Shown here: piece after piece, positions 1 through 45,753 of the stretch | Layout: each line of letters begins with the position of its first letter | Numbering within the stretch: position 1 is the first letter of the stretch | Source of the DNA: Candidatus Bathyarchaeia archaeon | GTDB taxonomy: Archaea > Thermoproteota > Bathyarchaeia > Bathyarchaeales > Bathycorpusculaceae | DNA: 45,753 nt | Assembly (NCBI GenBank): GCA_041500425.1 | Contig: JBGQME010000016.1 | Coordinates: forward strand, 1 to 45,753 | Direction: 5' to 3' | Notes under the pieces: generated by a model | Databases searched by the model: none | Told to the model about the DNA's origin: nothing | Seen by the model: only the letters and a program-made list of their open reading frames with translations | Translations under genes and position numbers: made by a program

Positions 1-717
1 CTTGTCGATAATCTCTACGTCAAGTTCAGGGTTGTTTGCGTCGACGATTACTAACCCCTTAATGGTGTTATCACCCCACAGATTTGGCGGGATCATTGTA
101 ACCACCCAAACTAGGCGACCCTTGTATATGGTTATGTGTGCAGATCCGACCCTTACGCTTCCAAAATGTGCGGCGCTTCTCAATGCGATGCTTTTCGCCA
201 GATCCTCGGTCGTCAGCCGTAGCATATTGTTGGGAATTTCGTGCTGGAACAGAGGTGTTCCCGCGGGTTCGAACGTCAGCATCTGGTTGAAAGCACTTGC
301 GTTGTTGACTCCTGACGCGGCTTGGGTTTGCCACAGCATAACGGCTGAAAAAATGACTATGGCAATCATTGCAGAGGCGGCCAGCCATCTGTACTCTTCC
401 TTTCCGTTCCCTCGTCCAAACATCGACCTGATTCTTCTGTTCTCGTATTTCTCGTACATGGGTCGTTTTTCGTGGTCGGATAACCTGTAGATGTTCGTGT
501 ACGCGAACAGCCACTCTGCTGAGGTTATGAACAGTTTGAAGAATGTGAGCCAGAGAATCATGTAGACATCGATGGTGACAGCTGCGATGGCAATGAATCC
601 GAATAGCGCGCCAAGAATGCCAAGTAGCAGGTATCGCCACTTGTTTCTGATCCAGTGCCCAGCCACAGGAAACACGAACACTATTATCCATGCCAGCCAC
701 CATATCAATGGAAACAT
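1..717 (-). CDS. Membrane-anchored hypothetical protein; 3' end of gene lies beyond window start.
   Basis: I translated the reverse strand by hand. ATG at 717..715, then MFPLIWWLAWIIVFVFPVAGHW... (two N-terminal TM helices), a Lys/Arg-rich linker, a third hydrophobic helix WLAASAMIAIVIFSAVMLW, then a soluble domain. The frame stays open to position 1, so the track missed it for lack of a stop. A GGAG Shine-Dalgarno sits about 12 nt upstream and a TATA-like tatatat is further up. Track ORFs 2..490(+) and 71..703(-) are the other frames of this gene. Confidence 0.6.
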   Translation of the reverse strand, partial: MFPLIWWLAWIIVFVFPVAGHWIRNKWRYLLLGILGALFGFIAIAAVTIDVYMILWLTFFKLFITSAEWLFAYTNIYRLSDHEKRPMYEKYENRRIRSMFGRGNGKEEYRWLAASAMIAIVIFSAVMLWQTQAASGVNNASAFNQMLTFEPAGTPLFQHEIPNNMLRLTTEDLAKSIALRSAAHFGSVRVGSAHITIYKGRLVWVVTMIPPNLWGDNTIKGLVIVDANNPELDVEIIDK

Positions 718-1078
718 TCTCTCTTCATCTCCTTTTGTTTTGATTTTTGACTTGAGTGCGGGTTATTTAATAATTAGATATTGCGACCTAATATATACTG
801 TAGCGCGCTAGACTGAAATAGTGTCCTTAGTTTATTTACGGCTTGAGCAACTCCCATAAGCAAAACTGGGGAAAAGTGGAGATGCACGGAATTTTCTCAA
901 ACTAAAATCAACATTATCAGTGAAGCTGCAGGTTAAGAATATGAGAGTTTGAAAATGTGCCATCATTCCTAACGTTTTTACTAGTAAACGCGTGCTCCGA
1001 TTTTAACCATGCTTTCAGAAGTGCTCAAATTAAGCTCTTTTGACTAAGATAAACCAGAGATGAGTTTGATTTTGTTGG

Positions 1079-1174
1079 TGCTCCGGCCGGGATTTGGACC
1101 CGGGTCCGCGACTTTCTTCCACCCTTTTTGGTGTCGAGAGGCCGCTATACTTGACCGGACTATACTACCGGAGC
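1079..1174 (-). tRNA. tRNA-Glu (anticodon CUC) with a 21-nt intron at the canonical 37/38 position; CCA is encoded (through 1076).
   Basis: Reverse complement folds by hand as GCTCCGG-TA-GTAT-AGTCCGGTCAA-GTAT-A-GCGGC-CTCTCG|ACACCAAAAAGGGTGGAAGAA|A-GTCGC-GGAC-CCGGG-TCCAAAT-CCCGG-CCGGAGC-A-CCA. The acceptor stem is 7 bp, the anticodon stem is 5 bp (one G-U), and the loop is C-U-CUC-G-A. The intron lies at forward 1114..1134. The exons are near-identical to the intron-less tRNA-Glu at 20043..20117. Confidence 0.85.
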
Positions 1175-1307
1175 ACTGAACTAGTTTACTATTTTCGCTT
1201 GCGGTATATCTTTATTCCGTCGCGTTCTGTTACGTATTCAAAGCCTGTTCCTATCAGTTTGTCTTCCCTGAATGCTTTGGCTGTCTTGCAGAGGCTCACT
1301 GGTTAGT

Positions 1308-1796
1308 CTAATAGATGAAGGGAATCAGCTTCTTGGTCTTTTTCATGTATTCGCGATATTCATCTCCGAATTTCTCGATAAGCATTTTCTCCTCGATTCC
1401 TATTCTGTATAGGAAGAAAGGAATGATTGCTAGCATCAAGAAGAAGCCGTACAAGCTCGAGAAACAAAGCGGGATGGCTGGGGTGTATATGAACGCAGCG
1501 AGGGTAATTGGGTGACGGATGTGCTTGTAGACGCCATGTTTGATGAGCTTCTGGTCCTGCAAAGTTCTTAGACCATACGAATAGTATTCTCCTAGCGTCC
1601 ACTTTCCCACTTGACGCAGAATCGTGCCCGTCACAAAGAGAAACAATCCGACGGCGTTCAGCAGTCCAAAACTGTAAATCATTTTCTGCAGCTCGATGAA
1701 ATCCCAAGCCGTCAGAAGCAACGCTAGGACAAAAACCAACGTCGTTGAAATGATAAAAGCCCAATCTGTTCTTAGGGTCCGAAATGACAGCTTCAA
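1308..1796 (-). CDS. Isoprenylcysteine carboxyl methyltransferase / phospholipid methyltransferase family membrane protein.
   Basis: 162 aa with several TM helices. The C-terminal motif HGVYKHIRHP...EE..L...FGDEYREY is the signature of the ICMT/PEMT family. Confidence 0.75.
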   Translation of the reverse strand: MKLSFRTLRTDWAFIISTTLVFVLALLLTAWDFIELQKMIYSFGLLNAVGLFLFVTGTILRQVGKWTLGEYYSYGLRTLQDQKLIKHGVYKHIRHPITLAAFIYTPAIPLCFSSLYGFFLMLAIIPFFLYRIGIEEKMLIEKFGDEYREYMKKTKKLIPFIY

Positions 1797-1900
1797 CGAT
1801 ACAACTCCTGTAAACTCTGGCTCTTGTCGGTTATTGCGTAGGAGGCAGAGCGATAAAAACGTGCAAAATGGGAATACTCGTAGCGCATGTGATCAGCGTG

Positions 1901-2560
1901 CTAGTTTGTTTTTGTTGCTGATATAACCTCAGCAAAAAAGCACTGCTTAACGTCAACGATCCGAAAATTGGATCTTCGAAGAATTCTGTCCCAATCATAT
2001 TCCAGAAAAGAGAAGATGTGTTTTGGCTCGAAAACTCGTAGGTACAATGAGAAGAACAGGTTTATCCATGGTCCGCCCTGACGTGCATAATCCATTATGA
2101 GCAGCTTGCCACCTTCTCTCAACACGCGGTTTAACTCTTTCAATACAACCGTCATCGAATCGCCTCTCAACTCGTGCAGTCCAAAGGAAATCATAGCAAC
2201 GTCAAAAGATCCATCTTGAAACTGCATGTTTGCAGCGTCCATCTGTCTGAGCGAAATGTTTCGAATGCGTCGTCTTCGAATTTTCTCTTGGGCAAGGGTG
2301 AGCATGTTCAACGATAAGTCTATGCCTGTAATCTTGTTTCGTGGGTTGACTTCGGCGACGGTTATCGAGCCGATGGCAGTTCCAGTGCATGCGTCTAAGA
2401 CGGTTAGAGGTTCATTTAGTATTCTGTGTGCAAGGGCAAGTCTGGGGTTTGTTCTCTTATCAAAGATGAAAGGTAAATCAAACAAGTCATAGAAGTAGGC
2501 AAACAATCTAAGCTTCAGCTTGATCCGTCGCTCATGATTCCTACTTGGCAAGTCGCCCAT
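1901..2560 (-). CDS. Class I SAM-dependent methyltransferase (UbiE/COQ5-like).
   Basis: 219 aa. Motif I is VLDACTGTA. A post-I acidic residue is present (GIDLS), and FDVAMISFGLHEL matches motif II/III of Rossmann methyltransferases. Confidence 0.8.
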   Translation of the reverse strand: MGDLPSRNHERRIKLKLRLFAYFYDLFDLPFIFDKRTNPRLALAHRILNEPLTVLDACTGTAIGSITVAEVNPRNKITGIDLSLNMLTLAQEKIRRRRIRNISLRQMDAANMQFQDGSFDVAMISFGLHELRGDSMTVVLKELNRVLREGGKLLIMDYARQGGPWINLFFSLYLRVFEPKHIFSFLEYDWDRILRRSNFRIVDVKQCFFAEVISATKTN

Positions 2561-2880
2561 TTGTGTTCCGCATTATGACTTGTTCGGGGTCACTTATTGG
2601 ACTTACCACTGCCTCAAAGCATGTTTTCAAAGGGAAAATGACTAGAGGTCTTAGAATCTCAGCGCGCGAATTAAAACAGTGCAAACCACATTTCGTGAAA
2701 TTTGATGAGACAGTCCAATCTCCTGAAACTTGAGCTTAAGCGGGAATACGGGAGAAATCGCCAGAATCGTGTCAAGTGACCGGACTATACCGCTGGAGTA
2801 GCTAGATGTAGAATGTCGTTTCGGCTCTGAATTTGATGGTTTGAAAACAATATGATTATAAGAAAAAAGCTGGGGTACTT

Positions 2881-4530
2881 TTAGTCTTCTTCGCCTTCAG
2901 ATCCGCCTGGTGTCTTTCCGCCCGGTCCTTCTTTTGGTTTTGTGGCTGCTATCACGTCGTCTATGCGCAGTATCATTGCCGCGGATTCAGCTGCTGAATT
3001 GATGGCTTGTTCCTTAACCACGACTGGTTCGACTACGCCCTTGTCCTTCATGTTCTCGATTTTTCCAGTGAAGACGTTTACTCCCTTGTATTGGCCATCT
3101 TGCTTCTCATGCGCAGCTCTGAGGTCTACGATTATGTCTATGGCTTCAAATCCCGCGTTCTCGGCTAATGTCTTGGGTATTATCTCCACGGCGTCTGCGA
3201 ACGCTTCCACGGCCATTTGCTCTCTTCCGCCAACTTTGGTGGCGTAGCTTCGCAGTTCCCTGGCAATCTCGACTTCCACTGCGCCGCCGCCTGCGACTAT
3301 CTTGTTGTTTTCTATCACGTCTGAAACCACCGATAGGGCGTCAGTCATTGCTCTCTCAGCTTCGTCCACCATTCTCTCAAGTCCTGCACGTATCAGAATG
3401 GCTACAGATCGTGGGTCCTTGCATTTTTCAACGAAAATCATCTTGTCGTCGCCTATCTTGCGTTCTTCAACGATACCTGCCTCCCCAAGGTCTTTCACTA
3501 AAAGATCTGTCAGATCTGACACTATCCTTCCACCTGTTGCTCTCGCCAGCTTTTCCATGTCAGACTCCTTGACTCTTCTTGCCGCCAGTATGCCTTCTTT
3601 GGCTAAGAAATGTTGCGCCATGTCATCTATGCCCTTCTGGCAGAAAACAACGTTCGCACCTGACCTCTTGATCTTTCCAACCATTTCCTCCAGCATCTTG
3701 CTCTCTTGGTCTAGGAAGGCTTTCATCATCAACGGGTCGCGAATGCGGATTTCCGCGCTGATTTCTGTCTTTTCAATCTCAAGGGCGCAATCCAGTAGGG
3801 CTATTTTGGCTTTCTCCATCTTCAGAGGCATGCCAGAGTGCACGACTTCTTTGTCAATTATTACGCCTTTGACTAGCTGGGATTCGAAGAGGCTTTTTCC
3901 TGTTTTCTTTATTAGTTGGATGTTGTCAATGTCTGCCAGCATTTTGTCTCCGCGTTGTTCCGCTATCTGCCTGACAGCGTCTATCGCCATTTCTGCCAAG
4001 TGCTCTTTTGCTGAACCTACTGCCTTGCTTCCCATTGACGTTATTGCCACTTTCTTGAGTGTGTTCCGATCATCAATTTCCACGGGTATTGAGTTTTTGT
4101 TTATGACTTCTATCGCCTTTTGTGCTGCTTTGCGGTAGCCGCTTGCGAGTATGGTTGGGTGGATGTTCTGGTCTAACAGTTCTTCTGCCCTCTTCAGCAA
4201 CTCGCCTGCCAAGACTACGGCTGTGGTTGTTCCGTCGCCTACCATGGCGTCTTGTGTTTTTGCGATTTCTACCATCATCTTTGCAGCTGGGTGTTCAACT
4301 TCAATCTCGTCCAGAATTGCTGCTCCGTCATTGGTTATGGTTATGTCTCCAAGGCTGTCGACGAGCATCTTGTCCATGCCGCGTGGTCCCAATGTGGATT
4401 TTAGAACCTCGCCTACTACGCGTGCAGCCATTATGTTGTTTCTTTGAGCTTCTTTTCCTCTGTTTCTGCTTGTTCCTTCCTTAAGAATTAGGACTGGTTG
4501 TCCCGATGCGGTTGTCGTCAAATATGCCAT
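2881..4530 (-). CDS. ths: Thermosome subunit (group II chaperonin).
   Basis: 549 aa. Contains [18 protein letters not shown]...[10 protein letters not shown]...ITNDGATIL, the GDGTTT ATP-binding motif, and a Gly/Glu-rich C-terminal tail. These are hallmark thermosome/CCT sequences. Confidence 0.95.
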
Positions 4531-4619
4531 ACAAACCCTCCATTTTTAACTAGGATCTCTATTAATCGTAATAAAGCAAAAGGCTCAAAAATATAAACTT
4601 TTAGCTTAGCCCAATCAAG

Positions 4620-4979
4620 TTGAATATCCGAATGCGTAACAGTTTAAATTCTGGCGTCTGCCTTTCTGTAAATGGGGTTTCAGCCTTGCAGGTTTCCGTG
4701 CGGTTCTTCACAACCCTAAGAGAAGTGACAGGAAAAAGAGAAGAACCCCTAAGATTCAAAGACAACAAAACCATAACCGTCAACACAGTTCTTGGCATTC
4801 TAGCCAAACGGTACGGCAAGAGTTTCTTTGACTATGTTTATGATCGCAAAACTGGCGACGTTAAGGGTTTTCTTCAGTTTCTGATCAATGGCAGAAGTGC
4901 GTCAACATCAGACAGGTTGGAAACGAAGCTTGTCGATGGCGATGTGCTAGCGATTATACCGCCTGTTGGCGGCGGCTAG
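4620..4979 (+). CDS. MoaD/ThiS-family ubiquitin-like small protein (SAMP-like) with C-terminal Gly-Gly.
   Basis: The C-terminal portion ...VSVRFFTTLREVTGKREEPL...FLINGRS...LVDGDVLAIIPPVGGG matches the MoaD/SAMP beta-grasp consensus and ends in GG. The true start is probably an internal TTG/GTG near 4700, because the first 25 codons look non-conserved. Confidence 0.75.
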   Translation: MNIRMRNSLNSGVCLSVNGVSALQVSVRFFTTLREVTGKREEPLRFKDNKTITVNTVLGILAKRYGKSFFDYVYDRKTGDVKGFLQFLINGRSASTSDRLETKLVDGDVLAIIPPVGGG

Positions 4980-5021
4980 CATCATGGGAAAATGGATGTT
5001 TGAAGAAAACGAAGATAGGGA

Positions 5022-6071
5022 ATGTACGTTTTCTTTCGTGAAGGCAAAGCTTTTCTGTTTTCGCCCACATCCTACAACAAGGTCCCAATCATGAGTTCTC
5101 TCGGAAATCTTCTATACCTTTCACGAGCCGATATAGAGAGACTGAACATTTCTATGAAAGAGGTCATTAGAGCTGTTGAGAAAGCCTTCCTAGAAAAGGC
5201 TGAAGGCAAAGCAGAAGCACCGCCCAAACCTGGAATTCATCCCCGAAAAGACGCTTTCATTCATGCTATGCCTGCCTATTTGCCTAGAATGAAGTCTGCT
5301 GGCCTGAAATGGGTGAGCGGGTTCCCAGAAAACCCCAAACGTGGCTTGCCATATATTTCAGGCTTGCTAATATTGAATGACACGGAGACTGGGTTTCCGG
5401 TCTGCGTTATGGATTGCACCTGGGTTACAGCCAAGCGGACAGGAGCAGCCACAGCAGTTGCAGCAAAGTACCTGGCCAAAGAAGACTCGAAGACCTTTGG
5501 CATTCTCGGATGCGGTGCTCAGGGCAAAAGCAACCTTGAAGCCTTAACAGTTATGTTCAAGGGCTCAGAAGAGGTCAGGGCTTACGACGTTAGCAAGGAG
5601 AACTTGCAGGAATATGTCAAAGAGATGACTGCTAAGTATGGCTTGAAGGTTGTTCCCGTCAGCTCGCCCCGGAAAGCTGTGAAGAACTGCGACATCGTAG
5701 TCACTGCAGGCCCAATATTGAAGAGCCCGCAGCCCGTAATCGAGGCTTCATGGTTTGAAGAAGGCGGGTTTGCGTGCCCAATCGATTTCGACTCGTACTG
5801 GAAACCAGAAGCCATGCACTCAATGGACAAGTTCTGCACGGACGACCGAGAACAACTCGGATACTACAAGACGCAAGGATACTTTTCCGACATTCCAAAG
5901 GTTTATGCGGAGTTGAGCGAAATCATCAGCGGCAAGAAGAAAGGACGAGAAAACCCAGAAGAGCGAATAATGTCAATGAACCTCGGGCTCGCCATAGAAG
6001 ACATGGCAACAGCCGGACTGATCTTCGCCAAAGCAAAGAAAACAGCAGTAGGAACGATGCTTCCACTGTGA
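5022..6071 (+). CDS. Ornithine cyclodeaminase / mu-crystallin family protein (archaeal alanine-dehydrogenase-like).
   Basis: 349 aa. Rossmann motif GILGCGAQG. The fold pattern NDTETG...TAKRTGA...VVTAGP is typical of the OCD/mu-crystallin family. The start is likely the internal Met MSSLGNLL near 5091. Confidence 0.85.
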   Translation: MYVFFREGKAFLFSPTSYNKVPIMSSLGNLLYLSRADIERLNISMKEVIRAVEKAFLEKAEGKAEAPPKPGIHPRKDAFIHAMPAYLPRMKSAGLKWVSGFPENPKRGLPYISGLLILNDTETGFPVCVMDCTWVTAKRTGAATAVAAKYLAKEDSKTFGILGCGAQGKSNLEALTVMFKGSEEVRAYDVSKENLQEYVKEMTAKYGLKVVPVSSPRKAVKNCDIVVTAGPILKSPQPVIEASWFEEGGFACPIDFDSYWKPEAMHSMDKFCTDDREQLGYYKTQGYFSDIPKVYAELSEIISGKKKGRENPEERIMSMNLGLAIEDMATAGLIFAKAKKTAVGTMLPL

Positions 6072-6077
6072 GGCGGC

Positions 6078-6085
6078 TTTTTTTC
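6078..6085 (+). terminator. Oligo-T run immediately after the OCD-family gene stop.
   Basis: ggcggc followed by T8 (cttttttt) directly after the TGA at 6069-6071. Archaeal termination typically uses oligo-T. Confidence 0.35.
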
Positions 6086-6474
6086 AAGCCTACGTTGAAG
6101 CTATATATACGCTCAGCTTCTGTTAGGAACCTGCTACTGTTTTGCATGGGTATTGCACTGTTTTTCGACCAATACAGACCCTACCCCCTAGGTTTTTTGT
6201 CGGAAAATCCTATCCTGTCTAGGCACCTTACCTTGTTGGCACCGCTTTTCTCCTAGTGTTTTCAGAACCAGCCTTCTAAGCGCCCCATACCCGCTATAAT
6301 GGTAGGGCCTTCTCGGAGCAAGCCTCAGAGTCCACGATATATCCAGAAAATGTCAGCAGTTCACTGCGGAAACCTGCACCAACCCAAACCGAACCTCTTA
6401 GATGATTTTCCAGTTCATGGGACTAGTGACTTCGAAAAAAGAGAAGGTGAGTGAGAGCTTTGTTTAGGTTGTGG

Positions 6475-6639
6475 CTATATTTTTCTTTTGTTTAAGACTG
6501 ATCTGAAGGATTTTCCACAGCACTCGTAAAGCCCAATCGTAAGTTCTGTTCTCTTGCCACTCTTGTCCTTTCTTCCAGCCATCTTCCAAGTCTTCTTAGG
6601 AGTACTCACTTCTTTCTTACACTTGGGACACTTAGCCAT
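6475..6639 (-). CDS. Cren7-like small basic chromatin protein (54 aa). Not in the ORF track because it is under 60 aa.
   Basis: Hand translation gives MAKCPKCKKEVSTPKKTWKMAGRKDKSGKRTELTIGLYECCGKSFRSVLNKRKI. The core K.W....GRK....IGL[FY]....GK.FR aligns with the Cren7 SH3-like fold (Cren7: [32 protein letters not shown]). It is highly basic. A TATA-like TTTTATC sits about 35 nt upstream and an A-run follows the stop. Confidence 0.5.
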   Translation of the reverse strand: MAKCPKCKKEVSTPKKTWKMAGRKDKSGKRTELTIGLYECCGKSFRSVLNKRKI

Positions 6640-6673
6640 AACGTTCCCTTTTCAAAAGATTACATGCTATGAA

Positions 6674-6681
6674 GATAAAAG
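6674..6681 (-). promoter_or_regulatory. TATA-box-like element upstream of the Cren7-like gene.
   Basis: Reverse strand reads AAAAATCTTTTATCTTCAT about 35 nt upstream of the ATG at 6639. Confidence 0.3.
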
Positions 6682-7037
6682 ATTTTTCATGCTTTGCATA
6701 GTTCACAGGCATTTCATGCGGCCCCTAGAAAGAATTCGGATAAAACGAATCAGCTAGGCGCTCTGTTCACACTTTGCGTCTTCTTGTAGACTATGACTGC
6801 CAGTAGTGTCGCTGTCACGAGTAATGCATAGGTTCTGTTTTTTCATTCTTGAGAACGCAGTTTCTTGCTGAGTTCGAGAAATGGTTTCAATACAAAGATG
6901 TAACTGAAGATGGTGAACAACGCATACATAATCCCTGATGCTAAGGCTTTCGAAAAGATTCTAGGTAGTCATAGAAGTTTACGATCGAACCACAGTGAAA
7001 CTTGCCCATACTTCATAACGGCATCAAGACCTAAATG

Positions 7038-7045
7038 TTTATTAC
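7038..7045 (+). promoter_or_regulatory. TATA-like element upstream of the L3 operon.
   Basis: TTTATTAC lies about 41 nt upstream of the rpl3 ATG (7086), in an AT-rich stretch. Confidence 0.3.
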
Positions 7046-7085
7046 TCATTGTTCTCATTCCTAGAAGACGCGAAGCGGAAAAACA

Positions 7086-8099
7086 ATGGGACACAGAAAA
7101 ACACACGCGCCCAGACACGGTTCACTCGCATACTTACCTAAACAGCGCGCTAAACGTCTAGTTGCCAGAATCCGCTTCTGGCCAAAAATACAGGCTGAAA
7201 CGCCTAGACTTCTCGGTTTCACAGCCTATAAGGCTGGAATGACTCATGTCTTCAGGATAGAAGACCGTAAACGTTCACCAAACTTTGGAAAAGAGGTAAT
7301 GAGTTCAGCAACGATCCTGGAAACACCCCCAATAATCGTATGCGCCATAAGAGCCTACAACAAAGACATCTATGGACTGCATGCCCTGTCGGAGGCCTGG
7401 ATGAAGGATCCACCAGACGATCTTGAAAGAGTATTAACACTCCCGGAAAACTTCAACCCAGATGAAAGCATCAAGAAAATCGAGGAAAATTTGGCAAATG
7501 TGGCAAAACTGCGCGTCATCGCAATAACGCAGCCAAAGCAAACTAGTGTACCTAAGAAAAAACCCGACATCGCAGAAATAGAAGTCGGCGGCGGCACAAC
7601 CCAACAACAGTTTGAATACGCGAAATCTCTGCTAGGAAAGTCAATCACGCCCACAGAACTGTTCAAAGACGGCCAATACATAGACGCAATAGCCGTCTCA
7701 ACAGGAAAAGGCTTCCAAGGACCCGTAAAACGCTGGGGAGTAACCATACTCCAAGCAAAAGGACGAAAAACAAAACGAGGCGTAGCCACCCTCGGACCAT
7801 GGAACCCGCATCACGTGATGTACAGCGTTGCAAGAGCCGGACAAATGGGATACCACCAGAGAACTGAACGCAACAAACGCATCCTCAAAATAGGAGCCGA
7901 CGGCAAAGAAGTAACCCCAAAAGGCGGCTTCATAAGATACGGTGAAGTCCGCGGCTCCTATATGCTGTTGGAAGGAAGCATCGCAGGCACAGAAAAACGC
8001 CCAATAAGATTACGCTACCCATCACGACCGCCAAGAAACGTTGCAGAAGAACCACCCCAAATCACCCACATATCCCTCGAATCCCCCCAAGGAAAATAG
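7086..8099 (+). CDS. rpl3: 50S ribosomal protein L3 (uL3).
   Basis: MGHRKTHAPRHGSLAYLPKQRAKR... is a typical archaeal uL3 N-terminus. 337 aa. Confidence 0.95.
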   Translation: MGHRKTHAPRHGSLAYLPKQRAKRLVARIRFWPKIQAETPRLLGFTAYKAGMTHVFRIEDRKRSPNFGKEVMSSATILETPPIIVCAIRAYNKDIYGLHALSEAWMKDPPDDLERVLTLPENFNPDESIKKIEENLANVAKLRVIAITQPKQTSVPKKKPDIAEIEVGGGTTQQQFEYAKSLLGKSITPTELFKDGQYIDAIAVSTGKGFQGPVKRWGVTILQAKGRKTKRGVATLGPWNPHHVMYSVARAGQMGYHQRTERNKRILKIGADGKEVTPKGGFIRYGEVRGSYMLLEGSIAGTEKRPIRLRYPSRPPRNVAEEPPQITHISLESPQGK

Positions 8100-8112
8100 T
8101 CGGTGAAAACAA

Positions 8113-8904
8113 GTGGCAAAAAGAACAGCCAAGATCTTCAATCTCGAGGGAAAAGCCATCGGAAAGATCGAACTGCCACCCGTTTTTGGCACACCACTCA
8201 GACCGGACGTCATAAAGCGCGCCGTCCTCGCAATACAATCTACAAGATTCCAACCCCAAGGCAGAGACCCGATGGCTGGCAAAAGAACAACCGCGGAATC
8301 CCGAGGCACAGGCTTGGGCACAGCAAGAATACCAAGACAAAAGAACCCCGGAGGAAAAGCAGCATTTGCGCCTGGAACAGTTCACGGAAGAGCGGGACAC
8401 CCACCAACTTCTGAAAAGAGAATCGTCAAAAAGATCCCAAGGAAAGAAAGGCGTCTTGCCTTGCGGTCAGCGATTGCCGCCACAGCATCCAAAGAACTCG
8501 TAACCTCAAGAGGGCACTCCATTGAAGATGTGCCAGAAATCCCATTAATAGTGTCAGACGACTTGGAAAAACTGAAGAAGACCAAGGAGGTAGAAGAAGC
8601 CCTCATACGACTAGGCGTCTTGTCAGACATTTACCGCGTAAAAGAAAGCCGAAAGATTCGACCTGGAAAGGGCAAGCGCCGAGGCAGGAAGATGAAGCAA
8701 GCGGTGGGCCCGCTGTTGGTGGTGGCTGAAAACAAGGGAATAATGGAGGCGGCGCAAAACATTCCAGGAGTCGACATTGCTGTGGTTGCCAACCTGAACG
8801 CGGAACTACTCGCACCGGGCGCCCGTCCGGGAAGGCTCACGATCTGGACAACCGGCGCCATAGGAAAACTAGACCAGCTTTATAGCGGAGAGGAACTTGC
8901 ATAA
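8113..8904 (+). CDS. rpl4: 50S ribosomal protein L4 (uL4).
   Basis: 263 aa with a GTG start. It follows L3 in the conserved order. Confidence 0.9.
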   Translation: MAKRTAKIFNLEGKAIGKIELPPVFGTPLRPDVIKRAVLAIQSTRFQPQGRDPMAGKRTTAESRGTGLGTARIPRQKNPGGKAAFAPGTVHGRAGHPPTSEKRIVKKIPRKERRLALRSAIAATASKELVTSRGHSIEDVPEIPLIVSDDLEKLKKTKEVEEALIRLGVLSDIYRVKESRKIRPGKGKRRGRKMKQAVGPLLVVAENKGIMEAAQNIPGVDIAVVANLNAELLAPGARPGRLTIWTTGAIGKLDQLYSGEELA

Positions 8905-9164
8905 TGGACCCCTACGACGTTATACTTTATCCTTTAATGACCGAATCCGCAAGCCTCATGGTCGAAAAAGAAAACAAACTAATCTTTATGGTTAGTCTCA
9001 AAGCAAGCAAGATCGACATCAAGAAGGCATTTGAAGAGCTATATGAAGTAAAGGTCAAGGAAATCAACACACTGGTCACGCCTCAAGGAGAAAAGAAGGC
9101 CTTCATCAAACTTCACCCAGACTTCAAAGCAACAGATGTAGCGATCAAACTTGGAATACTATAA
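8904..9164 (+). CDS. rpl23: 50S ribosomal protein L23 (uL23).
   Basis: 86 aa. The start overlaps the L4 stop. Conserved operon position. Confidence 0.9.
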   Translation: MDPYDVILYPLMTESASLMVEKENKLIFMVSLKASKIDIKKAFEELYEVKVKEINTLVTPQGEKKAFIKLHPDFKATDVAIKLGIL

Positions 9165-9185
9165 AATCACATGGAGAACTGAAAC

Positions 9186-9950
9186 ATGGGAAAGAGGATT
9201 CGTGTACAAAGACGCGGGCGCGGTGGATCAACGTTCCGAGCTTCAACTCACAAAAGAGTAGCCCCCGCAAAATACCCCTTAGCAATTAGAGGAAAAGAAT
9301 ACTTCAAGTCCGCAGTCGAAGGTTTCATTGAAGAGCTTGTTCACGACCCAGGAAGAGGAACACCTCTAGCCTTGATCAGATTCGCGAACGGAGAGAAATG
9401 CTACACCGTCGTGCCAGAAGGAGTTTACACAGGCCAACAAATTCAGATCGGCGGAAAGGCATTGGTTGAAGTTGGCAACATACTGCCCATGGGAAAAATC
9501 CCCGAAGGCACTATGATATGCAACATAGAACTGCGCCCAGGAGACGGCGGCAAAATCACCAAGTCCTCAGGAACATACGCCACGGTTGTGACGCACACGC
9601 CTCAAGGAACCATAATCAAGCTACCATCTGGAAAATCAAAATACATAGACGATTACTGCAGGGCTACAATAGGCGTAGTCTCGGGAGCCGGCAGACCCGA
9701 TAAGCCCTTCTTGAAAGCTGGATCGAAGTTCCATCTAATGAGGGCTAGAGGGCGCAAGTATCCAAGAACCCGTGGAAGAGCAATGGTTCCAGCCGTGCAC
9801 CCATTTGGCAGCAGCAAAAGAAGCGCACGGATAGGCACAACAACCTCACACGGAGCTCCACCGGGCCAAAAAGTCGGCTTAATAGCAGCCAGAGGCACAG
9901 GAAGAAAAAAGAAAAGCGCAAGAGCTGCAAGCATAGCAGAAAGTTTATAG
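9186..9950 (+). CDS. rpl2: 50S ribosomal protein L2 (uL2).
   Basis: MGKRIRVQRRGRGGSTFRA... and GRAMVPAVHPFGSS... are hallmarks of uL2. Confidence 0.95.
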   Translation: MGKRIRVQRRGRGGSTFRASTHKRVAPAKYPLAIRGKEYFKSAVEGFIEELVHDPGRGTPLALIRFANGEKCYTVVPEGVYTGQQIQIGGKALVEVGNILPMGKIPEGTMICNIELRPGDGGKITKSSGTYATVVTHTPQGTIIKLPSGKSKYIDDYCRATIGVVSGAGRPDKPFLKAGSKFHLMRARGRKYPRTRGRAMVPAVHPFGSSKRSARIGTTTSHGAPPGQKVGLIAARGTGRKKKSARAASIAESL

Positions 9951-9980
9951 CATCTAAGGTTACCAGTAGGGTGAAGAAGA

Positions 9981-10385
9981 ATGCCGAAAGAATTCGCATA
10001 TCGCGGACACACGCTCGATCAACTGCAAAGTCTCTCAATGGACGAATTCATCAACCTACTTCCATCAAGACAAAGAAGAAGCCTCCATCGTGGCTTCTCT
10101 GCTGAACACAGGATACTACTTGAGAAGATCAGAAAAGCAAGAGAAGAACTCAGACAAGCAGGCACAGCAACAGTCAAGACACACCTGCGCGACATGATCA
10201 TTCTGCCAGAAATGATCGGAGTCACAATATCTGTCCACAACGGCAAAGAATTCGTCCCAGTAGAAATCAAGCCAGAAATGATCGGACACTTCCTAGGCGA
10301 GTTCGCCATTACAAACAAGCCAGTGAGGCATGGAACCCCAGGCATTGGCGCCTCTCGTTCTTCAATGTACGTTCCACTAAAGTAG
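9981..10385 (+). CDS. rps19: 30S ribosomal protein S19 (uS19).
   Basis: 134 aa. ...[45 protein letters not shown] is the S19 signature. Confidence 0.95.
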
Positions 10386-10401
10386 CTTGCTTTTGCATTT
10401 G

Positions 10402-10827
10402 CTAGGCGCTGTAGTCCATTTTTGAAGTTTTTTCACTGGGTGGTTTAGCTTCTGGGATTTGCGGCAACGGAATCGGTGGGGGTATATTCAAAGCTCTTGA
10501 CACTACTACAGACTCTATGAAAACAACATTGGATATTGACTGCACTATGACTGGTGGCGGAGGCTTCTTCTCCTCATAATCCTTGTAAGCTTTTTCTAGC
10601 TCGTCTTTGTCGCCAGCCACATAAGCCCGTCCTTTCATGCTAAGCTGTGCTATAGAAGGGTTATAGTTGATTGTTAAGACGAAGGGAACTTCCAGCGTAT
10701 CTTCACCCTTCTTTTCCATTCCTACAAGATTTAGATTAGTGTTTATCTGAATTGGCGGGATAGGCTTCCTAATATCCCAAAAACGATCAGCAGAAATATT
10801 CGTTATGGACACGTTTACCCTAAGCAT
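10402..10827 (-). CDS. Hypothetical protein with a proline-rich C-terminus, likely the last gene of the minus-strand superoperon.
   Basis: 141-aa ORF with a 34-nt gap after S27ae on the same strand. I recognise no domain. PPPP and PPPIPLPQIP low-complexity stretches are present. Confidence 0.45.
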   Translation of the reverse strand: MLRVNVSITNISADRFWDIRKPIPPIQINTNLNLVGMEKKGEDTLEVPFVLTINYNPSIAQLSMKGRAYVAGDKDELEKAYKDYEEKKPPPPVIVQSISNVVFIESVVVSRALNIPPPIPLPQIPEAKPPSEKTSKMDYSA

Positions 10828-10861
10828 CTAAATCATCAAAAACATCAAAGCACCGAGTGAT

Positions 10862-11191
10862 TTAAACGTGTTCATTTTCAGCATGCTTGTACCGCGTAAA
10901 CCCACAGTGCCCACAAGTATACCTATTGCCATGATCAGCCATGAAATACCCAGTTCCACACCGCTCACAAATCGGGCGCAGCCTTACAACCTTGTCTTGC
11001 TCAATTTTATACAGTGTGAAAATCTTTTTGTCCTTTTTCTTCTTTTTCTCAGGTTTGGGGGCTTTCTCCGGTTTTTCAGGCTTCTCGGGCGCCACTTCCT
11101 CTTTGGGAGCTTCTTTTGGTGCTTCTTCAGCTTTCTTAGGCGCTTCCTTCTTAGGAGCTTCTTTCTTCGATGCTTCTGCCTTCTTAGACAT
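10862..11191 (-). CDS. rps27ae: 30S ribosomal protein S27ae (eS31) with a Lys/Ala/Pro/Glu-rich repetitive N-terminal extension.
   Basis: The C-terminus has a C4 zinc ribbon CERCGTGYFMADHGNRYTCGHCGFT that matches the eS31 consensus (C..CG.G.FMA.H.DR..CGKCG.T). The N-terminal 50 aa are APKKE/PEKPEK repeats. Confidence 0.8.
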   Translation of the reverse strand: MSKKAEASKKEAPKKEAPKKAEEAPKEAPKEEVAPEKPEKPEKAPKPEKKKKKDKKIFTLYKIEQDKVVRLRPICERCGTGYFMADHGNRYTCGHCGFTRYKHAENEHV

Positions 11192-11192
11192 T

Positions 11193-11504
11193 CTATTCCT
11201 TTACCTCTTCCTTAGGTTTTTCAGGTGGCGCATTTCTTTTGATAATGTACTCCGGTTCAATAAGTTTCGCCTGCTCGACAGAATCGTAGACATTCGCTAT
11301 TCCAGTGGCAATGCGCATTCCTGTCTTCGTTTCAAATCTCTTGATAAAAACCACGTTCTCATCTGTTTTCAACGCGCTGGCAACTGCTTTTCTGATTTCA
11401 AGCCTTGATGGTGTGCTGCCTGCCTGCTCATGCTCAGCCTGGAAAGCAACTTCTGTCCGTTTTAACATGGGATTTTGCTTCTGCGACGTTATTTTGACTT
11501 CCAT
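11193..11504 (-). CDS. rps24e: 30S ribosomal protein S24e (eS24).
   Basis: MEVKITSQKQNPMLKRTEVAFQAEHEQAGSTPSRLEIRKAV... is typical S24e. It abuts S27ae in the conserved archaeal pair. Confidence 0.9.
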   Translation of the reverse strand: MEVKITSQKQNPMLKRTEVAFQAEHEQAGSTPSRLEIRKAVASALKTDENVVFIKRFETKTGMRIATGIANVYDSVEQAKLIEPEYIIKRNAPPEKPKEEVKE

Positions 11505-11546
11505 GGCTTTTCCTCGTACGTGGTGTTGACTTGATGCAACGCCTTC

Positions 11547-12080
11547 TTATTTAGCTTTTCGACCATCTTCCATAGCCTTGAGGATGGCAGCAACCTCCGC
11601 TTTTTTTGCAGTCGTGGCTTTAACGACTACAATGCCCTGATAAGGCTGACCATAAACAACAAGTGAATCTTCTGGCGCATGCACAACAGCAATGAGTGTT
11701 AGCAAATCCTCTTCTCCATCAACAACTATTTTTGTTCGCTTACCAGCCTTCAATGAATCTTGAATTGCCTTGACTGCTTCATCTGTTATCGTTCCTGCAG
11801 GATTCATGACATCGACAGATTTCTCCGTTGCAAGCGAGATTGGCTGAGTTGCCTTCCTCATTGCGATATTGTCTATGACTGTTAGGTTTGGGATTATACT
11901 GCTCTTCACGAGGTTTTTTGAAACAGTATCTCCAACAGCAACAATGCACGGTGGCTTTTCTTCTTCCACAATCTTCTTGAGTCTATTCATTGTCTTAGCA
12001 AAGGAGCCTCGAATAAGGATGCCCAAAGGGTGTTTAAGCTTCATGCGGAGTTCCGGTGTGAGACTGTACGCAACAGACAT
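11547..12080 (-). CDS. GTP-dependent dephospho-CoA kinase (DUF359 / COG1909 family).
   Basis: 177 aa. Conserved motifs CIVAVGDTVSKNL and IVVDGEEDLL. It sits in the conserved Rpo7-Spt4-DUF359-S24e-S27ae neighbourhood. Confidence 0.75.
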   Translation of the reverse strand: MSVAYSLTPELRMKLKHPLGILIRGSFAKTMNRLKKIVEEEKPPCIVAVGDTVSKNLVKSSIIPNLTVIDNIAMRKATQPISLATEKSVDVMNPAGTITDEAVKAIQDSLKAGKRTKIVVDGEEDLLTLIAVVHAPEDSLVVYGQPYQGIVVVKATTAKKAEVAAILKAMEDGRKAK

Positions 12081-12081
12081 C

Positions 12082-12267
12082 TCATCTAACCTTTAGCGCG
12101 TACCGTCCTTTCTCCTTGATATTCATAGCCTTTGCTACAGCTGAGCCTTCAGGTTCAAAAACTATCACCAATCCGCTAAAATCGTCACTCAAGCCTGATG
12201 TCTTACATCTTGGACACACGTTTTCTTTGGTTAGGAAGTGGCATGTCGGGCAGGCCTTTTCGCTCAT
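12082..12267 (-). CDS. spt4: Transcription elongation factor Spt4 (RNA polymerase subunit E'').
   Basis: 61 aa. Zinc ribbon C..C...C..C (CPTCHFLTKENVCPRCK) followed by the Spt4 tail. Conserved position next to Rpo7. Confidence 0.85.
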   Translation of the reverse strand: MSEKACPTCHFLTKENVCPRCKTSGLSDDFSGLVIVFEPEGSAVAKAMNIKEKGRYALKVR

Positions 12268-12881
12268 TGCTGCTCACCTTTCTTCTGAGTTGCTTGCTCT
12301 TTTTTCTCGGGCTTTTCCATTGACTCTTTTATCTTTTGTGTGTCGTATTCGATCCATTCCAGCTTGCCTAGGAAGGGTTGTCTGGCTGTTACACCTATTT
12401 TCCCTGAGCTTCCGGCTCTGCCGAGCGAAACTGCCGTAATTCGCACGCGCACTTGATCCCCGCTCATTAGTTTCCTTTTCGTTTCTTTCCCCAGCAAAAC
12501 GCCTTGCTTTTCATCATAAGAAATGAAGTCATCCATAAGCTGCGAGACATGAAGCAAGGCATCAATCGGTCCTATACGTACGAAAGCTCCGAAATCGGCA
12601 ATCTCCACAACTTCCCCTTCTACTACTTCTTGAATTTTGGGATAGAATGTTAACAACGAAAAAGTCACTTTGTGGTAGGTGGCACCATCCCCTGGAATTA
12701 TCTTTCCAGTGGGGCTTACTTTCACGTTGGCTACAGCTATGACATAGCCTAATTCTTCGCTGACTACGCCTTCATACTTTGCTTTAACCTGCTGGTGTCC
12801 GACCGCTTCGAGGGGATTACCGAAGGTTTCAGGCGGAATGCGTATCGTGTCTTCCAAGGTTATAAGTTTAAACAGGGTCAT
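12264..12881 (-). CDS. rpoE: DNA-directed RNA polymerase subunit E' (Rpo7), S1 domain.
   Basis: 205 aa. The N-terminal Rpo7 fold and a C-terminal S1-like domain (GEVVEIADFGAFVRIGPIDALLHVSQL) are present. The start overlaps the PIN gene by 4 nt. Confidence 0.9.
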   Translation of the reverse strand: MTLFKLITLEDTIRIPPETFGNPLEAVGHQQVKAKYEGVVSEELGYVIAVANVKVSPTGKIIPGDGATYHKVTFSLLTFYPKIQEVVEGEVVEIADFGAFVRIGPIDALLHVSQLMDDFISYDEKQGVLLGKETKRKLMSGDQVRVRITAVSLGRAGSSGKIGVTARQPFLGKLEWIEYDTQKIKESMEKPEKKEQATQKKGEQQ

Positions 12882-13336
12882 AACCTCCCGTCAATCTCTA
12901 AATGAGACTTTTGCCTCACATAAATAACTGGCACATTTATATCTCTTAGCCTCCTCCTGAGCAACCTGTCATTCGTGAATACTGGGCAATCCCACTCACG
13001 AGCCACTTTAAGAATGATGTCGTCTGCAGAAAGATTGCCTTCATCGACTTCAACCAACTTGCATTTCTCAGCAAGCTGCAAAGCGTAAGCCGCATTCTTC
13101 CGCATCTTAGGTGACCCTTCCCGCACAAGCTTTTCGACTTCTTGCCTAACGGGCGAAAGCAACACTGGCTCAAAACTCTTGTTCAATAGTACTTTTAGTT
13201 CACCGAAAATGTCTAGCTTGAACTGAAGCGGGACAAAAAAGGCGTTTGAATCTAGAACTACTCTCATGCTTCTTTTAATAGAGCTGGGTGAGTCTGCCAT
13301 GTTCACTTTATCATTCCGTACCCTATGAGTCTCCAT
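12878..13336 (-). CDS. PIN-domain protein (COG1412 / Fcf1-like) of the conserved aIF2g-PIN-Rpo7 cluster.
   Basis: MRVVLDSNAFF... is a PIN N-terminal motif. The true start is probably the internal Met at 13300 (MADSPSS...), 2 nt after the aIF2-gamma stop, rather than 13336 which overlaps it. Confidence 0.8.
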   Translation of the reverse strand: METHRVRNDKVNMADSPSSIKRSMRVVLDSNAFFVPLQFKLDIFGELKVLLNKSFEPVLLSPVRQEVEKLVREGSPKMRKNAAYALQLAEKCKLVEVDEGNLSADDIILKVAREWDCPVFTNDRLLRRRLRDINVPVIYVRQKSHLEIDGRL

Positions 13337-14553
13337 CTACCTGCAATCTTTCTGCTCAAAGCAACTCTAGAACCCGCCTGCGCACAGACTGGTCTGGTGA
13401 GCTTCATCAACACCGTGTCCTTCCTAACTGAGGTCACCTTGCCAATAGTTATTGCAGCACCAACGTGTAGGAGCAAGGTTTCATTCATGCTCACCTCTTC
13501 AATTTTTGCCAACTCTTTTGTTCCAACCGCTTGCTCCAAAACATGTGGCTCCATCGTCAGCTCGGACAATGTAGGAGGAAGCATGCCCGCCTTTCCAACG
13601 ATGTTTCCGATTAGGCCATCTGCCTTTGAACACGATGGATCCAGAAGAGTTCCTACGCCTACCAATCCACCACAATGAGCTTCATCCACGTCCTTGCCTC
13701 CAGCATGCAAGCTGACAATCTCGCTGAAAAGAGGAGTGTAGGTGTTCCTTCCTTCCTTTTCCGCGACCAATCCCGGACGAATCTCCAACTCATCTCCAAC
13801 CGAAAACTTCCCTTCCAGTATCGTGCCTCCAATGACCCCTCCTTCCAACTTCTCAATTTGAGTACCAGGTTTGTTGACGTCAAACGAGCGAACAATATAC
13901 ATCAACGGAGGCTTTGTTTCATCCCTCTTTGGCGTAGGCATAAATTCCTCCATTGCTTGCAGAAGGACGTCTATGTTCACGCGGCGTTGTGCTGAAATAG
14001 GGACTATGGGCGCATCTTCTGCCACCGTTCCCTTAACGAATCCCTTGATCTCCTCGTAGCTCTTGTGAGCCCTTTTTTCGTCAACTATATCAACCTTGTT
14101 TTGGGCAATGACAATATTCTTTATTCCGATAACATCTGTAGCGGCTAGGTGTTCCCTTGTTTGAGGTTGGGGGCATGGTTCGTCTGCCGCTATTACAAGT
14201 ATTGCTCCATCCATTATTGCTGCGCCTGAAAGCATTGTTGCCATCAACGCTTCATGACCTGGGGCATCAACAAAACTGATTGCTCGGACGAAAGTTGCTT
14301 TTGAACCGCAGTTGGGACAGGTTGGCTGTGTAGAATAGTTTTTAGGTGGCTTACAACTGAGGCATTTGTAGATTGGCATGTCCGCGTAGCCTAGCTTTAT
14401 CGTGATGCCTCTTTTCAACTCTTCACTGTGTCTCGATGCCCAAACACCTGTCAATGCTTGCACTAGCGTCGTCTTGCCATGGTCAACATGACCCATGGTA
14501 CCAATATTCACTTCAGGCTGCTTCGGTAGAGCCTTACTCTTTTCGCTACTCAT
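13303..14553 (-). CDS. eif2g: Translation initiation factor 2 subunit gamma (aIF2-gamma).
   Basis: 416 aa. G1 motif GHVDHGKTTL. Zinc knuckle CLSCKPP...CPNCGS. EF-Tu-like domains. Confidence 0.95.
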   Translation of the reverse strand: MSSEKSKALPKQPEVNIGTMGHVDHGKTTLVQALTGVWASRHSEELKRGITIKLGYADMPIYKCLSCKPPKNYSTQPTCPNCGSKATFVRAISFVDAPGHEALMATMLSGAAIMDGAILVIAADEPCPQPQTREHLAATDVIGIKNIVIAQNKVDIVDEKRAHKSYEEIKGFVKGTVAEDAPIVPISAQRRVNIDVLLQAMEEFMPTPKRDETKPPLMYIVRSFDVNKPGTQIEKLEGGVIGGTILEGKFSVGDELEIRPGLVAEKEGRNTYTPLFSEIVSLHAGGKDVDEAHCGGLVGVGTLLDPSCSKADGLIGNIVGKAGMLPPTLSELTMEPHVLEQAVGTKELAKIEEVSMNETLLLHVGAAITIGKVTSVRKDTVLMKLTRPVCAQAGSRVALSRKIAGRWRLIGYGMIK

Positions 14554-14629
14554 TCCACATTTTCCCGTTAATTCTTACAAATTATTGAAACGATTAAACT
14601 ATGCAAGTTAATAAGTTTTGACCCCATTA

Positions 14630-15076
14630 TCACGCGGTCTTGGTTGCCGTTGAAGCTTCTTTTTCAGCCTCTTTCTGAGAGGGCTCCTCTTTCTTTTCCT
14701 TTGCTTTCTTGCCTTCCTTCGCCTTCTTTGCCTTCTCCACAATTTTCAAATTTATCTGCACAATCTCGTCTGTTATTACATCGCCTCGGACTGTCTTGCG
14801 TTTTCTCATGCCTTCGTTTGTAGGGTTGAAGCCGACCCCGCCACTCAACATTACTCTCCGCCTGACGCCTCCATGAACGTTTGGCCTCATTGGGAAGCCA
14901 TCCTTGTCTGAACCACCCGTGATCTGGATCTTATGTCCAGCCAGATCCACAACAGACCCGTCTATTATTTCTCCAATCCTTTTCCCGATCAGAGGCATGG
15001 CTCGCGTTTCTTCGAGCTCAACTACCTTTGAAGTTCCTTCTTCCGGGTCTGATACGATTATTTTGAATTTAGCCAT
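14630..15076 (-). CDS. rps6e: 30S ribosomal protein S6e (eS6).
   Basis: MAKFKIIVSDPEEGTSKVVELEE... and GFPMRPNVHGGVRRRVMLSGGVGF are typical S6e. It has a Lys-rich tail. Confidence 0.9.
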   Translation of the reverse strand: MAKFKIIVSDPEEGTSKVVELEETRAMPLIGKRIGEIIDGSVVDLAGHKIQITGGSDKDGFPMRPNVHGGVRRRVMLSGGVGFNPTNEGMRKRKTVRGDVITDEIVQINLKIVEKAKKAKEGKKAKEKKEEPSQKEAEKEASTATKTA

Positions 15077-15179
15077 TGATGATGAACGCTCCAGTGGTGT
15101 TTATGAAAGTTGAGCATCTCTCTATTAAGGATTTATGAGGGTAAAGCTTTTAATTCTGCCGTGAAGTCGTTTTCTGGCT

Positions 15180-16391
15180 ATGTGGCGGCTAGGATTCTTC
15201 TTCCACGAAATGGGGTTCGGTCTGCTGTCGATTTTCCTACCATTGTATATTGTGAACATTGGAGGATCATTAGTAGATATTGGGACAATGGCTGCGGCTG
15301 CCCTATTTGTGGCGATACCAGCCTCGTTCCTCTGGGGTTATATGTGCGACAAGACAAGACATTACAAGCGTTACATTCTATTTTCATTTCTAACATCCGC
15401 CATTCTGCTTTACCTATTTACTTTAACGCGGAACGTGAGTATGTTGGTTCTGCTCTATGCAATTATGTCCTTTCTGCATATGGCTCATGAACCGCCAAAA
15501 AACGTTCTGATAGCTGAACTCTATTCCCGACAAGATTGGGAACGATCGTTTGCCTTCTATGAAGGTTTCACCGAGATTGGATGGCTGATCGGATTGGTTC
15601 TGGGGTTTCTAACGGCAACTTATGCAGTCCCCGAGGTTTCCACGCTTTTGCTGTGTGGTATCTTGAATCTGGTGGCCTTTGGTTTGTCTCTGATGTTGGT
15701 GGCTGATCCTCTTCTCGTTTTTGAAAGAAGCCTCGTGACCATAGAAAAGTCAATAGACTTCGCGTCCCATGGGGTTTTCTTGGCGTCAAGAATGCTTGGT
15801 GGGTTAAGTGTAAATGAGAAGCTGACGAGAGAAAATTTGCGCGCTTTTTGCGCTGGTCTAATTCTTTTTTCATTGGCCACGAGCATTCTCTTCACTCCAA
15901 TGCCGATCTTCGTCTCTCAGATTGTAAATGAAGCTGCTCTTCCTTCAAGCCTCGTCTTTGCCATATTTGTCTTGAACTCGGGTGGAGCAGTCATGGGTTA
16001 TGCTCTAGCGGCGAAGAGGTCAAGCCAGCGAGCAGAAAAAACCCATGTCGCGCGTGTTGTTCTGTTCCGAAGCTCACTTTCTTTCATTCTGTTGTTGATT
16101 TTAGCCGTCCAAAGTCCAATGTATAACGTGATGCTGACGACAGCAATCTTGATCTTGATGGGTTTTGCTTATGCTTCGTTCCTCGTTTACACGCTTTCGC
16201 TTTCTATGGAACTCATACCATCGGGAAAGGCAGGCTTATTCAATGTTCTCATAGGCATAGGCGGCGCGTGCGGCTCTTTTGTCGGACCATTCATCGCCTC
16301 GCAAACATTCGGTTTCGAAGCAGTTTTCATCACTGCTGGCGTGACTTTCCTAGTGGCGTACCTCGCGTTCAAAATCTTTGTGCAAAGCTAA
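15180..16391 (+). CDS. Major facilitator superfamily (MFS) transporter.
   Basis: 403 aa. About 12 predicted TM helices. The 6+6 topology has a basic loop in the middle. Confidence 0.8.
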   Translation: MWRLGFFFHEMGFGLLSIFLPLYIVNIGGSLVDIGTMAAAALFVAIPASFLWGYMCDKTRHYKRYILFSFLTSAILLYLFTLTRNVSMLVLLYAIMSFLHMAHEPPKNVLIAELYSRQDWERSFAFYEGFTEIGWLIGLVLGFLTATYAVPEVSTLLLCGILNLVAFGLSLMLVADPLLVFERSLVTIEKSIDFASHGVFLASRMLGGLSVNEKLTRENLRAFCAGLILFSLATSILFTPMPIFVSQIVNEAALPSSLVFAIFVLNSGGAVMGYALAAKRSSQRAEKTHVARVVLFRSSLSFILLLILAVQSPMYNVMLTTAILILMGFAYASFLVYTLSLSMELIPSGKAGLFNVLIGIGGACGSFVGPFIASQTFGFEAVFITAGVTFLVAYLAFKIFVQS

Positions 16392-16488
16392 TCGAGCTTA
16401 TTCTTGTGGTATCGTTTGGCTGAAGTCATTTAGTACAAGGATAGGGTAGGATTTATCTGCAGAAAAAGGAAAGGGATTGTTGCTTCCG

Positions 16489-17934
16489 CTATTCCACGTG
16501 CACTCTGAATAGGTCTATGTCTTCTCGCATTTGGGGCGTTGCTTCAAGAAAGTCTCTGACCGCACGCTCAAGGTCCTTTGACTGTGTCACATACCTTCCA
16601 ACAATTATTATGTCTGCACCTTTCTGCAGTGCTTCTTTAGCTGTTTCTGGAACTATTCCGCCCGCAACCGCGACTAGGAATTTCTTGCCTTTGAAGGTTT
16701 GCCGCATTTCTTGAATGAGATCCAGTCCGAGTGTTCTCCCTGTTTCTTGATCTATTCCTCTGTGCAGTATGACTATGTCCGGAAACTCTTTGACCGTTTT
16801 GAGCTTTTTGATCGGATCCTCTACATTCAGCATGTCCACAACAGCATAAATTCCCAGTCTCTTCGCTTCATGAATGAACGAGTCCAACGTTTCAGCAGGT
16901 GCAAGGCCAGCAGCCACAACAGCATCTGCAGTCTCATCATAAGCCAAGTCTACCTCAACTTTTCCAACATCCAAGGTTTTCAAGTCAGCCACAACAAACA
17001 GGTCTTTGGAAACCTGCCTCAGGTCATTTATCACCCTTGTTCCATATCTTTTAATGAGCGGCGTGCCAACTTCAAGTATTATTCTGTCACTCCCAGGCAA
17101 CTGTTCGATGACTTTCTTAGCTCTCTCCAAATCCGGATTATCAAGCGCGATCTGAAGATACGGTGGCCTCCATAGGCGAGGCACCTTGAATCCCATTATC
17201 GGATGCTTAGCCCTATCCTTGTCATAGAATATCTTTTCCAGCGTCGGATACTTTGACATTGCCCTCTTCAACGCAAGTTTTGTGGCGCTATAATTATAAT
17301 GATAGATCTTCCGGAAATCCGCTGCCTGTGGATGGATGAAAACGCTGCACACGATGACCCAATCATCTGCCTTGTCCTGTGGAATGATTTCTTCTTCTAC
17401 GGCATCAGCGACAGCTTTCGCTACGGCCGCCTGGGCTGGCCCGAAGATCTTTCCCACATCTTCAAAATTCTTCACGGTGACTTTTGGCACAAGCAAAGTA
17501 TGAGGCTTTGGCGGAAGATTAGGTCTTATGACCGCAAGCAGTGGCGTGTGTCCCACGGAAAGATTAGACATACCTACAGCAAAAGCCTCTCCAACCGGAC
17601 CGCATTTGTCGCCCATCAGGAGGTCTATGTGTGCGACCTCGTTGCCTTCTCCGACAAGTGCCTCACCAATCAAGTAAACCTTTCCAGATGATTCGGCAAT
17701 CTTGCCTTCGCATGCTGTCGGCACTGTGTCTGCTATCTCTTTGAAGTCGACATTAAACTCTCTGAGCCACGTGTGCAGAGTATCTCTGTGTATGTTGAGA
17801 ACCTCAGCTGTTCCAGAGACCGTCGGCTTGCTCCTTGGAGGACCACGGGGTTCGCTAGCTTTCTTTGCTGCTTCCGTGAGAAGCGTGACGAGTTCTTCTT
17901 TTGTCTGCGGTTTTTTAAGGTCATGCTCCGACAC
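16489..17934 (-). CDS. Bifunctional formaldehyde-activating enzyme / 3-hexulose-6-phosphate synthase (Fae-Hps fusion) with an N-terminal HTH-like extension.
   Basis: The central region GKVYLIGEALVGEGNEVAHIDLLMGDKCGPVGEAF matches Fae. The C-terminal region LQIALDNPDL...ADLKTLDVG...KGADIIIVGRYVT matches the Hps/KGPDC TIM barrel. The first roughly 80 aa contain the HTH-like segment TVSGTAEVLNIHRDTLHTWLREF. Confidence 0.85.
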   Translation of the reverse strand: MSEHDLKKPQTKEELVTLLTEAAKKASEPRGPPRSKPTVSGTAEVLNIHRDTLHTWLREFNVDFKEIADTVPTACEGKIAESSGKVYLIGEALVGEGNEVAHIDLLMGDKCGPVGEAFAVGMSNLSVGHTPLLAVIRPNLPPKPHTLLVPKVTVKNFEDVGKIFGPAQAAVAKAVADAVEEEIIPQDKADDWVIVCSVFIHPQAADFRKIYHYNYSATKLALKRAMSKYPTLEKIFYDKDRAKHPIMGFKVPRLWRPPYLQIALDNPDLERAKKVIEQLPGSDRIILEVGTPLIKRYGTRVINDLRQVSKDLFVVADLKTLDVGKVEVDLAYDETADAVVAAGLAPAETLDSFIHEAKRLGIYAVVDMLNVEDPIKKLKTVKEFPDIVILHRGIDQETGRTLGLDLIQEMRQTFKGKKFLVAVAGGIVPETAKEALQKGADIIIVGRYVTQSKDLERAVRDFLEATPQMREDIDLFRVHVE

Positions 17935-18228
17935 TTTGCTTCACCTAGGATAGGTAGACTGTGAATCTTCTATATAAGAGTGTCGGATTGTGCCCAAGAA
18001 TGAGAGATTTGGCACTTGGTCTCTGTGAGGTGCTGTCGGATTGTGACTCTGTTGTGGGGGATTCCGACAATCGTTTTCTGTTCTCGCATGGATTTGGAGT
18101 GCTTTCCGCCCTTGTCTGTCGAGGTCATTGTGATTCTGAAGTCGGCGTATTACTGTTTGCTGGATTATCGGTAAGCCTATATACCTTGAGAACCATTAAC
18201 CGCTTGAAATCTGGTTGGGTGGTATCTG

Positions 18229-18408
18229 GTGTCTTGGAAAGATCTAGTCTGTCTGATTATAGCACTTGTTGGCGTAGCTCTGTTCTTGTACGGTAGCAAC
18301 GTCTATGATGCAATGTTTGGGTGGAGCGGCTTATCCCTGATAGCCGTGGGTTTGATTGCCGAATTGTTCTTGGGAGCATATGAGGCTTTAAGAAAAAGGG
18401 GAAGTTGA
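18229..18408 (+). CDS. Possible small two-TM membrane protein (59 aa, GTG start).
   Basis: Hand translation gives VSWKDLVCLIIALVGVALFLYGSNVYDAMFGWSGLSLIAVGLIAELFLGAYEALRKRGS*. Two clean hydrophobic helices end in a basic tail. It is below the track cutoff and uses a non-ATG start, so the call is weak. Confidence 0.3.
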   Translation: MSWKDLVCLIIALVGVALFLYGSNVYDAMFGWSGLSLIAVGLIAELFLGAYEALRKRGS

Positions 18409-19944
18409 CTAGAAGCCGTAAAGTTCTGAAAACTTTCCATTCAGATAACTCAAGTACGGCTTCACTGTCAGCTCTTTTCCCGTGATTTTCTTGATGAGCA
18501 CTGGTGGGTCATAGAGGTTTCCTTGGTTGTGAACGTTCTTGGCCAGCCATTGTTTTACGTCTTTGAAGTTGCCCTTCCCTAGTAGTTTTCTCCAGTTTGG
18601 CAGATCCTTCTCCATTGTTGCTAGCATCTGTCCGCTGTAGATGTTACCCAGCGCGTAGCTTGGGAAGTAGCCATAATAGCCGCTTGCCCAATGCGTGTCT
18701 TGCATGACGCCTTCGGAGTCGTTTTCAATCTTTATGCCGAGATAGTCCTTGTAGCTTTGGTTCCATATTTCGGGGAGCTCCTTCACTGTTATCTTGCCGG
18801 CAAACAGGTCTCTTTCGATGTTGAACCTTATGATTATGTGCAGCCCGTAGGTAACTTCGTCTGCTTCAACGCGGATTTTTGAGGGTTTCACCTCATTGAT
18901 GGCGTGCACAAACTTGTCTAGGCTAATATCTGCAAGCGTCTTTCCAGCTAGTTCCTTTAGTTTCGGTAGGAAGTAGGCCCAGAATTCCCGTGATCTTCCT
19001 ATGATGTTCTCTATCGTGCGCGATTGTGATTCGTGGAATCCCGATGAACAACCCGTTCCGACTGGTTGGTACATCCATTCTTGATTCAAATCTTGCTCAT
19101 AGATCGCGTGCCCAGCCTCATGTAGCACTGAGAATATGGATGAGGCGTACATGTCTTCGTAGTAGTGTGTTGTTATTCGCACGTCATCATAGTAGCCGGT
19201 GGTAAATGGGTGTTCGGTTTCGTCAATTCTGCCTCCAGCATTCTTCGAGGTCACGTCATATTGGACAGCTTCGGCAAGGGCTATGGCTAGCTTGTGTTGT
19301 ACGTCAATAGGAACTCTGCGTTGTAGAATGCTGACATCTGGCTGTTTCGGGGCTGTTTCACATTTCTTCAATAATGAGACCAACCCGGCTCTTAGTTCGT
19401 CGAAAACAGTCGTGATCTGTTTGGCCGTCATTTTTGGTTCGAAAATGTCTATCAATGCATCGTAGGGTGTGGCGGTTTTCTTCACTTTTATTAGGATTTC
19501 CGCGGCCTTCTTTGCTAGTTCGACGTTTTTCTCAAGTTCAGGTCTAAACATGGCAAAGTTCTTAGCCGCTTTTGCTTTCTTCCACGCGTCTATTGCTATG
19601 GCGTGCTGTTTTGCCATTTCCACGACAAGTTTTTCGGGAAGCTTTGTTTGTTCGTCATAGTTTTTCCTGATCAGGTATACGTTTCGCTTTTGAACAGCGT
19701 CTAAGCTGTCGTGATCGGGGTGTCGTTCAATGCTTTCCAGCAATTTTCCTATTTGTGGGTCGGTCTCCATTTTGTGCTGTATTCCGCTGAGCAAGGCAAG
19801 CTGTTGACTTCTCAAGCCAATTGCCTTTGGCGGCATCATTGTCTCCATGTCCCATTGCATAATTGATTGGGTCGAAATGAAAACAATGGACTCCTTGACC
19901 TTCTCCATCAGTTTCTTATAATTTGAAAGCAAGTTTTCCGTCAT
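18409..19944 (-). CDS. M32-family metallocarboxypeptidase (carboxypeptidase Taq-like).
   Basis: 511 aa. HEAGHAIYEQ (HEXXH) plus HESQSR, IRVEADEVTYGLHIIIRF and GYYGYFPSYALG are diagnostic of M32. Confidence 0.9.
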   Translation of the reverse strand: MTENLLSNYKKLMEKVKESIVFISTQSIMQWDMETMMPPKAIGLRSQQLALLSGIQHKMETDPQIGKLLESIERHPDHDSLDAVQKRNVYLIRKNYDEQTKLPEKLVVEMAKQHAIAIDAWKKAKAAKNFAMFRPELEKNVELAKKAAEILIKVKKTATPYDALIDIFEPKMTAKQITTVFDELRAGLVSLLKKCETAPKQPDVSILQRRVPIDVQHKLAIALAEAVQYDVTSKNAGGRIDETEHPFTTGYYDDVRITTHYYEDMYASSIFSVLHEAGHAIYEQDLNQEWMYQPVGTGCSSGFHESQSRTIENIIGRSREFWAYFLPKLKELAGKTLADISLDKFVHAINEVKPSKIRVEADEVTYGLHIIIRFNIERDLFAGKITVKELPEIWNQSYKDYLGIKIENDSEGVMQDTHWASGYYGYFPSYALGNIYSGQMLATMEKDLPNWRKLLGKGNFKDVKQWLAKNVHNQGNLYDPPVLIKKITGKELTVKPYLSYLNGKFSELYGF

Positions 19945-20042
19945 CTCTTATTGCCTTAGGTTTTGAAGAGTATTCGATAGAGTTTGCTTGTATTTGAGTC
20001 TTGCGTGAAGGTAAAACCAAGCGATTGCATGTGCCGAAATGG

Positions 20043-20117
20043 TGCTCCGGCCGGGATTTGGACCCGGGTCTCCGACTCGAAAGGCCGGAATACTTGACCG
20101 GGCTATACTACCGGAGC
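20043..20117 (-). tRNA. tRNA-Glu (anticodon UUC), intron-less; CCA is encoded (through 20040).
   Basis: Reverse complement reads GCTCCGG-TA-GTAT-AGCCCGGTCAA-GTAT-T-CCGGC-CTTTCGA-GTCGG-AGAC-CCGGG-TCCAAAT-CCCGG-CCGGAGC-A-CCA. Canonical cloverleaf. Anticodon loop is C-U-UUC-G-A. Confidence 0.9.
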
Positions 20118-20166
20118 CCATCAGCCCGGAGGCATCATGCAGAATGTCTCTTCATTCGAATAAAGC

Positions 20167-21348
20167 TTACCCTTTGAAGGCTGTTTCCGCGCAATCTCTT
20201 AGCGGTGCAAGTATCGTGTCTGCTTTGTTCAGCGTTGGGGCGTAGTAAGCTGTTTTTGCGGAATTTGTCATGATTGTCTTTATTCCTAGTGCTTCAGTCC
20301 ATGAGACCACTGTGCACACGTCCGCCAGCACGTGTCCTCCGCTTCTTTCTACCTTGTTGACATTGTCTTTCGCTATTTCTTTGACATGTCGTGATGTGCA
20401 CACCCAAAACTCTGTTCCTTCCTTGATTTTTTTGCCTTCGACAAGCCGAGCGATCTGCTTGACTTCGTTCAGAGAACAGTGAGGGCAACCAATGAAGACA
20501 AGGTCTGGCTCGCGTGTTGTTGCTGTAGACAAATCCTCAATGGTTCGGTCTATGTCTCCAGCTTCGACATCTATCGCCTCTGTTCCCCTCGATTTCATGC
20601 TCGACTTTCGGAAGTCCCGACAGAACATGTTAACCATACCAGTCGTGGCAAGCGCTGCGCCCAGCTGTTTCAAACAATCTTCTGAAGCTTTTTCTACTCC
20701 TTGGATCACTGGGATTTTGTCTTCTAAGACTTTGCCTAGATGGATTCCTAGAGCTCCGTACTCCGTTTCGTTTTGCAGCTGTCTGTTCACTGTCACCAAA
20801 ACGTTTGGCTGTCGATTTTCAGGTTGATGAATTCCGTAATCAGGAGTTTTACCGATTATTGCTGCAGCAAGCGCGCTTGGGCCTCCTTCGCGATTTGTAT
20901 GAGCGCCAAGAATTGAATTGGCGTAGACTACTGCTGAAGATTCGGCCCAAGCTAGATGCGAACCACGTCTGGACACGTCTGAATAGTAGGGCGTGCAGGT
21001 TAGAGATTGTGTGAAACCCATTTTTTCAAACTGATTCAGAATATTCAATTGTTTATCGCGCAGGTCGGTTCCTATCTTCTTAATCAGATACTCGGGATCG
21101 ACGCTCTGCGGGTTCAGAGTGGAGCGAGTTCTTACCTTCGCGCCACCATCTGCCAATGTCTTCAGAAATTCTGTTGGAGCATCACCTAACGTCTTGTATG
21201 AGACTCCTGAAACGTGTGCTGAACTTATCGGAATAAGCTTTTTTGCCTTGAATAGTTCACCTAGTTTAACGAGGATTTTCATGCTTATCTGGTTGGCCCA
21301 GCCGCATTGACCGTCGTAGATGCGCTCTTCTTCTTTGGTCAAGAACAT
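20167..21348 (-). CDS. Aconitase X large subunit (DUF521/COG1679), i.e. phosphomevalonate dehydratase large subunit.
   Basis: 393 aa. Conserved AcnX motifs. It lies directly downstream of the small-subunit (DUF126) gene, the arrangement used by the archaeal-type mevalonate pathway. Confidence 0.85.
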   Translation of the reverse strand: MFLTKEEERIYDGQCGWANQISMKILVKLGELFKAKKLIPISSAHVSGVSYKTLGDAPTEFLKTLADGGAKVRTRSTLNPQSVDPEYLIKKIGTDLRDKQLNILNQFEKMGFTQSLTCTPYYSDVSRRGSHLAWAESSAVVYANSILGAHTNREGGPSALAAAIIGKTPDYGIHQPENRQPNVLVTVNRQLQNETEYGALGIHLGKVLEDKIPVIQGVEKASEDCLKQLGAALATTGMVNMFCRDFRKSSMKSRGTEAIDVEAGDIDRTIEDLSTATTREPDLVFIGCPHCSLNEVKQIARLVEGKKIKEGTEFWVCTSRHVKEIAKDNVNKVERSGGHVLADVCTVVSWTEALGIKTIMTNSAKTAYYAPTLNKADTILAPLRDCAETAFKG

Positions 21349-21353
21349 TCTTG

Positions 21354-21767
21354 CTAGTTGTCTCCTCTTTTCAGAATCTTGACAACGCCGTTTGTCGCAT
21401 CAACTTCAACCATGTCGCCCGTTCTGATCTTTCCGATATGCACTTGGTCTATCATCGGGATGTTGGCAAGTATTGCTCCGACAACGACGACTGGGTCAGC
21501 CGCTTCGTTAATTATCGCTTTGGGCGCTAAATTCTTCTTAGCTAAAGAGTACAGGACATAACTGCCCACGGTTGAGCCGTGGCCGTGGGGAAAGCACAAA
21601 ACCTTGTTTTTTATGCATTTTCCACACAGGTCGTGATTCTTCTCAACTATTCTACCATCAGCAGGGTCAACTCCGCCGAGGAAGCTTATCGGTTTGTTGG
21701 AAACTAAGGCTTTAGCTCTGCAATGTCCTTCGACAACCACTCTGCCCTTCAAGGTAATGTTTCGCAT
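21354..21767 (-). CDS. Aconitase X small subunit (DUF126/COG1786), i.e. phosphomevalonate dehydratase small subunit.
   Basis: 137 aa. A Gly-rich swivel-domain-like core (FPHGHGSTVGSYVLY). It forms an operon with the large subunit 5 nt downstream. Confidence 0.8.
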   Translation of the reverse strand: MRNITLKGRVVVEGHCRAKALVSNKPISFLGGVDPADGRIVEKNHDLCGKCIKNKVLCFPHGHGSTVGSYVLYSLAKKNLAPKAIINEAADPVVVVGAILANIPMIDQVHIGKIRTGDMVEVDATNGVVKILKRGDN

Positions 21768-21778
21768 GATTAAGCACT

Positions 21779-23068
21779 TTAGTAGGATATTCTCGCAGTG
21801 GTGGGAATTTCGCCCAGGATCTTTGATGATGCTTGGCTGACTTTTTCACGGTTTTCTTGATCCGTGTAGACACGCAATATGTTTATGAAGCCTCTTAGGG
21901 TTTCAAAGATTTTTGATATTTCGCTTAGACGTTGCGGGATCTTTTGGCCGTCTTGTGTTTTTTGGAATGTAGGGATTTCCATGGGTTCCATTAACACTGA
22001 ATGATGGTAAGGAACAGACGGGACTGTGGGCACGTCAATGATCACTGCCTCAGTCTCAACATCGGCTTTTCTTGCGATATCCTCCTGTAACTGCCTTCGA
22101 TGCGTCTGACGACTGAAAATGTTGGAAATCATTGTGTCCTTCTCATAAAAGGTTCGCTCACAGGCGCATTTGAGCAACTTTCGCCTTTCAAGATTCGCTA
22201 TGATTTCGCTCGACTTCTTGCAGTTCTTCAGCATTGTCCAAACCGTGTAGTCGTCCATCGCCAAGTATTCTTCTGGAGTTTTGAAGCTTGTCAACCCCAG
22301 TTCTTCGTTTGCTCTTTCCATTGCCATGGCAAGCATTATTTGGGCTGCTCTCCCGACACGGTGAAAGTATATGCTTTTGAATGATTCTATTCTGGCGATA
22401 ATGAGGGATTCAAGGGCTGAAAGTGCGCCCAAATCTACTGCTAAGTTCTCGCCTAGCACGTCTAACGCGTGTATCAATCTGAAAATGTCAATGAACCCAT
22501 ATTCTGCTCCTGTGTGGTATGTGTCCCGCACAATGAAGTCTTGTTTGTCCACGTCAACTGCGCTGCTTATTATCTGGTCTAGGAACGTTTTTTTGGGCTT
22601 GTGAAGTCTGCCGATGGCAAGTTTTCCAACTTGCTCTGGATTGTACCCATTTCTTTTCAGAATATCCTTCAATTCACTGTTTTCAATTATCCAGTGGGTC
22701 ATGTCCTCATGGGTTTTGTTCTCTTTATCCAGCAACTGTTCAAAAACGTGTGAAAAAGGTCCGTGTCCAACGTCGTGAAGCAGGCCAGCCAATCGGACTA
22801 TTTTTGCCTCTTCTTCAGTTATGAGCCGTGAAATGTTAGGATTCTCTGCGACTCTGCCCGCTAAGTACATGACGCCGACAGAATGTTCGAAGCGTGTGTG
22901 GTTTGCTCCTGGGTAAACGTATTCTGAACCTGCCAACTGGCGTAGCCTACGAAGTCTTTGAACAGGGTAGGAATCGATGATTTCTTTTTCTAATTCAGTG
23001 ATGTAGACGTAACCGTGTACGGGGTCTTTTATTTCGCCCCAATAATCCCTAGACATCGGCGACTTCAC
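21779..23068 (-). CDS. HD-domain phosphohydrolase (dGTPase/SAMHD1-like).
   Basis: RFEHSVGVMYLA and LLHDVGHGPFSH are the HD-superfamily metal-binding motifs. 429 aa. Confidence 0.85.
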   Translation of the reverse strand: MKSPMSRDYWGEIKDPVHGYVYITELEKEIIDSYPVQRLRRLRQLAGSEYVYPGANHTRFEHSVGVMYLAGRVAENPNISRLITEEEAKIVRLAGLLHDVGHGPFSHVFEQLLDKENKTHEDMTHWIIENSELKDILKRNGYNPEQVGKLAIGRLHKPKKTFLDQIISSAVDVDKQDFIVRDTYHTGAEYGFIDIFRLIHALDVLGENLAVDLGALSALESLIIARIESFKSIYFHRVGRAAQIMLAMAMERANEELGLTSFKTPEEYLAMDDYTVWTMLKNCKKSSEIIANLERRKLLKCACERTFYEKDTMISNIFSRQTHRRQLQEDIARKADVETEAVIIDVPTVPSVPYHHSVLMEPMEIPTFQKTQDGQKIPQRLSEISKIFETLRGFINILRVYTDQENREKVSQASSKILGEIPTTARISY

Positions 23069-23130
23069 CCTTTCTTGGTCGGATAATTATTAATGTATCT
23101 TCACTCTTATAATGCCTAACGCCTGAAGAC

Positions 23131-23745
23131 TTGAGGATCAGAATTATGACGAGAAAGGGCTTTTTCATTTGTGTTGAAGGATTAGACGGCTGCGGAAAGA
23201 CTACACAGACAAAACTGCTTGTGCATAGGCTGAAGAATAGCTACAATGCAGTTTATACTGCTGAGCCAAGTCAAGGAAAAATAGGGCAATTTGTCAAGGA
23301 ATATTGTTTGCTTGCCCGGAAACGTGGTTCAGTTGTCATTGAAGCTTTGTTATTTGCTGCAGACCGTTTCGAACATGTAGAGACCGAGATTGCTCCTGCC
23401 GTGAAGGAAGGAAAACTTGTGATTAGTGATCGCTATGTTTATTCATCGTTAGCCTACCAAGGTGCGGCTGGACTTGATTTGAACTGGATTAGGAAGATAA
23501 ATGAGCATTCTATCCGTCCAGACCTTGCCATCTTTATTGACGTTGAACCTGAAACCGTTGTTCAAAGGTTAAAGCCAAAAAAGTCTGTGATGGAGAACTT
23601 GGAAACGCAACGCAGAGTCCGAGATGTCTACTTGAGATTCGTGGACAAAGGAGAACTCGTCAGAATAGATGGAAATGCGTCAAAGGGCAAGGTTGCCAAC
23701 GAGATTCTGAAAGTGGTCGTAGGATTTATGGAGAAAGCTTGTTAG
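23131..23745 (+). CDS. tmk: Thymidylate kinase.
   Basis: P-loop ICVEGLDGCGKTTQ. DRY motif ISDRYVYSSLAYQ. Lid region present. The start is probably the internal Met MTRKGFF (23146). Confidence 0.9.
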   Translation: MRIRIMTRKGFFICVEGLDGCGKTTQTKLLVHRLKNSYNAVYTAEPSQGKIGQFVKEYCLLARKRGSVVIEALLFAADRFEHVETEIAPAVKEGKLVISDRYVYSSLAYQGAAGLDLNWIRKINEHSIRPDLAIFIDVEPETVVQRLKPKKSVMENLETQRRVRDVYLRFVDKGELVRIDGNASKGKVANEILKVVVGFMEKAC

Positions 23746-24251
23746 GAAGCATCAAGAGCTTTCAATATTCTTTTAGAGAATGTTTCATTGACTTTGTTGC
23801 AGACGATGTTGATGACATCTTCAGGCGACAAGTACCGTGGCCCTCTTTCATGAAACACTTGCATATCCATCGAATCCTCGCCAAACGTGAAGCGCAGCAT
23901 GTAGTAGTCAAATCTCAGCGGCGTTTTCCTTTCTTCTTGCATCCTGTAATAACGGACAGCACAGAGGAAATCTAGGACTTGGAAGGGTTTCTTGCGTATC
24001 TCCTTTTGCACTCTGTTTTCTTCTTCACCATTAAGATAGTTGAAATCACCTGCTTCTGCTATTCCAAACTCAAGGTTAACCTTGCATTGGGGAATTGACG
24101 GATCAGCGATGCTTTCTAGGCTGAGGGTTTCGTTGTTCAGCTTTTGAAAAGTTTCGACCAAGACCTGCTGCAGTTTCTTGATTGAAACTGAAACGGCAAA
24201 GTGCTTTATTCCATGGATAGTTTTGGGAAAATTGGCATAAAACCCAAGCAT
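23742..24251 (-). CDS. Hypothetical protein.
   Basis: 169-aa ORF that overlaps the tmk stop by 4 nt in convergent orientation. Coding-like composition. I recognise no motif. Confidence 0.45.
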   Translation of the reverse strand: MLGFYANFPKTIHGIKHFAVSVSIKKLQQVLVETFQKLNNETLSLESIADPSIPQCKVNLEFGIAEAGDFNYLNGEEENRVQKEIRKKPFQVLDFLCAVRYYRMQEERKTPLRFDYYMLRFTFGEDSMDMQVFHERGPRYLSPEDVINIVCNKVNETFSKRILKALDAS

Positions 24252-24265
24252 GCCAACGTCTCCGC

Positions 24266-24631
24266 CTAGGCGCTTTTAACTTTCCTTATCTTTTCAATAT
24301 TCTCTAGTAAGCCGGAAAGTGCATTGCCCAGTTTCTGCACCTCTTCTACGTCTTCTGTGTGCTGCATCTTGTTCTGTATTTCCTGAACCTTTACCAGAAG
24401 TGTAGCTTCAAGACTACTCAGAGCCATGGAGCTTGTCGCCTCTTCAGCTTCTTCACCTTCTTTCACTACTATGACTTTCTTTTCGCATTTTGCACACCAA
24501 ATCGTGTCATCTTTCAATCGAAAAAGCGGTGAAGCGCAAGCTGGACAGGCCAGTTCTGTGAGGGTTGAGCCTTGGCGTAGCAGATCAGCCATGTGCTTAA
24601 CGTGTTGTTCTTCGCTGTTTTTTCGCGACAA
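24266..24631 (-). CDS. Zn-ribbon protein of the UPF0148 / Sjogren-syndrome-autoantigen-1-like family.
   Basis: 121 aa. ...ADLLRQGSTLTELACPACASPLFRLKDDTIWCAKCEKKV matches the archaeal UPF0148 N-terminus (ELL..GA.ML...CP.CG.PLFR..DG...CP.C). An acidic coiled-coil tail follows. Confidence 0.6.
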   Translation of the reverse strand: MSRKNSEEQHVKHMADLLRQGSTLTELACPACASPLFRLKDDTIWCAKCEKKVIVVKEGEEAEEATSSMALSSLEATLLVKVQEIQNKMQHTEDVEEVQKLGNALSGLLENIEKIRKVKSA

Positions 24632-24708
24632 GTTTTAAAACCCCAAAGTAAATAGGTATAAAGGCTTATATAACAAGGTTACCGCGAAAACGTTTCGGGG
24701 TAGCAACT

Positions 24709-24987
24709 ATGGTCAGAAAGAAGAAGATGGAAGAGTACGAAGAGCGGATAAAGCAGGCTATTGCCGTGCTTGAACAGGTCTCTGAAGACACTACCACGCC
24801 TAGAAACATCAGGAGAACGGCAAAAGATTCGATGAGCACCTTGCAGACAACCGAGTACACACCTGCGGTGAGAGCCGCGAACGCAATTTCGCTTTTGGAT
24901 GAGATTCTGCAAGACCCAAACATGCCACAGTACACGAGAGTAAAGTTGTGGAACGTAATGAGCTTCATAGAAGCAATAAGAGATTAA
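24709..24987 (+). CDS. UPF0147-family small helical protein.
   Basis: 92 aa. ...IKQAIAVLEQVSEDTTTPRNIRRTAKDS...AVRAANAISLLDEILQDPNMPQYTRVKLWNVMSFIEAI matches the conserved archaeal UPF0147 pattern (PRNIRR....VRAANAIS.L.EIS.DPNMP). Confidence 0.6.
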   Translation: MVRKKKMEEYEERIKQAIAVLEQVSEDTTTPRNIRRTAKDSMSTLQTTEYTPAVRAANAISLLDEILQDPNMPQYTRVKLWNVMSFIEAIRD

Positions 24988-25036
24988 TATGCGGACACAA
25001 AAGTATCTTCTACTTCTGATTTAGGAAGTATATTGA

Positions 25037-25378
25037 ATGAAAATATTCCATTATCAGAATGTTGAAGCAAAGGATGCGGAAGAAGGAGCCTCAAAGCTAA
25101 AAGTGCGATGGCTTATCACAAAGGACATGGGGGCTCCTAACTTTGCAATGAGACTATTCGAGATGGAGCCAAAAGGATACAGTCCTTTGCACACTCATCC
25201 CTGGGAGCATGAAGTCTTTATCTTAGAAGGTGATGGCGTCGTGGTTGGAGAAGATAAAGAAAGAAGGTTCAAGGCCGGTGATGCCATCTTCGTCGCTCCA
25301 AATGAACTGCATCAATTCAGAAACAACGGAGCAAAAATCCTAAGGTTTCTGTGCATGGTACCCATCCGAGATAAGTGA
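25037..25378 (+). CDS. Cupin-domain protein.
   Basis: 113 aa. Two-His cupin motifs (HTHPWEHEVFILEG and NELHQFRN). Confidence 0.8.
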   Translation: MKIFHYQNVEAKDAEEGASKLKVRWLITKDMGAPNFAMRLFEMEPKGYSPLHTHPWEHEVFILEGDGVVVGEDKERRFKAGDAIFVAPNELHQFRNNGAKILRFLCMVPIRDK

Positions 25379-25413
25379 TCAGTTTTCGATGTCGGCTTGC
25401 TCGTTAGAAATAT

Positions 25414-26841
25414 ATGCTAGTTGTGACATCTAGCTTTGGGTTTCAGGGGATAAGCCCTTTGAAGTATGACGTGATAATTGTCGGTGCCGGTCCAGCAGGA
25501 ATATTCTCGGCTCTCGAACTCACCGAGAAAAACGACCTCAAAGTCCTCATGCTTGACAGAGGAAGAGACATAAACCAACGCAAATGCCCATCCAGCCGCG
25601 GATTCGAATGCGTCCACTGCGACCCGTGTGCAATTTTGTCTGGCTGGGGCGGGGCAGGAGCCTTCAGTGACGGAAAACTCACATTGTCAACAGAGGTAGG
25701 CGGCTGGCTTAACCAATATGTCTCAAACAAAGAGCTGGCGGAACTCCTGAACTATGCAGATAATATTTATCAGAAGTTCGGCGCAACGAAGTACACCTAC
25801 GGAGAGGACGTTGAAAAGATAGACGAGATCGAACGGAAGGCATCTCTGGCAGGTCTGAAACTAATTCGTCAAAGGATCCGTCACATGGGCACTGAATGGT
25901 GCGCCCAAACGCTTCAAAAGATGCGGCAAGAACTGAACGGAAAGGTGGAGTTCAAACCGAAAACAGACATTAAGGGATTAATAGTCAAGAATGGCGTCAT
26001 CGAGGGCGTTGTAACCATAGACGGCGAGAAATGTTTCGGAAAATATGTGATTGTTGCTCCTGGTAGAAGTGGTGCGGAATGGCTTCAGACTGAAGCCCAA
26101 GCTTTAGGTTTGAAGACGCTTAATAACCCAGTTGATATCGGCATAAGAGTTGAGGTTCTAGCTTCTGTCATGGAGGAGTTGACCAGTGTTCTGTACGAGC
26201 CCAAACTTATCTACTATTCGAGATCATTCGACGATCAGCTTCGCACTTTCTGTGTTGCTCCTTATGGGCAGGTCATAACAGAATCCTATGACGGAGTCTT
26301 AACCGTTAATGGTCAGAGCTATGCAGAGCAAAAAACGGAAAACACAAACTTTGCCATTCTGGTCAGCACGTCCTTCACTGAACCGTTCAAGGAGTCGATT
26401 GCCTATGGCAAGTATGTTGCCAGGCTTTCGAATCTTCTCAGCGGTGGCGTCATAATCCAGCGATTAGGTGATCTGGAATCAGGCAGGAGGTCAACGCCTG
26501 AAAGAATAGCCAGAAGCGTAGTGACCCCTACACTAAAGAACGCGACGCCAGGCGACTTGAGCTTTGTACTGCCATACCGTTATCTAGCAGACATAAGAGA
26601 GATGCTTCAAGCTTTGGACATGATCGCCCCAGGCATACACTCAAGAGACACTCTACTATATGGGATTGAGGTGAAATTCTATTCTTCAAGGCTGCAGCTT
26701 AGCAACTGTCTGGAAACCAAGGTTCACAACTTATTCACCATTGGAGATGGCGCAGGCGTTACAAGAGGGTTGATTCAAGCCTCAGCGTCAGGCGTTATCG
26801 TTGCGAGAGAAATTCTGAAGAGAGACAAAACGAAGGCGTAA
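25414..26841 (+). CDS. FAD-dependent oxidoreductase (COG2509-like uncharacterised FAD-dependent dehydrogenase).
   Basis: 475 aa. N-terminal dinucleotide-binding motif DVIIVGAGPAGIFSA. C-terminal GDGAGVTRGL FAD-binding motif. Confidence 0.8.
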   Translation: MLVVTSSFGFQGISPLKYDVIIVGAGPAGIFSALELTEKNDLKVLMLDRGRDINQRKCPSSRGFECVHCDPCAILSGWGGAGAFSDGKLTLSTEVGGWLNQYVSNKELAELLNYADNIYQKFGATKYTYGEDVEKIDEIERKASLAGLKLIRQRIRHMGTEWCAQTLQKMRQELNGKVEFKPKTDIKGLIVKNGVIEGVVTIDGEKCFGKYVIVAPGRSGAEWLQTEAQALGLKTLNNPVDIGIRVEVLASVMEELTSVLYEPKLIYYSRSFDDQLRTFCVAPYGQVITESYDGVLTVNGQSYAEQKTENTNFAILVSTSFTEPFKESIAYGKYVARLSNLLSGGVIIQRLGDLESGRRSTPERIARSVVTPTLKNATPGDLSFVLPYRYLADIREMLQALDMIAPGIHSRDTLLYGIEVKFYSSRLQLSNCLETKVHNLFTIGDGAGVTRGLIQASASGVIVAREILKRDKTKA

Positions 26842-26846
26842 AACCG

Positions 26847-27599
26847 ATGTCAGTGGTTGATGAAATTAAGTGCTCACATTGCGGCGGACCAATAGCGTTC
26901 AAGCCAGGCGAAATCTTGGCTACATGCAAGTACTGTGGCTTCACAGTGGTTATAGAGACTGGACAAACCTTCACGTTCGAGCATTCTCTGCTGATGAACA
27001 AATATGACCAGACGCAGGTTGAAGAACCAATTAGAGATTGGATGAAGGAAGGTTTCCTGAAGCCTCCAGATTTGGCGAAGAAGTCGAAAATAGTGCAGAA
27101 AGAGCTGATCTATCTGCCTTTCTGGGTCGTGTCCGCAGCAGCCAAGAGCAGCTATGAAGGGATTTTTGAGCGCATAGCCCCAGCTATTGTGAAAGAGGGA
27201 AAGATTGAGAAGGAATACAACTGGCTTGTCTTGGCAAGGAAGGCCACAGAGTTTCCGACGAAGGAGTATGATGTGCCGCTGGAGGGCAAGATCCCGTTTG
27301 ACTTTCGGAAGATTGAAGCTTTTGCTAAGGTTTTGAATAGCGAGATCGATAGGGATGAGGCTGTGGAGCTTGCGAAACAGCAGATTGAGGATCATCATCA
27401 TTTCCTGATTAAAGAGGATGTGGACAAGGTCATCGAAATGAAAACTGAATTGAACGTGAAACAGGTGGTTTACTTGCATGCTCCCATATGGTTTGTCAAA
27501 TACGAATACAAAGGCAAAGACTACCAGTTGCTGGTGGATGGGGCAACAGGAACACCCATTAAAGGAGACATTCCTTCTGCTGGGTTTGGAATGCTTTGA
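26847..27599 (+). CDS. Uncharacterised protein with an N-terminal C4 zinc ribbon.
   Basis: 250 aa. CSHCGGP...CKYCGF at the N-terminus, then a soluble alpha/beta region. It starts 6 nt after the FAD-dependent gene. Confidence 0.55.
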   Translation: MSVVDEIKCSHCGGPIAFKPGEILATCKYCGFTVVIETGQTFTFEHSLLMNKYDQTQVEEPIRDWMKEGFLKPPDLAKKSKIVQKELIYLPFWVVSAAAKSSYEGIFERIAPAIVKEGKIEKEYNWLVLARKATEFPTKEYDVPLEGKIPFDFRKIEAFAKVLNSEIDRDEAVELAKQQIEDHHHFLIKEDVDKVIEMKTELNVKQVVYLHAPIWFVKYEYKGKDYQLLVDGATGTPIKGDIPSAGFGML

Positions 27600-27675
27600 C
27601 CAACAACAAAACTTTAAAAGCAACCATGTTTCTTGTGTGAAATCGAATAATAATAATAGAGTGAGGAAATGATTC

Positions 27676-28212
27676 TTGACAGAAAAAACCGATATGTATG
27701 ATAAGGCGAAGAAGCAGATGCGACTTTCCGAAAGAATAGCAGCTGCACTGCCAGGCTTTCGCGGTTACAAAGAGAAAGAACTACGCAGAGAGTCTGACAA
27801 GCTTATTCGAAATCACTTGTACCAGAAGCTTTTACAAGCCAGAACTGATCTTAAGGCTGTTTTTCAGAAGTTATCTGACCGCAGGGCGTTTGACGTTCTG
27901 ACGGACATGGATCGACTTGTTGCAAGGTTTGACCGTATAGTTGAGAAGGTGAACCATGCTTCTTACGGATATACAGGATTCTTTGACGTCGTCAAGGTTG
28001 AAGAGGAAGCTTTAGACAGGATGATTGATTTTGACAACCGCCTGATTGACGACGTCGACAACATCGTCAATGAAGTCAACGCATTCAAAGGCGAGGTCAT
28101 GAAACAGAAGTTTGACAAGGCCAAAGAGCGTGTACAAAGTCTGTCTGACACGTTGGAGGCTTTTGAAGAAGCCTTCGATAAAAGGCAAGAAACGATTTTA
28201 GGAGTGAGCTAG
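27676..28212 (+). CDS. Coiled-coil protein (possibly PspA/ESCRT-III-like, unverified).
   Basis: 178 aa. Strongly helical and heptad-rich. No TM segment. It ends 2 nt before the SPFH gene. Confidence 0.5.
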   Translation: MTEKTDMYDKAKKQMRLSERIAAALPGFRGYKEKELRRESDKLIRNHLYQKLLQARTDLKAVFQKLSDRRAFDVLTDMDRLVARFDRIVEKVNHASYGYTGFFDVVKVEEEALDRMIDFDNRLIDDVDNIVNEVNAFKGEVMKQKFDKAKERVQSLSDTLEAFEEAFDKRQETILGVS

Positions 28213-28213
28213 A

Positions 28214-29179
28214 ATGCCGCAAGTTGTAGAATGGAAGAACCCAGGCGCAGAAGACATTCTCTGGAAGTACCCCGACGAGGAGCTCACATGGGGCGCTCAG
28301 CTAACCGTGCACGAGTATGAGGTTGCGGTCTTCTTCAGAGATGGCAAGGCTTATGATGTGTTCAATGCTGGAAGACATCAATTAACAACGTTGAATTTGC
28401 CGGTTTTGACGAAGTTGCTGACGCGCATTGCTGGCTTCAAGGAGAAGCCTTTCAAGGCAAGCGCCATTTTCATTTCAACGAAGGTTTTCGCTGGAAAGTA
28501 TGGAACACAGGCACAGACCACGGAGCTTGCACCGCTAAAAGTGTTCGGTTCATTCTGGTTCAAGGTTGAAAGCCCAGAACTGTTCGTCAATGAAGTTGTT
28601 GGTGGACAAAACGCCTACACTTCTGAAGATGTCAACAACTATTTGCGCGGGTTCTTGAACGAGAAAATGATCGATGAGCTTTCACACTATGACTTGCTAA
28701 CCGTTTTCACACGGCTTGACGAGACATCGGTGATTGTCAAAAACGCAATCCTTGACTACTTTAAGCGGATCGGCTTAGAACTGACTGATTTGAAGTTTGA
28801 GGGCATAGACACGACGCCGGAGTATCGTGAACGGCTGTTCTGGTTGAGAACTGGAAAGGCCGCGCCTGAAGAAGTTCTGCGAATGGAGACAATCAAGAAG
28901 GCTGCGGAAGAGCTTGGAAAGTCGTCTGGAGCGGGGTTGGGCACGGGTATGGTGCTTATTCCGCAGGTGATGACTCCTACTGGTCCAGCGCAAGCGCCGG
29001 CTGCTGCTTTGGTTATCTGTCCGAAGTGCAACGCACATATTCCTGCAACATCGAAGTTCTGCCCCGAATGCGGAACGGTGATTACTCCGCCATCTAGCGG
29101 GACGATGGCTTGCCCGAAGTGTGGCAAGACTATTCCGTCATCTTCGAAGTTCTGTCCAGAATGCGGCGAGAAAATCTAG
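28214..29179 (+). CDS. SPFH/Band_7_1-family protein (the so-called virion core protein family) with a C-terminal tandem zinc-ribbon.
   Basis: The N-terminus MPQVVEWKNPGAEDILWKYPDEELTWGAQLTVHEYEVAVFFRDGKAYDVFNAGRH matches the Band_7_1 family. The C-terminus has two CPKC..13 aa..CPECG zinc ribbons after a Gly-rich linker. Confidence 0.7.
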   Translation: MPQVVEWKNPGAEDILWKYPDEELTWGAQLTVHEYEVAVFFRDGKAYDVFNAGRHQLTTLNLPVLTKLLTRIAGFKEKPFKASAIFISTKVFAGKYGTQAQTTELAPLKVFGSFWFKVESPELFVNEVVGGQNAYTSEDVNNYLRGFLNEKMIDELSHYDLLTVFTRLDETSVIVKNAILDYFKRIGLELTDLKFEGIDTTPEYRERLFWLRTGKAAPEEVLRMETIKKAAEELGKSSGAGLGTGMVLIPQVMTPTGPAQAPAAALVICPKCNAHIPATSKFCPECGTVITPPSSGTMACPKCGKTIPSSSKFCPECGEKI

Positions 29180-29198
29180 GTGCGGAGGTGGCCGTTAA

Positions 29199-29537
29199 AT
29201 GGCTGAGCGGAGTTTGCTTTCGATTGGCATACTTCTGGCAATTGTGGTGGTCAGTATACTTCTTTATCAGCCTCTGCAAGTCATAAAAGACTGGACTTTG
29301 ACTCTGCCATTGATAGTCTTGCTGTCTGGTCTTTGGGCGATGGTGCTTTCTGGTATGCGGTCTTCTAGCCCTCAGAAATATGAACGCGGAGCGTTTAGCA
29401 CTCTTTCGTGGGGTTTGCTGCTTGTTGCGATTGGCGGTGCTTGGTTCCTGTACGGCTATGGCTGGTACTACTCGTTGATAGTGATACTGCTTGCGCTTGC
29501 TGGCTTAGCGATTGCTGCTTCCCTGAAACGGAAATAG
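29199..29537 (+). CDS. Small integral membrane protein (3-4 TM).
   Basis: 112 aa and almost entirely hydrophobic helices. It is the last gene of the tight cluster, before lysS. Confidence 0.5.
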   Translation: MAERSLLSIGILLAIVVVSILLYQPLQVIKDWTLTLPLIVLLSGLWAMVLSGMRSSSPQKYERGAFSTLSWGLLLVAIGGAWFLYGYGWYYSLIVILLALAGLAIAASLKRK

Positions 29538-29573
29538 CCTTCAGTATTTCTTCTAAACCTTTTTCTATTCTCT

Positions 29574-31214
29574 ATGCAGTTAATGCTAGCAGAGGCCAAA
29601 TGCATCATGAGCGAGAAGACGATCGGTCGCGGTACATGGTATGACAAGATGGCTGCAAAGATCACTGAGAGAGAGGGAAAGCTAGGCAGAGACATGGATT
29701 TATTGAGAACAGAGATGGGCATTGCAGCTTCTGGTTTCCCGCATATTGGCAACTTGAGCGACGCGGCCAGGTCTTTCACCGTGACCTTAGCGTTGAGAGA
29801 GCAAGGCTTCAATTCTGAGCTTATCGCTTTTGCCGATGACAAGGATGGCTTAAGAAAGGTTCCGGCTGGAATGCCCGAGTCTCTGGAACAGCATTTGGGT
29901 AGGCCAGTGACCGATATTCCGGATATTTTCGGTTGCCACAAGAGCTACGGGGAACACATGACGTTGCTGGTTCGGGAAGGCATGGACAAGTGCGGTATCG
30001 AGTACAAGTTCATGTCGGCCACAGAAGTTTACAAAAGCGGGTTGTTTGACAACGAGATCAGAACCATTCTTCTGAATGCAAAGAAAATAGGAGAGATTAT
30101 GAGAGAGGAGGTTGGACAAGAAAAGTTTCTGGAAATTCTGCCTTATTTCGCGGTCTGCGAGAACTGCGGTCGAATTTACACGACTAAGACTTATGATTTT
30201 CTGCCCAAGGAGAACAAGGTTCTGTACGCGTGTGAGGGGATGGAGGTCAAAGGGCGGTGGCTGGAGGGCTGCGGGCATAAGGGTGAGATGGATTACAGGA
30301 AGGGTGAGGGGAAGCTAACCTGGAAGGGCGAGTTTGCGGTTCGTTGGAAGGCTTTGGACATTAGGTTTGAAGCTTTTGGGAAGGAGGTTGCTGATTCGGC
30401 GCGCGTGAATGATCGCATATGCCGAGAAATACTCGATTGGGAGCCGCCATCTCATGCGAAGTACGAGTTGTTTTTGGACAAGAGTGGCAAGAGAATGTCA
30501 AAGTCTGCTGGAGTAGGTCTCACTCCGCAAACGTGGTTCAAGTACGGTTCTCCAACTTCCCTCATGTTGCTGATGCTGAAGCGGTTTGTTGGTACGCGAG
30601 CGTTAGACGTGACTGATGTGCCGATTTACATGAATGAGCTGGGTGATCTGGAATACGTATACTTCGGTAAGAAACAGGCAAAGAGCGAAAGAGAACTTGT
30701 CAAGCTTCGGGGTTTGTACGAGTACTGCAGGGCTTTAGAGCCGCCTAAGAAGCCAAGCGTTAACGTGCCTTACAACTTGATGACGTTTCTTGTCAGGGTG
30801 GCTCCCAAAGGCAACGAAGAAGAGTACATAACCGAGAAGCTTCGCAGCTATGGCTACTTGCAGAAGAATCAGACTCTAGACGAGGATGTGAAAAGGCGAA
30901 TTGAGTATGCGTCTAATTGGATTAGGGATTTTGAGGAGATAAAAGAAACCGCAGTCACCCTCAGCGGTGATGAGAAAAAAGCTGTGGCAGAGTTGATAGA
31001 GGTGTTGAAGATCGAGGATGAATCTGAGAAGATACAGAACGCCGTGTTCAACATCGCTAAGAAACACAAGCTACAGGCAGGCAGTTTCTTCAAGGTTCTC
31101 TACAGTGTGCTGTTGGGGACCCTGCAGGGGCCCAGATTGGGTCCGTACATTCTTGCAATGGGAAAAGAGAACGTCACTGATGCCCTGCAAAGAGCATTAA
31201 GCCAACGCGAATAG
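29574..31214 (+). CDS. lysS: Lysyl-tRNA synthetase, class I (LysK-type).
   Basis: HIGH-type motif PHIGN. KMSKS-type motif RMSKSAGVG. The class I LysRS architecture is present. The start is likely the internal Met MSEKTIG (29598). Confidence 0.95.
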   Translation: MQLMLAEAKCIMSEKTIGRGTWYDKMAAKITEREGKLGRDMDLLRTEMGIAASGFPHIGNLSDAARSFTVTLALREQGFNSELIAFADDKDGLRKVPAGMPESLEQHLGRPVTDIPDIFGCHKSYGEHMTLLVREGMDKCGIEYKFMSATEVYKSGLFDNEIRTILLNAKKIGEIMREEVGQEKFLEILPYFAVCENCGRIYTTKTYDFLPKENKVLYACEGMEVKGRWLEGCGHKGEMDYRKGEGKLTWKGEFAVRWKALDIRFEAFGKEVADSARVNDRICREILDWEPPSHAKYELFLDKSGKRMSKSAGVGLTPQTWFKYGSPTSLMLLMLKRFVGTRALDVTDVPIYMNELGDLEYVYFGKKQAKSERELVKLRGLYEYCRALEPPKKPSVNVPYNLMTFLVRVAPKGNEEEYITEKLRSYGYLQKNQTLDEDVKRRIEYASNWIRDFEEIKETAVTLSGDEKKAVAELIEVLKIEDESEKIQNAVFNIAKKHKLQAGSFFKVLYSVLLGTLQGPRLGPYILAMGKENVTDALQRALSQRE

Positions 31215-31261
31215 TCTGGTAAACCCTTTTATTACGATTATCGTATTTCTCGTATCGTGTG

Positions 31262-31325
31262 GCCCGTAGTCTAGGCTGTACTCAGACTAGAGTGGAGATA
31301 TCACCCGCAACTCCTTCTTTTTTGG
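31262..31325 (+). repeat. tRNA-Arg 5'-like fragment plus the conserved GGAGATATCACCCGC motif upstream of beta-helix paralog 1.
   Basis: GGCCCGTAGTCTAGGCTG matches the first 18 nt of tRNA-Arg (GGGCCCGTAGTCTAGTCTGG). It is followed by TACTCAGACTAGAGTGGAGATATCACCCGC. The homologous copy lies at 35845..35900. Confidence 0.5.
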
Positions 31326-31467
31326 CTTTGACTCCTACATTTAAGCAATGGCAAATCCATGCGCGCGCTATGAAAGGAAGGTCTGAAGCCTTTCTTGCGG
31401 TTGTTGTTCGTTTTGTCTATTAGAAGATTCTTTCAGAAACGTTATTTAGTGGTTGAACTGATTATAG

Positions 31468-31704
31468 TTGGGGGAGAGGGAATTGTTGAACAAGGTTATT
31501 TCTTGGGCAATGCTCGCGATGCTTCTTGCTGCGGGCTTGGTTTTGGTTCTTAAGACACCGGTAGTCAAAGCGACTGATACCATCTATATTAGGGCTGACG
31601 GCTCAATAGACCCACCCACAGCACCAATGCAACAAAATGCGAACAATCACACTTTGGCCAGTGATGGTTTCACATTGCAAGGTTCAGAAGGAAAGGAGAA
31701 ATGA
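31468..31704 (+). CDS. Small secreted protein, or an N-terminal remnant of a beta-helix/dockerin paralog (signal peptide plus the TIYIRADGSIDPPTAP motif).
   Basis: 78 aa. It has a hydrophobic signal-like N-terminus and the same TIYIRADGSIDPPTAP motif that opens the paralog at 36155. The TGA overlaps the ATG of the next ORF (ATGA). Confidence 0.4.
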   Translation: MGERELLNKVISWAMLAMLLAAGLVLVLKTPVVKATDTIYIRADGSIDPPTAPMQQNANNHTLASDGFTLQGSEGKEK

Positions 31705-34490
31705 TTGGGAAAGCCGCATCGGTAATGATGTGCGTATCGCTGCTAATAAGCATGCTAACCATTGCATTAGACATAAAACCAGTTGAAGCGAACCCAGCAA
31801 TTATTAATGTGCCCGAAGACTGCTCAACCATACAGGCAGCCATAAATACGGCAAATCTAGGAGATACAATTAATGTATCTTCAGGAACATACCGTGAGAA
31901 CGTGGTTCTGAACAAGACAGTTTCGCTCATCGGGGAGAACAAGCACAACACTGTTATTGATGGAAGCGGCACTGGAAACGTGATTAATGTAACAGCTAAC
32001 GACGTCAGCATAAGCGGCTTCACGATAAGAAACAGTGGGACATTATCATGGGTCGATTGCGGTATCCATGTTTACTACCAAAGCTATGGTAACAACATAA
32101 GCGACAACATTTTGACAAATAACTCAGTAGGAGTTTTCCTCGACGGTAGCAGGAACAATGCCCTTGCTAATAACTATGCCGAATCAAACTGGCCCATAGA
32201 TATTTGCCTCTTCTGTTCCGATAACAATGTCCTTGCTGGTAACGATGTCAAGTCAATCGGTATGGGTGGTTCTAACAATAATATTCTGATTGGCAACAAC
32301 GCTTCTTCAAACATCGGCGGGATCGGAATTCAAGCGGGCGGCTTCAATAACACTTATATTAACAACACTGCGTCAAACAACCGGATAGGAATTCGTCTCT
32401 CAGGTTGCAACAATGTCCTTATGGGTAATAACGTCTCATTCAACGACGAGGCTGGAATACACCTCATGACTGAGCCAAATCCGGAAACGCCATGCGAACA
32501 CAACATTCTTATTGGGAACATAGCCTCAAACACCCTCTCAGTATGGGGTGACGGAATCCGTGTCGATTTTTGCAACAACAACACCATTACTAATAACGTC
32601 GTTTCCTCAAACAACGGTTATGGAATTGACCTATCCGGTTCCAGTAATGACACCATCACCAACAACACCATTTTATTGAACAACCAAGCTGGGATCAGGC
32701 TCGGCACTTATGGAGAAGCTGTAAATGATAGATACTTCAGCAAAAACAACACCCTTATCGGAAATACTATTTCCTCAAACTATTATTATGGGATCTTGCT
32801 TGAACGTTCTAACGGTAACAAGGTTTTCCACAACGAGTTCATCAATAATATGGCTGTTCAAGCAATCTCAGCCTCACCTGAGTATGTAAACACATGGGAT
32901 GATGGTTACCCTTCTGGCGGCAACTATTGGAGCGACTATACTGGCGCGGACTTGTACAGTGGTCTTTATCAAAATGAGATAGGTCATGATGGAATAGGCG
33001 ACACACCATACGTTATCGATTCAAACAACCAAGATAATTATCCGCTTGTGAAGCCTTGGGAATTCATTGGCAATGAGACTATCTACATTAGGGCAGATGG
33101 AAGCGTTTATCCTTCAGGTGCTCCAGTCCATCGAGAGGAAGACCTCTACGCCTTGACTGACAGCATCACCAGTGACGCTGATGGAATCGTCGTTGAGAGG
33201 AATGATATTATATTCGATGGTGGAGGCTATAGTATTCAGGGATATGGAGTCGGAAACGGCTTTAGCTTGTTTGGCATACACAACTTCACCCTCGAGAACA
33301 CGAACATCCAAAGCTTCATGAATGGTACGTGCCTAGTTTCTTCTTCGAATAACACCATAATACGGAACAACATAACAGACACCTTGATGGGATTTTTCCT
33401 CAGTTCTTCTTTCAACAACACGCTTTCTGGAAACAATGTGACAGCGAACGTGGGATACGGAGTCTGGGGTATCAGTTCTTCATACAACGATGTGAGTGAG
33501 AACATCATAGCAACAAAAGACAGAATCTATTCCGGCATCGCTTTCTGCTCGTCTTCGAACAACACTATGATGTCAAACGATGTAACCGGCAACTCTGAGG
33601 GCATTCGGCTTGAAGGTTCTTCAAACTGCAGCATTGTTGGGAACAGCATAACAGCAAATGCAGTTGGCATCCAACTTTCTGATTCTTCAGACTCAAACAT
33701 TTTCTTCGAAAACAGCATAGTAGACAACTCATTCGGGATTCGGTTCATTTCATTACCCGATTCCTTGCCATGTTCTGGCAACAAGTTCTATCACAACAAC
33801 CTTGCAAACAACGCACAGCAGGTCGAACTATCTACGTCGAGCGCAATCGCAACCGTTTGGGATGATGGTTATCCTAGTGGCGGAAACTACTGGAGCGACT
33901 ACAATGGTGCAGACTTGCACAATGGGCCTCACCAGGACGTGACTGGCAGCGACGGTGTTGGAGACACACCCTATGTCATTGATGGAGTTAATCAAGACAA
34001 CTATCCATTCATGAGTCTGAACGGGTGGCTAACCTATCCGATATCAACTGAAAGCAACGTCACAATAACCGATATGAGGGCTGACGAATACTCTCTAAAC
34101 TTTACAGCCTCCGGCCCTATAGGGGAGACGGGCTACGTCAACGCCACTGTGCCAGTGGGACTTAACGCCACCGACATCACAGTATTCGTAGACGACGTTC
34201 AACCGAGCCCACCATTTCCAACAATCACCTCTAACGGCACACACTACTTCGTCTACTTCGAATTCACCCTCAGCACCCACGACATTAGCATACAGTATAA
34301 ACGCACAATTCTAGGCGACGTAAATGCAGACGGTGTCGTTGACAGCACCGATCTTGGCATACTAGGCAGTGCATGGGGCTCCTTCAAAGGTGATCCAAAC
34401 TACATTTCAGAAGCAGACATCAACGAAGACAGCGTAGTAGACTCAAGCGATCTAGGCATTATGGGCGCCCACTGGGGCGAAACCGAATAA
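31701..34490 (+). CDS. Large secreted right-handed parallel beta-helix (NosD/PbH1-repeat) protein with a C-terminal dockerin domain.
   Basis: 929 aa. It has a signal peptide and the beta-helix N-cap IINVPEDCSTIQAAINTANLGDTINVSSGTYRENVVL. It contains dozens of NN..xGN imperfect about 22-aa repeats. The module YPSGGNYWSDY.GADL...GDTPYVID..NQDNYP appears twice. The C-terminus GDVNADGVVDSTDLGIL...ADINEDSVVDSSDLGIMGAHWGETE is dockerin-type Ca-binding repeats. Confidence 0.85.
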   Translation: MIGKAASVMMCVSLLISMLTIALDIKPVEANPAIINVPEDCSTIQAAINTANLGDTINVSSGTYRENVVLNKTVSLIGENKHNTVIDGSGTGNVINVTANDVSISGFTIRNSGTLSWVDCGIHVYYQSYGNNISDNILTNNSVGVFLDGSRNNALANNYAESNWPIDICLFCSDNNVLAGNDVKSIGMGGSNNNILIGNNASSNIGGIGIQAGGFNNTYINNTASNNRIGIRLSGCNNVLMGNNVSFNDEAGIHLMTEPNPETPCEHNILIGNIASNTLSVWGDGIRVDFCNNNTITNNVVSSNNGYGIDLSGSSNDTITNNTILLNNQAGIRLGTYGEAVNDRYFSKNNTLIGNTISSNYYYGILLERSNGNKVFHNEFINNMAVQAISASPEYVNTWDDGYPSGGNYWSDYTGADLYSGLYQNEIGHDGIGDTPYVIDSNNQDNYPLVKPWEFIGNETIYIRADGSVYPSGAPVHREEDLYALTDSITSDADGIVVERNDIIFDGGGYSIQGYGVGNGFSLFGIHNFTLENTNIQSFMNGTCLVSSSNNTIIRNNITDTLMGFFLSSSFNNTLSGNNVTANVGYGVWGISSSYNDVSENIIATKDRIYSGIAFCSSSNNTMMSNDVTGNSEGIRLEGSSNCSIVGNSITANAVGIQLSDSSDSNIFFENSIVDNSFGIRFISLPDSLPCSGNKFYHNNLANNAQQVELSTSSAIATVWDDGYPSGGNYWSDYNGADLHNGPHQDVTGSDGVGDTPYVIDGVNQDNYPFMSLNGWLTYPISTESNVTITDMRADEYSLNFTASGPIGETGYVNATVPVGLNATDITVFVDDVQPSPPFPTITSNGTHYFVYFEFTLSTHDISIQYKRTILGDVNADGVVDSTDLGILGSAWGSFKGDPNYISEADINEDSVVDSSDLGIMGAHWGETE

Positions 34491-34509
34491 CCCCGAACAC
34501 GTCCTGAAT

Positions 34510-34815
34510 TCACGGCTTCTGCCAGAACAGGTAGACTTTCGTCTGCAACAGAAAGCCACAGGTTTTGATGAGCGTTGCCAGTTGCTCAACGCTGGCGTTC
34601 CTCACCTTCTTATCATAGAGCTTTGTGTCCCCGTAGGGCATGCCACCGACGAAGACTTTGAAAAACCGTGGATGCTTGTACTTAATCAACGCAGTTCTGA
34701 CAGCTTTCTCCTCTGTAGGCCTAAACTCCCCAAGCTTCCTCATAACGTAGCTGTGGCTGCCGAGCAGTTCAAGATTAAATCCGAGCCCTTTGAGAATATC
34801 TGCGAGCTTCAGCAC
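34510..34815 (-). CDS. HicA/YcfA-like small protein (GSH motif), paralog 1.
   Basis: 101 aa. LKGLGFNLELLGSHSYV resembles the HicA motif L..GF....R.GSH..Y. The C-terminus ...VEQLATLIKTCGF is like the HicA tail. It is about 90% identical to 38181..38468. Confidence 0.4.
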   Translation of the reverse strand: MLKLADILKGLGFNLELLGSHSYVMRKLGEFRPTEEKAVRTALIKYKHPRFFKVFVGGMPYGDTKLYDKKVRNASVEQLATLIKTCGFLLQTKVYLFWQKP

Positions 34816-34975
34816 CTGCTGGATCGGCGTCTGCTCAGCGCGCGCTTAGTGCACCTCGTGGAACTCGGCTTCTAATACGTGACAGGTGAGTACGATGACG
34901 GCGGAAAGCTGTTTAAGAAGAAAAAGCTGTTATATCTCGGCTCGCAGACCTCAGAAGGGTAGTAGTCCAGGTGAA

Positions 34976-35087
34976 AGGGCCCGTAGTCTAGTCTGGATAC
35001 CAGTGTCCTCCTCACTTTTTCCAGAGGTTTGGATTAGGACACTGGCCTGCGGAGCCGGAGATCCTGGGTTCAAATCCCAGCGGGCCC
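34976..35087 (+). tRNA. tRNA-Arg (anticodon GCG) with a roughly 37-nt non-canonical intron in the D-loop.
   Basis: The 112-nt locus folds as acceptor GGGCCCG/CGGGCCC (discriminator G), D-stem GTCT/GGAC, anticodon stem CTGGC/GCCGG, anticodon loop C-U-GCG-G-A, variable loop AGATC, T-arm CTGGG-TTCAAAT-CCCAG. The D-loop is 47 nt, against 8-11 normally. It contains a 10-bp inverted repeat CCAGTGTCCT...AGGACACTGG. UGGAU is duplicated at both exon junction candidates. Confidence 0.75.
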
Positions 35088-35118
35088 GCTACTCTATGCT
35101 TTTCTACGTTCTTTTCTC

Positions 35119-35484
35119 TTGAAAATCAGTCAATACGGATACCCCCATTATGGTTTTCAGATCGTTGGATTTCAGCTTCGTTGTAAAGTCTTAAGTGTCA
35201 TCAATGGGCATTTTGTGTCTGGGTTGTCGCTGATGAGTGCTGTGGCGTTTGATGGAACTGAGGTTTTGCTCACCGAGGAGAGGTGGAAACATATTGTTTT
35301 GAGGCATCCGGAGTTGGAGGATAAATTGTCTTTGGTTGTGAATGCGGTTGCCAGCCCTGAAGTTTATCTTGATGCAGGTGGAGCGTTTCACGTTTTGAAA
35401 AGGCTTTCTAATGAAGTGTCTGATTATCTTGTGGTGATCTATTTCAAGGAACATGGAGAAGGCTATATAAGAACGGCTTACTAG
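35119..35484 (+). CDS. DUF4258-like putative toxin.
   Basis: The probable start is the internal Met (MSAVAFDGTEVLLTEERWKHIVLRHPE...). The H....RH motif and the size fit DUF4258. A DUF2283-like gene follows. Confidence 0.45.
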   Translation: MKISQYGYPHYGFQIVGFQLRCKVLSVINGHFVSGLSLMSAVAFDGTEVLLTEERWKHIVLRHPELEDKLSLVVNAVASPEVYLDAGGAFHVLKRLSNEVSDYLVVIYFKEHGEGYIRTAY

Positions 35485-35561
35485 ACGAGTCATGGAAGAA
35501 AAGTCAGGAGGTATAAGCTATTCAGAAGGTTAAGACCCTCCTAGATATTGATGTCAAAGAA

Positions 35562-35774
35562 GTGTTGGAAAGAATAGAGAAGAAATATCGTGTGAAGTTG
35601 CCACGTAAGGTTATTACTGTTGACTATGGCGACGATGTGGGCGATCTCTTCATTAGGTTTAAGCATGCGAAGACTAGTGAGGGTGAGCCGACTGGGGACG
35701 GGCAAGTGATATTGCATTATGATGAAGACAAGAACATAGTGGCGGTAGAAATTCTGAGCATTGCAGCTCTGTAA
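35562..35774 (+). CDS. DUF2283-like small protein (putative antitoxin partner).
   Basis: 70 aa. ITVDYGDDVGDLFIRF...VAVEIL matches the DUF2283 pattern (I.V.YD.EAD.LYI.F .... IVGIEIL). Confidence 0.5.
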   Translation: MLERIEKKYRVKLPRKVITVDYGDDVGDLFIRFKHAKTSEGEPTGDGQVILHYDEDKNIVAVEILSIAAL

Positions 35775-35844
35775 TCTTGATCTATTGAACTCTTCTATTA
35801 CGATAACCGTTTTTGTTGTGTCAGAGTCCTTGATCTAGGCTGGA

Positions 35845-35900
35845 CTCAGACTTCAGTGGCGATATCTCCCGCGTACCCCCTCTTTTTCTCTTATGCAGAA
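35845..35900 (+). repeat. Second copy of the motif (TCTAGGCTGGACTCAGACTTCAGTGGCGATATCTCCCGC) upstream of beta-helix paralog 2. A third partial copy (CAGTAGAGATATCACCC) is at 35973..35993.
   Basis: It aligns by eye to 31280..31320 with about 80% identity. Both lie about 200-300 nt upstream of the paralogous secreted-protein genes. Confidence 0.5.
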
Positions 35901-35944
35901 AAACTAGAATTTTCTTCTATGACCAGGCCCATGTTTATGCTCTG

Positions 35945-35990
35945 AAGCCGGGTGGGATTCGAACCCCCACCACAGTAGAGATATCACCCA
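35945..35990 (-). other. tRNA-like 3'-half fragment (T-arm GGGGGTTCGAATCCCACC plus acceptor-like tail) without a 5' partner; a pseudo-tRNA remnant.
   Basis: The reverse strand reads GGTGGGGGTTCGAATCCCACCCGGCTTCA. The T-loop consensus GTTCGAATC is perfect. No complementary 5' acceptor strand exists within 150 nt. It lies inside an insertion in the upstream region of the second beta-helix paralog. Confidence 0.3.
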
Positions 35991-36154
35991 AAGTCTAAAC
36001 TATTAGTCGACTTTTCTGCTAATCTGATATACCCAGTTAGAAGTAAGACGACTTTGAATGGAAGCGTTGTGAAGAGGTTGAGCACGCACCGTATAGCTTC
36101 TTACCACAAAGGATATCTAGTGGTTGAACCTATACTAAGACTGGGGGAAGGAAA

Positions 36155-38161
36155 TTGCCAAACAGAGTACTTCTTGGACCCTTGTTGGCACTCCTGTTTA
36201 GTAGCATGTTAGCAGGGACTTTTCACATTGAGCCCGTCAAAGCAAGCGGAACCATTTACATCAGGGCTGACGGAAGCATAGACCCCCCAACAGCACCAAT
36301 TTCGACCGTTGACAACGTTACCTACATCTTCATAGATAATATTAACGATTCCGTTGTTGTTGAGAGGGACAGCATAATAATAGATGGAAACAGCTCCACG
36401 CTTCAAGGAGACGGAACAGGTGTTGGGTTGGGTCTGGAAGGAAGACGAGGCATAACCGTCAAGAAAATAACCATCATAAATTTCTCGGTGGGCATCTACA
36501 TGTACAGCGAATATAGCTACTATGGTGTCTGCACCATAAGAGACAACACAATACTAAACTGCAATTGGGCAGGCATCGAGGTTGTTGGGTACAATAACAA
36601 CAACATAAGAGGCAACATCGTAACAAATACCCCTTATGGCATCTACCTAAGTGGATGTGATGGCAACATCGTAAGCAACAATTACATAAACGGCGGTGGC
36701 ATCTACTTGAACGGGGGAAGTGACAGCAATACTATAAGCTATAACAAGATAATGAACAGTGCTGACGGCATTATACTAATGGACAATTGTGGCAACAACA
36801 TCATAAGCTGCAACGACGTAGTAGATAGCTGGTTTTATGGCTTCTATGTATACTTATGTTTTAATAACATCATCTATCACAACAACATCATCAACAACGA
36901 TGTTCAGGTTTATAGTGAAGCTTCGGTCAACATTTGGGATGATGGGTATCCTTCTGGCGGAAACTACTGGAGCGACTATGCTGGCGTAGACTTTTACAGT
37001 GGTCCTTATCAGAATGAGACAGGCAGAGATGGAATAGGAGATACTCCATACATCATTGATGCAACCAATACAGACAGATATCCACTCCGGAATCCGTGGC
37101 CATTCAGAATAGTCGAAACAACCGTCAATATAGCAGGAACAAATTACACCATCCCAATAGAAAGTAACGCGGCAATAACCCATGCTGTTGCCACGAAAAG
37201 CGCTCTATACTTTAACACATCTGGCCCCACTGGAACAACAGGCTACATCAACATATCCTTCCCAATGGGCCTCAACAAAACCGAAATCAAAGTGTTCATT
37301 GACGGTGTGAAGCTCACGCCCCCTCCCTATCCAATAATCACCTCTAACGGAACACATTACTTCATTTATTTTGAGTCCACCCTAAGCGTTCACGACACGA
37401 TTGTGCAATACGCAATTGTTGACATAGCAACAACCAACGTCACACCACACAAAACAGTAGTAGGTCAAGGCTACTGCACATCCATTAACGTGACCGTTGA
37501 GAATCAAGGCAACTACACAGAAACGTTTAAAGTCTTCGCCTACTACGACGAGTTAGTTATCCCCACACCTTCACAGTGGGACACTTTCTGGAGCATGGGA
37601 GACGTAAACAGAGACGGCTTTATTGACATGGAAGACTACGCCTTATTAGAGGCTGCATGGGGTTCCTATCCTGGTCACCCAAGATGGGACCCACGTTGCG
37701 ACCTCAACCAAGACGGCCACGTAGGCCCAGTGGATTTGGGCATTTACGGCGCAAACTACGGCAGAAACATCTGGACATACTTCGGATTAGGAACACCCCC
37801 CATCGGAACAAAAATAGTTACCAACCTACCCAACGGAACTTCCACCACCATTACCTTCACATGGAACACTACAGGCTTTGCTAAGGGCAACTACACCATA
37901 AGCGCCTACGCTGAGCCTGTTCCAGGCGAAACCGACACAGAAGACAACCTGTTCACAGGCGGATTAGTCAAGATTGGCATTCCAGGCGACATAAACGGAG
38001 ACACTGTCGTTGATTCAACCGATCTAGGCATACTTGGCGGTGCATGGGGATCATACAAAGGAGACCTAATCTACAATCCGAATACTGATATCGATGGCGA
38101 TGGAGTAGTAGACTCAAGCGACTTAGGCATAATGGGCGCTCACTGGGGCGAAACAGAATAG
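36155..38161 (+). CDS. Secreted parallel beta-helix protein with a CARDB-like domain and two dockerin modules (paralog of 31701..34490).
   Basis: 668 aa. Signal peptide, TIYIRADGSIDPPTAP, beta-helix repeats, the YPSGGNYWSDYAGVDFYSG...GDTPYIID module, an Ig-like region, and a CARDB-like segment (NVTPHKTVVGQGYCTSINVTVENQGNYTETFKVFAYYD). Dockerin-like GDVNRDGFID...CDLNQDGHVGPVDLGI and GDINGDTVVDSTDLGIL...DIDGDGVVDSSDLGIMGAHWGETE follow. The last 16 aa are identical to the paralog. Confidence 0.85.
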   Translation: MPNRVLLGPLLALLFSSMLAGTFHIEPVKASGTIYIRADGSIDPPTAPISTVDNVTYIFIDNINDSVVVERDSIIIDGNSSTLQGDGTGVGLGLEGRRGITVKKITIINFSVGIYMYSEYSYYGVCTIRDNTILNCNWAGIEVVGYNNNNIRGNIVTNTPYGIYLSGCDGNIVSNNYINGGGIYLNGGSDSNTISYNKIMNSADGIILMDNCGNNIISCNDVVDSWFYGFYVYLCFNNIIYHNNIINNDVQVYSEASVNIWDDGYPSGGNYWSDYAGVDFYSGPYQNETGRDGIGDTPYIIDATNTDRYPLRNPWPFRIVETTVNIAGTNYTIPIESNAAITHAVATKSALYFNTSGPTGTTGYINISFPMGLNKTEIKVFIDGVKLTPPPYPIITSNGTHYFIYFESTLSVHDTIVQYAIVDIATTNVTPHKTVVGQGYCTSINVTVENQGNYTETFKVFAYYDELVIPTPSQWDTFWSMGDVNRDGFIDMEDYALLEAAWGSYPGHPRWDPRCDLNQDGHVGPVDLGIYGANYGRNIWTYFGLGTPPIGTKIVTNLPNGTSTTITFTWNTTGFAKGNYTISAYAEPVPGETDTEDNLFTGGLVKIGIPGDINGDTVVDSTDLGILGGAWGSYKGDLIYNPNTDIDGDGVVDSSDLGIMGAHWGETE

Positions 38162-38180
38162 CCTCGAACACGTGCTGAAT

Positions 38181-38468
38181 TCAAGGCTTCTGCCAGAACA
38201 GGTAGACTTTCGTCTGCAACAGAAAACCACACGTCTTAATCAGCGTCGCCAGCTGCTCAACGCTGGCGCCTCTCACTTTCTTATCGTAGAGCTTCGTGTC
38301 ACCGTAGGGCTTGCCGCCGACGAAGACTTTGAAGAACCGTGGATGCTTGTACTTTATCAACGCAGTTCTGACAGCCTTCTCCTCCTTAGGGCTGAGTTCA
38401 CGGAGCTTCCTGAGCACGTAGCTGTGGCTGCCGAGCAGTTCAAGATTGAAGCCGAGCCCTTCAAGCAT
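38181..38468 (-). CDS. HicA/YcfA-like small protein, paralog 2.
   Basis: 95 aa and about 90% identical to 34510..34815 at protein and DNA level. Its start overlaps the upstream HTH gene by 8 nt. Confidence 0.4.
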   Translation of the reverse strand: MLEGLGFNLELLGSHSYVLRKLRELSPKEEKAVRTALIKYKHPRFFKVFVGGKPYGDTKLYDKKVRGASVEQLATLIKTCGFLLQTKVYLFWQKP

Positions 38469-38733
38469 GCCTGCAAGCTCCTAGGGCAGCACTCAACCAT
38501 ATCATAACATTCTCAATGCTCGGCAGTTCCTTGGGCAAAACCTGAGAAGAAGAAGGCGGTTGATTCTTTTCACTGCCTACTTCTACTCGTAACCCAAGGC
38601 GCCGCATCTTATGATAGATCATGTCCTCATTCTTGCCCAGGACCTTCGCGATCACATCAATGTCTTTGCGCTTCTTGACAAGTTGAATGAGCGTGCGCTC
38701 CTCTTCCTTGGTCCACGGCTTACCCTTTGGCAC
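38461..38733 (-). CDS. Small Myb/SANT-like helix-turn-helix protein.
   Basis: 90 aa. WTKEEERTLIQLVKKRKDIDVIAKVLGKNEDMIYHKMRRLGL has the W..EE..L...V......IA..LG.....I..K...LG pattern of Myb-like HTH domains. It overlaps both neighbours. Confidence 0.5.
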   Translation of the reverse strand: MPKGKPWTKEEERTLIQLVKKRKDIDVIAKVLGKNEDMIYHKMRRLGLRVEVGSEKNQPPSSSQVLPKELPSIENVMIWLSAALGACRHA

Positions 38734-39319
38734 GATATTCCTCCTTAAGCATGAAGACTCTGACGCGGCTTCGTTTTCCCTTACTTGCCAATCCTGTTCT
38801 GTAAAGTTCGTTCAAATGCAGGCTTTCTACTGCCCGAGATCGCTTCGTGATCTTGGCTACTTGCTCGGCTGACGTAGGTCCAGAGAAGGACTTGAGAGCG
38901 TCAATGGTTGTCTGTATGCCCGTGGATAAGTAGACAGGTTTCACGGGTCCATGTTGATTCTGAGAAGATGCGATGACTAGATCTCTCAGTGCCCTAATGT
39001 CCTTTCGGATTTTCACAAGCGCTCTGACAATTTCGCGGTATTGTGCTCCCATTGCTAGCTCACCTTTTGCCCCGCGAAGATCCCAAGGATCGTTCCGGTT
39101 AGCAAGGATATTGTAGAAGATCTCACTGCTCAACGTGTGAAGGAGAATAAGATGGGCAATCTCCAAGCCTGACAAGCAGAGCGTCATGCCGATCCCAAAC
39201 TTCACTAGCAACACCAGTTTCTCGTTCGGTTCCACAATGACAAGCCTGCCTCGACTGCTTCTTCTATCCCGGTCTTCTGGAACCTTACGCGTCAGCGCAT
39301 CGCGAATCACGTCTTTCAC
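38720..39319 (-). CDS. Hypothetical protein with a C-terminal winged-HTH (putative regulator), first gene of a three-gene operon.
   Basis: 199 aa. The C-terminus SAEQVAKITKRSRAVESLHLNELYRTGLASKGKRSRVRVF looks like a wHTH recognition helix plus wing. The N-terminal 130 aa are unassigned. Confidence 0.45.
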   Translation of the reverse strand: MKDVIRDALTRKVPEDRDRRSSRGRLVIVEPNEKLVLLVKFGIGMTLCLSGLEIAHLILLHTLSSEIFYNILANRNDPWDLRGAKGELAMGAQYREIVRALVKIRKDIRALRDLVIASSQNQHGPVKPVYLSTGIQTTIDALKSFSGPTSAEQVAKITKRSRAVESLHLNELYRTGLASKGKRSRVRVFMLKEEYRAKG

Positions 39320-39500
39320 GTGTTATTACCGTACCCATGGTTTATGACGCGCATCTGCGCCATCCGCTTCGTCCGACGTCCACCGACGAGAAAGCTGTTC
39401 AGCAACAGCCTAGCTTCTGGCGTCAAAGGCTTTCTGCAGAACGAACGCTGGCAAACCTGGCCAACGAACTCGCCCGCTTCTTGCTTCCGTGCTGGACGCT

Positions 39501-39686
39501 TCAGTGTATGGCGCTTTTCTGCGTTTGTTCTTGCACGGCTTTCCGCATCAAATCCTTGATGGCGTCACTGATGCCGTGTGGGTACTGAGGATTGACCACT
39601 TGTTCCATGAAGTCTTTGAGCAAGCTGCTCTGAATGCTATAGATCGTCAGGCTCACCACGATCCCGTCCCCCAGCTTGGCCTGCAT
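39501..39686 (-). CDS. Ribbon-helix-helix (CopG-like) small protein, possible orphan antitoxin or regulator.
   Basis: 61 aa. A beta-strand GIVVSLTIYS is followed by two helices (SSLLKDFMEQV / ISDAIKDLMRKAVQE), which is the RHH pattern. No partner ORF is adjacent. Confidence 0.35.
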   Translation of the reverse strand: MQAKLGDGIVVSLTIYSIQSSLLKDFMEQVVNPQYPHGISDAIKDLMRKAVQEQTQKSAIH

Positions 39687-40026
39687 TGCTCGTTCACCTC
39701 GCTTTTGGTAGGCTGGGCACGTCTGCCTTCACGCAGCGCATAACCCTGAACAGTGTGCAAGAGGGGAAGTCCCTTCAACGTGGCTCGTGAAAACAGGCTT
39801 GCCATGCCCAATGGACTTCGAAGAGTCTAGCCCTTAAAAGGGCAACGCCTGAACGACTCAGCTGCTGCCTGGAGAGGCGAGTGAAAGTGTAACCCTAGAG
39901 CATGCGTTCGCAAGTCAAATATGCTGACTATCTGCGACTACTGATTATCACGCTTTCGGTTGAGGGCTTTCGCTTTATTAGCATATATCTGGAAACACTG
40001 CATATCTTAATTGCGAGGTTCAGACT

Positions 40027-41625
40027 GTGCACGACTTTTCCTATAAACAGATGGACTTGGGCATGAAGGGGACTAAGAGTTCAAGTGGTGCGAATCTTGG
40101 TTTTGAAGAGAAAATGTGGAAGGCAGCGGATAAGCTACGGAATAACATGGATGCTGCGGAGTACAAGCACGTTGTCTTGGGTCTCGTTTTCTTGAAGTAT
40201 ATTTCTGACGCGTTTGAAGAAGTGCACAACGAGTTATTGAATGATCCTGAAAAGCTGTCGGACCCCGAAGAGATTGATGAGTACAAAATGAGAAATGTTT
40301 TCTGGGTGCCGCCTGATGCGAGATGGGAACTGCTGCAAAAGAATGCGAAGCAGCCCAACATTGGTATTCTCGTGGATAATGCGATGGATGCGATAGAACG
40401 AGACAACAGTTCTCTGAAAGGTGTCTTGCCCAAGAATTATGGTCGCGAGGCCTTGGACAAACAGAGACTTGGGGAATTGATCGATTTAGTCGGCACCATC
40501 GGCTTAGGGGATAAGGAAAGCAGAAGCAAAGACATCCTCGGCAGAGTCTACGAATACTTTCTAGGGCAATTTGCGGATGCTGAAGGCAAGAAAGGCGGAC
40601 AATTCTACACGCCAAGAAGCATAGTCCAGCTGCTGGCAGCCATGATTGAGCCGTTCAAAGGGCGGGTTTTTGACCCCTGCTGTGGTTCTGGCGGGATGTT
40701 TATTCAAAGCGAGAAATTCGTTCAAGCCCACCAGGGCAGGTTAGACGACATAAACGTTTACGGTCAAGAGTCAAACCAGACAACATGGCGGCTGTGCAAG
40801 ATGAACTTGGCAATACGCCACATCGAGTCCAAGTTTGTAATATGGAATAACGAGGGAAGCTTCCTAAACGATGCCCACAAGGATTTGAAGGCAGATTATC
40901 TTCTTGCAAATCCGCCGTTTAATGATTCAGACTGGAAAGGCGAGTCGGTCAAAGAAGATATGCGGTGGAAATTTGGGGTTCCGCCTGTGGGAAACGCCAA
41001 CTTCGCATGGGTCCAACACTTCATACACCACCTCGCACCAAGAGGAATTGCCGGCTTCGTTCTCGCCAACGGCTCCATGAGTTCGAACACGTCAAACGAG
41101 GGCGAAATACGAAAAAACATAGTCGAAGCCGACCTCGTAGACTGCATGGTTGCCTTACCCTCGCAGTTATTCTACAATACCATGATTCCAGCCTGCCTAT
41201 GGTTCATAGCCAGAGACAAACAAAACAACAAATACAGAGACCGAAGAGGAGAGGTACTATTCATCGACGCAAGAAAACTTGGCATAATGGTGGACAGAAG
41301 GCACAGAAAACTGACTTTAGAAGACATCAAAAAGATTGCTGACACTTACCACTGTTGGAGAGGTGAACTCGTCGAAGGACAAAAAGTGGAGTATGCAGAT
41401 GTTCTTGGATTCTGCAAATCGGTCAAGCTTGGTGGAATCAGAAAACAAGGGCACATTTTGACTCCCGGCAGATACGTTGGCGCCGAGGAAGAAGAGGATG
41501 ATGGAGAAGAATTTGAGGAAAAGATGAAGCGATTCACGTCTGAGCTTGCGGCGCAGATAAACGAGGGAAACAGGCTTGATGAAGAAATAAAGAAGAATCT
41601 TGAGAAGATTGGGTATGGTCTTTGA
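40027..41625 (+). CDS. hsdM: Type I restriction-modification system methyltransferase subunit HsdM.
   Basis: N-terminal HsdM_N ([31 protein letters not shown]). SAM motif [11 protein letters not shown]. Catalytic NPPF ([11 protein letters not shown]). Confidence 0.95.
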
Positions 41626-42919
41626 AGAAAAGTCAAAATTCAAACAGACAGAAGTGGGAATAATTCCTGGAGAATGGACGGTAGAGCAGTTAAAAGATTT
41701 GTGTGTTGACATATCTTATGGGTACACAGCAAGCGCTACTGAAGAACCAATCGGTCCGAGATTTTTGAGGATTACGGATATAGTTCCATATTTTATTGAC
41801 TGGCGAACTGTTCCTTTCTGCAAAATAAGTGATTTGGATAGAGCCAAATATAGACTTGACAAGGGAGACATCGTAATAGCAAGAACTGGAGCTAATACAG
41901 GCGCTAACGCCACAATAAGGTTGCAGAAGGATGTTGTATTTGCCTCTTACTTGATTAGGTTTAAGATAAATCCTAAAGAAGTAGACCCTTTTTTCGTCGG
42001 ATATGTCCTGAAATCTAATTTATGGCAGAATTTTGTTTCCGGTATCCTAGGCGGTTCTGCGCAGCCTGGGGTGAACGCAAAACAACTTGGGTCTTTCAGT
42101 TTGCCAGTCCCGGCTCTTGCAGAGCAAAAAAGCATAGCGAAGATCTTTTTTGACATAGACTCAAGAATAGAGCTAAACCTGCGCATTAACAAAACCCTTG
42201 AAGCTATTAGTCAGGCTATTTTCAAGCGTTGGTTTGTTGATTTTGAATTTCCAAATGAAGAAGGCAAGCCCTACAAATCACACGATGGAAAAATGATGGA
42301 TTCAGAACTTGGCGAGATTCCAGCAGGATGGACTGTTGGCTGCTTGGGTGATATTGCCGATAATGTGAGAAATCCAGTCAAACCCGAGGATGCAGAGCCA
42401 GATACTCCATATATCGGACTTGAGCACATGCCACGAAAAAGCATTGGTCTGGCAGACTGGGGTCATGTAGAAGATGTGGGCAGCAACAAGTCTTCATTTC
42501 ACCGAAAAGACGTTCTTTTTGGAAAACTCCGCCCGTATTTTCACAAGGTGGGAGTTGCCCCCATCGATGGGATTTGTTCCACAGACATATTGGTTGTCAC
42601 TGCGAAACAACCTGAATTTCTCGGCATGGTTTTGTTTTATTTCGCAAGCGATGAACTTGTAAAATACGCAGATATGACTTCGTCTGGTACCAAAATGCCT
42701 AGGACAAGTTGGAGCGATCTTGCCCAATATAGAATATTGATTCCTTCAAAGGAAATTATGCGGGATTTTACGGGCATCATCTATCCAATGGTTGAGAAGA
42801 TTATTGGCAATGTGCTTCAATCCAAAACTCTTGTATCTATGCGTGATTCGCTTCTTCCCAAACTCATGTCTGGGAAAATCAGGGTCCCTGTTACGGAAGA
42901 AAAAGTGGAAGCATCATAA
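41600..42919 (+). CDS. hsdS: Type I restriction-modification specificity subunit HsdS (two target-recognition domains).
   Basis: 439 aa. Two TRD halves separated by conserved central and C-terminal helical repeats ([11 protein letters not shown]... / [11 protein letters not shown]). The start overlaps the hsdM end by 26 nt. Confidence 0.9.
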
Positions 42920-45753
42920 TGTCTAAAATCATGACTGAATCGGAAGTTGAAGAAGCTTGTCTTGCAATGCTCAGGGACGACCTTGGTTATGGTGTGGCTT
43001 TTGGTCCTGATATTTCTGAAGGAGGTCCGTTTGAAGAGAGAAAGTACAGTGAAGTTGTGCTTGTTAGCAGGTTGCGTGCTGCTCTCAGGCGGATAAACAG
43101 GTCTATTCCTGACAGTGCGATTGATGAGGCTGTAAGGAAGGTTCTGAGGACCGATAGCCAGAATTTTGTTGTTAATAATCAGTGTTTTCACAGCTTAGTC
43201 GTTAACGGGGTTCCAGTTCAGTACAAAAGGGCAGATGGAAGCATCAAGGACGAGATAGTGTGGCTGTTTGACTTCCATGACCTAAACAATAATGAGTTTT
43301 TGGCTGTTAACCAGTTCACTGTAATTGAGGAGCGCAACAACCGGCGCCCCGACATCATTTTGTTCGTCAACGGGTTGCCACTTGTGCTCATAGAACTGAA
43401 GAATCCTGCTGACGAGAACGCCACAATCTGGTCTGCTTTCAAGCAGTTTGAAACCTACCAAGAACAGATTCCTTCGATATTTAGGTTCAATGAAATCCTA
43501 GTCATAAGTGATGGGTTGGAAGCAAGAGCAGGAACCTTAACCTCAAAAGAAGAACGGTTCTCACCTTGGAAGACCATAAACACCAAGAAAATGCCCTCTT
43601 CCACGCCTCAGGTTGAAGTTCTGTTAAAAGGAATGCTGAGCAGAGATGCCCTGTTGGATTTGGTAAGACACTTTGTTGTATTCGAAGTCGACAAAGACAA
43701 AAAAGACGACAGCATGAAAATCTCCAAAAAAATCGCTGCATACCAACAATACAATGCCGTGAAAAAAGCCATCGGATCAACAGTCAACGCCACAAAGAAA
43801 GACAGGAAAGCCGGAATTGTTTGGCACACTCAAGGCTCAGGCAAAAGCCTAACAATGGTTTTCTACACAGGCAAGCTCGTTCTTGAGCCAGAGCTCGAAA
43901 ACCCAACCATTATAGTGTTAAACGACAGAAACGACCTAGACGACCAACTTTTCGGAACGTTCAGCAGATGCCAAGAATTGCTAAGACAGAAACCCGTTCA
44001 AGCTGAAACGCGAGAAAAACTGAAAGAACTGCTCCAAGTCTCATCAGGCGGGATAGTATTCACAACGATCCAAAAATTCTTTCCCGAAAGCGGAAGAGAA
44101 TACCCACTGTTATCAAACAGAAAGAACATCATCATCATCGCTGACGAAGCGCACAGAAGCCAATACGGATTCGGGCTCAAAGTCCCAAGAGATGTTGAAA
44201 AAACAGCACTCAAATATGGCTACGCAAAGTATGTGAGAGACGCGGTTCCTAACGCCACCTTTATTGGGTTTACGGGGACTCCGATAGAAAAAGCTGACAG
44301 AAGCACACCAGCGGTTTTTGGAAAATACGTCGATGTTTACGACGTGACACAAGCAGTTGAAGACGGATCCACAGTGAGGATTTTCTACGAAAGCCGCCTG
44401 GCAAAACTCGAACTGAAACCAGAAGAGAGACCGTACATCGACCTGGAATTCGAGGAAGTCACGGAAGGTGAAGAAGTAGAGAGCAAGGAACACCTGAAAA
44501 GCAAATGGTCCAGACTGGAAAAAGTCGTCGGAAGTGAAAAGAGAATCAAACGAATCGCCAAAGATATAATCACACACTGGGAAAACAGACTATCCATCCT
44601 CGACGGCAAAGCCATGATCGTCTGCATGAGCAGAAGAATATGCATAGAACTCCACAACGAGATAAAGAAGCTGAGACCAGAGTGGTATCACGAAGACGAC
44701 GACAGAGGAACCATGAAAGTAGTAATCACTGGTTCCGCAACTGATGGAGCGGCATGGCAAGAACACATTCGGAACAAAGAAAAAAGAAGAGCGCTCGGAG
44801 AACGAATGAAAGACCCCTCCGACCCAATGAGAATAGCCATTGTCAGAGACATGTGGCTCACAGGATTCGATGCCCCAAGCCTAAACACCATGTATCTAGA
44901 CAAGCCTATGACAGGCCATACACTGATGCAGGCAATAGCACGAGTCAACAGAGTCTTCAAAGACAAACCCGGCGGTCTAGTCGTTGACTACATCGGCATA
45001 GCCTACGACCTAAAGAAAGCATTATCTGAATACACAGAAGGCGACAAGAAAGAAACAGGCATCCCACAAGAAATAGCCATTGCCAAAATGCAAGAAAAAT
45101 ACGAAATAGTCTCAGCATTTTTCCACGGATTCAGCTATGAAAACTTCTTTTACGCAGAAACAACAGAAAAAATGACCATCATGAAGCAAGCAATGGAACA
45201 CGTCTTAACAAAAGAAAAAGGCAAAGAACGATACCTAAAAGAAGCCACCACGTTGGCATGGGCTTTTGCGCTCGCTGTACCACACGAAGACGCACTTAAA
45301 ATCAGAGACGACGTCGGCTTCTTCCAAGCCGTAAAAGCCGCAATAGTGAAAAACACCGAACCAAAAACATCCCAAAGAGACACCGTAGACTCCGCCATAA
45401 AACAGATACTCTCCAAAGCAATAATATCCGACAGAGTAATCGACGTCTTCGCCGCCGCTGGTCTGAAAAAACCAGACATATCCATATTATCGGAGGAATT
45501 CCTAGCCGAAGTAAAACACATGCCCCAGAAAAACTTGGCTTTCGAAATGCTTAAGAAACTGCTAAACGACGAGATCAGGTTCAGGCAGAAAAAGAACCTC
45601 ATCCAAGCAAGGTCATTCGAAGAGCTTTTGGACAAAGCCATCAAAGCCTACACGAACAAAAGCATCGAAGCAGCAGAAATCATCCAGCAACTAATTGAAC
45701 TCGCCCAAAAAATGCGAGAAGAACAAAACCGCGGCAAACAACTAAACCTAAAC
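42919..45753 (+). CDS. hsdR: Type I restriction enzyme R subunit HsdR; the 3' end lies beyond the window, so it is absent from the ORF track.
   Basis: The ATG at 42919 overlaps the hsdS TAA (TAATG). Hand translation gives [25 protein letters not shown]... The Walker A motif [15 protein letters not shown], the DEAH box [11 protein letters not shown], and helicase motif VI (QAIARVNR) are present. The frame is open through 45753. Confidence 0.9.

What the first reader, a model, noticed from the sequence alone, without database searches (positions are those of the whole stretch)
26847..29537. Tight uncharacterised cluster: Zn-ribbon protein, coiled-coil protein, SPFH (Band_7_1) protein with a double Zn-ribbon tail, and a small membrane protein
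Four co-directional genes have gaps of 6, 77, 2 and 20 nt, downstream of a COG2509 FAD-dependent protein and upstream of lysS. The SPFH/Band_7_1 family (often mis-annotated as virion core protein) has no known function in archaea. Its pairing with a long coiled-coil protein (conceivably PspA/ESCRT-III-like) and a dedicated small polytopic membrane protein suggests a membrane microdomain or envelope-stress module. Both outer proteins carry C4 zinc ribbons, which is unusual.
Basis: partly seen in the sequence, partly recalled or inferred. Interest (0 to 1): 0.65.

Follow-up and report, generated by a model that had tools for sequence, protein, structure and literature searches.

The report
Archaeal SPFH membrane module, new partner
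This is a conserved archaeal gene cluster built around a soluble SPFH (flotillin-like) scaffold protein; two of its genes are distant relatives of the Bacillus subtilis membrane-stress genes ydjG/samG and ydjI/samI, but PspA is replaced by an unstudied four-helix protein that always sits directly in front of the SPFH gene.

Summary
True gaps are 5, 76, 1 and 19 nt. The organism is a Bathyarchaeia archaeon.

- **Gene 3** is a cytosolic Band_7_1 SPFH protein with a low-complexity linker and two C4 zinc ribbons. This is the architecture of B. subtilis YdjI/SamI, and the two align over their full length (E 4e-16).
- **Gene 1** is a homologue of YdjG/SamG (hhalign 97%, E 2e-11). It has a zinc ribbon plus a YpeB/PepSY-like domain, but it ends where YdjG's membrane helix begins.
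- **Gene 2** is not PspA/ESCRT-III-like. There is no sequence signal, and the model is a compact four-helix bundle with only generic fold matches. It belongs to a large family with no Pfam model (1210 clusters at 50% identity).
- **Gene 4** is a small protein with four membrane helices. It recurs in other archaeal phyla and is unrelated to YdjH.

In 79 of 79 loci with exactly one ORF match to each gene, from several archaeal phyla, Chloroflexota and Riflebacteria, a gene 2 homologue lies directly upstream of a Band_7_1 gene. The gap is -4 to +6 nt in 71 of them.

The best reading is a scaffold under the membrane that works in membrane maintenance or stress. It is related to the SamG/SamI part of the Bacillus system and has a new obligate partner. 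This is a new variant of a known kind. The function is inferred, not shown.

The parts
26847..27599 (+). g1: soluble homologue of B. subtilis YdjG/SamG (250 aa). It has an N-terminal C4 zinc ribbon followed by an alpha+beta domain, and no membrane helix.
   Evidence: Similarity to YdjG: BLASTP E 3e-10, colinear over 259 columns. phmmer E 6e-12. hhalign of the family profile against YdjG gives 97.3%, E 1.7e-11, over 227 columns. The protein ends at GDIPSAGFGML, exactly where YdjG continues into its hydrophobic tail. It is 76-99% identical across 120 listed Bathyarchaeia clusters.
26865..26942 (+). g1 zinc ribbon (residues 7-32; C9, C12, C27, C30).
   Evidence: The four Cys are invariant in 33 homologues. 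They are the only Cys in the protein. There are weak Pfam Zn-ribbon hits.
27009..27566 (+). g1 YpeB/PepSY/NTF2-like alpha+beta region, with conserved motifs YLPFW and YLHAPIWFVKYEYKG..YQL..DGATG.
27609..27621 (+). Archaeal BRE/TATA-like element AAACTTTAAAAGC, about 55 nt upstream of the g2 start. It is the probable promoter of g2-g3-g4.
   Evidence: It is conserved in position and sequence in most of 18 aligned loci, including loci that lack g1. A GAGGAA Shine-Dalgarno-like site lies about 10 nt before the TTG start. Function is inferred and no transcript data exist.
27676..28212 (+). g2: 178-aa four-helix-bundle protein. It belongs to an uncharacterised family that is the obligate upstream partner of Band_7_1 SPFH genes.
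   Evidence: AF2 gives pLDDT 78 and pTM 0.74, with helices at 29-68, 72-105, 110-142 and 149-175. The family comprises 1210 clusters at 50% identity, 553 of them at E<=1e-10. No Pfam family matches. The only named model is NCBIfam NF047596 'LIMLP_15305 family', E 2e-15, below its cutoff. The gene is followed by an SPFH gene in 79/79 loci.
27751..27810 (+). g2 family motif 1: PGF/Y-x-GYKEKExRRExDKxxR (residues 26-45).
   Evidence: P26, Y31, E35, R38, D41 and R45 are invariant across 46 homologues down to 27% identity.
27958..27996 (+). g2 family motif 2: A-x-YGY-x-GFFD-xx-K (residues 95-107), in the loop between helices 2 and 3.
   Evidence: A95, G98 and G101 are nearly invariant across 46 homologues.
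28214..29179 (+). g3: cytosolic Band_7_1 SPFH protein (321 aa). It is a homologue of B. subtilis YdjI/SamI and shares its architecture.
   Evidence: Band_7_1 E 1e-29. YdjI itself matches Band_7_1 at E 8e-43 and carries a Zn ribbon. BLASTP of g3 against YdjI gives E 4e-16 from end to end. There is no N-terminal hydrophobic segment (sequence). The nearest solved structures are only weak matches: flotillin-2, QmcA and stomatin at E 0.006-0.05.
28262..28837 (+). g3 SPFH (Band_7_1) domain, residues 17-208.
   Evidence: Pfam envelopes: 17-205 for PF13421 and 31-208 for PF01145.
28919..29011 (+). g3 Gly/Pro/Ala-rich low-complexity linker, residues 236-266.
   Evidence: Sequence shown. An equivalent linker is present in YdjI and in all aligned homologues. 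PMC8581546 describes the same feature in YdjI.
29012..29176 (+). g3 tandem C4 zinc ribbons, residues 267-290 and 298-321.
   Evidence: Zn_Ribbon_1 9.5e-15, two stretches; DZR 9e-12. Homologues carry one to four ribbons. In Ralstonia and Chloroflexi a SHOCT-like tail takes their place, and in Riflebacteria a GYF_2 domain does.
29199..29537 (+). g4: small protein of 112 aa with four membrane helices. It is the candidate membrane anchor of the module.
   Evidence: Hydropathy shows four segments. Basic residues cluster at the N-terminus, in the central loop and at the C-terminus. Homologues lie next to g2/g3 in Bathyarchaeia, Thermoplasmatota (L075, L078), Nitrososphaeria (L076) and other Thermoproteota (L069-L074). 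It shows no similarity to YdjH and has no Pfam family.
29355..29393 (+). g4 conserved central loop (residues 53-65, consensus pqKYeR), predicted to face the cytoplasm.
   Evidence: Consensus of 54 homologues. Orientation is inferred from the positive-inside rule.

Best explanation
The region encodes an archaeal SPFH scaffold that sits under the membrane and probably serves membrane maintenance or stress handling. It is partly homologous to the SamG/SamI (YdjG/YdjI) components of the B. subtilis pspA-ydjGHI system.

Shown:
- g3 is a YdjI-type Band_7_1 SPFH protein without a membrane anchor. It carries zinc ribbons on a flexible linker.
- g1 is a YdjG homologue.
- g2 is a four-helix protein of a new family whose gene is always fused in register to the SPFH gene. 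The stop and start are -4 to +6 nt apart, which implies co-translation and a stoichiometric complex.
- g4-like proteins with four membrane helices, and membrane-anchored g1 paralogues, recur beside the pair in other archaeal phyla.

Inferred:
- g3 oligomerises through its SPFH domain, as other SPFH proteins do.
- g2 binds g3 as a co-subunit or effector. It occupies the place that PspA has in Bacillus but is not related to PspA.
- g4, through its conserved basic cytoplasmic loop, tethers the soluble g2-g3 assembly to the inner face of the membrane. Where present, the membrane-anchored g1 paralogues do the same.
- The small zinc ribbons act as protein-protein tethers. In other lineages they are swapped for SHOCT-like or GYF_2 modules, and in some fusions they are attached to g2 itself.
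- The output is local organisation or stabilisation of stressed membrane, or restraint of a membrane sensor, as proposed for SamI.
For: Homology to the Bacillus system:
- g1 vs YdjG.
- g3 vs YdjI, with the same domain order.
- The Bacillus locus was recovered with a primer-derived pattern, and its Pfam content was verified.

Synteny:
- g2->g3 adjacency holds in all 79 loci with exactly one ORF match to each gene.
- The gap is -4 to +6 nt in 71 of 79.
- These loci include Thermoplasmatota, Hadarchaeota, Nitrososphaeria, Thermofilaceae, Chloroflexota and Riflebacteria.

Accessory genes:
- g4-like genes occur in 53 ORFs across phyla.
- Tandem g1-like paralogues, each with two C-terminal hydrophobic segments, occur in L069, L071, L073, L074, L077 and L081.

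Domain shuffling consistent with one complex:
- Zn ribbon + linker + g2 fusions in P0264 and P0371.

Experimental precedent:
- YdjG/H recruit YdjI to the membrane, and YdjI recruits PspA and restrains SamGH signalling (PMC8581546).
Against: - No experiment or expression data exist for any archaeal member.
- No multimer model could be run, so g2-g3, g3-g4 and g1 contacts are all inferred from gene order.
- Two defining Bacillus components, PspA and the TPM protein YdjH, are absent from the window and from all 85 non-Bacillus loci then held. The analogy therefore covers only half of the system.
- In this lineage g1 has no membrane helix. It lies 5 nt after the FAD gene and stays with that gene when insertions separate it from g2. 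Some Bathyarchaeia lack g1 entirely (L016, L029, L041, L049-L062). Its membership in the module here is therefore weaker than that of g2-g4.
- The synteny sample is the best 80 of more than 583 hits to a Bathyarchaeia-led query, and is biased towards archaea.
Confidence: 0.6

Rival explanations
1. g2 is a highly diverged PspA/Vipp1/ESCRT-III-type membrane-remodelling polymer recruited by the SPFH protein. This is the first reader's idea, and it would make the cluster a true archaeal PspA-YdjGHI orthologue.
For: - In B. subtilis, YdjI recruits PspA (PMC8581546).
- g2 is all-helical and of similar size.
- g2-linked and PspA-linked Band_7_1 operons were mutually exclusive in the loci seen.
Against: - hhalign of the g2 family against PspA gives 0.1%.
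- 0 of 46 members hit PspA_IM30 or Snf7 at E<=1.
- Foldseek finds no PDB match at E<=0.001, and its top hits are four-helix bundles: IncA, SPECT and chemoreceptor sensor domains.
- The model is a closed four-helix bundle with pTM 0.74, not an extended alpha1-alpha2 hairpin.
Confidence: 0.08
2. g2 supplies in trans the helical 'wall' that canonical SPFH proteins (HflK/C, stomatin, flotillin) carry in cis. g2 and g3 then co-assemble into a ring or cage on the membrane. This is a structural, PspA-independent role and a sharper version of the best explanation.
For: - The coupling between the two genes is strict and looks 1:1.
- After the SPFH domain, g3 has only a short helical stretch before the low-complexity linker.
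- Solved SPFH cages (stomatin, QmcA, flotillin) are only remote matches to g3.
- The two invariant g2 motifs should sit at one pole of the bundle, suggesting a single docking face.
Against: - This rests purely on inference.
- Bacillus and Ralstonia Band_7_1 proteins manage without g2. tblastn of a g2 homologue finds nothing in 72,556 plasmid records, although 152 of them carry Band_7_1.
- No multimer prediction was possible.
Confidence: 0.2
3. The SPFH module regulates a membrane protease or protein quality control, as HflK/C does with FtsH or QmcA in htpX/ftsH suppression. An HtpX-type M48 peptidase would be the client.
For: An HtpX-like M48 peptidase lies divergently next to g1 in L028, L043, L063 and L064, and 2.3 kb downstream of lysS in L001.
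Against: - M48 is present in only 5 of 88 loci and not in the window.
- It is not adjacent to the g2-g3 core.
- No NfeD or FtsH gene was seen in the neighbourhoods inspected.
Confidence: 0.05
4. g1 is not part of the module in this organism. It works with the upstream FAD-dependent (COG2509-like) protein, and the real unit is only g2-g3-g4.
For: - The FAD-g1 gap is 5 nt, while the g1-g2 gap is 76 nt and contains a conserved TATA-like box.
- g1 remains beside the FAD gene when g2 is displaced, as in L007 and L012.
- g1 has been lost in several Bathyarchaeia that keep g2-g4.
Against: - g1 homologues flank g2-g3 in distant lineages that have no FAD gene: L063, L064, L069-L074, L077 and L081.
- The g1 homologue YdjG is in the same operon as the g3 homologue YdjI in Bacillus and is needed for its localisation.
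Confidence: 0.15
5. The cluster is a viral remnant or an anti-phage defence island, given that 'virion core protein' annotations are common for Band_7_1.
Against: - There are no meaningful PADLOC hits.
- PHROG hits cover only the zinc ribbons.
- The locus has a stable chromosomal position between housekeeping genes across many species.
- Base composition is unremarkable.
Confidence: 0.02

Closest known systems
B. subtilis PspA-YdjGHI / SamGHI membrane-stress system (PMC8581546; bioRxiv 10.64898/2026.02.06.704340; PMC11237479)
   Same: - g3 and YdjI are both Band_7_1 SPFH proteins without a membrane anchor, with a low-complexity linker and a C-terminal zinc ribbon. They align end to end.
- g1 and YdjG both have a zinc ribbon plus a YpeB/NTF2-like domain and share motifs.
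- In both systems the two genes are clustered with small membrane proteins.
   Different: - There is no PspA and no TPM-domain YdjH.
- g2, a four-helix protein of a new family, sits directly upstream of the SPFH gene.
- g4, an unrelated protein with four membrane helices, is present instead of YdjH.
- g1 has one ribbon rather than two and lacks the membrane helix.
- g3 has two full ribbons rather than one.
Canonical membrane-anchored SPFH assemblies: HflK/C-FtsH, stomatin/QmcA-NfeD, flotillins
   Same: They share the SPFH domain superfamily (Band_7 E 8e-16) and have a dedicated operon partner. g3 is expected to form a higher-order oligomer on the membrane face.
   Different: - g3 has no N-terminal membrane helix or hairpin.
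- g3 has no long C-terminal coiled-coil or flotillin domain.
- No NfeD or FtsH partner was seen.
- Solved SPFH proteins match only at E 0.006-0.05.
Proteobacterial DUF350 - Band_7_1 - DUF4178 - SpeD operons (the polyamine-linked variant described in PMC11237479; seen here in Ralstonia)
   Same: A Band_7_1 protein is preceded by a small polytopic membrane protein. A swappable C-terminal adaptor follows a low-complexity linker. One g2 family member (P0305) is fused to DUF4178.
   Different: - These operons have no g2 and no YdjG-like gene.
- The tail is SHOCT-like instead of zinc ribbons.
- Polyamine genes are present there and absent here.
- g4 does not match DUF350.
PspA/Vipp1/ESCRT-III superfamily (as a candidate identity for g2)
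   Same: Both are soluble, all-helical and of about the same size. Each is genetically linked to a YdjI-type SPFH protein.
   Different: There is no detectable sequence or specific fold similarity. g2 is predicted to be a closed four-helix bundle.
NCBIfam NF047596 'LIMLP_15305 family protein' (Leptospira)
   Same: It is the only named model that g2 matches (E 2e-15 over residues 38-173). This shows that the family extends to spirochaetes.
   Different: - The score of 57 bits is far below the equivalog cutoff of 210.
- The family has no assigned function.
- The single paper that mentions the locus tag only lists it as a neighbour of a small RNA.

Membership tests
SamGHI / PspA-YdjGHI system (B. 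subtilis type) | Cytosolic Band_7_1 SPFH protein with a low-complexity linker and a C-terminal zinc ribbon (YdjI/SamI) | tested here: met
   g3 matches PF13421 at 1e-29 and carries two ribbons. It aligns to YdjI over its full length at E 4e-16. YdjI's own Pfam content was verified.
SamGHI / PspA-YdjGHI system (B. subtilis type) | YdjG/SamG: zinc ribbon(s) plus a YpeB/NTF2-like domain plus a C-terminal membrane segment | tested here: inconclusive
SamGHI / PspA-YdjGHI system (B. subtilis type) | TPM-domain membrane protein YdjH/SamH | tested here: not met
   g4 vs YdjH shows no similarity. phmmer with YdjH against all ORFs of the window and all loci finds only the Bacillus copies.
SamGHI / PspA-YdjGHI system (B. 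subtilis type) | PspA/IM30 gene in the operon | tested here: not met
   phmmer with PspA at E<=1 finds nothing in the window or the archaeal loci. The g2 profile vs PspA gives 0.1%.
SamGHI / PspA-YdjGHI system (B. subtilis type) | Induction by envelope stress, and membrane recruitment of the SPFH protein by its membrane partners | not testable with these tools
   This needs expression and localisation experiments.
SPFH superfamily, Band_7_1 clade | Match to PF13421 and PF01145 above the gathering score | tested here: met
   104.2 bits against a cutoff of 24, and 59 bits against a cutoff of 23.6.
Canonical membrane-anchored SPFH cages (HflK/C, stomatin, flotillin) | [quoted passage not shown] | tested here: not met
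   The g3 sequence has no hydrophobic N-terminus. After residue 208 there are about 30 residues, then the linker and ribbons. No Flot or NfeD Pfam hit was found.
PspA/Vipp1/ESCRT-III superfamily (for g2) | Sequence match to PspA_IM30 or Snf7 profiles | tested here: not met
   There is no hit at E<=1 for g2 or for any of 46 family members.
PspA/Vipp1/ESCRT-III superfamily (for g2) | ESCRT-III fold: a long alpha1-alpha2 hairpin with further helices packing on it, and polymerisation | tested here: inconclusive
Known anti-phage defence systems (PADLOC) | Match of any of the four proteins to a defence-system model | tested here: not met
   There are only chance-level hits (best 7e-4, to a JetC coiled coil).

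The most novel reading that the evidence does not exclude
The g2/Band_7_1 pair is an ancient, self-sufficient two-protein machine under the membrane. It is shared by several archaeal phyla and by deep bacterial lineages. In it a four-helix protein of a previously undescribed family co-assembles with a soluble SPFH protein. g2 either supplies in trans the helical wall of SPFH cages or acts as a non-ESCRT-III functional substitute for PspA. It would then be a new class of SPFH partner, alongside NfeD, FtsH and PspA, and the main membrane-maintenance device of archaea that carry it.
Probability: 0.25. Interest if true: 0.75.

Novelty: new variant of a known kind. Interest (0 to 1): 0.55.

Why it matters
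SPFH proteins are universal, yet their mechanisms are only now being resolved, and nothing is known about the soluble Band_7_1 clade outside one Bacillus operon.

This locus shows three things:
- The SamG/SamI pair is not a Firmicute peculiarity. It has archaeal relatives.
- In archaea and several bacterial phyla the SPFH gene is locked to an unstudied four-helix partner instead of PspA.
- The partner family is large (more than 1200 clusters at 50% identity) and has no Pfam model.

That gives a concrete, testable handle on how anchorless SPFH proteins reach and act on membranes. It also bears on whether the SPFH-ESCRT-III link proposed as ancient (PMC10936438) is general or lineage-specific.

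Tried and rejected
- **PspA/ESCRT-III identity of g2:** rejected on the sequence and fold searches.
- **Solved-structure sequence searches for g2:** single sequence and profile both gave only chance coiled-coil hits.
- **Defence or viral origin:** PADLOC and PHROGs were negative.
- **afdb50 fold search for g1:** the library was unavailable, so no AlphaFold-database neighbours were obtained.
- **First attempt to scan genomes with the very diverse alignment A3:** failed because no stretch was conserved enough. It was repeated with a narrower alignment.
- **tblastn of a bacterial g2 homologue against plasmids:** no match. This is useful only as evidence that plasmid-borne Band_7_1 operons lack g2.
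- **Close relatives (L001 and the top 120 hits):** uninformative for synteny, because the whole neighbourhood, including the FAD gene and lysS, is conserved.
- **FAD-dependent protein and lysS as module members:** rejected. They flank the genes only in the closer Bathyarchaeia.
- **HtpX/M48 linkage:** too rare to count, at 5 of 88 loci.
- **g4 as DUF350 or YdjH:** no similarity.
- **Literature on LIMLP_15305:** only an incidental table entry.
- **Not done:** the bacterial promoter/terminator scanner was not used because the organism is an archaeon.


Full report
**1. Observation**

The ORF list confirms four co-directional genes on the + strand.

| Gene | Coordinates | Length | Notes |
|---|---|---|---|
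| g1 | 26847-27599 | 250 aa | |
| g2 | 27676-28212 | 178 aa | TTG start |
| g3 | 28214-29179 | 321 aa | |
| g4 | 29199-29537 | 112 aa | |

- Upstream is a FAD-dependent protein (PF21688/PF07992). Downstream is a class I lysyl-tRNA synthetase (PF01921, E 4e-102).
- g3 matches Band_7_1 (PF13421, E 1e-29), Band_7 (E 8e-16) and double zinc-ribbon models (DZR, E 9e-12).
- All eight Cys of g3 lie in two CPxC...CPxCG ribbons. All four Cys of g1 form one N-terminal ribbon. g2 and g4 have no Cys. The ribbons are therefore on genes 1 and 3, not on 'both outer' genes.
- Source names of near-identical proteins place the window in Bathyarchaeia.
- Base composition across the region is unremarkable.

**2. 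What each protein is**

*g3*
- It has no hydrophobic N-terminus.
- Its order is SPFH domain (residues 17-208), a short helical stretch, a Gly/Pro/Ala-rich linker (236-266), then two ribbons.

*Recovering the Bacillus operon*
- To test homology I back-translated the published ydjG forward primer into a degenerate pattern and scanned metagenome contigs with it.
- Loci L086 and L088 carry pspA-ydjG-ydjH-ydjI.
- Their Pfam content is PspA_IM30, TFIIB-type Zn ribbon, TPM_phosphatase, and Band_7_1 (E 8e-43) plus Zn ribbon.

*g3 and g1 against the Bacillus proteins*
- g3 aligns with YdjI from residue 1 to the last ribbon (E 4e-16, 21% identity).
- g1 aligns colinearly with YdjG residues 53-302 by BLASTP (E 3e-10), phmmer (6e-12) and hhalign of the g1 family profile (97.3% probability, E 1.7e-11, 227 columns).
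- The two share the motifs YLPFW / YIPFW and P(I/V)W..(Y)(E/D)Y......(D/N)G.TG.
- g1 stops at GDIPSAGFGML, exactly where YdjG continues into its hydrophobic C-terminal segment.
[quoted passage not shown] That is independent agreement.

*g2*
- It is strongly conserved: 72-99% identity in the 120 best clusters. The AF2 model is of usable confidence (pLDDT 78, pTM 0.74), with four long helices at 29-68, 72-105, 110-142 and 149-175.
- Foldseek finds nothing in the PDB at E<=0.001.
- Sequence searches of the PDB give only chance coiled-coil hits.
- The family profile against B. subtilis PspA gives 0.1% hhalign probability.
- None of 46 diverse members hits PspA_IM30, Snf7 or any consistent Pfam family at E<=1.
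- The exhaustive representative search shows a large family: 1210 clusters at 50% identity with E<=1e-3, and 553 with E<=1e-10. Most members are 165-185 aa.
- Two signature motifs mark the family: PG(F/Y)xGYKEKExRRExDKxxR and AxYGYxGFFDxxK.
- The only named model it touches is NCBIfam 'LIMLP_15305 family' (E 2e-15, below cutoff). That family has no literature beyond a table entry.

*g4*
- It has four hydrophobic segments. Basic residues sit at the N-terminus, in the central loop and at the C-terminus, and the loop has a conserved motif (pqKYeR).
- It has no Pfam family and no similarity to YdjH.

**3. Conservation of the neighbourhood**

*Method*
- A genome scan with a g2 alignment returned more than 583 confirmed loci, of which the best 80 were kept.
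- I added four bacterial loci through exact-protein look-ups.
- I searched all ORFs with single-sequence phmmer and then with iterated HMMs.

*The g2-g3 core*
- In every locus where the contig continues, the g2 homologue is immediately followed by a Band_7_1 gene.
- This holds for 79 of 79 loci with exactly one ORF match to each gene.
- The stop-to-start distance is -4 to +6 nt in 71 of them. The outliers are frameshifted contigs or start-codon artefacts.
- It holds in Bathyarchaeia (78% down to 41% g2 identity), other Thermoproteota, Nitrososphaeria (L076), Thermofilaceae (L081), Thermoplasmatota (L075, L078), Hadarchaeota (L077), Chloroflexota (L079, L082) and Riflebacteria (L084).
- The flanking FAD and lysS genes are conserved only in the closer Bathyarchaeia. 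They are not part of the module.

*g4-like genes*
- They follow g3 in nearly all closer Bathyarchaeia.
- They precede g2 in Thermoplasmatota and Nitrososphaeria.
- They precede a tandem pair of g1-like genes in four Thermoproteota loci.

*g1-like genes*
- They are soluble and about 250 aa in Bathyarchaeia.
- In L069, L071, L073, L074, L077 and L081 they occur as two tandem paralogues of about 250-400 aa. Hydropathy finds two C-terminal hydrophobic segments in all but the 404-aa L081 copy, which has one. This is the YdjG-like membrane-anchored form.
- One soil Bathyarchaeia group (L050-L062, L068) keeps only g2-g3.

*Absent Bacillus components*
- No PspA or TPM homologue occurs in the window or in any non-Bacillus locus then held.

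**4. Transcription units**

- The 76-nt g1-g2 spacer contains AAACTTTAAAAGC (27609-27621) about 55 nt before the g2 start, and a GAGGAA site about 10 nt before it.
- The element is conserved in position in most of 18 aligned loci, including those that lack g1.
- g1 lies 5 nt after the FAD gene. It stays with that gene when a mobile element (L007) or other genes (L012) intervene. In L043 g1 is also displaced from g2, but no FAD gene is present there.
- The likely units are therefore (FAD-)g1 and g2-g3-g4. This is inference from sequence; no transcript data exist.

**5. Domain shuffling and wider context**

- The C-terminal tail of Band_7_1 proteins is modular, always behind a low-complexity linker:
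  - one to four zinc ribbons in archaea, Bacillus and L079;
  - a SHOCT-like helix pair in Ralstonia and Chloroflexi L082;
  - GYF_2 in Riflebacteria.
- Some g2 homologues carry the same DZR-type ribbon and linker at their own N-terminus (P0264, P0371). One is fused to DUF4178 (P0305).
- In Ralstonia megaplasmids the Band_7_1 gene sits in a DUF350 - SPFH - DUF4178 - speD operon. This is the polyamine-linked variant in which, according to Ravi et al., a band-7 protein replaces the CesT/Tir-PspA dyad.
- Those plasmid operons have no g2: tblastn was negative, although 152 plasmid records carry Band_7_1.
- The Band_7_1 protein is thus the constant element, and its partners vary by lineage:

| Lineage | Partners of the Band_7_1 protein |
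|---|---|
| Bacillus | PspA/YdjG/YdjH |
| Proteobacteria | DUF350/DUF4178 |
| Archaea and some bacteria | g2, with or without g1 and g4 |

**6. Mechanism**

*Shown*
- The homologies of g1 and g3.
- The novelty and breadth of the g2 family.
- The universal, translationally coupled g2-g3 arrangement.
- The recurrence of g4-like and membrane-anchored g1-like genes.

*Established for the Bacillus relatives*
- YdjG and YdjH are required for membrane recruitment of YdjI.
- YdjI is required for PspA foci.
- SamI restrains SamGH signalling and is predicted to be a higher-order oligomer.

*Inferred for this locus*
- g3 oligomerises through its SPFH domain.
- g2 is a stoichiometric partner.
- g4, and the membrane-anchored g1 paralogues elsewhere, tether the assembly to the cytoplasmic face of the membrane.
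- The ribbons act as tethers.
- The module organises or protects the membrane under stress.

I rate this reading at 0.6. Within it, a structural role of g2 as an in-trans helical wall for the SPFH ring is an attractive but untested refinement (0.2). The PspA-like reading of g2 is unlikely (0.08).

**7. Comparison and novelty**

- The cluster is not a member of the PspA-YdjGHI system as defined in Bacillus, because two of its four defining components were tested and are absent.
- It shares the SamG/SamI half by descent.
- It is not a canonical anchored SPFH cage either. It has no membrane helix and no long coiled coil, and solved SPFH proteins match only at E 0.006-0.05.
- I found no paper describing the g2 family or its coupling to Band_7_1. 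The library does not cover subscription journals, so prior description cannot be excluded.
- I classify the finding as a new variant of a known kind that contains a genuinely uncharacterised, widespread protein family.

**8. Limits**

- No multimer prediction was possible and no AlphaFold-database fold search was available.
- Membrane helices were called by simple hydropathy.
- The synteny sample is biased towards relatives of the query.
- The g1 model has only moderate confidence.
- Several contig labels are probably binning errors.
- Function is entirely inferred.

Noticed in passing
window 27609-27621: The BRE/TATA-like element AAACTTTAAAAGC lies about 55 nt upstream of the g2 TTG start. 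It is conserved across Bathyarchaeia loci, including those without g1. This suggests that g2-g3-g4 is its own transcription unit, while g1 is read with the upstream FAD gene.
   Followed up: partly
L028 2400-3461, L043 791-1831, L063 3944-5023, L064 3898-4952 (all minus strand); L001 11821-13263: An HtpX-like M48 membrane peptidase lies divergently next to the g1 homologue in four loci and a few kb away in a fifth. It is absent from the window. This may hint at a link to membrane-protein quality control, but it is too rare to count (5 of 88 loci).
   Followed up: partly
proteins P0264, P0371, P0305, P0299, P0321, P0384, P0390 (g2 family): The g2 family has several fusions. P0264 and P0371 carry a DZR-type zinc ribbon plus linker at the N-terminus of g2. 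P0305 is g2 plus DUF4178. P0299, P0321, P0384 and P0390 are g2 plus long Pro/Gly/Ser-rich tails. The ribbon is of the same type as the one on the SPFH protein.
   Followed up: partly
L089 3530-7122 (Ralstonia solanacearum megaplasmid CP085044.1): This is a DUF350 - Band_7_1 (SHOCT-like tail) - DUF4178 - small ORF - SpeD operon. It is a g2-less, polyamine-linked context for the same SPFH clade, present in about 130 Ralstonia megaplasmids.
   Followed up: partly
L007 1211-5877: About 4.8 kb is inserted between g1 and g2. The insert carries a tyrosine-recombinase-like fragment and a 345-aa Cys-rich ORF, so it is probably a mobile element that split the cluster.
   Followed up: no
L069 6204-7478: In this Thermoproteota locus, a 424-aa ATPase-like ORF (GRRKTGKT Walker A motif) sits between the SPFH gene and the g4-like/g1-like genes. 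It was not seen in the sister loci L073 and L071 at the same spot.
   Followed up: no
window 31701-34490: A 929-aa secreted protein with many right-handed beta-helix (NosD/pectate-lyase-like) repeats ends in two dockerin-like DxNxDGxVDxxD repeats. This is unusual-looking for an archaeon.
   Followed up: no
window 24266-24631 (-) and 24709-24987 (+): This is a divergent pair: a Sjogren/scleroderma autoantigen p27-like zinc-ribbon protein (PF06677) and a UPF0147 protein. The pair is conserved upstream of the cluster in many Bathyarchaeia loci.
   Followed up: no
L016, L026, L035, L039, L050, L063 (record titles): These contigs carry Bathyarchaeia-type loci (42-63% g2 identity, in most with several of the same neighbouring genes). 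Their records label them Krumholzibacteriaceae, Nanoarchaeia, Methanocella, Bacteroidales, Nitrospirales and Acidiferrales. These are probably metagenome binning errors.
   Followed up: no
window 29538-29610: A T-rich run (CCTTTTTCT) follows the g4 stop. The LysRS ORF has several in-frame ATGs (29574, 29583, 29601, 29607), so the true lysS start and a possible terminator after g4 are unresolved.
   Followed up: no

Follow-up and report, generated by a model that had tools for sequence, protein, structure and literature searches.

True NosD is a copper chaperone of N2O reductase. NosD-like proteins with a CASH-type right-handed beta-helix have been described from sediment archaea and their viruses, in a study that gives a His-Met-Met copper-binding motif for true NosD (PMC13452462, ISME J 2026). 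Non-cellulosomal dockerin proteins are known from the archaea Archaeoglobus fulgidus and ANME-1/2 (Peer et al. 2009 and Chadwick et al. 2022, both as cited in PMC9012536), and head-tailed viruses and proviruses have been reported for Bathyarchaeia, e.g. BATPV1 in JAAKEZ01 (PMC10848311; PMC11705971). Here we analyzed a contig of a Bathyarchaeia MAG (JBGQME010000016.1, positions 1 to 45,753, hereafter the window, 45,753 nt), in which two genes for beta-helix proteins with dockerins, P1 and P2, each face a small convergent ORF. Overall, we favor with a probability of roughly 0.7 that these are host NosD/dockerin genes lying beside relics of the 3' end of a viral gene, and that the pairing is historical.

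The archaeal dockerin proteins summarized in PMC9012536 resemble P1 and P2 in being secreted non-cellulases that end in a type-I-like dockerin with a pair of Ca-binding loop-helix segments, in having no adjacent cohesin gene and in a presumed role in surface attachment or assembly. P1 and P2 differ from the proteins covered there in their host (Bathyarchaeia), in their NosD/PbH1 beta-helix passenger, in the second dockerin of P2, which is nested in a CARDB domain, and in that their docking is predicted. The NosD-like proteins of PMC13452462 share with P1 and P2 the NosD Pfam domain without a nos operon (the window has no nosZ/nosF/nosY context), the signal peptide, the dockerin, a position near viral packaging genes (the terminase region) and a predicted function in adhesion or glycan binding; unlike in those loci, the viral genes of the window are only a decayed remnant, and P1 and P2 look host-encoded. 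The Bathyarchaeia head-tailed viruses, which carry tape-measure, tail and large-terminase (TerL) genes and are integrated in Bathyarchaeia chromosomes, are likewise comparable, whereas the window holds only ~1.2 kb of viral remnants. Neither PMC10848311 nor PMC11705971 mentions 'ABC', 'GNAT' or 'acetyltransferase', that is, the gene downstream of TerL with a conserved 3' end that is central here. Archaeal dockerins and NosD-like dockerin proteins have thus already been published, and P1 and P2 belong to a known kind.

Domains and architecture of P1 and P2

The features of this part of the window are the following.

31468..31704, plus strand: 78-aa ORF with a signal peptide and a TIYIRADGSIDPPTAP motif, overlapping the start of P1 by ATGA
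31701..34490, plus strand: P1, 929 aa, with Pfam matches and an agreeing gene call
31701-31790, plus strand: predicted signal peptide of P1, read by eye from the sequence
34311..34487, plus strand: P1 dockerin, Pfam residues 871-920, from the alignment
36155..38161, plus strand: P2, 668 aa, with Pfam NosD, Dockerin_1 and CARDB
36155-36244, plus strand: predicted signal peptide of P2, read by eye from the sequence
~37601-37762, plus strand: nested dockerin of P2, interrupting the CARDB domain
37982-38158, plus strand: terminal dockerin of P2, with Dockerin_1 and 2y3n_B matches

An earlier note on this DNA had proposed that both long ORFs are paralogous secreted beta-helix proteins ending in dockerins, and our analysis agrees: the ORFs are real, and both N-termini, with K/R, a hydrophobic core and then VEA-N (P1) or VKA-S (P2), are read by eye as predicted Sec signal peptides. 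P1 continues with two NosD/PbH1 beta-helix modules, each closed by a WDDGYPSGGNYWSDY cap (internal repeat D1), a beta-sandwich domain and the C-terminal dockerin, and P2 with one capped NosD beta-helix, a 9-strand beta-sandwich, CARDB and the terminal dockerin. HMM searches against Pfam recovered the beta-helix profiles (NosD PF05048 and Beta_helix PF13229) in both P1 (NosD 1.5e-67, Beta_helix 1.8e-36, together with Dockerin_1 5.6e-9) and P2 (NosD 2.4e-20, Beta_helix 7.9e-15, together with CARDB 2.1e-5). Furthermore, the dockerins are true ones, with Dockerin_1 (PF00404) scores of 36.5 bits in P1 and 57.3 bits in P2 against a gathering threshold of 22.9 bits, and P2 residues 608-667 match the solved cellulosomal dockerin 2y3n_B (E 2e-6). 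Both proteins have the duplicated ~22-residue segment made of a 12-residue Ca-binding loop (DxNxDGxxDxxD) and a helix; in the P1 sequence the two loops are each followed by their helix (DVNADGVVDSTD-LGILGSAWG and DINEDSVVDSSD-LGIMGAHWG), and in P2, where Dockerin_1 falls into two stretches, the loops read DINGDTVVDSTD and DIDGDGVVDSSD.

No cohesin was found in a Pfam search of all window genes, as the earlier note had anticipated, and the beta-sandwich between helix and dockerin does not have a cohesin fold, so that P1 and P2 contain no cohesin themselves. Both proteins also lack a membrane anchor at the C-terminus. Judged from their domains, P1 and P2 are predicted glycan-binding or adhesin-like surface proteins of the NosD/CASH type, which would be exported via the Sec pathway and then held non-covalently by a cohesin-bearing protein whose gene lies at another place in the genome. 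The earlier note had also called these proteins giant and a cohesin-dockerin type assembly in an archaeon rare, whereas dockerin-bearing archaeal proteins are not rare. Lengths of 929 and 668 aa are ordinary for the family, the homologues number >6000 at E<=1e-10 (with source names such as 'parallel beta-helix repeat protein' and 'NosD domain-containing protein [Bathyarchaeia]'), 46 of the best 120 of these have the same NosD and dockerin architecture, and PMC9012536 and PMC13452462 cover the topic. P1 and P2 are ordinary members of a protein type common in Bathyarchaeia. Additionally, the 78-aa ORF, part of which (31564-31628) is 78% identical to 36236-36300 in P2 (repeat D5), represents a third beta-helix paralogue of which only a truncated N-terminus is present.

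The convergent small ORF and its viral counterpart

The window contains two copies of a ~510-nt block in which the dockerin is separated from the convergent small ORF by a 19-nt spacer, with continuous DNA homology between ~34308-34840 and 37979-38486. The shared C-terminal end and the roughly 90% identity of the convergent genes described earlier were both recovered, since the final 18 residues of P1 and P2 are identical in the alignment and the small ORFs are 91% identical as proteins (~87% as DNA). The small ORF is a genuine minus-strand coding sequence: the differences between the two copies fall 5/3/29 by codon position, with a dN/dS of 0.08. A profile search with the small ORF found 570 relatives, in which the helical domain forms the C-terminus of 245-508-aa proteins and, in the long ones, follows an ABC ATPase and a GNAT domain; the AlphaFold model of the small ORF is a confident, compact 5-helix domain (pLDDT 81). 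By these comparisons, the small ORF is the last ~95-110 codons of a ~500-aa viral ABC-ATPase + GNAT gene, and we refer to the two copies as relics 1 and 2.

34510..34839, minus strand: relic 1, 3' terminal ~110 codons, from tblastn
34977..35089, plus strand: tRNA-Arg(GCG), its D-loop interrupted by a 35-nt intron
35119..35774, plus strand: 121-aa ORF and DUF2283 protein (6.7e-6), a TA-like pair between the modules
38181..38480, minus strand: relic 2, the last ~95-99 codons of the viral gene that relic 1 also derives from
38461..38733, minus strand: orf90, Myb-like helix-turn-helix with a weak Myb Pfam match
38720..39319, minus strand: orf199, whose first ~70 aa are homologous to a ~85-115-aa viral protein upstream of the HTH/terminase genes
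39337..39417, minus strand: remnant of a viral 136/151-aa gene, 30 C-terminal codons (57% identity over 30 aa, E 2e-4)

The viral family is unnamed (PHROGs 293/11143/886). In IMG/VR it is present on 43 viral contigs (41 full length, with ~60% mutual identity), where the ABC/GNAT gene comes after tail genes and the gene of the large terminase (phrog_2, 6e-29), in the order 136/151 aa, ~85 aa, ~147-aa HTH, TerL, ABC/GNAT, and all 55 genome loci with the family are Bathyarchaeia, four of them in the single genome JAAKEZ01. Positions 39417-38181 of the window match the viral 136-aa, 85-aa and 147-aa proteins and the ABC/GNAT C-terminus with order and strand kept (136-remnant, orf199, orf90, relic), TerL being absent, whereas copy 1 has no synteny with the virus. 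In this regard, orf90 is homologous to the first 90 aa of the ~147-aa protein whose gene immediately precedes that of the large terminase (phrog_323, 3.4e-9; viral counterparts in L074 and L103), orf199 has homologues at 15 genome and 29 viral loci (L074, 3e-16) and a C-terminal part resembling a winged helix-turn-helix (weak Csa3 match), and the 39337..39417 remnant is the outer detectable edge. Relic 2 thus appears to be the end of a decayed provirus from which the terminase and the ATPase/GNAT part were deleted; against this reading, neither an integrase nor a defined att site turned up in the window.

The gene of locus L083 matches the window in tblastn at 1e-27 and 3e-24. Its match to relic 1 (E 1e-27) reaches 34839, beyond the GTG-started ORF at 34510-34815, and the in-frame homology extends up to a stop codon at ~34840. 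The relic 2 ORF spans 38181-38468, its ATG overlapping the orf90 stop by 8 nt, and the conserved 3' core lies at 34522-34560 and 38193-38231, respectively. Since only residues ~375-490 of the ~500-aa protein are represented and a tblastn search of the window found no ATPase, GNAT or terminase pieces left, the two copies are fragments and not functional members of the viral family.

The earlier note had instead seen a HicA-like gene locked to each dockerin gene. Like the HicA toxin of HicAB systems, the small ORF is short and carries a motif with GSH close to its N-terminus, but this likeness (LGFxLxxxGSH against the HicA N-terminus) is superficial. At E<=10 there is no Pfam match, to HicA_toxin or otherwise, for either window copy or for the homologues P0004 and P0005 (homologue P0007 gave only a sub-threshold RRP36 match, E 0.074), and the small ORF has no match in NCBIfam, PHROGs or PADLOC. 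No HicB stands beside the small ORFs, whose neighbors are the dockerin gene and orf90 or the tRNA, and the model is predicted to be all-helical, unlike the dsRBD-like alpha/beta fold of HicA. Together with the assignment of the sequence to the C-terminal domain of a different, 500-aa ABC/GNAT protein, these profile, fold, neighbor and homology tests refute the HicA toxin, and we give practically no credence to such a toxin gene being functionally coupled to each dockerin protein.

Pairing of dockerin genes with viral gene ends

The proposal that the block was duplicated as a unit was only partly sustained: the block is present twice, but a single-unit duplication is doubtful because relic 1 is less diverged from a relic in another genome (dS 0.35) than it is from relic 2 (dS 0.61) and because the two relics of the window and that of L003 form mutual mosaics. 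Nor is the pairing locked, as the closest relics in other genomes (L003-L006, 84-92% identical) adjoin DinB and not a dockerin gene. Since the small ORF is what remains of the 3' end of a virus gene, locus history and not a shared function most probably accounts for the pairing, and we infer that the small ORF is neither a toxin nor a functional partner of the dockerin proteins. The 3' end of the viral gene may have served as a recombination and insertion boundary that was repeatedly brought beside the 3' ends of NosD-like genes; at copy 1 only a 3' fragment is left, abutting the tRNA-Arg gene, which lies directly upstream of its truncated 5' end. The other neighbors in the window are lysS, the TA-like pair, whose 121-aa ORF has no assigned family, and type I R-M genes.

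Against reading the small ORFs as relics stands the observation of a dN/dS of 0.08 together with intact 95-aa ORFs, a conserved ATG and the 8-nt overlap in at least four contexts. A dead relic is not expected to show such constraint, unless the divergence predates separate acquisitions and took place inside functional viral genes. The 95-aa ORF could alternatively be a domesticated, functional stand-alone protein made of the helical C-terminal domain of viral ABC/GNAT, co-transcribed with orf90 and retained beside surface-protein genes through an action on them or on their regulation. Low dN/dS (0.07-0.08, copy 2 against copy 1 or L003), an intact reading frame whose start is shared between the window and L003, L004 and L005, the conserved start/stop overlap with the upstream ORF, the compact modeled fold and the enrichment of NosD-like genes within 3 kb all agree with this possibility, which we nevertheless consider unlikely. 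The dN/dS rises to 0.38 between the orthologous L003 and L004 relics, the L051 relic is frameshifted and elsewhere no more than 15 to 66 codons are left of a relic. Furthermore, the upstream HTH ORF of L003-L005 lacks its N-terminal part, the homology beginning at orf90 residue 23, copy 1 lacks an upstream partner and begins with a mere GTG behind an in-frame stop, DinB and not a dockerin gene adjoins the closest relics, and the mosaicism suggests divergence within a recombining viral pool.

Under the historical reading that we prefer, P1 and P2 look host-encoded because no homologue of either lies within 10 kb of the viral gene on any of the 43 IMG/VR contigs from the matching virus group. 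Another explanation is that the beta-helix/dockerin genes are virus-delivered cargo (moron adhesins), inserted as cassettes at a 3'-end hot spot of the viral ABC/GNAT gene so that the relics bracket successive cassettes. The minus-strand order of provirus remnant, relic 2, [P2, TA-like pair, tRNA], relic 1 and [P1] would agree with this, as would L071, L009, L056 and L078, where a second copy of the gene end lies beyond the insert, and L031, where a full-length gene at a provirus end is two genes from a convergent NosD + dockerin gene; in addition, sediment viral contigs carry NosD-like genes with signal peptide and dockerin near terminases (PMC13452462), and the 3 kb around the gene end are where NosD-like genes cluster. 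However, besides their absence from the viral contigs, the >6000 members of the P1/P2 family are mostly on ordinary MAG contigs, the repeat in the window (~300-500 nt) reaches into the dockerin and is longer than the 45-60-nt copies at other loci, no integrase was found in any of the inserts, and the body of the P genes is at least as diverged as the block (codons differ at 45% of identical residues, versus 27-37%). We therefore regard cargo delivery as quite improbable.

Lastly, and against our preferred reading, the association with NosD-like genes may perhaps not be accidental, because such genes lie within 3 kb of the viral gene end at 5 of the 55 Bathyarchaeia loci and at none between 3 and 10 kb (binomial P ~0.002 by blocks and ~0.01 by loci), although it is weak. 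The final ~45-60 nt of the viral gene are duplicated around inserts of 2.6-6.5 kb at L009, L071 (a type II R-M cassette), L056, L052 and L078, and no integrase was found in the inserts bracketed by such copies. Hot spots that regenerate the 3' end of their target gene are familiar from tRNA-gene att sites and from the defence-cargo hot spots of phages. The viral gene end may be analogous to them in that a short, highly conserved 3' end forms a direct repeat beyond variable inserts (R-M, NOV_C, TA-like), and would differ from the classic ones in its target, a viral protein-coding gene, in inserts that yielded no integrase and in a repeat that varies from 15 to ~110 codons. A further reading, unlikely in our view, takes the 3' end of the viral ABC/GNAT gene as a dedicated insertion/recombination hot spot that exchanges cargo such as NosD-dockerin adhesins and R-M, NOV_C-type and TA-like genes, the window relics being footprints of cassettes and the dockerin proteins virus-delivered or mobilised. 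If this were true, dockerin proteins moved by viruses would remodel the cell surface of their host.

The two large proteins

Two public annotations gave identical calls for the large proteins P1 (31701-34490, 929 aa) and P2 (36155-38161, 668 aa), lengths that hardly warrant the word giant used in the earlier note. Its description of both as beta-helix proteins with dockerin tails was borne out: Pfam profiles matched NosD (1.5e-67 in P1, 2.4e-20 in P2), Beta_helix (1.8e-36 and 7.9e-15) and Dockerin_1 (36.5 bits in P1 and 57.3 bits in P2, the latter with two dockerin stretches, for a cut-off of 22.9). In addition, P2 contains CARDB (2.1e-5, Pfam) and its tail matched a crystallised cellulosomal dockerin, 2y3n_B, at E 2e-6. 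The D.N.DG repeats have the spacing of dockerins, as both tails consist of the canonical two 12-residue calcium loops with a helix after each, and the final 18 residues of the shared C-terminus are identical. In both N-termini a basic residue is followed by a hydrophobic core and an AxA-like site, as judged from the sequence by eye, and export would most likely proceed via Sec.

P1 is a two-module version, the same WDDGYPSGGNYWSDY cap closing each helix module in the repeat search. P2 carries its first dockerin within a loop of CARDB (~37530-37780, P2 residues ~460-540), an insertion common to P2 and its homologues P0161 and P0181; CARDB is uninterrupted in P0158 and P0194. A third paralogue survives in truncated form at 31468-31704 (+), as a 78-aa ORF that carries a signal peptide of its own together with the TIYIRADGSIDPPTAP motif found at the N-terminus of P2; its stop codon and the start codon of P1 overlap (ATGA). 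The TIYIRADGSIDPPTAP motif also recurs inside P1 at about residue 471, the start of the second helix module.

No cohesin is present in the window, in agreement with the earlier note, and the beta-sandwich between helix and dockerin was considered as an internal cohesin and rejected as a generic accessory or pilin-like fold. Most probably the dockerins would bind, with calcium, to a cohesin protein that is encoded elsewhere, the beta-helix being the putative glycan-binding or adhesive part. Such proteins had been taken to be rare in archaea, a view that the database matches contradict: over 6000 homologues of P2 were retrieved at E<=1e-10, and 46 of the 120 best combine NosD, Beta_helix and Dockerin_1, often with CARDB. 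Their source names include 'parallel beta-helix repeat protein' and 'NosD domain-containing protein [Candidatus Bathyarchaeia archaeon]'. Furthermore, archaeal dockerin and cohesin modules have been known since 1999, with binding demonstrated, and ANME archaea contain them in abundance (PMC9012536), and NosD-like proteins that combine a signal peptide with a dockerin, outside a nos context and with a predicted adhesive role, were described in 2026 from sediment viral contigs (PMC13452462). Given these homologue counts and precedents, P1 and P2 belong to an already described, uncharacterised kind of NosD-dockerin protein.

The small convergent ORFs and the provirus remnant

The window derives from a metagenome-assembled genome, and the studied segment is bounded by lysS (end 31214) and hsdM (start 40027).

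Features flanking and separating the two modules
Left flank: housekeeping genes (thermosome, ribosomal proteins, eIF2-gamma, class I LysRS)
34977-35089 (+): tRNA-Arg(GCG) with a 35-nt intron in the D-loop
35119-35774 (+): 121-aa ORF, then a DUF2283 protein
40027-45753 (+), right flank: type I restriction-modification operon hsdM, hsdS, hsdR, directly past the provirus remnant and reaching the window end

The tRNA-Arg gene was missed by ARAGORN on the raw DNA and called cleanly after the 35 nt were taken out; Rfam gave only a partial match of 29 bits. At ~35820-35990 (-), a tRNA T-arm and 3' acceptor-like piece lies ~85 nt upstream of a tRNA 5'-half-like piece, both preceded by GGGNGATATC. ARAGORN (introns allowed) and Rfam called no gene there, and the pieces may represent a tRNA that is permuted or split, a pseudo-tRNA, or what is left of an att site. 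Distant homologues of hsdM and hsdS (22-26% identity) also occur on the viral contig L083.

The small ORFs convergent with P1 and P2, here relic 1 (34510-34839, -) and relic 2 (38181-38480, -), are part of a repeated block. DNA homology between ~34308-34840 and 37979-38486 is continuous at ~82-88% (repeat search and pairwise alignment), beginning where the terminal dockerin begins, crossing a 19-nt spacer and reaching the 5' end of the small ORF. Coding is on the minus strand, with 5/3/29 copy differences by codon position and dN/dS 0.08, and this substitution pattern led us to reject, as true genes, the ORFs that overlie the relics on the plus strand (34582-34875, 38172-38507).

Searching 1.8 billion representatives with a profile retrieved 570 relatives of the small ORF. 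All matches to the family in genomes are labelled Bathyarchaeia or Bathyarchaeota. In the long relatives (245-508 aa) its domain is C-terminal, after an ABC-type ATPase, a GNAT-like domain and a KYNPFAEKAGM motif, and tblastn showed that each window site is only the last ~95-110 codons of this ABC/GNAT gene. In copy 1 homology runs upstream past the first start codon as far as an in-frame stop; in copy 2 it extends just four codons past the ATG before giving way to the reading frame of orf90. The small gene had been called HicA-like. A HicA toxin is scarcely credible for what is the 3' end of a viral ABC/GNAT gene; the segment's only toxin-antitoxin-like pair is that at 35119-35774, between the two modules, and its 121-aa ORF has no match in Pfam, PHROGs or PADLOC. 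Likewise, the source name of the 95-aa relic homologue P0001 (JGI 3300035688), 'rRNA pseudouridine-1189 N-methylase Emg1 (Nep1/Mra1 family)', has no profile support, and no structural neighbour accounts for the relic domain.

The family is present on 43 IMG/VR contigs, 41 of them with the full-length gene (~480-510 aa), often as the last gene on the contig. The full-length protein matches phage 'ABC transporter' PHROGs 293, 11143 and 886; directly upstream lies the large terminase, TerL (phrog_2, 6e-29; L083 7296-8840), and upstream genes match tape-measure and tail PHROGs. The conserved viral order is a 136/151-aa protein, an ~85-115-aa protein, an ~147-aa HTH protein, TerL and ABC/GNAT.

Minus-strand pieces beside P2, in viral order
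39417-39337 (-): 30-codon remnant of the 136-aa protein, first
38720-39319 (-): orf199, first 70 residues matching the viral ~85-aa protein, second
38461-38733 (-): orf90, Myb-like HTH, matching the first 90 residues of the viral HTH protein, third
38181-38480 (-): relic 2, 3' end of the ABC/GNAT gene, last, after orf90

Because these pieces keep the viral order, 39417-38181 is the decayed end of a head-tailed provirus, minus TerL and most of the ABC/GNAT gene; tblastn searches found no ATPase, GNAT or terminase gene piece left anywhere in the window. Relic 1 is an isolated 3' fragment abutting the intron-containing tRNA-Arg gene. Head-tailed proviruses of Bathyarchaeia are documented (PMC11705971, PMC10848311), and the ABC/GNAT gene goes unmentioned in both reports.

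Neighbourhood and history of the relics

The obligatory lock between dockerin protein and small gene proposed earlier is contradicted by several results. The closest relics (92% and 84% identical; L003-L006, loci in other genomes) adjoin a convergent DinB gene, none of the 43 viral loci carries a P1/P2 homologue, and other relics vary from 15 to 66 codons, one being frameshifted. There is nonetheless evidence for a NosD neighbourhood that is not purely accidental. A NosD-like gene lies <3 kb from the ABC/GNAT gene end in 5 of 55 Bathyarchaeia loci and in none at 3-10 kb (P ~0.002 by blocks, ~0.01 by loci). At L051 a CARDB and dockerin protein is convergent with the relic, and at L031 a full-length ABC/GNAT gene at a provirus end is two genes from a convergent 1017-aa NosD and dockerin protein. 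Moreover, L003-L006 keep, downstream of the relic stop, the 19-nt spacer and ~14 nt that correspond to the final codons (..ETE*) of the window's own dockerin genes, despite the DinB neighbour. Adhesin cassettes delivered by viruses to a hot spot would produce such proximity, and the viral loci, with no P1/P2 homologue among them, make this unlikely.

The last 45-60 nt of the ABC/GNAT gene, encoding CGFLLQTKVYLFW, are far more conserved as DNA than the remainder of the gene, and a second copy of them stands on the far end of inserts of 2.6-6.5 kb at L009, L071, L056, L052 and L078. The inserts contain restriction-modification systems, sensor kinases, NOV_C and unknowns.

Examples of inserts bracketed by repeated gene ends
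L071, 7928-10861: type II restriction-modification system (N6_N4_Mtase and BglII-like)
L078: 1442-aa NOV_C protein, second gene-end copy inverted

The viral 3' end thus behaves as a recombination boundary. As no integrase was found in the bracketed inserts, its likeness to an att site remains an analogy.

The earlier note regarded the segment as duplicated as a unit. The block is indeed present twice; the data are at odds with a simple, recent tandem duplication and weaken the case for a single clean one. Between the two relics dS is 0.61, between copy 1 and L003 it is 0.35. The L003 relic (1327-1650, set against window 38145-38468 and 34474-34797) is clearly a recombinant that combines stretches of both copies as a mosaic: nt 1-93 and 295-314 resemble copy 2, nt 135-285 copy 1. 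Of the codons for identical residues, 45% differ in the bodies of the P genes, 37% across the terminal dockerin and 27% across the relic. On these grounds, the low inter-copy dN/dS is best explained, we infer, if the copies diverged as parts of functional viral genes within a pool that recombines, and were later acquired separately or underwent gene conversion. That low ratio could also point to a domesticated stand-alone small protein; the orthologous relics L003 and L004 show relaxed constraint (dN/dS 0.38), and we consider domestication doubtful, if less so than viral delivery. The reading we favour, with a probability of roughly 0.7, is that P1 and P2 are ordinary surface proteins of Bathyarchaeia and that the sequences flanking them are relics of a provirus gene.

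Implications

If this plain reading is true, little would change: two more NosD-dockerin proteins would join a sediment-archaeal family of thousands, and one false toxin-antitoxin annotation would be removed. For annotation, the recurrent 'small conserved gene' of Bathyarchaeia genomes is a fragment of the viral ABC/GNAT gene, and can be used to mark the ends of proviruses and proviruses that have decayed. Additionally, the repeated ABC/GNAT 3' end with nearby NosD-like adhesin genes offers a testable lead on the linkage of archaeal viruses and surface-adhesion genes, a question previously raised from viral contigs alone (PMC13452462). Lastly, what the Bathyarchaeia dockerins attach to, that is, their cohesin partner, is an experimentally tractable question.

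Follow-up and report, generated by a model that had tools for sequence, protein, structure and literature searches.

A tRNA-Arg(GCG) gene of Bathyarchaeia with a conserved D-loop insert and no recognisable bulge-helix-bulge motif

Is the long D-loop of a tRNA-Arg(GCG) gene from a Candidatus Bathyarchaeia archaeon interrupted by an intron, and is that intron of the bulge-helix-bulge (BHB) kind? The gene lies in a stretch of 45,753 nucleotides (contig JBGQME010000016.1 of assembly GCA_041500425.1), the whole of which was analysed and which we call the window. An initial annotation had placed the gene at 34976–35087 and had read an inverted repeat and a duplicated TGGAT in its D-loop as the signature of a BHB intron. 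We find that the tRNA-Arg(GCG) gene is real and occupies 34977–35088. Its D-loop insert is conserved and atypical and behaves like an intron, but no BHB is recognisable in it.

The tRNA-Arg(GCG) gene and its exon junction

The gene itself was correctly recognised in the initial annotation, and only its coordinates have to be moved, by one base to the right. Its parts are the following.

34977–35088, forward strand: tRNA-Arg(GCG) precursor gene, 112 nt including the discriminator G73; CCA is not encoded
34977–34998, forward strand: exon 1, with the acceptor 5' strand, the D-stem 5' strand GUCU and the D-loop portion AGUCUGGAU
34999–35034, forward strand: D-loop insert (intron) of 36 nt, found also in the homologous loci L006, L027 and L028
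35035–35088, forward strand: exon 2, with U20b-A21, the D-stem 3' strand, the anticodon arm, the variable loop, the T-arm, the acceptor 3' strand and G73
34994–34998, forward strand: first copy of the TGGAT direct repeat, on the exon-1 side, kept in L006 and L027
35030–35034, forward strand: second copy of the TGGAT direct repeat, at the 3' end of the insert, with 0/5 differences among the group-A homologues defined below

The canonical stems, anticodon loop and T-arm described for the gene can all be read directly in the sequence. The acceptor stem is GGGCCCG/CGGGCCC (7 bp, 34977–83 with 35081–87), followed by the discriminator G at 35088, and the D-stem is GUCU/GGAC. The anticodon arm, CUGGC-CUGCGGA-GCCGG, has a 7-nt loop with U33 and, as tRNA positions 34–36, the anticodon GCG at 35049–51, and the T-arm is CUGGG-UUCAAAU-CCCAG. 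The D-loop of the unspliced gene does measure 47 nt (11 + 36). After removal of the insert the sequence forms a complete cloverleaf, in which GGUUCAAAUCC was scored as the T-arm when the gene was assigned to the tRNA class.

Default ARAGORN makes no call at the site, and at its gathering threshold the Rfam tRNA model aligns only the 3' two-thirds of the unspliced DNA (35024–35081, model positions 7–64, 29.2 bits). Deletion of 36 nt yields one identical 76-nt sequence in all six registers because of the TGGAT repeat, and on this spliced sequence ARAGORN, one of the programs that had been suggested for checking the gene, returns tRNA-Arg(gcg). Its product of 76 nt replaces the mature species of 75 nt that had been expected. 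The ambiguity of the TGGAT repeat allows the 3' end of exon 1 to fall at any position from 34993 to 34998, and the insert accordingly sits at tRNA positions 20a/20b or in an equivalent register back to 17/17a. The predicted exon junction joins ...AGUCUGGAU to UAGGACACUGG... (in short form, GUCUGGAU to UAGGAC), and the predicted spliced D-loop is AGUCUGGAUUA. The exons are near-identical to those of 25 Bathyarchaeia tRNA-Arg(GCG) genes and are orthologous to them.

Two further observations bear on the identity of the tRNA. The intron mode of ARAGORN proposes a tRNA-Asn(att) with a 23-nt intron, which we rejected, as it implies an 89-nt Asn tRNA with A34 and ignores the exact orthology to Arg(GCG). 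The RNAfold MFE structure of the spliced sequence is not a cloverleaf; this is common in silico for unmodified tRNA sequences, and we do not hold it against the assignment. The codons CGU and CGC account for 58/262 Arg codons in 12 large ORFs of the window, and we know of no archaeal use of inosine-34 for Arg, so that a tRNA with a GCG anticodon is needed.

Relatives, conservation and surroundings

A pattern scan in which each GTDB species was represented by one genome identified 20 intron-bearing tRNA-Arg(GCG) genes, 16 of them in Bathyarchaeia or Bathyarchaeota MAGs, 3 in Thermoproteus or Pyrobaculum and 1 in a Nitrosopumilales MAG. In most Bathyarchaeia tRNA-Arg(GCG) genes the intron lies at 29/30 in the anticodon stem, the D-arm is uninterrupted and the D-loop is 11 nt long. 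Among the species-level genome-scan genes, only L006 (Bathyarchaeia SPRUCE 440) has the D-loop insert of the window. A metagenome scan added four further D-loop-class loci (L028, L027, L026 and L030), and L029 also carries a D-loop insert; D-loop and 29/30 positions are mutually exclusive in the genes seen. L028 is a near-identical strain, with a tRNA gene identical to that of the window, and L027 has the same 36-nt architecture, while the inserts of L026, L029 and L030 are longer. We refer to the window, L006 and L027 as group A (n = 3 independent sequences) and to L026, L029 and L030 as group B. A stretch of the group-A sequence, GGATACCAGNGTCC, can serve as a search seed.

The genes with the 29/30 intron (L007–L020, L022, L024, L025 and L031) share with the window the tRNA, the lineage and a non-canonical intron position. 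Their near-identical exons make them usable as a reference for the mature D-arm, and the spliced D-arm of the window, GTCTAGTCTGGATTAGGAC, equals the uninterrupted D-arm of L013, L020 and L024. They differ from the window in the position of the intron and in having a clear BHB (L008, L013).

Within group A, pairwise differences amount to 2–5/76 in the exons, 0–1/10 in the first ten intron nucleotides and 0/5 in the last five, as opposed to 7–13/21 in the intron interior and 25–31/40 in the 3' flanks (Fisher tests of exons against intron interior, p ≤ 2e-4). The exon changes fit the cloverleaf, and one T-stem pair is changed on both sides, from A-U to U-A. Since the exons and the intron ends are conserved while the interior and the flanks vary, the gene is under selection as a tRNA, most likely in spliced form. 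The pattern speaks for a functional tRNA gene in which the ends of the intron are important, and splicing would accordingly be the likeliest fate of the insert. Its reading as a non-canonical D-loop intron is supported, in that the junction defined by homology is exact, removal of precisely this insert restores a canonical tRNA, relatives keep the insert at the site where the window has it, and selection acts on the exons. We regard the chance of an assembly or chance artefact as negligible: the window and L028 both have the interrupted gene, L006 and L027 have it in diverged form, and the locus was recovered in one JGI contig and one NCBI contig and in part in two Logan contigs, which stop short of the tRNA.

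The surroundings of the gene contain the following features.

1079–1174, reverse strand: tRNA-Glu(CUC), with a 21-nt canonical 37/38 BHB intron at 1114–1134 (top match of the BHB scanner described below, 75-nt product) and CCA encoded at 1076–1078
20043–20117, reverse strand: tRNA-Glu(UUC), without an intron
29574–31214: class I lysyl-tRNA synthetase, identically encoded on JBGOWW010000003.1 (GCA_041478845.1) and on a JGI metagenome contig
31701–34490 and 36155–38161: NosD/beta-helix/dockerin paralogues, with repeats of 69–82% identity in common
35562–35774: DUF2283 protein (26.6 bits), the sole flanking ORF with a TA-related signature
35840–38474: segment absent from L028, carrying the second NosD/beta-helix/dockerin gene

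The canonical-position intron of tRNA-Glu(CUC) is thus as it had been described, and both intron classes coexist in the window. The closest named homologues of the class I lysyl-tRNA synthetase belong to Candidatus Bathyarchaeia, which places the window in a MAG of Bathyarchaeia (TACK/Thermoproteota) with a G+C content of ~46%. As the initial annotation had stated, the tRNA-Arg gene lies between duplicated modules, the paralogues on its two sides. Of the multiple TA genes said to flank it, only the single DUF2283 protein was recovered, which leaves that claim weak.

The gene had also been suggested as an integration hotspot. The window is homologous to L028 at 98.4% from tRNA nt 1 (34977) to 35839, and homology resumes after 38474 at 88%. 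Upstream of the gene, L028 is similar to L006 and L027 in their leader and TATA region, and the window is not. The two strains therefore differ by a polymorphism with its breakpoint at the tRNA, which is the part of the hotspot proposal that stands. Its other expected marks did not appear: the flanking ORFs scanned matched no integrase or recombinase family, a repeat search of the window (seed 14, minimum length 40) reported no second occurrence of the tRNA-Arg sequence, a search for the T-loop motif turned up nothing but an unrelated hairpin resembling a T-arm (35954–35966), and a scan of viral contigs for the tRNA as an att site gave 0 matches. The locus is rearrangement-prone. A synteny search showed that the neighbours are not conserved in L006, L026, L027, L029 and L030.

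Strain heterogeneity at a tRNA gene with a non-canonical intron is also seen at the tRNA-Thr locus of Caldiarchaeum subterraneum, where mobile elements drive disruption of the tRNA gene (PMC3293823). The window differs from that locus, as no recombinase gene or tRNA-fragment repeat was found adjoining the tRNA. A local inverted duplication, to which we return below, explains the insert better than a mobile element does.

Precursor fold and search for a bulge-helix-bulge

The elements of the insert and of its predicted fold are listed below.

35000–35009, forward strand: 5' strand of helix P1, CCAGUGUCCU, in the intron; antisense image of tRNA positions 21–30
35036–35045, forward strand: 3' strand of P1, AGGACACUGG, in exon 2; comprises A21, the D-stem 3' strand, A26 and the anticodon-stem 5' strand
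35009–35033, forward strand: P2, the variable inner hairpin region of the insert; UCC/GGA plus ACUUUU/AGAGGU in the MFE fold, alternatively CCUC/GAGG
35034–35036, forward strand: UUA bulge of 3 nt at the 3' junction in the window MFE fold, flanked by P1 and UCC/GGA
35020–35025, forward strand: UCCAGA, antisense to exon-1 UCUGGA (34992–34997); second piece of the antisense D-arm image

Both sequence features on which the BHB reading had rested are present as described: TGGAT occurs at the two exon ends (34994–98 and 35030–34), and CCAGTGTCCT (35000–09) is the exact reverse complement of AGGACACTGG (35036–45), giving a perfect 10-bp inverted repeat that encloses a 26-nt loop. The resulting helix, P1, pairs intron nt 2–11 with exon-2 positions 21–30 over 9–10 bp. 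The unspliced precursor folds better than any of 200 shuffles (z = −3.9), and in both the MFE and the consensus folds the D-stem 3' strand and the anticodon-stem 5' strand are tied up in P1. Of the two junctions, the 5' one lies 1–2 nt 5' of one P1 strand and the 3' one falls in a bulge 5' of the other strand, which measures 3 nt in the window, 5–6 nt in L006 and 8 nt in L027. In the MFE fold of the window this places the 3' junction in a 3-nt bulge between two helices, which is not so in L006 or L027. P1 is intact in the window and L027 and has two uncompensated mismatches in L006; in the group-A consensus fold, three pairs of P2 show changes on both sides.

We defined a strict BHB as a helix of 4 bp, each strand of which is followed on its 3' side by a 3-nt bulge, with cleavage after the second bulge nucleotide at both junctions. 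The layout of the junctions around P1 is the mirror image of this polarity, and the helix has 9–10 bp instead of 4 bp. With its polarity mirrored and its helix too long, the inverted repeat does not support the reading as a BHB signature.

We searched for a BHB with a scanner of hBHBh' geometry (strand 1, h-H-bulge-h'; strand 2, h'-H-bulge-h; cut after the second bulge nucleotide), which, among product-length-compatible solutions, ranked the correct motif first for every comparator intron: tRNA-Glu(CUC) of the window, L008 and L013 of the 29/30 class, L005, L018, L021, L023, L026 and L030. The BHB found for the Pyrobaculum D-loop intron, L023, is GGAU[GGG]/GUCC[AAA]. In group B the D-loop intron forms a clean BHB, in which H is CUAG/CU(A/G)G, the bulges measure 3 nt, h' has 4–6 bp and the product has 76 nt. 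In group A, a strict BHB with a 76-nt product was found neither at the six junction registers of the window nor in L006 or L027. With bulges of 2–5 nt and products of 73–79 nt, nothing was common to the three homologues; a search for two sequential or nested introns gave only motifs with H = 3 and flanking helices of 0–2 bp; and no hBH or HBh' unit compatible with the junction was common to the window, L006 and L027.

Several candidates were rejected along the way. One drawing of group A has the correct geometry, with H = C17-U18-G19-G20/N53-U54-G55-G56 (CUGG/NUGG), P2 as h', a 3-nt bulge AU/U at the 3' site (the slash marking the cut) and a 12–13-nt loop at the 5' site. When the 5' bulge is allowed to be enlarged in this way (up to 16 nt), shuffled introns reach the observed score at a fraction of 0.23–0.76, and the motif lies 16–21 kcal/mol above the MFE. 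A BHB drawn for the window only, AGUC[UAG]...GGUU[UGG] with h' = UCUGGA/UCCAGA, would leave a 71-nt product with a 6-nt D-loop lacking G18/G19 and is not conserved in L006 and L027. Matches of mirror topology, with bulges 5' of the helix strands (e.g., h = 8 in L026 and L030), are artefacts when compared with canonical 37/38 architecture.

The group-A insert is therefore without a recognisable BHB. The initial annotation had itself named the lack of a BHB-compatible fold around 34997–35035 as grounds for refutation; none was found there, no BHB drawn there beats shuffled sequences, and this part of its reading fails. BHB covariance models miss about 2.9% of non-canonical introns (PMC8450103); in the literature consulted we found no described precedent for an intron without any BHB-like motif.

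The inserts of groups A and B interrupt the same tRNA in the same D-loop region and share the blocks UCUGGA and UUCCAGA and the exon-2 start UGGAUUA, and a GUGUCC-like intron block is common to the window type and L026. Unlike the window, group B has inserts of 41–45 nt with the H helix and 3-nt bulges given above, a long h' and its junction at 17/17a. Aligned with group B, group A is missing the segments from which H3 and the base of h' are built, and the window type is flanked by TGGAT where group B is flanked by CTAG. Either group A lost the BHB or group B gained it.

A loss would open the possibility that the gene is a relic. Small deletions ('NNAGGCUG', ~8 nt, on the 5' side and 'AGCCCUAGA', ~9 nt, on the 3' side) would have destroyed a group-B-like BHB, the transcript would not be spliced, and a different tRNA-Arg(GCG) gene of the genome would decode CGY. 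Group A does align with group B minus exactly the H3- and h'-base-forming segments, and its BHB is no longer present; the native leader and promoter are replaced in the window; and this tRNA family gathers odd insertions, such as the 29-nt tandem duplication of the anticodon arm in L029. A dead gene should, however, decay uniformly, whereas here three lineages keep the exons and both intron ends although changes have saturated their flanks and intron interior, and the double change in the T-stem is compensatory. The genome scan also found no 29/30-class copy in the MAG of L006, although an intron-less copy would escape its pattern. We consider a relic unlikely.

The insert might instead be retained, as part of a mature tRNA with an expanded D-arm and extra hairpins. 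When the cloverleaf stems are enforced, it can indeed form small hairpins of its own on an extended D-stem. In that structure, however, a hairpin takes up the exon-1 equivalents of G18/G19 and the extended D-stem takes up the second GG copy, which leaves neither available for contact between D-loop and T-loop. In the unconstrained fold the D and anticodon stems are lost, the D-loop of relatives is 11 nt long, and we know of no tRNA with a 47-nt D-loop. Retention is very improbable. A C/D-box guide or another structured RNA within the insert was considered as well and rejected: Rfam at E ≤ 1 returned for the locus only the tRNA model and a sub-threshold, tRNA-like mascRNA-menRNA match inside exon 2, and nothing within the insert itself. 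Direct reading of the insert found neither UGAUGA nor CUGA; in lacking C and D boxes it differs from the Haloferax pre-tRNA-Trp intron, a C/D box guide RNA of the type in which C (RUGAUGA) and D (CUGA) boxes enclose an antisense guide of 10–12 nt.

Probable splicing, proposed origin of the insert and meaning

We favour, with a probability of roughly 60%, a joint reading in which the insert is spliced out by an EndA of relaxed specificity, through a recognition motif that is relaxed or undefined, and was born by duplication of the D-arm. The precursor could not take the tRNA fold, as the first 10 intron bases would pair with exon-2 positions 21–30. The insert would be cut out between the two TGGAT copies and the exons ligated to the 76-nt tRNA. 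Cleavage would most likely fall to the (alpha-beta)2-type splicing endonuclease of TACK archaea, which has broad specificity, and joining most likely to an RtcB-type ligase. Because group A, unlike its sister genes, has no recognisable BHB, recognition would have to use a strongly relaxed or as yet undefined motif.

Known enzymes offer some latitude of this kind. The EndA of the crenarchaeon Aeropyrum pernix excises a D-loop intron in vitro and cuts relaxed bulge-helix-loop (BHL) motifs (PMC3241643), the (alpha-beta)2 enzyme, which occurs mainly in the TACK archaea, to which Bathyarchaeota belong, tolerates variable bulge lengths (PMC7714728), and an hBH or HBh' unit can act as a splice site independently (PMC4090602). 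Resemblances to the tRNA-Arg gene are seen in the pre-tRNA-Thr2(UGU) of Aeropyrum pernix, with its D-loop intron, and in Thermoproteales tRNAs with several introns: a short removable D-loop insert in a TACK archaeon, and a non-canonical intron beside canonical 37/38 introns in one genome. In those introns, however, a BHB or another recognisable motif (hBH, HBh' or BHL) is present, whereas our scanner found none for the tRNA-Arg gene and its two homologues. The favoured reading also has to accommodate the replacement, up to tRNA nt 1, of the upstream leader and promoter of the L006/L027/L028 type in the window, which counts against it.

Excision could also be independent of a BHB, with the conserved P1 (and the covarying P2) setting the sites for EndA in an undescribed binding mode or for another nuclease; the cut sites would then be symmetrical, 1–2 nt 5' of each P1 strand. 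In keeping with this, the conserved parts of the intron are the P1 strand and the junction-proximal bases, the consensus fold places one junction at each end of P1, and P1-like complementarity recurs in the apical loop of group B (by hand pairing, and for L026 also by antisense alignment). We nevertheless think such a mechanism quite improbable, as we found no precedent for it in the literature consulted, the two P1 mismatches of L006 are uncompensated, and the conservation of P1 may reflect its origin as an antisense copy or a role in folding and not the definition of sites.

That origin is suggested by the sequence of the insert, which resembles the D-arm of this tRNA copied in antisense. 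The insert is laid out as CCAGUGUCCU, 10 nt and UCCAGA, and the reverse complement of tRNA positions 14–30 is CCAGUGUCCUAAUCCAGACU. The inverted repeat of the window exceeds chance: the match between the intron and the reverse complement of the mature tRNA was equalled by only 2/500 shuffles for the window, 7/500 for L027 and 3/500 for L026, whose intron is colinear with the antisense of D-arm positions 10–25 (GUCCUA-AUCCAG-CCUAGA). The UCCAGA block is found also in L006, L026, L029 and L030 and is missing from L027; the antisense D-arm image as a whole is absent from the 29/30-class and Pyrobaculum introns. The arrangement runs from sense (exon 1 to UGGAU) through antisense (positions 30 back to 16) to sense again (UGGAU onward). 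The insert appears to have been born by two template switches (fold-back replication) in the D-arm, as a small sense-antisense-sense duplication. One such fold-back event would explain the TGGAT repeat, P1 and the UCUGGA/UCCAGA complementarity together.

A more specific version of this history, in which a conserved and selected intron without a BHB is excised at sites set by P1, itself an antisense copy of the D-arm, seems to us rather unlikely. If true, it would mean that the archaeal tRNA splicing machinery or another nuclease recognises an undescribed class of substrate. Local fold-back duplication of an exon would then also be a way in which tRNA introns arise, with group B representing an insert that has matured into a BHB.

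D-loop introns as such are ordinary, and the non-canonical tRNA introns of TACK archaea are well known. A conserved and selected intron without a BHB, on the other hand, departs from the accepted model of recognition and from the basis on which intron finders work. Tools built on the BHB model may well miss or truncate such a gene, and a MAG would then appear to be without a CGY decoder. The intron at 29/30, the D-loop intron with a BHB and the D-loop intron without one form a natural series of three states in one tRNA and one class, which could test the limits of relaxed EndA specificity. The antisense image of the exon, together with the 5-nt direct repeat, is a testable clue to the origin of archaeal tRNA introns. 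Should RNA show that the insert is spliced despite the lack of a BHB, the interest of the locus would be substantially greater.

Position 29/30 introns and a second insert in tRNA-Arg(GCG)

Across Bathyarchaeia MAGs, the tRNA-Arg(GCG) gene commonly carries a 13-28-nt intron at position 29/30, within the anticodon stem (L007-L020, L022, L024, L025 and L031). Both of the genes of this type that we scanned, L008 and L013, show a clear bulge-helix-bulge (BHB) at this intron. Among the tRNA-Arg(GCG) genes seen, the 29/30 intron and the D-loop insert never occur together in one gene. A stretch antisense to the 3' strand of the D-stem and the region of position 26 is present in both the 29/30 and the D-loop introns.

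One gene with the longer D-loop insert carries a further insert:

L029, 4746-4895 (+): tRNA-Arg(GCG) with a D-loop BHB intron and a second insert

This second insert, 29 nt long, repeats the anticodon arm in tandem, in degenerate form, and is flanked by the 8-nt direct repeat GCCGGAGA. Our search for BHB geometry, which uses product length as a criterion, found no clean BHB for the 29-nt insert. It returned a single weak BHB-like solution, with a 76-nt product, in which the anticodon loop would become CCUGAAA.

Sequences flanking the tRNA genes

A TATA-like element, TTTATCTC or CTTATTTC, lies approximately 31 nt upstream of the tRNA in the homologous loci L006 and L027 and in the near-identical strain contig L028. 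In the window, the similar TTATATCTCGG is found at 34929-34940, approximately 46 nt upstream of the tRNA and in otherwise unrelated surrounding sequence; it may act as a substitute promoter with a longer leader. At the 3' end, tRNA-Glu(CUC) has an encoded CCA after the discriminator (1076-1078, (-)), whereas tRNA-Arg(GCG) is followed directly by CTA (35089-35091, (+)); the tRNA genes of this genome therefore differ in whether CCA is encoded.

Genomic surroundings of the window tRNA-Arg(GCG)

The following features lie around the gene:

31701-34490: secreted-type NosD/right-handed beta-helix protein with a C-terminal dockerin
36155-38161: paralogue of the preceding protein, also with a C-terminal dockerin, and additionally containing a CARDB domain
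35954-35966 (-), context 35940-35990: isolated T-arm-like hairpin GGGUUCGAAUCCC, then CCGGCUUCA
40027-41625 (+): HsdM, type I restriction-modification methylase (N6_Mtase and HsdM_N)
34977-35839: block shared with L028, containing tRNA-Arg(GCG), a DUF2283 gene and an ORF whose length is 83-121 aa according to which start codon is used

The 3' ends of the two paralogues and their downstream DNA are duplicated (34308-34607 and 37979-38278, 82% identity over 300 nt), and these repeats bracket the tRNA. The hairpin is located approximately 115 nt inward of the left edge of 35840-38474, a segment missing from L028. No tRNA body surrounds it, and neither ARAGORN nor Rfam gave a call; it could be a tRNA 3'-fragment remaining after a recombination event, or else a chance occurrence. 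The HsdM gene is found downstream of the variable region, at a distance of a few kb, as would fit a neighbourhood of defence or variable genes.

The tRNA-containing block is 98.4% identical to L028, whereas the next common block (38475-39921) reaches only 88.4%. This difference suggests that the tRNA-containing block was recently exchanged or moved, or that its neighbours evolve faster.
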